Shown here in pieces: positions 1 through 30,270 of a stretch of 30,270 bases of DNA. Source of the stretch: a virus (taxonomy: Duplodnaviria; Caudoviricetes); IMG/VR virus record IMGVR_UViG_3300016667_000137, positions 1-30,270 of that record, one strand, 5' to 3'. The notes under the pieces are model-generated. The model worked only from the letters and a program-made list of their open reading frames with translations, ran no database searches and had not been told where the DNA came from. Numbering within the stretch: the stretch's first letter is position 1; every line of letters starts with the position of its first letter. The position numbers were made by a program, and so were the translations under genes.

Positions 1-189
1 AGGTCATGAAACATTTAGAGGTGTAACATTTGCAAACAACTCAACCACGGACACGACATGGGGAGGTGTAACATTAGGTACAACAGCATCTACAATTGCA
101 CGTTCAGTAGCATCTACAAACTTTGCTTCTAAACAAATTCGTAAAGGATACTATGGTTCAGTTGTAAGTGCAGGAAGATATACAGGTGT
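1..189 (+). repeat. Terminal direct repeat / circular overlap, left copy
   Basis: Matches 30082-30270; first 96 nt identical, 9 mismatches in the remaining 93 nt. Confidence 0.95.
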
Positions 190-709
190 TAGAGGTTCAG
201 CATTGTTATTTTATATCGGTGGTGGTTGGAAGTACGTATGTGAGTTTTATATAAGTGATACAGCTTATGGAAGTGGATGTCGCCAATTCTACGGAATGAT
301 GGGGCAAACAACAGACCTAACGTATAACGATACTACAACGGTGGCTTCAATGCTTAACGTTATTGGAGTAGGTTCGGATGCTGCAGATTCAAACTTACAG
401 ATATTCCACAACGATGGATCAGGTACAGCTACTAAAGTAGACCTTGGAGGGTTATTTCCTGCAAACAGAACAGCAGGTGCAGCAATGACCACTACTTATA
501 CAGTTGAACTTTATAACGCTAACTCAAGCACAAGCGTAGTTTATAAGGTAACTAACAACGAGTCAGGAGATTATACAGAGGGTACACTAAGTACAAATTT
601 ACCTTTAGATACACAAGGGTTAAACTTTGTAGCATCAAGATGTATGGGTACAGCAATAACAAATACAGGTCAATTTGATTTGGCGATTTTAGGAGTTTAT
701 TCATTATAA
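2..709 (+). CDS. C-terminal part of tail fibre/receptor-binding protein (continues from 29231 across the join)
   Basis: Frame open from position 2 (GHETFRGVTFANNS...) to TAA at 709; same frame and sequence as the end of ORF 29231; the track start at 203 is internal. Confidence 0.75.
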   Translation, partial: GHETFRGVTFANNSTTDTTWGGVTLGTTASTIARSVASTNFASKQIRKGYYGSVVSAGRYTGVRGSALLFYIGGGWKYVCEFYISDTAYGSGCRQFYGMMGQTTDLTYNDTTTVASMLNVIGVGSDAADSNLQIFHNDGSGTATKVDLGGLFPANRTAGAAMTTTYTVELYNANSSTSVVYKVTNNESGDYTEGTLSTNLPLDTQGLNFVASRCMGTAITNTGQFDLAILGVYSL

Positions 710-713
710 CAAC

Positions 714-956
714 ATGGCAACATTTACTTTAGAATGCATACAAGAAGAGCTAAACTTTGAACAAACTAATTTAATAGTTAAGCCTAACGTAATGGAGATA
801 TGTCACTACGTAGACAGCAGAAAGGTTATAAATACAGCGGACATTACACCTACATTAATATCAGACTTTATCACAGAACAAACACCACTATTATTCGCAG
901 TCTTTCAAGCTATGGATAATGTGCCATTAGAAATACGAAATAACTACATGCTATGA
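714..956 (+). CDS. Hypothetical protein (possible fibre-associated chaperone)
   Basis: 80 aa, directly after the fibre gene, ATGA overlap with next gene. Confidence 0.6.
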   Translation: MATFTLECIQEELNFEQTNLIVKPNVMEICHYVDSRKVINTADITPTLISDFITEQTPLLFAVFQAMDNVPLEIRNNYML

Positions 957-1576
957 ATTATTTTAGTGCCATTCTTGAACAACTGAGAAAAACACGGACA
1001 ATTGCTTTAATCATCATTTTAATAGGGTTTATTGCGTACATCTATCAGTCAGCTGTTACAGAGGTTGTAACATACAAAATAAAGCAACCTAAACCAAAAG
1101 ACGAGATACAAACAGACATCCGTAACAACGTAATGATTCAACAGATGTTAAACGAGTTGATGTTAAACTACAAAGCTGATAGAGCGTACATATTTCAGTT
1201 CCACAACACGATCAAATATTACGATGGCACACATAGAAATCATCAATCAATGACGTTTGAGGTATGCGCTAAAGGTATTAGTAGTGAGGCATATTGGTTG
1301 CAGAATTTACCTGTGAGTATATATCCTATGTTTCTACAGGAAATAATGCTTGAACGCATGAACTACTCGGATATAAACGATATAGAAGAACATACTACTA
1401 AACTACAGCTACAACGCCAAGGGATAAAATCTATAGTTATAGCACCTTATTTCAAGGATGGCAACTTTGTAGCTTACATAGGTTTAGACTTCGTTAAATG
1501 CAAGAATGACAGCTTGATTGACTACAATAAGTTCAAGTCATTCACCAATCAAATAGGAAACATTTTAATACAATAA
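953..1576 (+). CDS. Membrane-anchored GAF-like domain protein; putative T4 T-like holin
   Basis: N-terminal amphipathic segment, one TM (IALIIILIGFIAYIY), then GAF-like motifs (ADRAYIFQFHN...GIKSIVIAPYFKDGNFVAYIGLDF). Confidence 0.6.
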   Translation: MNYFSAILEQLRKTRTIALIIILIGFIAYIYQSAVTEVVTYKIKQPKPKDEIQTDIRNNVMIQQMLNELMLNYKADRAYIFQFHNTIKYYDGTHRNHQSMTFEVCAKGISSEAYWLQNLPVSIYPMFLQEIMLERMNYSDINDIEEHTTKLQLQRQGIKSIVIAPYFKDGNFVAYIGLDFVKCKNDSLIDYNKFKSFTNQIGNILIQ

Positions 1577-1578
1577 AT

Positions 1579-1767
1579 ATGGCTAAAAGAAAAACAACAA
1601 GTCCAGTAGGCGGTAATCGTGGATGCCTATGTAAAGATGGAACATACTCTAAGGAGTGCTGTCAGGGTGAACTATCACAACAAGGTGTTGGTGCTACTGA
1701 GGGACAAGGAGTATCAAACGTTACAAACACGAACGAAACACGAACTATAACAAGCGTGAGCAACTAA
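1579..1767 (+). CDS. Small Cys-rich protein upstream of scaffold
   Basis: 62 aa, RGCLCKDGTYSKECCQG motif; tight packing. Confidence 0.65.
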   Translation: MAKRKTTSPVGGNRGCLCKDGTYSKECCQGELSQQGVGATEGQGVSNVTNTNETRTITSVSN

Positions 1768-1770
1768 AAA

Positions 1771-1796
1771 TGTAACAGATAAAAAAGAGTTAAGTT
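1771..1796 (+). promoter_or_regulatory. Putative ECF-type late promoter
   Basis: TGTAACA-N14-AAGTT, same motif and spacing at 4099, 20610, 27820. Confidence 0.65.
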
Positions 1797-1813
1797 TTTA
1801 AAAGAAAAATAGT

Positions 1814-2440
1814 ATGAACGCAAAAGAAATAGTAAACCAAGTTAAGACGCTTTTAGGAATGGAAGTGAAATTAGCTACTATGAAGCTATCCGATGGAGTA
1901 ACGGTATTGGAAGCTGAAATGTTTGAAGCAGGTGCAGAAGTATTTGTTTTGGCAGAAGACCAAAAAATCGCATTGCCTGTTGGAGAGTATGAACTTGAGG
2001 ATGGAAAAATCCTTGTAGTACAACAAGAAGGTATCATTGCTGAGATTAAAGAAGCAGAGGTTAAAGAAGAAATGCCAGAAGTTGAAGCTGAACCACAAGT
2101 TGAGGTTGAAGTTGAAGCAGAAGCAGAGGTTGCACCAACTGCTAAAAAGACAGTTGAGTCAATCATTAAGGAAACTTTCTTTGCTGAAATGGAAAAGCTA
2201 AAAATCGAAAATGAAGAACTTAAAGCAAAATTGGAAACGCTTAGCGCAACTACTCCTAAAGAAGTTACTGCTGAGGTTACTGAAGAAACAACTGCAACGA
2301 CTACAACAGAGGTTGAACTTGAAGAAGTAAAACCAATCACATTCAATCCGGAAAGAACAAACGAAGTAGAAGGATTCAAATTCGCTTCTAAACGTCCACG
2401 TTCAACGATGGATTCAATATTAGAAAAACTTAATAAATAA
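1814..2440 (+). CDS. Capsid scaffolding protein (putative)
   Basis: Highly acidic, coiled-coil C-terminal half, immediately upstream of capsid gene. Confidence 0.7.
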   Translation: MNAKEIVNQVKTLLGMEVKLATMKLSDGVTVLEAEMFEAGAEVFVLAEDQKIALPVGEYELEDGKILVVQQEGIIAEIKEAEVKEEMPEVEAEPQVEVEVEAEAEVAPTAKKTVESIIKETFFAEMEKLKIENEELKAKLETLSATTPKEVTAEVTEETTATTTTEVELEEVKPITFNPERTNEVEGFKFASKRPRSTMDSILEKLNK

Positions 2441-2469
2441 ATTCATAAACAACTAAAAATCAATTAATT

Positions 2470-3420
2470 ATGGCGACTACAACAAGCATTACTACTTCCT
2501 ATTCGGGAGAATTTGCAGGTAAGTACATTGCTGCAGCTTTATTGTCTGCACCAACTTTAGAAAAGGGAGGGATGACTATCCATCCGAATATCGTATATAA
2601 GGAGGTAATTCAGCGATTTGCAACTGATGACATTATCAAAAACTCCACTTGCGACTTTGATCCTACTTCAACAATTACTTTAACTGAAAGAGTCTTAAAC
2701 CCTGAAGAATTTCAAGTTAATTTGCAATTGTGCAAAAAAACGTTTGTTAGCTCATGGCAAGCGGCTGAGTTAGGTTACTCTGCATTTGCATCTATTCCAA
2801 AATCACTAAATGATTTCTTGATTGCTTACGTAGCTGAGAAAGTGGCTGCTTCAATGGAATTAACTATTTGGACAGGTGTTAACGCAACTGCAGGACAATT
2901 TGATGGTATCTCTACTTTGATTGCTGCTGATGCTGCTTTACCTTCTGCACAAGAGGTTGCAGGAACTACAGTAACAGCTGCTAACGTTATCACTGAGTTA
3001 GGCAAATTAGTAGATGCTATTCCTGCACGTTTATATGGACAGCCTGATTTGAAACTTTATGTTTCTCAAAACATTTATAAGGCATACGTTAGGGCGTTAG
3101 GCGGGTTCGCTTCTAATGGCGTAGGTTCTGCAGGTTATGATAACAAAGGAACAAACCAAGTATTAGGAGATTTAGTATTTGATGGTGTACCTGTATTCAT
3201 GGCTAATGGATTAGCTGCAGGAACTGCAATTGCAACTCCAACTTCAAACTTACACTTTGCGACTTCTTTACTTTCTGATATGAATGAAGTTAAGGTTTTG
3301 GATATGAGTGATTTGGATGGTTCACAAAATTTCCGAGTAGTAATGAGATTCCGAGCTACGGCAAATTATGGATTTGCTGAGGACATGGTTACATACGGAA
3401 TTAGTAACTCTGCTAACTAA
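2470..3420 (+). CDS. Major capsid protein
   Basis: 316 aa, follows scaffold, strongly biased codons, followed by terminator; resembles capsids of Flavobacteriia-type siphoviruses. Confidence 0.8.
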   Translation: MATTTSITTSYSGEFAGKYIAAALLSAPTLEKGGMTIHPNIVYKEVIQRFATDDIIKNSTCDFDPTSTITLTERVLNPEEFQVNLQLCKKTFVSSWQAAELGYSAFASIPKSLNDFLIAYVAEKVAASMELTIWTGVNATAGQFDGISTLIAADAALPSAQEVAGTTVTAANVITELGKLVDAIPARLYGQPDLKLYVSQNIYKAYVRALGGFASNGVGSAGYDNKGTNQVLGDLVFDGVPVFMANGLAAGTAIATPTSNLHFATSLLSDMNEVKVLDMSDLDGSQNFRVVMRFRATANYGFAEDMVTYGISNSAN

Positions 3421-3438
3421 TATCAACTATAACTAACG

Positions 3439-3470
3439 AAGGGGTGGTGCAATAAACACCACCTTTTTTT
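3439..3470 (+). terminator. Intrinsic terminator after capsid gene
   Basis: GGTGGTG-caataaa-CACCACC stem then T7. Confidence 0.85.
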
Positions 3471-3496
3471 ATATAAACAATTTAAATTTTTAAGAT

Positions 3497-4048
3497 ATGA
3501 GCTGTGATATAGCAAACGGAAGACTTGAGCAATGTAAAGACTCAGTATCTGGTCTTGATGCGATCTTCTTCATCAACTATGGCGATTATAACGCTGAAAC
3601 GGACGTGACGTATAACGTTACTAACACGGATATGATTGACGACATCAACGGAGTTTCTTCACTTTACAAGTATGAATTGAAAGGTGCTAACTCTTTTGAA
3701 CAAGCAATTAACTCAAGTAGAGAAAACGGAACTACTTTTGTAGAGCAAACTTTGACAATTCAATTGAAAAAGCAGGATGCTGCGACTCACAAGACAGTGA
3801 AGCTACTTAGCTTTGGGAGGCCTCACATCGTGGTGAAGACTCGTTCTAACCAATACTTCTTAATGGGATTGGAAAGAGGTGCAGACTTAACAGCAGGTAC
3901 TATTTCAAGTGGGGTTCAGTTGGGTGACATGAACGGTTATTCTTTGACATTTACTGCTCAAGAAAACATCCCTGCGAACTTTTTGAACTGCTCTACAGAT
4001 GCAGGTTTAGCAACTTTATTTAGTTCGGCTACAATAGTAACTTCATAG
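3497..4048 (+). CDS. Major tail tube protein (putative)
   Basis: 183 aa, beta-rich pattern (FVEQTLTIQL...GYSLTFTAQE), flanked by terminators as for an abundant virion protein. Confidence 0.6.
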   Translation: MSCDIANGRLEQCKDSVSGLDAIFFINYGDYNAETDVTYNVTNTDMIDDINGVSSLYKYELKGANSFEQAINSSRENGTTFVEQTLTIQLKKQDAATHKTVKLLSFGRPHIVVKTRSNQYFLMGLERGADLTAGTISSGVQLGDMNGYSLTFTAQENIPANFLNCSTDAGLATLFSSATIVTS

Positions 4049-4070
4049 GTTAATTATAGGTTATCGAAAG

Positions 4071-4097
4071 AGGGGAGTGTAACAACTCCCTTTTTTT
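4071..4097 (+). terminator. Intrinsic terminator
   Basis: GGGAGT-gtaaca-ACTCCC then T7. Confidence 0.85.
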
Positions 4098-4098
4098 A

Positions 4099-4124
4099 TG
4101 AAACAAAATATAGGTAAGCAAGTT
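4099..4124 (+). promoter_or_regulatory. Putative ECF-type late promoter
   Basis: TGAAACA-N14-AAGTT directly after a terminator, 8 nt before ATG 4133. Confidence 0.7.
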
Positions 4125-4132
4125 TAATAGTT

Positions 4133-4465
4133 ATGATTATACTTCAGGAAAGTGCATCTAACCAAACAATTAATTTCATTCCACGATCAGGCGGATATGA
4201 TACGCTTGTTATAACGGATGAACAGACAGGTGACATTCAAACAATAACTACTTTCACAAGCACGCAAGGGGACTATTACGATACGATTACAGCGGTGTTC
4301 ACGCTTGTAGAAAATAGATTCTACTCTTTAGTAATTAAAGATGGCACAATCGATTTATTTAAAGATAAGATTTTCTGTACGAATCAATCTATACCTACCT
4401 ACTCCTTGAACACGGGACAATACATTAATTACACAAGCAATAACGATTTCATAGTATATGAGTAA
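4133..4465 (+). CDS. Hypothetical virion (head/neck) protein
   Basis: 110 aa, overlaps portal start. Confidence 0.6.
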   Translation: MIILQESASNQTINFIPRSGGYDTLVITDEQTGDIQTITTFTSTQGDYYDTITAVFTLVENRFYSLVIKDGTIDLFKDKIFCTNQSIPTYSLNTGQYINYTSNNDFIVYE

Positions 4466-6221
4466 CGTACACATTTTAAACTTGGCTGCTTACGAAACGC
4501 CAACGATCCAAGAGTCTAAACGTGACGAATGGGTTGAGTATGGTGAGAGCAATGACTATTTCAGTTTTTTAATAGACAGATACACGAACAGCCCAACAAA
4601 TAACGCCATTATAAACAACATTTCGAGGTTAGTTTATGGTAAAGGGTTAAGTGCTACTGATGCATCAAGAAAACCTAACGAGTATGCACAAATGATGGCA
4701 ATGCTCAACAAAGAGGATATACGAAAAGTAGTTAAGGACTTTAAAATGTTGGGTAATGCTGCCATGCAAATACATTACACTAAAGACCGCAAAAAAATAC
4801 AGAAGGTATATCACATCCCAGTTAACCTTATACGTGCTGAAAAGTGCAATAAGGATGGCGAGATTGAAGGCTATTACTACTCGGACAATTGGAGTGACGT
4901 AAAAAAGTATGCGCCTAAAAGAATCCCTGCATTTGGGTATTCACAGGAACAGATAGAAATACTTTACATCATGCCTTATTCGGTGGGGATGAAGTATTAT
5001 GCTTATCCTGATTATTTAGGTGCTTTGCCTTATGCAACACTTGAAGAAGAGATTGCAGATTATTTGTGCAATGAGGTGCAAAATGGTTTCTCTGGCACAA
5101 AGGTAGTTAACTTTAATGGGGGCATCCCTTCCGAAGAGCAACAGCAAATCATTAGTTCAAAAGTATTAGGTAAGTTAACAGGATCACGAGGTCAAAAAGT
5201 GATCGTTGCGTTCAACAACAACGAGACTGAGAAAACAACTGTAGACGATATTCCTTTAAATGATGCCGCTGAACAATATCAGTACCTAAGTGATGAGTGT
5301 ATGAGAAAGCTAATGTTAGCGCATAACGTTACATCTCCATTATTATTTGGTATTGCATCAACAAACGGATTTAGTTCTAATGCTGATGAACTTAAAAATA
5401 GTTCAATTCTATTCGATAATATGGTTATTAAACCAATTCAAGAAATTTTAATTGATGCGTTTGATAGAATATTAGCTTACAACGGAATTAGTTTGAACCT
5501 ATTTTTTAAGACATTACAGCCTTTAGAATTTACAGATCTTGAAAATGCACAAACAGAAGAGCAAGTAATTGAAGAAACTGGAGTTCAACTTTCATCCGAT
5601 ATAAGCGATGAAGAACTTGACTTAATGCTTAACGATTTAGAAGGCGAAATTGTAGGTGAAGAATGGGAAGTTATCGGTAAGCGTGAAGTAAAAGATGATA
5701 ATAATTCAACTGAAGAATGGGCGAATGGAGTAATAAACTCAAAGAAAAACATACTTCAAAAGTTAGCCGATGTAATTAAGTCAGCGCCAAGCAGAGAGTC
5801 CAATTTAGATAAAGGCATATATAAGGTTCGATACGAATACTCGGAAAGATATAGCAAGCCTAATTCAAGAAAGTTCTGTAAGGCAATGATGTCACGTACA
5901 AATAGTGGTGTAGTTTATCGTTTAGAAGATATTGATAAGGCAAGCAGAGCAGGCGTAAACAAAGAGTTAGGACATTTAGGTCAAGCATACGATTTATTTA
6001 AGTTTAAAGGCGGTGTAAATTGCTCACATTATTGGTCTGAGGTTCTTTATAAGCTAAAGAAAAAAGATGGTAAATATGTAGATGATAAAGCGTTGAGTTC
6101 ATCAGAAGAGGTTGATTCAATACCGAAGTCATATGCACCAAGACCAAGAGGTAATAAAGAAAGTAAAATTGCTCCGATAGACATGCCAAATAACGGACAT
6201 CATCCAGATTACAAGAAATAA
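4458..6221 (+). CDS. Portal protein with C-terminal extension
   Basis: Portal-like core (DFKMLGNAAMQI...AHNVTSPLLFGI...NMVIKPIQEILIDAF), acidic linker, Cys/His-containing C-terminal domain. Confidence 0.8.
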   Translation: MSNVHILNLAAYETPTIQESKRDEWVEYGESNDYFSFLIDRYTNSPTNNAIINNISRLVYGKGLSATDASRKPNEYAQMMAMLNKEDIRKVVKDFKMLGNAAMQIHYTKDRKKIQKVYHIPVNLIRAEKCNKDGEIEGYYYSDNWSDVKKYAPKRIPAFGYSQEQIEILYIMPYSVGMKYYAYPDYLGALPYATLEEEIADYLCNEVQNGFSGTKVVNFNGGIPSEEQQQIISSKVLGKLTGSRGQKVIVAFNNNETEKTTVDDIPLNDAAEQYQYLSDECMRKLMLAHNVTSPLLFGIASTNGFSSNADELKNSSILFDNMVIKPIQEILIDAFDRILAYNGISLNLFFKTLQPLEFTDLENAQTEEQVIEETGVQLSSDISDEELDLMLNDLEGEIVGEEWEVIGKREVKDDNNSTEEWANGVINSKKNILQKLADVIKSAPSRESNLDKGIYKVRYEYSERYSKPNSRKFCKAMMSRTNSGVVYRLEDIDKASRAGVNKELGHLGQAYDLFKFKGGVNCSHYWSEVLYKLKKKDGKYVDDKALSSSEEVDSIPKSYAPRPRGNKESKIAPIDMPNNGHHPDYKK

Positions 6222-6223
6222 AC

Positions 6224-6733
6224 ATGGAAGCACTACTCATAACACGTAACGACTTAGTAAAATTTACAGCGCTAAACGGAAACCTTGATCCTGATAAGTT
6301 CATGTTTTCAATCAAAATAGCGCAAGACATTCATATCCAAAACTACTTAGGTACACAGCTTTTTAACAAGCTAAAGCAATTGATTGTAGATGGTGACGTG
6401 GATGATGTCGGAAATGCTGACTATAAGACTTTATTAGTGGACTACGTGAAGCCTTGTTTGATTCATTACGCAATGGTTGAACTTTTACCTAATACAGCGT
6501 ATACAATCTCAAATAAAGGCGTTTACCGGCATAACTCCGAAAACTCGGATACAGCAACTAAAGAAGAGATTGACAGCCTTATATCAAAGGAAAGAATCTT
6601 AGCACAACAATACACGGAAAGACTGCTTGATTTCTTAGGTAACAATAGTATAGATTTTCCTGAGTACAACTCAAACGGAGCAGGGGATGTGTTTCCAGAT
6701 AGTAACAATAATAACATTGGTTGGTTTATATAG
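6224..6733 (+). CDS. Head-tail adaptor/connector (putative)
   Basis: 169 aa helical protein directly after portal. Confidence 0.6.
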   Translation: MEALLITRNDLVKFTALNGNLDPDKFMFSIKIAQDIHIQNYLGTQLFNKLKQLIVDGDVDDVGNADYKTLLVDYVKPCLIHYAMVELLPNTAYTISNKGVYRHNSENSDTATKEEIDSLISKERILAQQYTERLLDFLGNNSIDFPEYNSNGAGDVFPDSNNNNIGWFI

Positions 6734-6734
6734 T

Positions 6735-6809
6735 ATGGCGTACAAACCGAAGCAAGAAAACATAATTAAGTTGCAAATCTTTTTAAGTTCAATTAAAGAT
6801 GGCAAATAG
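6735..6809 (+). CDS. Small peptide (24 aa, MAYKPKQENIIKLQIFLSSIKDGK), not in ORF track
   Basis: ATG 1 nt after previous stop; fills the gap and overlaps next gene start. Confidence 0.45.
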   Translation: MAYKPKQENIIKLQIFLSSIKDGK

Positions 6810-7017
6810 TATAGGATGGGGAGCAGCAGTGAGTAACCTTATTGGTTATGGAAAGGCGAATGAAGAAGGAGATAACTTCAAAGACGAGTCATCAGCTTTT
6901 TTATTAGAAACTGAAAGTGATGAATTTCTTTTAACTCAAAGCGCAAGTGTTGACCTTGCAGGATGGGGAGAAGTTTATGATACCACATGGTGGGGTGATA
7001 CAATTGACGAACGATAA
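6799..7017 (+). CDS. Small acidic virion-associated protein
   Basis: 72 aa, GWG/WWG motifs and FLLETESDEFLLTQ; precedes fibre gene. Confidence 0.55.
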   Translation: MANSIGWGAAVSNLIGYGKANEEGDNFKDESSAFLLETESDEFLLTQSASVDLAGWGEVYDTTWWGDTIDER

Positions 7018-7027
7018 ATAAATTAAA

Positions 7028-8341
7028 ATGGCAGAAAAAAAGTTTAGCGAATTAACCGCAAAAGGTGCTACCATTGCAGACACAGACATTGTCGCAATAT
7101 CAGAAAGTGCAGGTGGTGGTACATACACTTCTAAGAGTGTGACAGGGGCGAATATTAAAGCATTGGTAACAGATGCTAACATGACAACTACAGACATCAC
7201 CACAAACGATGTAAGCACATCTAAACATGGATTTGCACCTAAAGCACCAAACGATACAACTAAGTTCTTAAGAGGTGATGCAACGTGGGCGGTAGTTCCT
7301 GCAGGTGGATTAACTAAATTCACAGAAGCAGAAGCAACTACTTCACCAAATAATACGGTATATGTAGATAGTTTAACAGCAGCTGGAAGTACAACGAATG
7401 TTGATATTGCTATTGTACCAAAAGGTACAGGAGCATTATTAGCTGATATACCTGATAATGCATCAACAGGAGGTAATAAAAGAGGTGCAAATAGTGTTGA
7501 TTTGCAAATGTCACGTTCAAATGCTGTTCATGTTGCAAGTGGTTCATACGCTGTAATTTGTGGTGGTAATGCAAATAGAAGTACATCTACTGCATCATTT
7601 GTTGGTGGTGGCGATGGAAACCAATCTACAAATAACTACACAACTGTTGGAGGTGGAAATGGTAATGTAGCAAGTTCAAACTTTTCTGCTGTTTTAGGCG
7701 GTCTAAGTAATACAGCAAGCGGTCAAAGTTCAGGCATAGTAGCTGGAGAATCAAATGTTGCAAGTGGTGCAAGGTCGGGAATTTTAGGAACATCATGTAC
7801 AGCAAGTGGAAGCGGTGCTTATTGTTTGGGTGCTAATTTAGTTGCAAGTGGTGATTTATCAATAGCATTAGGATTTCAAGCATCAACTTTAGGTATATAT
7901 GGTCGTCAATCATTTGCAAGTGGTCAAGAGGGTACAGCTGGAGATTCTCAAATGTCTAAATTCATTTTAAGAGAAAGAACAACAGGAAATACTGCTACAA
8001 CTTTAACATCAGATTCATTAACTGCATCTACAACTAACCAAGTAATACTTTCTAATAACTCAGCTTATAGATTTAAAGGAACTATTATAGGAAAGCAATC
8101 AGGAAGCACAAACGTGGCTGCTTGGGATGTTGATGGATTGATTGTACGAGGAGCAAATGCAGCTGCTACCACTTTAATTGTTGGTAATGCTATTCTTGTG
8201 AGTAATTTGCCATTATGGGGAACACCAACACTTGCAGCAGATACAACTAACGGAGGATTGAGAGTACAAGTAACAGGCGCAGCAGCAACAAACATTCAAT
8301 GGACTGCAGTTATAGAAACAACAGAAGTAATTTACGCATAA
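7028..8341 (+). CDS. Tail fibre/adhesin with YadA-head-like repeats
   Basis: N-terminal KKFSELTA fibre-type start; 14-15-aa repeats NxASGxxSxxxGG at ~7530-7880; G/S/T/A-rich. Confidence 0.75.
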   Translation: MAEKKFSELTAKGATIADTDIVAISESAGGGTYTSKSVTGANIKALVTDANMTTTDITTNDVSTSKHGFAPKAPNDTTKFLRGDATWAVVPAGGLTKFTEAEATTSPNNTVYVDSLTAAGSTTNVDIAIVPKGTGALLADIPDNASTGGNKRGANSVDLQMSRSNAVHVASGSYAVICGGNANRSTSTASFVGGGDGNQSTNNYTTVGGGNGNVASSNFSAVLGGLSNTASGQSSGIVAGESNVASGARSGILGTSCTASGSGAYCLGANLVASGDLSIALGFQASTLGIYGRQSFASGQEGTAGDSQMSKFILRERTTGNTATTLTSDSLTASTTNQVILSNNSAYRFKGTIIGKQSGSTNVAAWDVDGLIVRGANAAATTLIVGNAILVSNLPLWGTPTLAADTTNGGLRVQVTGAAATNIQWTAVIETTEVIYA

Positions 8342-8354
8342 TAAAAAAAATAAA

Positions 8355-8615
8355 ATGGCAAATTTTCAACTAAAAGAAGTACAAGCAGTAGGAACTGCAA
8401 CGATACAAGCAGACGGATCACTTGTTCAATCATGTATGGTAGTAACAGAGATTCAAGGTATCAAGGCACAAGGTAAAGTTTTAAGTGATTTAGCTTCATT
8501 TGAAGTGCCTAACTCAGTTATGGCAAACCAAGCAGAACCATTAAAAGCTGCATGGGATTATATCAAGGATGTACTTGCACCTGCATTCGTTTCTGATAAC
8601 TACGCAAATGCTTAA
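8355..8615 (+). CDS. Hypothetical protein (possible fibre chaperone)
   Basis: 86 aa directly after fibre gene, A-rich leader. Confidence 0.6.
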   Translation: MANFQLKEVQAVGTATIQADGSLVQSCMVVTEIQGIKAQGKVLSDLASFEVPNSVMANQAEPLKAAWDYIKDVLAPAFVSDNYANA

Positions 8616-9096
8616 GACAGGAGATATACTACATTGCTCAGGCAAACGATTGATTCCGAAACTGATTAAAGCATTCACAAGGTCACAGTTCTCACACTCT
8701 GCGCTTTTCGTGGAGTGTTGGGGACAGCCTTATATTATAGATGCGCAAAAAGATGGAGTTAATTTAAGACCTTTTGAGGAATGGAAAAAGACTTATGGCT
8801 ATGACTACATTGTACATAGGCAAATAAGCGACTACAACGAAAAAGAAATAGCTATTAAGGCACTATCAAAAGTCGGACATACAGCATATGACTTTGAAGG
8901 TCTAATTGTTAAGCAACCAATAGAGCTTTTAACAGGATCTTGGAAGAAGAAACAAGACGAAGGTCAAAGAATGTATTGTTCGGAATTTGTTGCGTGGGTA
9001 TGGAACGCTCAAGATAATTATAGAATGAGTCCTAAAGACCTATACGAATGGTGTCTATTAAATAACTTTGTAGAAAAAGAAAGAGTTGGATTATGA
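8608..9096 (+). CDS. Permuted papain-like NlpC/P60 amidase (YiiX/YaeF, C92 family)
   Basis: GDIL...FSHSAL...AYDF...YCSEFVA (His before Cys); likely start ATG 8608 rather than 8569. Confidence 0.82.
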   Translation: MLKTGDILHCSGKRLIPKLIKAFTRSQFSHSALFVECWGQPYIIDAQKDGVNLRPFEEWKKTYGYDYIVHRQISDYNEKEIAIKALSKVGHTAYDFEGLIVKQPIELLTGSWKKKQDEGQRMYCSEFVAWVWNAQDNYRMSPKDLYEWCLLNNFVEKERVGL

Positions 9097-9572
9097 GCAT
9101 AGTAGAAGTAGCGAAGTCCTATCTTGGACAGGAAGAGATAAGCGGTAACAAAGGCTTTAAAAACAAGGACTTTGAGAAGAAGATGAAGGAGGTAGGTTTT
9201 TCTGCAGGTCAGGCATGGTGTGCTTATTTCTCGGAACTTGTTTGGAAAGAAGCAGGAGAAGACGTTAAACCATTTAGCGCATCTGCATTTAAGACTTATC
9301 AAAATTATGAAAAGGCAGGTCGTAAAGGAGTAACTAAACCCGAAGCTGGAGCATTGGCTGTATGGCGCTCTGTAGTAAATGGTCAGTTACAATGGACTGG
9401 TCACATCGGAATAGTTATCGAAGCGCACGATGATCACTTTGTAACTATCGAAGGTAACACAAACGATAAAGGCGGTCGTGAAGGTATTAAGGTAGCTTTG
9501 AAAAAACGCACATATAATTGGAAAGCTGACAAAGGATTGAGATTAATCGGCTTTATTAATCCAACTATTTAG
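9093..9572 (+). CDS. CHAP-domain endolysin
   Basis: AWCAYF...GHIGIV...TIEGNT motifs. Confidence 0.88.
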   Translation: MSIVEVAKSYLGQEEISGNKGFKNKDFEKKMKEVGFSAGQAWCAYFSELVWKEAGEDVKPFSASAFKTYQNYEKAGRKGVTKPEAGALAVWRSVVNGQLQWTGHIGIVIEAHDDHFVTIEGNTNDKGGREGIKVALKKRTYNWKADKGLRLIGFINPTI

Positions 9573-9580
9573 TATATTTG
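9573..9580 (+). promoter_or_regulatory. Bacteroidota -7 promoter element for putative sRNA
   Basis: TATATTTG fits TAnnTTTG; no good TTG -33 at the expected spacing. Confidence 0.5.
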
Positions 9581-9584
9581 AGAG

Positions 9585-9655
9585 CCAAAAATCCAAAAGA
9601 CGTTTAATTTTTCGCTTAGGTAAGTCAAACCCTCTAAATTATTTTAGGGGGTTTT
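9585..9655 (+). ncRNA. Putative antisense sRNA targeting early-gene leaders
   Basis: Between -7 element and terminator; 9599-9614 is the exact reverse complement of 9756-9771 and 13/14 complementary to 11311-11324. Confidence 0.6.
9627..9655 (+). terminator. Intrinsic terminator ending lysis/sRNA transcription
   Basis: AAACCCTCTAAA-ttat-TTTAGGGGGTTTT. Confidence 0.75.
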
Positions 9656-9710
9656 GTCATTCATAACCAAGCAGTTACAAAAAACTTGCAAATATTTATG
9701 TGGATAACTC

Positions 9711-9740
9711 TTGTTTATTTAAAATAGTTATGTACATTTG
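9711..9740 (+). promoter_or_regulatory. Early promoter (Flavobacterium-type primary sigma)
   Basis: TTG-N19-TACATTTG, matching the -33/-7 consensus. Confidence 0.82.
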
Positions 9741-9771
9741 TAAGGTAATCAACAACGAAAAATTAAACGTC

Positions 9772-9945
9772 ATGAAAGCACAAGAAACAAACTACTTATT
9801 TTCTTTCCAAGATGGTCACGGAAATGAAATCGAATCAAAAGTAATCGCATGTTACTCTAAGAAAGAAGCTATGAAGTTAGCTAGTCGCTATTTAGCAGAG
9901 TCACGTGATGGTGATTTAGTAATCGTTAAAACACGCAAACAATGA
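9772..9945 (+). CDS. First early gene, hypothetical (57 aa)
   Basis: ATG 9772 lies downstream of the promoter; track start 9700 overlaps the promoter. Confidence 0.65.
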   Translation: MKAQETNYLFSFQDGHGNEIESKVIACYSKKEAMKLASRYLAESRDGDLVIVKTRKQ

Positions 9946-10166
9946 ATCAAACACTAAAAAAAGCCGAATCACAACTAGAGATGGTTGTGCAATGGGTGAG
10001 AAGAGAGGAAAGACTCAAAGCTGAGTTAGTAGAACTATCAAGCAATAAAATGGCTTCTACGAAGACTTATAAGTTGTTCCTAATAGAAAGTATCGAAGAC
10101 TGCGTTGAACAGCGTGAGAAGCTCTTAAATGAAGTAATAACCATAATTAAAAAATGTCATGAGTAA
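9942..10166 (+). CDS. Hypothetical protein
   Basis: ATGA-coupled 74-aa ORF. Confidence 0.6.
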   Translation: MNQTLKKAESQLEMVVQWVRREERLKAELVELSSNKMASTKTYKLFLIESIEDCVEQREKLLNEVITIIKKCHE

Positions 10167-10344
10167 CTATTATCAAATTGCCAACGATTTTCTTAATGAA
10201 AGAATTGGTGTAACAAAAGGGGTCGAAAACACGTACATTCCTAAGCAAACAGCCATTGACGATGCAGATAGAGCAAGTTTCTGGAATCACTACGACGTAA
10301 TGAGAATTAAATTAATAGGTAAAATAAAACGATCAAAACGATGA
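10159..10344 (+). CDS. Hypothetical protein
   Basis: Overlap-coupled 61-aa ORF. Confidence 0.55.
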   Translation: MSNYYQIANDFLNERIGVTKGVENTYIPKQTAIDDADRASFWNHYDVMRIKLIGKIKRSKR

Positions 10345-10565
10345 ATCCAACAAAAACAGCGATTGACTACTTAGTTGAGCAACTATTGGACAATCAAACA
10401 TACGCACACGATGACTTTTTTAACATCGACATCAGCAAAGAACACTTTAGTTATTTAGTTGAACGTGCTAAGCAAATGGAATCAGCGCAAATAGTAGAGG
10501 CGTATGAGATTAGTTACATCTCTACACGCACAGCTGAAGAGTATTATAACGAAAAATACAAGTAA
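10341..10565 (+). CDS. Hypothetical protein, TA(V/I)(E/D)(W/Y)L family copy 1
   Basis: KTAIDYL...AKQMESAQIVEAY...EEYYNEKYK. Confidence 0.65.
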   Translation: MNPTKTAIDYLVEQLLDNQTYAHDDFFNIDISKEHFSYLVERAKQMESAQIVEAYEISYISTRTAEEYYNEKYK

Positions 10566-10566
10566 T

Positions 10567-10806
10567 ATGGAACAGACAGCAGTAGAATGGTTGTATGAAA
10601 AGATACTTTTAACTCCGTTAGATATACGTGAAATTAACAAGTGCCTTGAACAAGCATTAGCAATGGAAAAGGAGCAGATAGTACAAGCGCATGGTAACAA
10701 GCAAAAAACGAAAAGCAATCCAGATTCAATCGTGACATTTGGCTACACCTATACAGGCGAAATGTACTACAACCAAAAGTATAAAGGTATTAACCCTATA
10801 ATTTAA
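10567..10806 (+). CDS. Hypothetical protein, same family copy 2
   Basis: QTAVEWL...ALAMEKEQIVQAH...EMYYNQKYK; start ATG 10567. Confidence 0.65.
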   Translation: MEQTAVEWLYEKILLTPLDIREINKCLEQALAMEKEQIVQAHGNKQKTKSNPDSIVTFGYTYTGEMYYNQKYKGINPII

Positions 10807-10811
10807 ATAAC

Positions 10812-10934
10812 ATGGATCTTATTTTATTTGGCATCGGGATGTGTATCCTATTAGCCGCTGGACTTTTTTATTTTATTTACAAATCACTAATTGAAATTTA
10901 TGAAAAAATCGACGAACTCGAGAACAATCAATGA
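10812..10934 (+). CDS. Small membrane protein (40 aa), not in ORF track
   Basis: MDLILFGIGMCILLAAGLFYFIYKSLIEIYEKIDELENNQ; one TM segment; fills the gap. Confidence 0.55.
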   Translation: MDLILFGIGMCILLAAGLFYFIYKSLIEIYEKIDELENNQ

Positions 10935-11298
10935 TGTTGATCCAATGGAGGCATTTATCGGACGAATGAACCCAATTGATGACCTTACCATTAGACACTA
11001 TTTCTCACACACAAGATACAGAGGTGCTTTCTTCAATGAGTTAAAAACACAGTGTATAGACCTATTACGTAAGCAAGGGTTTGTGATGGAGGATATAGCG
11101 CATATAGTAGCATTAAAAGACCATTCATGTATTGTTCACCATTTGTACCACAAGAAACGACACAAGCATATTAAGGAAGAGGTAGCAAAAAACTTTGAGG
11201 ATTGGCTAATATTAGGGTTGTATCCTGAGACATGTGGACCAGATGAATATAGACTCAAAAATAAGTTTGAGTTCTGTGGATATCTCAAAAGAAAATAA
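10900..11298 (+). CDS. DnaA domain IV-like HTH protein (start 10900 or 10945)
   Basis: LLRKQGFVMEDIAHIVALKDHSCIVH resembles the DnaA C-terminal IG..F..RDHSTV motif. Confidence 0.5.
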   Translation: MKKSTNSRTINDVDPMEAFIGRMNPIDDLTIRHYFSHTRYRGAFFNELKTQCIDLLRKQGFVMEDIAHIVALKDHSCIVHHLYHKKRHKHIKEEVAKNFEDWLILGLYPETCGPDEYRLKNKFEFCGYLKRK

Positions 11299-11324
11299 TT
11301 ACTTTTACACAAAAATTATACGTC

Positions 11325-11861
11325 ATGGAAAAATTAATCGCAATTCAGGCAGAATTAAAATGTCCAAAAGGATCATTCAATGCATTCGGTAAATACAAGT
11401 ATCGAAGTGCTGAACAGATTTTAGAATCAGTAAAACCATTGTTGCAAAAACACGGAGCAGTTTTAAGACTTACTGACGATATTATTCAAGTAGGAAACAA
11501 GCTATTTTTAAAAGCAACTGCAACAATTAGTTTAGATAACGATTGTTTATCAGTAAGTGGATTTGCAGAACTTGGTGAACACAAAGGTATGAGTAGCGAA
11601 CAATGCACAGGAACAGCATCAAGTTATGCACGTAAATATGCGTTAAATGGTCTGTTCCTTATCGATGAGACAGAAAGTGATCCAGACAGCAAGAACAATC
11701 AAGAGCAACCAAAAGAGGTAAAGAAAGAGATTTCTATGGATAGGTTTGAGAAAGCCTTACAGATGGTCGCAGATGGTAAGCTATCGAAAGACGAACTAAC
11801 CAAAAAAATGGAAGCGTTCACGTTAAATGAAGTACAACAAGCAGCATTATTAGTATTATGA
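11325..11861 (+). CDS. erf: ERF-family single-strand annealing protein
   Basis: FGKYKYRSAEQILESVKPLL...QCTGTASSYARKYALNGLFLID. Confidence 0.88.
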   Translation: MEKLIAIQAELKCPKGSFNAFGKYKYRSAEQILESVKPLLQKHGAVLRLTDDIIQVGNKLFLKATATISLDNDCLSVSGFAELGEHKGMSSEQCTGTASSYARKYALNGLFLIDETESDPDSKNNQEQPKEVKKEISMDRFEKALQMVADGKLSKDELTKKMEAFTLNEVQQAALLVL

Positions 11862-12265
11862 TTAAAGTAAATAATACAAGTTACGTAGATGAAAATGGTA
11901 GTGTTGTTGTTGAACATTCATACTCATTTATTAGTACACGTGAACGAATTGGTGCAGTATATATGTTATACAATGAAGATGGTGTATTAATATATATAGG
12001 TCAAACTCAAAATTTAAGATTAAGACTTAATGAGCATTGTAAAAATGAGAATAAAGACTGGAATCATGCATATATTATACCTATATCAAATAGAGAACAT
12101 AGACTTTTTGTTGAGTCTATATTTATAAAAAATTTAAAACCATTAAATAATAAATCATGTGGTAGCACCGAATTACAAAAATATAAATATACATATTTAC
12201 ATGACCTTCAACGTAAGTTAAATGAAGCCAATAAGCAAATAGATTTTATATTGAATGGTTATTAA
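11858..12265 (+). CDS. GIY-YIG nuclease (possible homing endonuclease)
   Basis: AVYML...IYIGQTQNLRLRLNEH...E...N; AT-rich relative to neighbours. Confidence 0.8.
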   Translation: MIKVNNTSYVDENGSVVVEHSYSFISTRERIGAVYMLYNEDGVLIYIGQTQNLRLRLNEHCKNENKDWNHAYIIPISNREHRLFVESIFIKNLKPLNNKSCGSTELQKYKYTYLHDLQRKLNEANKQIDFILNGY

Positions 12266-12275
12266 ATTAAAAAAC

Positions 12276-12962
12276 ATGAAAGATAATTTTAAAGTACGTT
12301 GTAGCGCAATCGGAAAGATAATGACTAGCCCCCGTTCAAAGGGGGAAGTCTTATCACAGACAACCAAGAGTTATATTAAGGAACTTGTACTTGAACACAA
12401 GTATGGTATACGCAAAGAGATTAACTCAAGGTACTTAGACAAGGGTAACATGGTCGAAAATGAGTCTATTGAACTAACCGAAAGGGTGCTTGATTTAGAC
12501 CTCATAGTTAAGAATGAATCGTATTTTGAAAATGACTTTATCTGTGGTACGCCTGACATTATAATGGGTGATACTATAATTGACGTAAAGAGCAGTTGGT
12601 CTGCACATACGTTTCCATTCTTTTTTGATGAGGAACTACCAAACAAGGACTACTACTATCAGATTCAAGGATACCTTGCATTAACGGGTGCGACAAAAGG
12701 GATGGTTGTTTATTGTTTGATTAACACCCCAGAAGAAATAGTTTTGGACGAAATTAGACGTACATCATGGAGCAGACACGAGTTAGATGTAACAGAAGAA
12801 ACAGAAGCCGAAGTACGACAGCAACACGAATTTGACCACATTCCAGAAGTGAACAGGGTTAAGGCTTACCACATCGAAAGAAACGAGGAAGTAATACAGG
12901 CAATTTATGAACGAGTAAACGAATGTCGAATCTATTACGATAGACTATGGGAAAGAATTTAG
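12276..12962 (+). CDS. YqaJ/lambda-exonuclease-like PD-(D/E)XK nuclease
   Basis: GTPDII...IIDVKSSW...YYYQIQGYL; paired with ERF. Confidence 0.82.
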   Translation: MKDNFKVRCSAIGKIMTSPRSKGEVLSQTTKSYIKELVLEHKYGIRKEINSRYLDKGNMVENESIELTERVLDLDLIVKNESYFENDFICGTPDIIMGDTIIDVKSSWSAHTFPFFFDEELPNKDYYYQIQGYLALTGATKGMVVYCLINTPEEIVLDEIRRTSWSRHELDVTEETEAEVRQQHEFDHIPEVNRVKAYHIERNEEVIQAIYERVNECRIYYDRLWERI

Positions 12963-13222
12963 AACAGAAAGAACAGGAACTTGTCGCAGCAATTGGAATA
13001 CTACCTGTGTTAGCTGATTTCTTAGAAGACTTAAATTTCAGTCAAACAATGAAGATGAAAGTAAATCACACGATTAATTCGATTAGGTCATTAGATAATT
13101 ATATCATGAGGTATGCACCAATAGAAGTTGTGGAAGAACAGCACAACGTCGCACTATGGTTTAGGAACGAACTTAAAAAGTTAAGAAATGAAAGACAAGA
13201 TAGTACAGAAAGTGGTAAATGA
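12947..13222 (+). CDS. Hypothetical protein
   Basis: 91-aa ORF overlapping both neighbours. Confidence 0.55.
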   Translation: MGKNLEQKEQELVAAIGILPVLADFLEDLNFSQTMKMKVNHTINSIRSLDNYIMRYAPIEVVEEQHNVALWFRNELKKLRNERQDSTESGK

Positions 13223-13385
13223 CTTTCAGCAAAGGTCTGAGGTTGGAATCAAAAAATATGGTGTAACTTTAGACAGAGGTGACCTAACTACTTTAGAATG
13301 GATTAATAACTTTCGAGAGGAGTTGATGGATGCTATCCTTTACATGACGAAGTTGGAGGAAGAATTAAAAAAAGTAAACAATTAA
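13188..13385 (+). CDS. Small all-alpha NTP-pyrophosphatase (MazG)-like protein
   Basis: GIKKYGVTLDR...REELMDAILY (EExxD). Confidence 0.5.
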   Translation: MKDKIVQKVVNDFQQRSEVGIKKYGVTLDRGDLTTLEWINNFREELMDAILYMTKLEEELKKVNN

Positions 13386-13396
13386 AATCAAATACA

Positions 13397-13609
13397 ATGG
13401 AAAAGAGAGATGGTATCGTAATTTTTAAAAACGACAAAAAGCAGAAAGAAACACATCCAGACTACACAGGAAAAGTAACTCTAAACGGAAAAGAACTAAG
13501 CGTATCACTTTGGATCAAAGAAAGCGCTAAAGGCAAGTACATGTCAGGCACGGTACAGGAGTTTCAAAAGAAAGTAGAATCAATCACAGAATCCGATTTA
13601 CCTTTCTGA
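13397..13609 (+). CDS. Small ssDNA-binding-like protein (DUF736-like)
   Basis: FKN...HPDYTG...SLW; SSB-type acidic DLPF C-terminus. Confidence 0.6.
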   Translation: MEKRDGIVIFKNDKKQKETHPDYTGKVTLNGKELSVSLWIKESAKGKYMSGTVQEFQKKVESITESDLPF

Positions 13610-13611
13610 TC

Positions 13612-13899
13612 ATGAGTTACTACAACACAACAGATATAAACGGAAGTGAGTTGATGGAGGCTGTAGTTAAATGCAATGCACAAGGGGAGGTTGTATACCT
13701 CCTCTTTAGAAACTACAAAAGAATGTCACCTTCCGATGTATGGGAAAAGTACGTGTACTTAACGCATAAAACAGATACACCATTAACAAGCATTAGACGA
13801 GCTATAACATGCTTAACTAATGAGAACAGGCTAACACAAACAAAACACTCTAAAATTGGACGATATGGCAGGAAAGAATACATTTGGGAACTTTTATAA
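13612..13899 (+). CDS. Winged-helix DNA-binding protein (putative)
   Basis: MSPSDVW...LTSIRRAITCL...GRYGRKEYIW. Confidence 0.55.
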   Translation: MSYYNTTDINGSELMEAVVKCNAQGEVVYLLFRNYKRMSPSDVWEKYVYLTHKTDTPLTSIRRAITCLTNENRLTQTKHSKIGRYGRKEYIWELL

Positions 13900-14167
13900 A
13901 GTGGTCTATAAAGACAATCACGGAGAGGCGTATTGGATTGGATCGGCTTTTGACAAGTACGATGCCATAAGAAAAAGCAAAGCACACCCAACTCAAGTGA
14001 TCACAGCGGAGTTATTTGATGACTACGAAAAGAAGAACCCAATAGATAAGGTAAACGTAAGGAAACAAGATCCTGAAGCATCTGGATGGCTATTCGATGA
14101 GGACTTAGACTTATACAACAGCATGCAGGAAGCAAAAAAAAATAACAAGAAAATGCACGATTTATAA
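13856..14167 (+). CDS. Hypothetical protein
   Basis: ~100-aa ORF ending at next promoter. Confidence 0.55.
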   Translation: MDDMAGKNTFGNFYKVVYKDNHGEAYWIGSAFDKYDAIRKSKAHPTQVITAELFDDYEKKNPIDKVNVRKQDPEASGWLFDEDLDLYNSMQEAKKNNKKMHDL

Positions 14168-14182
14168 TTTTTATTATATTTG
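14153..14182 (+). promoter_or_regulatory. Bacteroidota promoter for replication operon
   Basis: ATG-N19-TATATTTG (-33 element one mismatch from TTG). Confidence 0.7.
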
Positions 14183-14186
14183 TCGA

Positions 14187-14278
14187 AAGTTCGCTCTCAC
14201 ACTATAGGACTTAAAGAAACTGAAACCCTTTAAATGAGTAACGAGGTGAGAGCCGTGAAAGTTTAAGGGGTTTTTTTT
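14187..14278 (+). ncRNA. Structured leader RNA: two hairpins with complementary loops, loop-E motif, terminator
   Basis: P1 14187-92/14207-12; P2 14223-34/14262-73 with U8; loop GCUCUCAC 14193-200 pairs with GUGAGAGC 14246-53; AGUA/GAA internal loop. Confidence 0.7.
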
Positions 14279-14301
14279 ATTTACTTAAATAACGGAATGT
14301 T

Positions 14302-14817
14302 ATGGAATTTTTAGAAAAGGATTTGGAAGAAATCATTTACTTATCTGATAAAGATAAGTTAGGGGACAGAGGTCTTTGTTTAAATGGAAAATTGAAAAGA
14401 CAGTTCAAAATTGGTAATTACGGAATTGCTGATTTAGTTGAATTTGAAAGACCTTATTATCATAAATATTATAATAAATGCATGAAAGGAGTTATAAATG
14501 TATTAGAATTGAAAAAAGATAAAATTGGTGTTAGTACATTTTTTCAAGCATTAAATTATGTAAAAGGAATTAAAACATATTTAGAAGAAAGAGATATGGA
14601 TCACTTGTTTAATTTTACAATTACTTTGATTGGCAGAACTATTGACACCAATAGTTCTTTTTGTTATTTAGGTGATTTATTTAGCCTGGATGTAAGAGAA
14701 TCAGAAATATATGATTGTACTAAAATAAACATACAATTATTTGAATATAAATATGGAATAGATGGGTTAGAATTTGAAGAAAAATATTCTTATAATTTAA
14801 TTGATAAAGGATTCTAA
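14302..14817 (+). CDS. PD-(D/E)XK nuclease, NucS/EndoMS C-terminal-like
   Basis: LEKDLE...RQ...GIADLV...VLELKK...FQALNY. Confidence 0.62.
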   Translation: MEFLEKDLEEIIYLSDKDKLGDRGLCLNGKLKRQFKIGNYGIADLVEFERPYYHKYYNKCMKGVINVLELKKDKIGVSTFFQALNYVKGIKTYLEERDMDHLFNFTITLIGRTIDTNSSFCYLGDLFSLDVRESEIYDCTKINIQLFEYKYGIDGLEFEEKYSYNLIDKGF

Positions 14818-14819
14818 TC

Positions 14820-15551
14820 ATGGCTATATTCAGAAAAATACACACATCATTTTGGTCTGATACATTTATTCAAGATTTAGATAATGACCATAAACTATTT
14901 TACTTATACCTATTGACAAACGAAAGGACTAAACAATGTGGTATATATGAAATATCAAAAAAACAAATATCTTTTGATTTAGGATATAGTATAGATAGAG
15001 TATCTAAACTGCTTAAATACTTTATAGATACCAATAGAATCATGTATTCTGAGCCAACAAAAGAACTTGCTTTAAGGAATTGGACTAAATTTAATGGGTC
15101 AACATCTCCTAAAGTTGTAAGTTGCATAAAATCAGAACTTTTAAACGTAAAAGATACAGTATTAATAGAGTATGTAAATGGTATGTATACTGCTTCGCAA
15201 GAAGAACAAGAACAAGAAGAAGAAGAAGAAAAAGAAGAAGTAAAAGAAGTATATTCTTTCGATGAGTTTTGGTCTACTTATGGTAAGTCAGTTGATAAAA
15301 CTAAATGCAAAGCTAAATTTGAAAAGTTATCTGATGAGGTGAAATTAAAAATAAAAGAGGTACTACCTTTGTACATTCAATCAACTCCAGATAAACAATT
15401 CCGTAAAAACCCTCAAACATGGTTGAATGGTGAATGTTGGAATGACGAGGTAAAAACCATAATGAAAGAAGAAACGGTTGAAGAAATGAATGATCGTATG
15501 CTGTACGAGAATGTAATGAAAAAATTAAACATGTACCATGCTAAAGACTAA
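14820..15551 (+). CDS. Phage replication initiator / replisome organiser
   Basis: FRKIHTSFWSD...LFYLYLLTN...GIY N-domain, acidic linker, FDEFWSTY...NPQTWLN C-domain; precedes helicase. Confidence 0.75.
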   Translation: MAIFRKIHTSFWSDTFIQDLDNDHKLFYLYLLTNERTKQCGIYEISKKQISFDLGYSIDRVSKLLKYFIDTNRIMYSEPTKELALRNWTKFNGSTSPKVVSCIKSELLNVKDTVLIEYVNGMYTASQEEQEQEEEEEKEEVKEVYSFDEFWSTYGKSVDKTKCKAKFEKLSDEVKLKIKEVLPLYIQSTPDKQFRKNPQTWLNGECWNDEVKTIMKEETVEEMNDRMLYENVMKKLNMYHAKD

Positions 15552-16419
15552 AGGAAGTGATATAGACTATCTGTTAAACTACCACAGCGGTAGGATTAAA
15601 ATGGGTGATGGCATCGGTTGTGGATTAGATGACTATTTCAGGCAGAAACGTGGTGAGTTAAATTTAATACTTGGACATGATAACGTCGGAAAGACTTACT
15701 TTATAAATTGGTTCTTTTTATGTCATGCTATCATAAACAACCATAAGGTCATCATGTGGTCAGGAGAAAATAAAACAGGCACCATTTTAAGGGACATGGT
15801 ACAAATGTATTCTGGTAGACATTTTAAATCACTTTCTGTAAACGAAATAACGAACTATTCCATGTATCTTGAGCAGTTTTTTGACTTTGTAGATAATTCA
15901 AAGCTGTACAAGCCAAACGAACTACTAAAATTATTTGAAGAATCAGACGCACAGATATGCCTTATAGACCCTTTCACAGGGTTAGATAGGGAAATGGGTT
16001 ACGAGAGTAACTATCGTTTCTTAAATCAAGCGAGACAGTTCGTAAATCAAACTCAAAAGACATTGTATATAAACACCCATCCAACATCGGAGAGTGGTCG
16101 TAATGGAAATTTGTATACCGATGGAGATTGGAAAGGTCATTTGAAGCCACCATTGAAAGACCATGTTGAAGGTGGTAAGGCTTTTTTGAATAGAATAGAC
16201 AATATGTTAGTTGTGCATAGGCTAATAAAACACGAACACATGAAATTCATAACAATGGTAAACGTAGAAAAAGTAAAAGATACGGACACAGGAGGAAAGA
16301 TAACAGGATTAAATGACCCTGTGATGTGTGAATATAACTCTGGTTTAGGTTTTAAGGTAGGTTTTGTTGACCCATTAGCACCACATAGACCAAAAGTAAA
16401 ATCAAATAATTTATTTTAA
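15538..16419 (+). CDS. DnaB-like (SF4) replicative helicase
   Basis: Walker A GHDNVGKT, WSGEN, Walker B CLIDP, INTHP, VEKVK. Confidence 0.78.
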   Translation: MLKTKGSDIDYLLNYHSGRIKMGDGIGCGLDDYFRQKRGELNLILGHDNVGKTYFINWFFLCHAIINNHKVIMWSGENKTGTILRDMVQMYSGRHFKSLSVNEITNYSMYLEQFFDFVDNSKLYKPNELLKLFEESDAQICLIDPFTGLDREMGYESNYRFLNQARQFVNQTQKTLYINTHPTSESGRNGNLYTDGDWKGHLKPPLKDHVEGGKAFLNRIDNMLVVHRLIKHEHMKFITMVNVEKVKDTDTGGKITGLNDPVMCEYNSGLGFKVGFVDPLAPHRPKVKSNNLF

Positions 16420-16421
16420 CT

Positions 16422-16718
16422 ATGGATAGAGAATTATACATAATGAAAAATATGGCTACTCTTAATCTTACGTATTGGAAAGTCAAAACGAGTCGTGAGG
16501 ATATAGAGAATAAGCACCCAACACGCACGGATTTGATAAGTTCAATGAAAGCAACTGAGAAAGACTTGCTCGAAATCTCGGAGTGCATGAAATATTTTGA
16601 CCGAGAAATTGAGATAGTTAAAAAACAAAACTTTAATTTAACCAAACTTTATCATGAGTTACTATCGGAGGTAACCGAGTTGAGACGAATAAAAAACGAA
16701 CAAATAAATAATTTTTAA
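16422..16718 (+). CDS. Hypothetical coiled-coil protein
   Basis: 98-aa ORF in operon. Confidence 0.6.
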   Translation: MDRELYIMKNMATLNLTYWKVKTSREDIENKHPTRTDLISSMKATEKDLLEISECMKYFDREIEIVKKQNFNLTKLYHELLSEVTELRRIKNEQINNF

Positions 16719-16719
16719 G

Positions 16720-17028
16720 ATGCAAGTAAACGATTATAACACAGATTACATAGATGTAACCTATCAAGGTAACGAATATCTATTAACACAGGTAGACATG
16801 ACTACATACATAAACTCGGACTTTTACGGAGTCGTTGAGATTCACTCATTAGTAGCACATATTTGTCCAGAGTATGGTGATGACATTCGTGTAATGGTAG
16901 ATGACAAATTTATTGAGCAACTCGAAAAAGAGTTAGTAGAATGGATGGATTGGGAGGAAGTAAGTAACCAACAATATTGGAATAGGATAGAGGCACTTTT
17001 CCCTGAGGATATAGATGAGGATTATTAA
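16720..17028 (+). CDS. Hypothetical acidic protein
   Basis: 102-aa ORF, D/E-rich. Confidence 0.6.
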   Translation: MQVNDYNTDYIDVTYQGNEYLLTQVDMTTYINSDFYGVVEIHSLVAHICPEYGDDIRVMVDDKFIEQLEKELVEWMDWEEVSNQQYWNRIEALFPEDIDEDY

Positions 17029-17071
17029 CAATCGTATAGGCGCATCATTAGTTGCGCTTATACTTTGTTAA
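17025..17071 (+). repeat. Imperfect palindrome TAAC...GTTA (attC-like hairpin or RNA stem)
   Basis: TAACAA/TTGTTA outer arm and GTATAGGCGCA/TGCGCTTATAC inner arm. Confidence 0.65.
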
Positions 17072-17078
17072 ATTTTAA

Positions 17079-17606
17079 ATGAATATGAAGAAGTGTAAAA
17101 TTTGTAAAGCTGAGTTTAAACAAGTCTATTCAACAACTCAGTCAACCTGTAGTGTAACATGTGCAGTTATTTTAGCCAATCAAAAAAAGCAAAAGGATTG
17201 GGAGAAAAGGAAACGCAGCGTAAAAGAGGAATTAAGAACGATTCAAGACTATATCAAAATAGCACAGCAAGTGTTTAATAAGTACATAAGGTTAAGAGAC
17301 CAAGGTCAACCATGCATTGCATGTGGAAGTAAAGAAATGAAGAAAGTTAACGCATCACATTTTTATTCCGCTGGTGGACACTATGCAGTCAGGTTTGATG
17401 AGCGAAATGTACATAGTGGCTGTGAGCATTGCAACACTTTTTTGAGCGGTAATCTCTTGAAGTACAGAGAGAATTTATTAGCAAAATTAGGTTATGAAGA
17501 GTTTGAAAGATTGAGTTTTGATGCGATGAAAACACGGAACTACACAAAGGAAGAACTAAAAGAAATAATAGACACCTACAAGAATAAAATAAAAGCCTTA
17601 AATTAG
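17079..17606 (+). CDS. ninG: NinG/Rap recombination nuclease
   Basis: CxxC...FNKYIRLRD...CIACG...ASHF...RFDERNVHSGCEHCN...SGN. Confidence 0.9.
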   Translation: MNMKKCKICKAEFKQVYSTTQSTCSVTCAVILANQKKQKDWEKRKRSVKEELRTIQDYIKIAQQVFNKYIRLRDQGQPCIACGSKEMKKVNASHFYSAGGHYAVRFDERNVHSGCEHCNTFLSGNLLKYRENLLAKLGYEEFERLSFDAMKTRNYTKEELKEIIDTYKNKIKALN

Positions 17607-17611
17607 TAGGC

Positions 17612-18151
17612 GTGAACAAGAATAGAATGCTTACCGAAGTAGCCAAGCATCACAAAGAGTGGTGTAGAATCGTAAAAGGTTTTGGTGAATCAAATTATAC
17701 GGAAGACGTAGTGCAAGAAATGTACATCCGAGTATACAAGTACGGACAAGAGGATAAAGTAATAACGCCAAACGGAGTAAACAAATCATTCGTGTGGTTC
17801 ATGCTTAGGAACGTTTACTTAGACGTATGTAAGCGAAGGAATAAAGTTGATGAGGTTAAACTAACTGAGGATTTTAAACTACTCAGTCCAGATAGCGACC
17901 AAGAAAAACACGAAGCATACAAGCGACTACTTCAAAAGATGAATCAAGAGATGGATAAATGGGAGTGGTACGATAAAATGCTGTTTGAACTATACAGAGA
18001 TTCAGGAATGAGTTTAAGACAAATGAGTAAGGCAACAACGATAAGCACACGATCAATCTTTCATACGATAAAGCAATGTAAGATCAGGTTGGCTGAAAAT
18101 GTAGGAGAGGATTACGCAGATTATATAAATCAAGACTTTGAATTGATATGA
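17612..18151 (+). CDS. ECF/sigma-70-like sigma factor (late transcription)
   Basis: Region-2-like EDVVQEMYI...FVWFMLRNVYLD; region-4 HTH GMSLRQMSKATTISTRSIFHTI; GTG start. Confidence 0.8.
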   Translation: MNKNRMLTEVAKHHKEWCRIVKGFGESNYTEDVVQEMYIRVYKYGQEDKVITPNGVNKSFVWFMLRNVYLDVCKRRNKVDEVKLTEDFKLLSPDSDQEKHEAYKRLLQKMNQEMDKWEWYDKMLFELYRDSGMSLRQMSKATTISTRSIFHTIKQCKIRLAENVGEDYADYINQDFELI

Positions 18152-18546
18152 CACAAAAGAGAAAAAGACGAACCAAAGCAGAAATACTTGCAGCTAAAAG
18201 CGAAGGTTTAGGAGATAGCCTTGAAAAGGTATTTGAAGCTACAGGAATATCATCAGCGGTTAAATTCATCTTTGGTGAGGATTGCGGATGCGACAAGCGT
18301 AAAGAATTATTAAATGAGATATTTCCTTATAGAAAGCCGAACTGCCTCACAGAAACAGAATACAAATACTTAGATGGTTTCTTCAATAAAGGTAGTCAGG
18401 CTGTAACAAGAGACGAGCAAGTGAAGTTATTAGATATATACAACAGAGTCTTAAACACGAACAAACAGCCAAGCAGCTGCGGTAGTTGTGTGAGGGACAT
18501 GGTAAACCAATTGAAACGAATTTATAACAGCTATGCCAATACCTAA
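18148..18546 (+). CDS. Hypothetical Cys-motif protein
   Basis: GLGDSLEKV...TGI...DCGCDKRKELLN...CGSC. Confidence 0.65.
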   Translation: MTQKRKRRTKAEILAAKSEGLGDSLEKVFEATGISSAVKFIFGEDCGCDKRKELLNEIFPYRKPNCLTETEYKYLDGFFNKGSQAVTRDEQVKLLDIYNRVLNTNKQPSSCGSCVRDMVNQLKRIYNSYANT

Positions 18547-18964
18547 ACCACAAAAAGGCGAACACCAATCTGACTTTATGCAAAAGTGCATGAGCGACGA
18601 TAAAATGATTCAAGAATACGAAATAGAACAAAGAGCAGCAATATGCAGGTCAGCATGGGAAGAACACCTCGCAGCTTCTAAGATAAGTTTTGACTTCGAC
18701 GGAGTATTGAGTACAAAGAAAGGATTTGATTTAGCACAGAGCTTAATTGATCAAGGAGCAGACGTATATATCATTTCTGCACGAGGTTCAAAAGACGGAC
18801 TAATGCCAAGAGCAAACAGATTAAACATACCAGAGTCAAGAGTATACGCAACAGGGAGTAACAAGGCAAAAGTAGAAAAGGTAAAAGAGTTAAACATCGA
18901 CACTCACTACGACAACAATCCTGATGTGATAAAAGAGTTAGGAGATAAAGGAAAACTATTTTGA
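18533..18964 (+). CDS. HAD-superfamily hydrolase with small N-terminal domain
   Basis: ISFDFDGVL (DxD), IISAR, K, HYDNN. Confidence 0.68.
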   Translation: MPIPKPQKGEHQSDFMQKCMSDDKMIQEYEIEQRAAICRSAWEEHLAASKISFDFDGVLSTKKGFDLAQSLIDQGADVYIISARGSKDGLMPRANRLNIPESRVYATGSNKAKVEKVKELNIDTHYDNNPDVIKELGDKGKLF

Positions 18965-18992
18965 ATAATTAACTAATTATTTTTTTTTAATT

Positions 18993-19274
18993 ATGGATAA
19001 ACGTAAATATAACGGGGGTCATTCAACTAAAGGTAAGGCAGGACGTAAATCTTTATCAGATGAAATAAAAGGATTTACATTAGCACAACCATATGTAGAA
19101 GATGCGTTTAGAGTGATAGCCGAAATAATGATAGATGAAAATAAAAGGCCAGCAGATCGTATAGCAAGTGCAAAAATATTAATTGAGTATGGTTGTGGTA
19201 AACCAAAAGAAACAGTTGATACCAATTTAACGGTGAATGAGTTTGACATCAAGTCCATTATTGGCATTAAATAA
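18993..19274 (+). CDS. terS: Terminase small subunit (putative)
   Basis: GG...AGRK N-terminus, small and helical, immediately upstream of TerL. Confidence 0.65.
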   Translation: MDKRKYNGGHSTKGKAGRKSLSDEIKGFTLAQPYVEDAFRVIAEIMIDENKRPADRIASAKILIEYGCGKPKETVDTNLTVNEFDIKSIIGIK

Positions 19275-20466
19275 AAAGTATACAGGCCTATTCACGGATA
19301 GTAGATACTTTGTTGTCACAGGTGGCCGTGGTAGTGGTAAGTCTTTTTCCGTTAACAGCTTTTTATTGGCCCTAACTTATGAAGCGGGCCATGTAATACT
19401 ATTCACACGTTACACGCTTACATCAGCTCACGTTTCGATCATTCCCGAATTTGTAGAAAAGATTGATCTAATTGATAGGTTTAGCGACTTTCACATAACA
19501 AAAGACGAAATAATAAATCTAAAGACAGGAAGCAGAATACTATTCAAAGGAATCAAAACAAGTAGTGGTACACAAACAGCAAGTCTTAAATCATTGTCAG
19601 GGGTCACTACATGGGTGTTAGATGAAGCAGAAGAACTTATTGATGAAGATGTATTCGATAAGATAGATTATTCCATTAGACACAAGGAAAAACAAAACAG
19701 AGTAATACTGATTTTAAACCCTGCCACAAAAGAGCATTTTATTTATCAAAAGTTCTTTGAGGCCAAAGGCGTGCAAGCAGGCAGTAACTTAGTAAAAGAC
19801 GATACAACGTACATTCACACCACATATGAGGATAACATTGAAAACCTATCCGAAAGTTTCTTAAATCAAATAAAAACGATACAAGAGCGCAGGCCTGATA
19901 AATATAAGCATACAATACTTGGAGGTTGGTTAGACAAAGCCGAAGGAGTTATATTTACTAATTGGAAAATTGGTAAGTTCAATAATGATAATGGTTCGGT
20001 GTTTGGTCAGGATTACGGATTTAGTTCCGATCCATCTACATTGGTTGAGACATCCATAAATAAAGATACACGAACTATATACGCAAAGCTGCATGTATAC
20101 CAAGCAGGATTAAACACATCGCAGTTAGCACAATTAAACAGACAATTTGCAGGTACCGGATTAATAGTGGCCGATAATGCAGAACCACGATTGATAAACG
20201 AATTAAAAGAGAACCATAAGTTAAATATTGTGCCTACAATTAAAGGCGCTGATTCTGTCAAGTATGGGATTAGTTTGATTCAAGACTATGAACTTATTAT
20301 AGATGAAAACTCAGTTGATTTAATTAAAGAGTTAAATAATTACAGATGGTTGGAAAAGAAGTCAGAAACACCTATTGATAAATATAATCATGCTATTGAT
20401 GCGTTACGTTATGCTGTATCGTATCAATTGGTCAATGCTCACAAAGGGAAATACTATATTTACTAA
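19237..20466 (+). CDS. terL: Terminase large subunit (PBSX/SPP1-like); start may be TTG 19261
   Basis: VTGGRGSGKS, WVLDEAEE, LNP, GQDYGFSSDP, NHAIDALRY. Confidence 0.93.
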   Translation: MSLTSSPLLALNKKYTGLFTDSRYFVVTGGRGSGKSFSVNSFLLALTYEAGHVILFTRYTLTSAHVSIIPEFVEKIDLIDRFSDFHITKDEIINLKTGSRILFKGIKTSSGTQTASLKSLSGVTTWVLDEAEELIDEDVFDKIDYSIRHKEKQNRVILILNPATKEHFIYQKFFEAKGVQAGSNLVKDDTTYIHTTYEDNIENLSESFLNQIKTIQERRPDKYKHTILGGWLDKAEGVIFTNWKIGKFNNDNGSVFGQDYGFSSDPSTLVETSINKDTRTIYAKLHVYQAGLNTSQLAQLNRQFAGTGLIVADNAEPRLINELKENHKLNIVPTIKGADSVKYGISLIQDYELIIDENSVDLIKELNNYRWLEKKSETPIDKYNHAIDALRYAVSYQLVNAHKGKYYIY

Positions 20467-20630
20467 TGGAGATAGAAGTGATGAAAGCTGTAGTTGAAGA
20501 ATACATCTACAAAAAGACGAACAGAAGAGTGAAGATAGTGTTAGATAATCCTATGAGTATGCGTAAGCACTTTGTATTACTATCCGAGGCATACAGTTAT
20601 GCGCTTATGTACAACGAAAAGAATAAATAA
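20466..20630 (+). CDS. Hypothetical protein (54 aa), not in ORF track
   Basis: TAATG coupling to terL; MEIEVMKAVVEEYIYKKT... Confidence 0.6.
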   Translation: MEIEVMKAVVEEYIYKKTNRRVKIVLDNPMSMRKHFVLLSEAYSYALMYNEKNK

Positions 20631-20635
20631 AAGTT
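20610..20635 (+). promoter_or_regulatory. Putative ECF-type late promoter
   Basis: TACAACG-N14-AAGTT, 8 nt before ATG 20644. Confidence 0.55.
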
Positions 20636-20643
20636 AGTTAGTT

Positions 20644-21398
20644 ATGAAGTTAGAGTTGGTTATACCTACTAAATTGAGTGAGATACCTTTGATGCACTAC
20701 CAAAAGTTTATTGAGGTGTCCGAAAACTCGAATGATGAGGAGTTTATAGCACAGAAGATGATTGAGTTATTCTGTGGTATAGAACTTAAAAGCGTGGTTA
20801 AGATTAAAATGACCGATGTAAACAAGTTGGTCGAACATTTCACTAAGCTATTCGAGTCACAACCAAAGTTTCAACATAGGTTTAAAATCCAAGATAAGGA
20901 GTTTGGTTTCATTCCGGACTTAGAAAACATTTCATTTGGAGAGTATATAGATTTAGATTCAAACTTAGGCGACATCCAAAAACTGAATAAGGCTATGGCT
21001 GTAATGTATAGACCTATCACCAAAACGTTTAAAGACAAATACGAAATAGAGGATTACCAAGGTTCTGCCAATTACGCAGAGGTCATGAAGTATGCACCTG
21101 TAGATGTAGCACTTGGTGCAACGGTTTTTTTTTATCGTTTAAGAAGCGAGTTATTGAAGGCTACCCTGCATTATTTGGAGAGGGAAGTGGAGACGATGAC
21201 ATCAACGAATACAGCGAAGAAGCGCAATTTGGAAAGCAATGGGGATGGTATCAGTCAATATACGCAATTGCTCAAGGTGATGTCGGAAGATTTGACAACG
21301 TTACTCGAATGGGACTACTCAAATGCCTTACCTACCTTACTTTCGAAAAGCAGAAAAACGAAATCGAATCAAGAAAAATTAAAAGAAGCATAAAATGA
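20644..21398 (+). CDS. Tail assembly chaperone-like gene with probable -1 frameshift (frame 0 ends 21393; shifted product ends 21398)
   Basis: T9 run 21125-21133; -1 frame open to TGA 21396-98, forming ATGA with next gene. Confidence 0.65.
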
Positions 21399-21844
21399 GT
21401 TATTACCACGTTTTAGATACATTAAAAAATCATTTAGATAATGATCCCTTTGTAAACACGGTCAGCGAAGGATCGGTATACAAGGTTGATTTAAATAAGC
21501 AAACTATATTTCCATTATCACACATAGTGGTAAACTCATCCACGTTTATAGATAACGTCATTCAGTTCAACGTATCGATCATGGCTATGGATGTGCTTGA
21601 CGTATCCAAAGAAGAGCCTGATGCATTTCGAGGCAACGATAATGAACAAGATGTAATGAATACGCAATTAGCTGTCTTAAATCGCTTGTATGAGTCTTTG
21701 AGACGTGGTGACTTATATTCAAGTAAATTTCAAATTGTAGGCACAGCAAACTGCGAACCATTCACGGATAGATTTGAGTCAGGTCTTGCAGGTTGGACAA
21801 TGACATTAGACGTTCAAGTGCCTAATGAAATGACTATCTGCTAA
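21395..21844 (+). CDS. Tail terminator/completion-like protein
   Basis: 149 aa, IFPLSHI...FNVSIMAMD...AGWTMTLDV; position in tail cluster. Confidence 0.55.
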   Translation: MSYYHVLDTLKNHLDNDPFVNTVSEGSVYKVDLNKQTIFPLSHIVVNSSTFIDNVIQFNVSIMAMDVLDVSKEEPDAFRGNDNEQDVMNTQLAVLNRLYESLRRGDLYSSKFQIVGTANCEPFTDRFESGLAGWTMTLDVQVPNEMTIC

Positions 21845-22374
21845 TGCAGGAAAAAGCTGAAATATATAAGGCTTTAGATCGCTTCGTTAAGCACGTAACA
21901 AGCAGAGCAAAGGCTAACCTAACCAATGGAGATAGAAACGTCTCTAAGCGCTTATATAACTCAATTAAGGGAGAGATAACAATTAACTCGGAAAGGACTA
22001 CGGTAAAGTTCTTTATGGAGAAATACGGAGACTTTCAAGACCAAGGGGTTAAGGGTAAGAACTCAAGTGCCAAAGCACCTAACTCACCTTTTAAGTTTGG
22101 ATCGGGCAGAGGTAAAAAAGGCGGACTAACTGAGTCCATACAAAAATGGGTTGAAGCGAGGAGGTTTCAGTTTAAGGATAGAAAGAGCGGTAAGTTCATG
22201 TCATATAGGGCAACAGCTTTTCTAATTACACGAAGTATATATTCTAAAGGATTGAAGCCTACGTTATTTTTTACTAAGCCATACCAAGCAGCACTTAAAA
22301 ACCTACCTGATGAGTTGGCTAAGGAGTACGGATTGGAAGTTAAGAAGTTATTTAAAGAAAGCATCAAGAAATGA
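21844..22374 (+). CDS. Tail completion/neck protein (HK97 gp10-like)
   Basis: Basic protein, LYNSI...YGDFQDQG...KGLKPTLFF. Confidence 0.55.
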   Translation: MQEKAEIYKALDRFVKHVTSRAKANLTNGDRNVSKRLYNSIKGEITINSERTTVKFFMEKYGDFQDQGVKGKNSSAKAPNSPFKFGSGRGKKGGLTESIQKWVEARRFQFKDRKSGKFMSYRATAFLITRSIYSKGLKPTLFFTKPYQAALKNLPDELAKEYGLEVKKLFKESIKK

Positions 22375-23432
22375 TAATACAAGCACGTTCACCTTTTATC
22401 GTAGAAGTAGACGAGATAAACCAAACAGCAAGTAAGGTATTGCTATATATTTGGAATGGCTACGGAAGTGCGCCAGGTTCTCCTACGTACACGCTACAGA
22501 AGAATATACCAAGCGCCACAAACACGAAAACAACTTACAACATAAGCCCATTTCTTAAGGAGTATTTGAGTCATGTTTCACCTGCAAGTGTAACAACACC
22601 TACAACAAATAACTCAAACGAATGGTGTCAGGTTCAAGTTAGACGATATAAGATAATAGGTACAACTGAAACGCTTTTAGATACAACTACTTACGACGTA
22701 GTTGATGGTTTTAATTTATATACTGATGGATACAATCACGATAACGGACACGCTTTACTTACTGAGGGTACTTATTATTATCCATTGGGCGAAAGTAATA
22801 TTGGATCACTACTTGTAAGAAACGATAGTGGGAGCGCAAGTTATGTGACTGTGAGATGGTTTAACTACGTGACTAATGTAATGACACAAAGCACCTTTAG
22901 TACAAAGGAGTGGAAAGACTTTCCTTATGTGAACACGCCAAACGTAAGCGCAGGTAATAGAATGACCATTACAAAATATGCTACAGGCGGAACTATTTTA
23001 AGTTCAAAGGAGTACCACTTTAGACCAATCAACGAATGCTTCTATACACCTGTAGAGTGTGACTTCATCAATAAATTAGGTGGATGGCAAAAGACATGGT
23101 TCTTTAAAGCAAGTAACGATAGTTTAAGTGTTGAGAATCAAGGCTATAACTTACTACAAGCTAACCTTGTGAATTATGACGTTCAAGAAGGACAGCGTAA
23201 AATGTTCAACACATTAGGTAAAAAATCAATTAAGGTTAACACTGGGTATGTGTCGGAAGAGTACAACAAGGTACTTCAGGAGTTGATGTTGTCGGAACGT
23301 ATCTTGATCAATGGCGGTCCTGTAGTGATGAACACCAAAAACACGGAGTTATTCAAGAACATAAACACCAAGCTGATTAACTACCAATTGGATTTTGAAT
23401 TTGCTTACGATTATAATACCACGGTTGTATAA
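22371..23432 (+). CDS. Tail tip/distal tail structural protein (putative)
   Basis: 353 aa, beta-rich, FINKLGGWQ motif, coupled to next gene. Confidence 0.55.
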   Translation: MIIQARSPFIVEVDEINQTASKVLLYIWNGYGSAPGSPTYTLQKNIPSATNTKTTYNISPFLKEYLSHVSPASVTTPTTNNSNEWCQVQVRRYKIIGTTETLLDTTTYDVVDGFNLYTDGYNHDNGHALLTEGTYYYPLGESNIGSLLVRNDSGSASYVTVRWFNYVTNVMTQSTFSTKEWKDFPYVNTPNVSAGNRMTITKYATGGTILSSKEYHFRPINECFYTPVECDFINKLGGWQKTWFFKASNDSLSVENQGYNLLQANLVNYDVQEGQRKMFNTLGKKSIKVNTGYVSEEYNKVLQELMLSERILINGGPVVMNTKNTELFKNINTKLINYQLDFEFAYDYNTTVV

Positions 23433-25726
23433 TGAGAAAGGTACAAGTATACATTGAAGGACAGCGTTTAGAACTATTCAATGATGAGAGTATAAACGTA
23501 AACTCAAGCGTTCAAAATTATAAGGATTTAGCGAAGTTGTTTACTGATTTCTCACAATCGTTTAGTGTTCCTGCCACACCACATAACAACCAGATATTTG
23601 AACACTTTTACCAAACGGATGTAAATGGTTCACTTAACTACCAATTAAGAAGGGCAGCAAGCATAGAGATTGACTTAATTCCATTTAGAACAGGAAAGAT
23701 TCAACTTGAGAAAGCCAACGTTAAGGACAACATGCCTTATTCGTATACTATTACTTTCTATGGTGACATACGTACATTAGCGGACTTATTCGGTGATGAC
23801 AAACTAAGCAGTTTAGATTACTCAGCTTATACGCATGAGTACACAGGTGCCAATGTTCAAACACGAATAACAAGTGGGTCAAGTTATGATGTAAGGTATC
23901 CGTTAATTTCAAGCAGTAGACTTTGGAGTTATGGAGACAACACAAACACGGACATAACACTTCCATCTCATGCGATTGATTACACAGAGTTAGCACCTGC
24001 GTTAAGGATAAATAGAATCGTTGAAGCAATTGAAACAAAGTATGGTATAGACTTTCAAGGTAACTTTCTTACTGACAAGAGATTCACGAATTGTTATTTG
24101 TATTTAAAGAACTCGGATACATTTAATTTCTTTACTGATGAACAAGTAGTTCCTATCACTTATGGTAATGACAACGGAGACTACTTTAACACGACTGACA
24201 ATACTTTAAAGATATTAGGAAGAACTAATGTCAGTCAACAGCATCGCATACAATTAAAGGTTACTTATGCATCCTTAGGAGACCCTGTAAGATGGTATAT
24301 AGATGTTTATAGAAATGGGCTATTATACACTACCATTAATGGTACAGGATCATCTTTATGGTATACAGTTGAGAACATTTTTTTAGATGAGAACGACCAA
24401 TATACGTATCAATTTAAGGTAAGGGCGAACAATCCTTTAGACATAGTAATAGCGGTAAATTACTATACATATTTTTATGATCCATCTGGAAACTATTACG
24501 ACTCATATACATCCAATGGGGACGAGATTTCTTTAAGTGGTAACATCAACCTAAACACGAACATGCCTGATATGTTGGTTAAAGACTTCATGGCAGGTAT
24601 ACTAAAGGAGTTCAACTTAACGTGTTATGGTTTAAGTCCTTACACATTTAAACTTCAAACACTTGAGGAATGGTATGGATCTGGCGAGATAGTAGACTTC
24701 ACAAAGTACACAATCACGGACTCAATAGATTACGAGCGTGTAAAGCTATTCAAACGAATAAGCTACGAGCATGAGGAGTCTAAGTCATTTATGAACGTTC
24801 AGTTCAAGGAATTGTTTAACCGAGAATATGGGTCATTAGAACAGGCTTATGATTACGATGGAGAGGAGTATGTAGTTAAAGTTCCTTTTGAAAACTTACT
24901 TCACCAAAAGTTCACAGGCACTAACTTACAAGTGGGTTATTGCTTAGAGCCAAATGACTACAAGCCTTATATACCTAAACCAATGTTGTTGTATATGTAT
25001 GAACAGCAAGCGTGTTCATTTAAATTCGACAATGGTACTACAACAGCAACCATAAGCAACTACATGCCATTTGGTCAAGATTTGTATTACAACTTTGATA
25101 ACTTTTCTTTGAACTTTGGCAATGACATTTCAAGCCTATTAGAAGTAAACATACCAAGGGGAATTTACCAAGAATACTACTCACCTTATATTCTAAATCT
25201 ATACCAAGCAAAGAATCGTTTGGTATACGTTAAGATGATACTTCCTGTCACTAAACTAACACGATTAAAACTGAATGATAGAATCGTAATTAGAGACAAG
25301 AGGTATATAATAAATGAAATGAAGTCCAACCTAACTACAGGTGAAGTAGACTTTGTTTTAATGCTGGACTTTAGAGAAGTTAAACCAAGACAACCGAGAA
25401 TAGTAGTACCAAGAGAAGGAGGAGAAGTTGCTATACCTTGGGCAATGCCTAATGGAGTTTCAAGTGTTTCAATGGTTGCACCTACTGGTGTAAGTGTTTC
25501 TCCTTCAACAATCACAGAAGATGCACAATTATTAATGGTATTCGACCCAAACACGGACGAAATAAATACGTTCATTACAGAGGCTTCTGAGGACTTTATT
25601 TTTGAAGACTACATCAATATACGAAGTGAAGAAGGAAGTGTTGTCAGTCACGCTGTAACGGTAACTGAGACCTATCAAAACGGAGATACTAATACTTACG
25701 ATTTCATAATAACTCAAGCAGGATGA
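23432..25726 (+). CDS. Large tail tip/baseplate hub protein (putative)
   Basis: 764 aa, FSQSFSVPA...NNQIF N-terminus, precedes tape measure. Confidence 0.6.
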   Translation: MRKVQVYIEGQRLELFNDESINVNSSVQNYKDLAKLFTDFSQSFSVPATPHNNQIFEHFYQTDVNGSLNYQLRRAASIEIDLIPFRTGKIQLEKANVKDNMPYSYTITFYGDIRTLADLFGDDKLSSLDYSAYTHEYTGANVQTRITSGSSYDVRYPLISSSRLWSYGDNTNTDITLPSHAIDYTELAPALRINRIVEAIETKYGIDFQGNFLTDKRFTNCYLYLKNSDTFNFFTDEQVVPITYGNDNGDYFNTTDNTLKILGRTNVSQQHRIQLKVTYASLGDPVRWYIDVYRNGLLYTTINGTGSSLWYTVENIFLDENDQYTYQFKVRANNPLDIVIAVNYYTYFYDPSGNYYDSYTSNGDEISLSGNINLNTNMPDMLVKDFMAGILKEFNLTCYGLSPYTFKLQTLEEWYGSGEIVDFTKYTITDSIDYERVKLFKRISYEHEESKSFMNVQFKELFNREYGSLEQAYDYDGEEYVVKVPFENLLHQKFTGTNLQVGYCLEPNDYKPYIPKPMLLYMYEQQACSFKFDNGTTTATISNYMPFGQDLYYNFDNFSLNFGNDISSLLEVNIPRGIYQEYYSPYILNLYQAKNRLVYVKMILPVTKLTRLKLNDRIVIRDKRYIINEMKSNLTTGEVDFVLMLDFREVKPRQPRIVVPREGGEVAIPWAMPNGVSSVSMVAPTGVSVSPSTITEDAQLLMVFDPNTDEINTFITEASEDFIFEDYINIRSEEGSVVSHAVTVTETYQNGDTNTYDFIITQAG

Positions 25727-25884
25727 TAAAGAATATAATTGACATGCTACAACTGGATGATCATGTAGCAAAACACGAATATATAGAGATAGCCAAAGGG
25801 AAGTATAAAATCCCAAAGACAATAAAGGAAGGATACAAACAAGCTAAACGTGAGTTTAAAAGTAAAGGTTTGACAAATGGCTGA
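25723..25884 (+). CDS. Hypothetical protein (53 aa), not in ORF track
   Basis: ATGA coupling; MIKNIIDML...IEIAKGKY...; overlaps tape measure start. Confidence 0.6.
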   Translation: MIKNIIDMLQLDDHVAKHEYIEIAKGKYKIPKTIKEGYKQAKREFKSKGLTNG

Positions 25885-27835
25885 AAATGTAGTAATAGAC
25901 TTAGAGATTAAGGATAACGTTAAATCCTTAAAAGCACAATTAAGAGAAGCACAAAATGAAGTAAACGCTTTATCAGAAAAGTTTGGTGCTACATCAAGAG
26001 AGGCTGTACAAGCTGCCAAGAAAGCTGCTGAATTAAAGGATGCTATTGCAGATGCTAAAGCCTTAACAGATGCATTCAACCCAGATGCTAAGTTCAACGC
26101 ATTATCTTCATCTATTGGTGGGGTATTAAATGGATTCCAAGCATTCGAGGGTGTAATGGGGTTGGTTGGTGTAGAAGGCGAAGCACTACAAGAAACAATG
26201 CTGAAGGTACAGAGTGCAATGGCTTTATCTCAAGGGCTACAAGGTGCATTAGAAGCAAGAGATTCTTTTAAGCAACTTGGTGCGGTAGTTAAGAATGCCT
26301 TTAGTGACATGACCACAGCCAGCAAAGCGTTTATGGCTACAGGTCTTGGTTTGATTATAACAGGGTTAACGCTTATTATTTCATACTGGGACGACATCAA
26401 ATCTGCAATGTCAGGCGTAAGTGGTGAACAACAAAAGCTAAATGTACAAAGTGAGGCAAACGTAAAGCTACAAAACCAAAAAAAGGATGCATTAAATGGT
26501 CAAGAAAATATATTAAAACAACAAGGCTTATCCGAAAAGCAAATTCTACAGCTAAAGATAAAGCAAACAGAACAACAAATTAAAGCGTTAGAGATTTCTA
26601 TCAATAACCAAGAGATTACTTTAAAATCCCAGATAGAGGCAGAAAAACGGAATAAAGAAATACTCAAGGGTATTATTCAGTTTGTTACTGCACCACTACA
26701 ATTAATTTTAAAAACTGTTGATGGTATTGGTTCTTTCTTAGGCAAGGATTGGAACTTAGCCGATAAACTTACAAATTGGACTGCATCACTTGTATTTGAT
26801 CCAAAGCAGGTAGAAACAGAAGGATTAAAAGCTATAGCTGAGCAGAAAAGAACATTGATGGCTTTAAAGAATGAACTTGCAGGTTATCAATTAGCGGTAA
26901 AGGATATAGATAAACAAGCAGCAGAAGAAAAAAAGAAACTTGCTCAAGAAGCTGCTGATAAGGCTAAATCAGAAAGAGAAAAACGCCAACAAGAAGAGGA
27001 AAAGAATTTAACCGAAGAACAAAGAAAGTTAAAAGAGGCTCAAGATTTACGTGATAGAGCGAATGAAGAAAGGATAAAAAAACAAGATGAATACGATCAA
27101 CTTCAACGTGAACTAATTAAAGATGCTCAAGAAAAAGAGATTGCTGATTTAGTAGCAGCATATGACGAAAAGTTTGCGGCTGCCTCGGAAAACGCAGAAC
27201 TTGAAAAGCAACTGGAAGAAGGTTTAAAATATGACATCGCAGCCATACAAGACAAGTATAGAAAAGAGAAAGAAGCTAAAGATAAGGAAGCAGCAGATAA
27301 AGAACTTGAAAGAAAAGAGATGCTTCAAGAGGCTACTTTTCAAATGGCTAAAGATGGATTTAATTTATTAAGTGGTTTAACAGAGTTGTTTGCATCTGAA
27401 GATGAAGCAAAAGCAAAGAGAGCATTTAACGTGCAAAAAGCTATAAGCATTGCAAGTGCAACAGTTGAAGGTATTGAGGGTACAATTGCAGCATATAAGA
27501 CAGCACAGAAGTCACCTATTACATTGGCTTTTCCTGCGTATCCAATAGTTCAAGCGGGATTAGCTGCGGGATTTGCAGCAACTAATATTGCTAAAATTGC
27601 TAAAACACAATTTAACGCACCTGCACCATTAAGTCCTGATGGAGGAGGAGGAGGTAATAACCCACCTGCACCTGCAGCAGCACCAACACCTGCCAACTTT
27701 AATATAGTAGGTAATGCAGGCGCTAATCCTTTAGCAGGGTTAAACGAACCAATCAAGGCATATGTAGTTGGTGCAGAGGTTACTACACAACAAGCCTTAG
27801 ACAATCAAAAAGTAACTTATGCAACATTTGGCTAA
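25877..27835 (+). CDS. Tail tape measure protein
   Basis: 652 aa, A/E/K/Q-rich coiled coil with hydrophobic stretches. Confidence 0.78.
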   Translation: MAENVVIDLEIKDNVKSLKAQLREAQNEVNALSEKFGATSREAVQAAKKAAELKDAIADAKALTDAFNPDAKFNALSSSIGGVLNGFQAFEGVMGLVGVEGEALQETMLKVQSAMALSQGLQGALEARDSFKQLGAVVKNAFSDMTTASKAFMATGLGLIITGLTLIISYWDDIKSAMSGVSGEQQKLNVQSEANVKLQNQKKDALNGQENILKQQGLSEKQILQLKIKQTEQQIKALEISINNQEITLKSQIEAEKRNKEILKGIIQFVTAPLQLILKTVDGIGSFLGKDWNLADKLTNWTASLVFDPKQVETEGLKAIAEQKRTLMALKNELAGYQLAVKDIDKQAAEEKKKLAQEAADKAKSEREKRQQEEEKNLTEEQRKLKEAQDLRDRANEERIKKQDEYDQLQRELIKDAQEKEIADLVAAYDEKFAAASENAELEKQLEEGLKYDIAAIQDKYRKEKEAKDKEAADKELERKEMLQEATFQMAKDGFNLLSGLTELFASEDEAKAKRAFNVQKAISIASATVEGIEGTIAAYKTAQKSPITLAFPAYPIVQAGLAAGFAATNIAKIAKTQFNAPAPLSPDGGGGGNNPPAPAAAPTPANFNIVGNAGANPLAGLNEPIKAYVVGAEVTTQQALDNQKVTYATFG

Positions 27836-27845
27836 CATTTAAGTT
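27820..27845 (+). promoter_or_regulatory. Putative ECF-type late promoter
   Basis: TGCAACA-N14-AAGTT, 8 nt before ATG 27854. Confidence 0.68.
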
Positions 27846-27853
27846 TAGAAAGT

Positions 27854-28750
27854 ATGGATAAGATCATCGAACTTGTTATTAATGAAGAAGACTCTCTAAG
27901 CGGAATAGATGCGGTTAGCGTAGTTCAAAACCCTGCGATCCAAGAAAACTTCATTGCGTTGAAAAGACACGAGGTAACACTCAAAGAAATAGACGAAGAA
28001 AAGCGTTTGTTAATGGGTGCAGCTTTAATCCCTAATAAGCATATATACAGACGTAACGAAAAGGATGAGGAGTATTACATTTACTTTTCCGAAAAGACGG
28101 TACGCAAAGCCTCAGAGTTATTCTTGATGAGGTCTAACCAAAACAATGCTACATACGAACACAAGGACAAGTTGAACGGAATGAGTGTTGTTGAGTCATG
28201 GATTATCGAAGATGAGAAACACGACAAGTCTAAAAAGTATGGTTTCGATTTACCGGTAGGAACTTGGATGATTTCCATGAAGGTAAATAACGATGAGGTT
28301 TGGAATGATGTTAAAGAGGGCAAGGTGAAAGGATTTTCAATTGAGGGCTATTTTGCTGACAAGTTAGAGATGAGTTTCCAAGATGAAAACGAAGTTCTAC
28401 TTGAGGCAATTAGAAAGATCATTGTAGATGCTGAAAGACAAGAGTTAAGGTCATATACAGACTATCCAAAGAAAGCTGTTGAGAACGCTAAAATAGCGCT
28501 TAGATGGGCAGAAGAAAATGGATGGGGTTCTTGCGGCACAGCCGTTGGCAAAATTCGTGCAAGCCAGTTAGCAAATAATGAACCCATCTCAGAGGAAACG
28601 ATTGCACGCATGGCAGCATTTGAACGTCATAGACAAAACTCCCAAAAGGAATTAGGTGACGGATGCGGTCGTTTAATGTGGTTAGCATGGGGTGGTGATG
28701 AAGGTGTTGAATGGGCGCAACGTAAACTTGAAAGTTTAAGAAATGGATAA
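27854..28750 (+). CDS. XkdF-like prohead serine protease with C-terminal extra domain
   Basis: KRLLMGAALIP...TYEH...VESW...PVGTW...VKGFSIEG. Confidence 0.8.
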   Translation: MDKIIELVINEEDSLSGIDAVSVVQNPAIQENFIALKRHEVTLKEIDEEKRLLMGAALIPNKHIYRRNEKDEEYYIYFSEKTVRKASELFLMRSNQNNATYEHKDKLNGMSVVESWIIEDEKHDKSKKYGFDLPVGTWMISMKVNNDEVWNDVKEGKVKGFSIEGYFADKLEMSFQDENEVLLEAIRKIIVDAERQELRSYTDYPKKAVENAKIALRWAEENGWGSCGTAVGKIRASQLANNEPISEETIARMAAFERHRQNSQKELGDGCGRLMWLAWGGDEGVEWAQRKLESLRNG

Positions 28751-28931
28751 GATACCATACTACATAAGACATACAGAAACTACTTCGATTAGCAATACAG
28801 ACTTTTTGTATTACGACAATAACACGGATACAGCACAAAGCATCACGTATGCAGACCTATTGACGCAGTTAGAAACAGATATAACAGTACCAACAGATTA
28901 TAAAATAACTTTTTTATTTCAAGGATGTTAG
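28743..28931 (+). CDS. Hypothetical protein (fibre module)
   Basis: 62 aa, overlap-coupled. Confidence 0.5.
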   Translation: MDKIPYYIRHTETTSISNTDFLYYDNNTDTAQSITYADLLTQLETDITVPTDYKITFLFQGC

Positions 28932-29230
28932 GCAACGCAAGATTAAAACCAAGTGCTACAACATTAAGCACATTATATACAGCGACAGCGGACTGCGTTA
29001 TTAGCTCTATTTCTATTTGTAACCTTGGTGCAACTGCGACTACATTTAGAGTAGCTGTTAGACCATTAGGTGCAGCAATTGACGATTCGCACTATTTGTA
29101 TTACGACCTTCCAATTGATGCAAATGACACATTTATTTTAACAGGTGGTGTGGTCCTCAAAAACACGGACATCGTTTCTGTTTACTCAGGCAATGCTAAC
29201 CTATCTTATAATTTATTTTATACTACGTAA
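28925..29230 (+). CDS. Small beta-rich virion/fibre-associated protein
   Basis: PSATTLSTLYT...ISICN...TFRVAV...YLYYD...AND. Confidence 0.55.
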   Translation: MLGNARLKPSATTLSTLYTATADCVISSISICNLGATATTFRVAVRPLGAAIDDSHYLYYDLPIDANDTFILTGGVVLKNTDIVSVYSGNANLSYNLFYTT

Positions 29231-30270
29231 ATGGCACAGAATAGCGCAAAAGGAAGTTCTTATATAACGCCAAGTTTAGATGGCTTAACAGATGTAACCA
29301 TTGCAGGTGCAACCACTAACCAAGTGCTAACGTACAACGGTACTACATGGGTCAACTCTTCCACTCAAGGAGACATGTTAAAATCTGTTTACGACACGGA
29401 CAACGATGGTGTAGTAGATAGTGCAGAAAAACAAGTATTAGATGTTAGGAATAGTACAGGTTCATCTATACCAAAAGGTTCGGTTGTTTATATAAGCGGT
29501 GCAACAGGGCAAATGCCAAACATCACTTTGGCTGATGCAGACACGGAAGTTACCTCATCAAAAACTATCGGGTTAACATTAGATGCAATTGCCAATAATA
29601 CAAATGGTACAATTATAACAAGCGGTATTTTTCACAACATAGACACAAGTGCATTTACAGATGGCGCAAGTTTATGGTTAAGTTCAACAGCAGGCGGAAT
29701 GGTAGCGAGCGCACCACCTGCTGAACCTGCTCACTCTGTTTTTATCGGATGGGTTGCTTATGCTCATCCAACAAACGGAAAAATAGTAGTTGCTATTCAA
29801 AATGGATATGAATTAAATGAGTTACATCAGGTAAGTGTATCAAGTGAAGCTAACCAAGATGTACTTAGATATGAATCGTCTACAGGTCTTTGGAAAAACC
29901 AACAGATTGAAACAGCAAGTGGCTCACAAAAAGGACTATTAAGTTCAACAGATTGGACTACGTTCAATTCAAAGCAGAATGCCATTACACTTACCACAAT
30001 AGGTAACTCAGGTAACGCAACTTTCGTAGGTTCGACTTTAAATATACCTAACTACACAAACTCATTAATTCCAGACCTTAAAGGTCATGAAACATTTAGA
30101 GGTGTAACATTTGCAAACAACTCAACCACGGACACGACATGGGGAGGTGTAACATTAGGTACAACAGCATCTACAATAGCACGTTCAGTAGCATCAACAA
30201 ACTTTGCTTCTAAACAAATTCGTAAAGGTTTCTATGCTTCTGTAGTAAGTACAGGAAGATACACAGGTGT
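29231..30270 (+). CDS. Tail fibre/receptor-binding protein, N-terminal part (519 aa when circularised to 709); not in ORF track
   Basis: ATG directly after previous stop; LDGLTDVTI...NQVLTYNGTTWVN, DMLKSVYDTDNDGVVD, GYELNELH; open to window end and in frame with 2-709. Confidence 0.78.
   Translation, partial: MAQNSAKGSSYITPSLDGLTDVTIAGATTNQVLTYNGTTWVNSSTQGDMLKSVYDTDNDGVVDSAEKQVLDVRNSTGSSIPKGSVVYISGATGQMPNITLADADTEVTSSKTIGLTLDAIANNTNGTIITSGIFHNIDTSAFTDGASLWLSSTAGGMVASAPPAEPAHSVFIGWVAYAHPTNGKIVVAIQNGYELNELHQVSVSSEANQDVLRYESSTGLWKNQQIETASGSQKGLLSSTDWTTFNSKQNAITLTTIGNSGNATFVGSTLNIPNYTNSLIPDLKGHETFRGVTFANNSTTDTTWGGVTLGTTASTIARSVASTNFASKQIRKGFYASVVSTGRYTG
30082..30270 (+). repeat. Terminal direct repeat / circular overlap, right copy
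   Basis: Matches 1-189 with 9 substitutions. Confidence 0.95.

Follow-up and report, generated by a model that had tools for sequence, protein, structure and literature searches.

The window analyzed here is the full 30,270-nt record of an uncultured phage, whose long open reading frames (ORFs) are almost all on the + strand. The nearest cultured match is Nonlabens phage P12024 (30-38% identity for the protein at 2470, the portal, and the exonuclease), and because of these matches and the TAnnTTTG promoters, we infer a host in the Bacteroidota, probably a flavobacterium. The two ends (1-189 and 30082-30270) carry a common 189-nt repeat with 95% identity inside an apparent tail-fibre-like gene, so a circular genome was probably broken at an internal repeat and a small part may be missing. 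Directly before the packaging genes, 17612-18151 gives a weak sigma-factor-like match (phrog_1740, E 2e-5), and its product is a candidate late-gene activator. No member of the integrase or CI/Cro families was found among the 52 proteins of this genome, in agreement with an earlier note on this DNA that had seen no recognizable repressor; in the same family search, ORF 9942 gave one metal-repressor match, below the cut-off.

The locus of interest lies at the junction between late and early genes. The TAG stop of a CHAP endolysin, the last late gene, adjoins the promoter of a putative RNA unit; past the endolysin, a gap of ~200 bases is followed by small early genes, erf, an exonuclease, SSB, a replication initiator, a helicase, and NinG. 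The features are as follows.

9093..9572 (+): CHAP endolysin, last late gene (Pfam CHAP, E 2e-8; PHROG endolysin)
9573..9580 (+): -7 promoter element of the RNA unit, Bacteroidota type, TATATTTG (TAnnTTTG consensus; kept in relatives)
9585..9658 (+): predicted small RNA, about 70-74 nt (open 5' part, then terminator hairpin)
9599..9614 (+): antisense core (seed), GACGTTTAATTTTTCG (identical in relatives L001 and L004)
9627..9658 (+): terminator-like hairpin (hairpin 9627-9654) with a short 4-U tail
9733..9740 (+): likely early promoter -7 element, a second TAnnTTTG, TACATTTG (kept in L001 and L004)
9756..9771 (+): target 1, leader of the first early gene (16/16 complementary, -17.9 kcal/mol, best among 53 starts)
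9772..9945 (+): first early ORF, 57 aa, without a family match
11300..11307 (+): promoter-like TACTTTTA, a TAnnTTTG element but for one base, with its end 17 nt upstream of the erf start
11311..11324 (+): target 2, erf leader (13/14 complementary, -15.6 kcal/mol, second among 53)
11325..11861 (+): Erf single-strand annealing recombinase (Pfam ERF, E 7e-32)
14280..14310 (+): possible weak third target, start region of ORF 14302 (-10.4 kcal/mol, third among 53)

The earlier note had described the core (9599-9614) as the exact reverse complement of 9756-9771, the last base of which adjoins the ATG at 9772, and as complementary at 13 of 14 positions to 11311-11324, which adjoins the erf ATG at 11325. 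Both descriptions are correct to the base, as is the TAnnTTTG element at 9573-9580 with which it had bounded the unit on one side; the terminator on the other side, given there as 9627-9655, has a hairpin that spans 9627-9654. The core and 9756-9771 form the sole perfect inverted repeat of at least 15 nt within the 30,270 nt. As a 16-nt inverted repeat arises somewhere in 6 out of 20 base-shuffled genomes, it is the position, and not the length alone, that carries the significance. A comparison with shuffled controls against all starts, which had been proposed along with the claim, came out in its favor: none of 3000 dinucleotide-shuffled cores reached at least 15 nt in the 53 start windows (maximum 14), with gene starts taken from a simple tiling rule and the first one set by hand to 9772. 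The observed combination of a 14/14 and a 13/14 pairing was likewise matched by 0/300 shuffled cores. The pairing with ORF 14302 (-10.4 kcal/mol) is not clearly over background, which leaves two clear targets in this genome, without the starts of the replication initiator and the helicase among them. The proposed targets, erf and the first early gene, are the two that stand out here.

ORF 14302 (14302-14817) is low in GC and without a family match, and a GIY-YIG endonuclease (11858-12265) separates erf from the exonuclease, a place taken in L001 by another gene of 130 aa; both look like inserted or swapped genes. A second promoter-led RNA (14175-14279, + strand) lies ahead of ORF 14302 and the replication initiator, so that this ORF stands between RNA and initiator. 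Its 5' hairpin loop, GCTCTCAC, is complementary to GTGAGAGC within a large terminator-like hairpin. In all 54 distinct copies collected from related loci, the two segments of this kissing-loop leader match perfectly over 6-9 nt; the matched words number 23, and cross pairs between copies with differing codes mostly match over 3-5 nt. No Rfam family was found for this RNA.

Sequence prediction gives the unit at 9573-9658 the layout of a small RNA (sRNA), with a promoter of its own, a single-stranded seed, and an intrinsic terminator with a short tail. From the TAnnTTTG at 9573-9580, and with the -7 consensus and the 4-5 nt spacing to the start given in the accessible text of PMC6847099, the RNA is predicted to start at 9585/9586; the sigma-70 promoter scan is unsuited to promoters of this type. 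Positions 1-42 of the predicted RNA are unpaired in the centroid fold, and the seed has a mean unpaired probability of 0.68. No sequencing run recorded as RNA contained this stretch, and the contigs of four runs that were inspected come from relatives and are probably DNA, so they speak neither for nor against a transcript. The terminator scan of this genome did not list the hairpin at 9627, and this, together with the tail of only four U, makes read-through plausible. A start from the second element (9733-9740) would place target 1 at 11-26 nt of the early transcript. We rejected a minus-strand gene starting in the core, which has no ATG here and 2-9 codons in relatives, with no conserved ORF. 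The antitoxin of a type I toxin-antitoxin pair was also rejected, as the tag fronts differing first genes in relatives as well as erf, and ORF 9772 has no family match.

To examine the unit beyond this genome, relative loci were gathered by erf and endolysin, and by promoter-plus-terminator patterns in which the core was not specified. This yielded 122 distinct units, 95 of them with at least 3.5 kb downstream, and the same arrangement of promoter, core, and terminator was found in relatives at the late/early junction. Among 39 erf-anchored loci (those with enough upstream DNA or a unit; not pattern-selected, with some contigs duplicated between collections), a TAnnTTTG-led unit was present in 26, and none of the 13 loci without one extends to the two late marker genes. 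The genes upstream of the unit (37 scanned) included 7 endolysins or holins and 12 metallophosphoesterase or nuclease-like genes, and in three relatives inspected gene by gene the unit lies after the lysis block. In 65/95 units, the real core paired better with the downstream starts of its phage than did any of 20 shuffled cores; the other 30 were not better than all of their shuffled cores. Preference for the cognate leaders was absent in core group 3 and in several singletons (e.g., L292, L293, L330, L338, L343, L356), whose units may be other RNAs. L283 fits the clade pattern but carries an unrelated unit and was set aside.

The nearest cultured system, P12024S (L479, NC_018271.1), has a unit at 10174-10245, directly after a holin, that consists of a promoter, a U-rich core, and a terminator. 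This unit has a 12-nt perfect match to a leader at 16313; as 219/300 shuffles pair as well, we do not count it as support. A loose pattern scan (120 matches listed) contained many chance or unrelated matches and was left out of every count. Other viral contigs from that scan (L164, L180, L199, L103, L130, and others) carry units of promoter, U-rich core, and terminator that resemble reversed start regions, which suggests that the predicted unit design extends beyond this phage group.

The core sequence varies by lineage and mirrors the early-gene tag of the same lineage. The two largest core groups comprise 27 units each (group 0, with TTCATAAT and TTAATTGTT; group 1, with CATAGCG), the group of this genome has 2 units plus the truncated L004, and the other groups are smaller. 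In a quick tree of the exonuclease (52 rows), a single branch separates group 1 from all other rows; another does so for group 4, and a third for group 0 plus L066. The covariation that the earlier note had called for in relatives is present, in that cores change between lineages along with the early-gene tags; it covers about three well-sampled lineages and two singletons.

One comparison uses erf as a common target (25 loci). Each of five core types pairs best with the leader of its own lineage, and at 17 of the 25 loci no leader from another group pairs as well as the own one. The means for own versus other leaders are -15.3 versus -7.2 to -12.1 in group 0 (with sister group 8 set aside), -13.7 versus -5.0 to -11.4 in group 1, -15.9 versus -5.5 to -8.1 in the group of this genome, -10.8 versus -3.2 to -6.5 for L031, and -11.1 versus -2.5 to -8.2 for L254. 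Between the sister phages L031 and L254, core and erf leader both differ.

The tags can also be followed across all gene starts. ACGCT before the ATG occurs at 74/388 downstream starts in group 1, at 0/414 in group 0, and at 0/155 upstream starts, and AACAATTAA occurs at 67/414 downstream starts in group 0, at 3/388 in group 1, and at 0/201 upstream starts; by these upstream counts, the tags are nearly missing ahead of late genes. In the group of this genome, ATTA[AT]ACG is found at 4/23 starts. When tags were derived solely from the leaders, they mirrored their own core in 20/27, 21/27, and 2/2 loci, compared to 10-15% for the cores of other groups; in this de novo test, group 2 passed in 1/7 loci and the remaining small groups in 7/32. 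L001 is without the first small gene, and there the tag fronts the next gene, still at the transcript start, with the first leader carrying the tag minus its last two pairs. Two seeds, TCATAA and TTAATTGTT, are each kept in 27/27 units across 19 distinct cores with a variable spacer, a conservation that is partly circular because the grouping used core similarity. In group 1, the seed base opposite +4 does not follow the target base, and seed and remainder of the RNA are about equally exposed in group 0 (0.55 vs 0.51).

The pairing falls on the region where translation begins. Perfect matches of 7 nt are most frequent at -20..-12 and -4..+4 in group 0, at -4..+3 in group 1, and at -16..-8 in the group of this genome, and these peaks overlap the adenine determinants of Flavobacterium johnsoniae translation at -13, -12, -6, and -3 (PMC6847099, accessible text). 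Targets tend to have promoters of their own: a promoter-like element within 50 nt upstream was found for 69/134 targets vs 27/280 non-targets in group 0, and for 48/101 vs 36/287 in group 1. These elements mostly end 22-24 nt ahead of the ATG and are of the TAnnTTTG type in many relatives. As targets with their own promoters reach 5-6 kb from the core, and as separately promoted transcripts would exclude it, the pairing would have to act in trans. Relative to A.C mismatches, G.U pairs were no more favored at start sites than internally (group 0, 40 vs 38 at start sites and 180 vs 128 internally; group 1, 5 vs 19 and 19 vs 54), and the ACGTT erf leaders of L004, L202, and L203 retain a G.U pair as single cases.

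The element is real and conserved. We consider it likely that the predicted small RNA pairs with start regions and represses early genes; for its role, we lean toward that of a damper of the early genes. The earlier proposal of a trans-acting, ribosome-occluding sRNA has good support from comparison, in that the unit recurs, core and tag change together, and the pairing lies on the start region. In the reading that we prefer with modest confidence, a small RNA pairs in trans with tags before the first genes of early transcripts and damps their expression. The unit would be transcribed from a host-type promoter to give a small RNA of ~70 bases with an open seed, and the seed would pair with the tag ahead of the first genes (here the 9772 ORF and erf). 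The duplex would mask the ribosome-loading region, so that translation of early and recombination genes falls. The RNA and the early genes share one promoter class, so the RNA would be made from the start of infection, and damping would grow as it accumulates, which amounts to negative feedback with a delay. Late on, extra RNA could come from the late mRNA, whose end is at this hairpin too; the 3' end of the lysis mRNA, an origin raised in the earlier note, is thus a possible additional source. In read-through transcripts, the core would also fold in cis onto target 1.

The main rival to the role of early-gene damper is immunity. Here, the RNA and the pairing are the same, and a resident phage, non-integrated or carried, silences its own early genes and blocks superinfection by phages with a matching tag. 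That tags differ by lineage, as immunity groups do, is consistent with this, and the P4 CI RNA and P1 c4 are precedents. In addition, the temperate Riemerella phage PT33 has an integrase and leftward genes between endolysin and erf, at the position of the RNA unit, and the lack of integrase and CI/Cro family members in the 52 proteins here extends to 70 proteins of three relatives. On the other hand, a lysogenic or plasmid state has left no sign: no integrase-like match was found in 95 loci, no partition genes were found in this genome or the three relatives, and a genome collection contained no erf above 59% identity (5 loci). Just two clear targets stand out here, and they do not include the starts of the replication initiator and the helicase. 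We regard this reading as doubtful, and the same holds for a broader scheme in which early transcripts are tagged by lineage and one small RNA replaces a protein repressor and defines exclusion groups that silence superinfecting kin. In another reading, the core works chiefly in cis, or as the 3'-terminal part of the late mRNA; read-through would fold it onto the first early leader, so that late transcription does not bring back early gene expression. The stretch 9573-9800 does fold with the core on 9756-9771 (-53.1 kcal/mol, z -5.3), the U tail is short, the terminator is missing from the scan list, and the promoter element adjoins the last late stop codon. What makes this reading improbable is that targets up to 5-6 kb off are separately promoted, on transcripts without the core, and that TAnnTTTG precedes the core in 26/39 erf-anchored loci, the other 13 being loci that do not reach the late marker genes.

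The match might also belong to the DNA, as a by-product of promoter-leader cassettes copied within a lineage, with an inverted copy or a protein site at the junction and no RNA pairing. Tags travel together with promoters, the G.U bias is absent, and an A/U-rich core will pair to an extent with A-rich leaders of Bacteroidota in general (-8 to -15 off the diagonal), all of which would fit. However, the inverted copy sits within a promoter-terminator unit, the anti-start triplet is included in groups 0 and 1, the minus strand has no conserved ORF, and the two seeds are constant (27/27 each) in 19 distinct cores despite the variable spacer, with the partly circular grouping noted above; we rate this account slightly below action in cis. 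Finally, the RNA could be directed at host mRNAs, masking generic strong Bacteroidota starts and shutting down host translation. The group 0 seed resembles an A-rich strong start region, and across 31 bacterial genomes the group 0 tag pattern has about twice as many matches as its reversed control (373 vs 185). However, this amounts to 0-31 matches per ~3 Mb genome in these 31 genomes, which are perhaps not true hosts, compared to 16% of phage early starts, and the 15-nt tag of this genome occurs in 0/2 genomes tested, again perhaps not true hosts. We therefore find host shut-off highly improbable.

The nearest known systems were compared on the basis of the accessible text of the cited papers. 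In Bacteroides thetaiotaomicron, GibS and FopS are trans-acting sRNAs that bind to start codons or right next to them and so repress (PMC7366714, PMC11697453); FopS has a 5' seed followed by an intrinsic terminator and a canonical sigma-ABfr promoter, and targets the first genes of polycistrons (PMC11697453). The RNA described here is similar in its predicted single-stranded 5' seed aimed at start regions and in its Bacteroidota setting, and, as in sRNAs of this type, seed complementarity to start regions elsewhere in the genome exceeds chance. GibS and FopS, however, are chromosomal and regulate metabolism, whereas this RNA is phage-encoded, is aimed at early genes of its own phage, and has a seed that changes with the tag from lineage to lineage.

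Phage antisense RNAs offer a second comparison. The c4 RNA of P1/P7 (77 nt, processed) represses antirepressor synthesis in a protein-repressor circuit (PMC8546580). The RNA described here is likewise phage-encoded, of comparable size, and proposed to repress phage genes in trans by antisense pairing; it differs from c4 in having a promoter and terminator of its own, no predicted structure ahead of the terminator, and several dispersed targets. The P4 CI RNA arises by processing of the transcript under its control, where it brings about premature termination via seqA and seqC (PMC4825925). Like the RNA unit here, CI lies a short way upstream of its target genes, and it pairs with complementary sites nearby; in this phage, the predicted targets are start-codon regions kilobases apart, and the layout suggests an independent unit. 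Unlike in the phages that carry c4 or CI, no lysogenic-state genes (integrase, repressor, antirepressor) were found here, with the proviso that divergent genes could escape. P22 sar, lambda OOP and aQ, and BTP1 STnc6030 are phage RNAs that repress phage mRNAs by base pairing, and STnc6030 gives superinfection exclusion (PMC12197685). Each of these has one target gene, whereas the tag here is common to several early genes; the parts of that 2025 review of phage small RNAs covered here include no RNA aimed at such a tag.

Rfam gave 0 matches at the gathering score in this genome (best weak match 29.3 bits, against a cut-off of 60), and none to the C4-type models (P1/P7 c4, P4 CI). In the open literature covered, we found no description of this element. 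What appears to be new is a phage-encoded anti-start RNA directed against dispersed, tag-bearing early genes of the same phage; its presumed action is of the kind known from GibS and FopS.

The layout offers a protein-free answer to the question of how small phages without a recognizable repressor lower the expression of their early genes. Bacteroidota lack Shine-Dalgarno sequences (PMC6847099, accessible text), which leaves the start region free for a private tag and may explain why the arrangement recurs in Bacteroidota phages. If the tag also defines exclusion groups, phage immunity would have a new route, and Bacteroidota genetics would gain a repressor that is compact and programmable.

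Follow-up and report, generated by a model that had tools for sequence, protein, structure and literature searches.

Several described systems resemble, each in part, the phage leader reported here. In the IncI-alpha/IncB rep system (Inc antisense RNA), a cis pairing between a hairpin loop and a site further 3' forms a pseudoknot that licenses initiator expression. The c4 RNA of phages P1 and P7 is related to the CI system of P4. In the P4 system (CI RNA with seqA and seqC), a short same-strand leader RNA precedes the replication genes, a loop is complementary to an upstream site and premature termination is the presumed output (PMC4825925; cited here, like all other papers, from a part of its text). 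The attenuator cATT of pLS20, which is of the zipper type, stands in front of a long mobile-element operon and has a stem-loop linked by complementarity to an intrinsic terminator on its 3' side; hereby, the upstream sequence extends the terminator stem, so that the two folds are mutually exclusive (PMC13401043). Upstream structure can also suppress intrinsic termination without sequence overlap: in this tug-of-war antitermination, a ligand-stabilised structure abuts the terminator base, a short spacer is required, longer spacers and stronger terminators weaken the effect, and the terms "kissing" and "phage" are absent from the part of the text considered (bioRxiv 10.64898/2026.06.17.733018). 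The putL and putR elements of HK022, about 70-90 nt long with two stem-loops, stand at the start of early phage operons and bind the beta' zinc-binding domain via conserved residues; they are not themselves terminators, and the portion of the put paper considered mentions no loop-loop helix and does not use the word "kissing" (PMC9378689).

The window, i.e. the whole stretch of 30,270 nt analysed here, is an IMG/VR record with a completeness rating of 100%, in which almost every gene (portal, Erf, exonuclease, SSB, initiator, helicase, NinG, terminase, tape measure) lies on the + strand. Its replication operon is headed by a leader of about 90 bases with two predicted hairpins, the tips of which are exactly complementary. 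With P4 CI it shares the same-strand position before replication genes, the loop complementary to an upstream site and the presumed output. Unlike P4 CI and c4, however, it has a built-in predicted intrinsic terminator bearing the complementary letters (the key) on its tip, lacks an Rfam match and, in the window, a downstream seqC-like site (4/49 leaders of the set described below have one), and is carried by phages that mostly lack an integrase and are partly lytic. As in cATT, an upstream stem-loop and a terminator are linked by complementarity, but a stem-extending helix is missing and the pairing is loop to loop. As in the tug-of-war case, upstream structure would act on the terminator without sequence overlap, although from 9-22 nt away, through the apical loop and with no aptamer evident. 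Compared to IncI-alpha/IncB, we found no enrichment of antisense promoters and saw no conserved leader peptide, and the partner is a terminator loop. In its predicted function, the leader would work most like an attenuator. The leader contains a stem and U-tract, i.e. a predicted terminator, and no mutually exclusive antiterminator helix was found among both hairpin arms and the downstream sequence, where self and swapped duplexes are equal in energy (-6.3 versus -6.33 kcal/mol).

All features of the leader lie on the + strand. The -7 box, TATATTTG (14175-14182), is of the TAnnTTTG type, which we take to be the Bacteroidota -7 consensus; with the offset that we assume for this box, transcription would start near 14186-14188. 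The original prediction had set a promoter at 14153-14182, of which the -7 box stands, while the fit is poor for the -33 part near 14153-14156. Hairpin 1 (14187-14212) folds where it had been predicted, with a 6-bp stem (AAGUUC, 14187-14192, pairing with GGACUU, 14207-14212) and a 14-nt loop that starts with kissing site 1, GCTCTCAC (14193-14200). An A-rich single-stranded linker (14213-14222) leads to hairpin 2 (14223-14273), a long, terminator-like structure of about -18 kcal/mol. Its extent and its U8 tract (14271-14278, the predicted termination point) agree with the earlier description, whereas the stem given there as 12 bp has 13 bp with the U-G wobble at its top; the first three U of the tract are able to pair with A14223-14225. 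Above this lower stem follow a 5x4 internal loop of loop-E/sarcin-ricin type (14236-14260; GAGUA 14236-14240, GAAA 14257-14260), a 3-bp inner stem (ACG/CGU, 14241-14243/14254-14256) and a 10-nt apical loop. The AGUA/GAA letters between two helices are present as originally noted and both flanking helices covary among homologs, in which the motif letters themselves are conserved by construction, being part of the search pattern; the non-canonical loop-E geometry is presumed from the motif as we know it. Kissing site 2, the key (14246-14253), is 3'-stacked on the inner stem and is the exact complement of site 1; the original prediction had the apical loop as a whole in this role, and the 8-mer in fact takes up 8 of its 10 nt.

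When loop 1 was shuffled, an 8-nt complement arose in 240 of 200,000 trials. The loop-E arrangement with its helices occurs once in the window, both strands scanned, and the window holds no second copy of the leader element. Hairpin 2 is missing from the list of a terminator scan because its loop exceeds 8 nt. A short ORF from 14234 inside hairpin 2 was considered as a leader peptide and dropped, as it is absent, judged by eye, in most homologs. Just 5' of the nuclease ATG, the stretch 14288-14304 is conserved among leaders with different keys (the window, L022, L025, L060 and L074); in L060 it has 6 nt in common with loop 1 and is perhaps a relic third site.

The leader fills the intergenic gap between the end of the upstream ORF at 14167 and the start of a 171-aa gene at 14302. 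The product of this first gene (14302-14817, +) is likely a PD-(D/E)XK/NucS-like nuclease, on the strength of ESM Atlas leads (NucS_C/PDDEXK_1, a minority of cluster members). The genes for the replication initiator or replisome organizer (14820-15551, +; phrog_6251, E 1e-43), a DnaB-like helicase or primase-helicase (15538-16419, +; phrog_18375, E 5.5e-21) and NinG (17079-17606, +; PF05766, E 4.8e-41) follow. The proposed operon nuclease-initiator-helicase-NinG-sigma is borne out by matches in its three middle members; the "sigma" gene has a weak PHROG match (E 2e-5), and the 171-aa product none in Pfam or PHROG. Proteins of the 171-aa family are virus-enriched, 150-170 aa long, carry PD-(D/E)XK-like motifs, have no Pfam family and mostly adjoin the 5' side of the initiator. 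No other TAnnTTTG box lies on the + strand between 14183 and 15313; since the next one cannot come before 15314, polymerase must pass hairpin 2 and the U8 tract to reach the essential genes.

Elsewhere in the window, a second TATATTTG box stands in the 9573-9660 region before an ordinary short-loop terminator (about 9626-9656) and is overlapped by a 7-nt copy of the loop-2 key (9579-9585). A further -7 box, at 9733-9740, is the likely start of the early recombination cluster. Positions 1-130 and about 30083-30270 share a repeat of ~190 nt with few mismatches in a tail-fibre-like region, which likely reflects a circular or permuted assembly.

Homologous leaders were collected with a pattern of promoter, GAGTA...GAAA and TTT, which gave 119 viral loci (31/64 parts of the collection) and, the window counted in, 102 distinct matches. 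A helix filter blind to loop pairing was passed by 49/102, including the window and one near-identical relative. Every one of the 49 has a perfect upstream complement to its key of at least 6 nt, and 45/49 one of at least 7 nt, with 25 different keys; the loop complementarity noted for the window recurs throughout the filtered set. Among 2352 swapped-partner pairs, those with a common key included, 4.9% reach 7 nt. The filter is conservative, because 18 of its 53 failures also reach at least 6 nt. Site 1 is enclosed by hairpin 1 in 48/49 leaders and the key adjoins the 3' strand of the inner stem in 46/49; the inner stem itself is built from 17 different triplet pairs. The sites are spaced by a median of 44 in this set, the linkers measure 9-22 nt and are 90% A/U, and longer hairpins 1 go with shorter linkers (rho -0.35, the sequences not being independent). 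A T-tract of 6-8 T within 8 nt is found in 49/49, TTT being demanded by the pattern, and begins 15-20 nt after the end of site 2, a distance partly set by the pattern. A negative path-height correlation was set aside as separate evidence, since it reflects a constant sum.

Covariation was analysed in an alignment of 16 sequences that were hand-picked as the window's subfamily and whose relatedness inflates the counts. Hereby, all four helices covary, including the stems and the loop-loop helix for which such a test had been proposed: 93.7% of cells pair and 22/27 pairs show changes on both sides, with 5/5 counted pairs in hairpin 1, 9/11 in the outer stem of hairpin 2 and 6/8 in the kissing helix, which is 96.1% paired. 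Slid registers are 33-51% paired, and 0/500 shuffles reach the observed value. The comparison establishes both hairpins, the loop-loop helix, a fixed spacing and the position between promoter and replication genes. Taken as a nested fold, the leader is unremarkable in stability against shuffles (z = -0.22), as would suit an ordinary terminator whose loop match is accidental, or a cruciform or origin element that acts as DNA. The covariation and swapped-pair controls largely refute this explanation, which we consider scarcely credible; sense-strand stems, moreover, contain 66 G-U against 0 A-C oppositions (G-U being scored as paired by the filter), and a generic scanner run on both strands, with spacing limited to 35-53 nt, finds a single element and nothing besides in each of 20/21 genomes, 20 of which had been preselected as carriers (G030 was missed). 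The real evidence for the element is comparative and does not lie in nested-fold stability. In the same phages, four ordinary terminators have no loop-complementary partner, and site 1 is the sole conserved partner of site 2.

A second set was anchored on the initiator protein. The homolog search gave 63 loci, from which 38 leaders were picked by eye and hence not blindly. Near-duplicates (16) were excluded, as were L048, L028-L030, the leaders of which escaped the regular expression and yet have complementary loops, and L038, L054, L056, L062 and L063, where no leader was seen. In L028 and L029, about 470-680 nt 5' of the initiator, an extra hairpin between promoter and kissing pair makes for a longer leader. 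The loops match over at least 6 nt in 38/38 and at least 7 nt in 36/38 leaders, with 24 keys, and the spacing between the sites has a median of 43 nt (range 37-52, sd 2.7). The loop-E arrangement occurs in 3/38 (L001, L025, L051), and the other 35 have different bulges at a similar stem height; loop E is therefore a subtype feature and optional for the element.

Proteins and tertiary contacts commonly dock on loop E, and shape and spacing are kept in the family while the letters are not. Both points would fit a kissed fold that serves as a compact RNA platform to which a protein or RNA polymerase binds (put-like, N/nut-like or initiator-binding), this binding and not the kiss then controlling termination. 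A promoter-proximal two-hairpin RNA at the head of a long co-directional operon is also reminiscent of putL (PMC9378689). We nevertheless regard such a platform as unlikely: primary sequence is poorly conserved, loop E is missing from most initiator-anchored leaders, and the polarity of the key is swapped between the hairpins when the window is compared with phage elemoA_1-9A, which has the same key with its loops exchanged. A universal partner protein is not supported, as the best small early protein is common to 9-10 of 21 genomes (by blastp, which is insensitive for short proteins).

Cultured carriers were located via their initiator proteins; the element itself, compared with cultured phages by blastn, yielded chance matches of 19-24 nt alone. 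The element precedes the initiator operon in 8/9 cultured Flavobacteriia phages examined. The full loop-E subtype is found in Olleya phage Harreka_1, and a variant of it with one different letter in Flavobacterium phage 11b; phi18:3, phi13:2, phi19:3, elemoA_1-9A, tooticki6-1 and Tenacibaculum phage JQ have the element without loop E, and in RAP44 no element was found in the 170 nt 5' of the initiator. The hosts of these carriers (Flavobacterium, Cellulophaga, Olleya, Tenacibaculum), together with the TAnnTTTG box, point to a Bacteroidota host for the window phage. In dozens of related phages, cultured lytic ones included, the letters of the two loops have changed in step, so that the match persists. 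In cellular genomes, a pattern scan (41/64 parts) gave 120 matches, 7 of which pass the helix filter; 3 of these have the kiss, all on MAG contigs, and the 4 others are one AT-rich Bacilli sequence. One contig in a MAG labelled Thiobacillus (L296) carries an element of Bacteroidota-phage type that is nearly identical to the viral L208, and is probably a mis-binned phage contig. Most genes 3' of loop-E leaders code for initiators (DUF6291, HTH_36 and unannotated types assigned on their sequence), helicases, NUMOD4-HNH nucleases (after 7 leaders) and one antirepressor.

As to how the leader acts, we give about an even chance to the reading that the cis kiss on the terminator tip hinders the closing of hairpin 2 and so sets read-through into the initiator and helicase genes. 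In the nascent leader, loop 1 would pair with the tip of hairpin 2 inside one RNA; the fixed spacing, the 3'-stacking and the trade-off between hairpin and linker length argue for such an intramolecular contact. RNA polymerase holds roughly 14 nt of RNA. With a gap of 15-20 nt, site 2 would thus emerge from the enzyme just when the U-tract is reached, and the 8-bp kiss would tether hairpin 1 and a short linker alongside hairpin 2. Within the exit channel, this tether may work against full formation of the terminator and lower termination, much as in tug-of-war antitermination; loop E, in the one subtype, may make the upper stem more rigid or provide a surface for docking. Since site 2 would become free as the terminator must close, a tethering kiss that lowers termination is favoured. 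Against the analogy stand the linker of 9-22 nt and the strength of hairpin 2, and the kiss could as well have the opposite effect and stabilise hairpin 2. The direction of the effect on termination, and any trigger, are what we infer here. At equilibrium, the kiss and the terminator can coexist, and for this reason a switch cannot be deduced from the sequence. No trigger of the kiss was found; a candidate is an unannotated protein of 60-77 aa with a basic C-terminal helix, often the first gene 3' of the element (L097, L121, L122, L188, L191, L332, L333, L209), which occurs in 7/39 genomes and not in the window.

The distance between hairpin 2 and the first gene bears on a further possibility, namely that hairpin 2 acts mainly on translation or on the stability of the mRNA. 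The kissed domain would then protect the 5' end of the message, or hairpin 2 would keep ribosomes from loading on the first gene, and termination would be a side effect. In many homologs, NUMOD4-HNH genes included, the stem base lies 7-13 nt from the ATG, which points to translation control there. In the window, however, the ATG is 27-28 nt 3' of the stem base, and in others the distance reaches 51 nt, more in either case than the 30S footprint, while the U-tract is kept; we hold this explanation to be quite improbable.

The original prediction had likened the leader to control by P4 CI and P1 c4 RNA. In a self-timer of this kind, the terminated RNA, or hairpin 2 cut at the A/U linker, would bind later copies of loop 1 in trans and block the cis kiss, so that replication genes are turned off or superinfecting phages with the same key excluded. 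The same-strand layout of upstream site and loop does resemble seqA-CI (PMC4825925), the 49 filtered leaders have many different keys, and two elements with different keys occur together in tooticki6-1 (L333:40-210) and in G029 (L360); one second element of this pair precedes a NUMOD4-HNH endonuclease gene. Moreover, a downstream third site of 7 nt is present in 4/49 leaders (L093, L096, L101, L119), where its copy covers the start codon. In these and two other three-site variants, L059 and L051, the site-1 copy overlaps or abuts the start codon.

Most of the evidence speaks against this self-timer. The third site is absent from the window and from 45/49 leaders. Genome-wide, potential trans targets number 1.06 per genome for the own key and 1.21 for swapped keys, with 0 near start codons (18 genomes). 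Diversifying selection on the keys is not supported, as key pairs change about as fast as stem pairs (0.08/0.03, 0.19/0.16, 0.26/0.35, 0.28/0.42 and 0.61/0.51 for key/stem in five similarity bins). No antisense promoter of the TAnnTTTG type is found near the element of the window; in the genomes scanned, an antisense -7 box of this type occurs inside the element in 1/36 and downstream in 3/36, against 3/36 in the control. A tyrosine integrase is present in 2/26 near-complete virus records and three Baltivirus phages, i.e. in 5/38 carriers besides the window; serine recombinase and S24 repressor are found in 0/39 genomes, and the window has none of the three. In addition, the carrier tooticki6-1 is described as lytic (PMC7077304), and true matches in cellular genomes amount to the 3/120 on MAG contigs. 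With no antiterminator helix, antisense promoter, trans target or third site in the window, and with carriers mostly without integrase, P4 CI/c4-style immunity is unlikely for this leader. The proposed P4 CI/c4 logic is not supported, and we rate the self-timer as rather unlikely, too.

In line with the suggestion that the motif was undescribed, Rfam 15 has 0 gathering-level matches in the window (best sub-threshold E 0.15), and 19 homolog loci gave a tRNA alone. A weak likeness concerns RT-14 (RF02921), a hairpin with the same AGUA/GAA loop-E arrangement; the window, however, scores 16.4 bits against a gathering threshold of 48.1 (E 4.7), and no positions beyond the last 53 of the model align. 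No description of the element was found in the literature searched, as far as the portions considered extend, including the main texts of Weinberg 2010 and 2017 and Fremin 2023; likewise, the Harreka paper does not mention it in the text examined (PMC8776804). In the part of Fremin 2023 considered, candidates without names are given for aquatic phages, located 5' of NUMOD4, HTH_36 and Phg_2220_C genes. A possible overlap with these, compared by downstream genes, or with the Weinberg 2017 supplement qualifies the novelty. The element is a real, conserved RNA architecture that is apparently uncatalogued.

A wider proposal is possible but doubtful: the leaders may form a widespread undescribed, protein-free class of phage transcription control, in which a kiss between the tip of an intrinsic terminator and a hairpin 5' of it causes antitermination topologically or sterically without alternative secondary structure, and in which the released short RNA may also feed back as a trans-acting timer or exclusion signal, specific for the key, on the replication genes of lytic Bacteroidota phages. 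The literature searched is silent on how lytic Bacteroidota phages without a repressor control the amount of their replication initiator, and the element stands at just this control point in 20/21 uncultured genomes scanned, 20 of them preselected carriers, and in most of the cultured phages examined. With Harreka_1, 11b, tooticki6-1, elemoA and phi18:3, cultured test systems exist. If the kiss does control the terminator without an alternative helix, the rules of intrinsic termination would be extended, and a regulatory part of 90 nt with exchangeable keys would become available for Bacteroidota.
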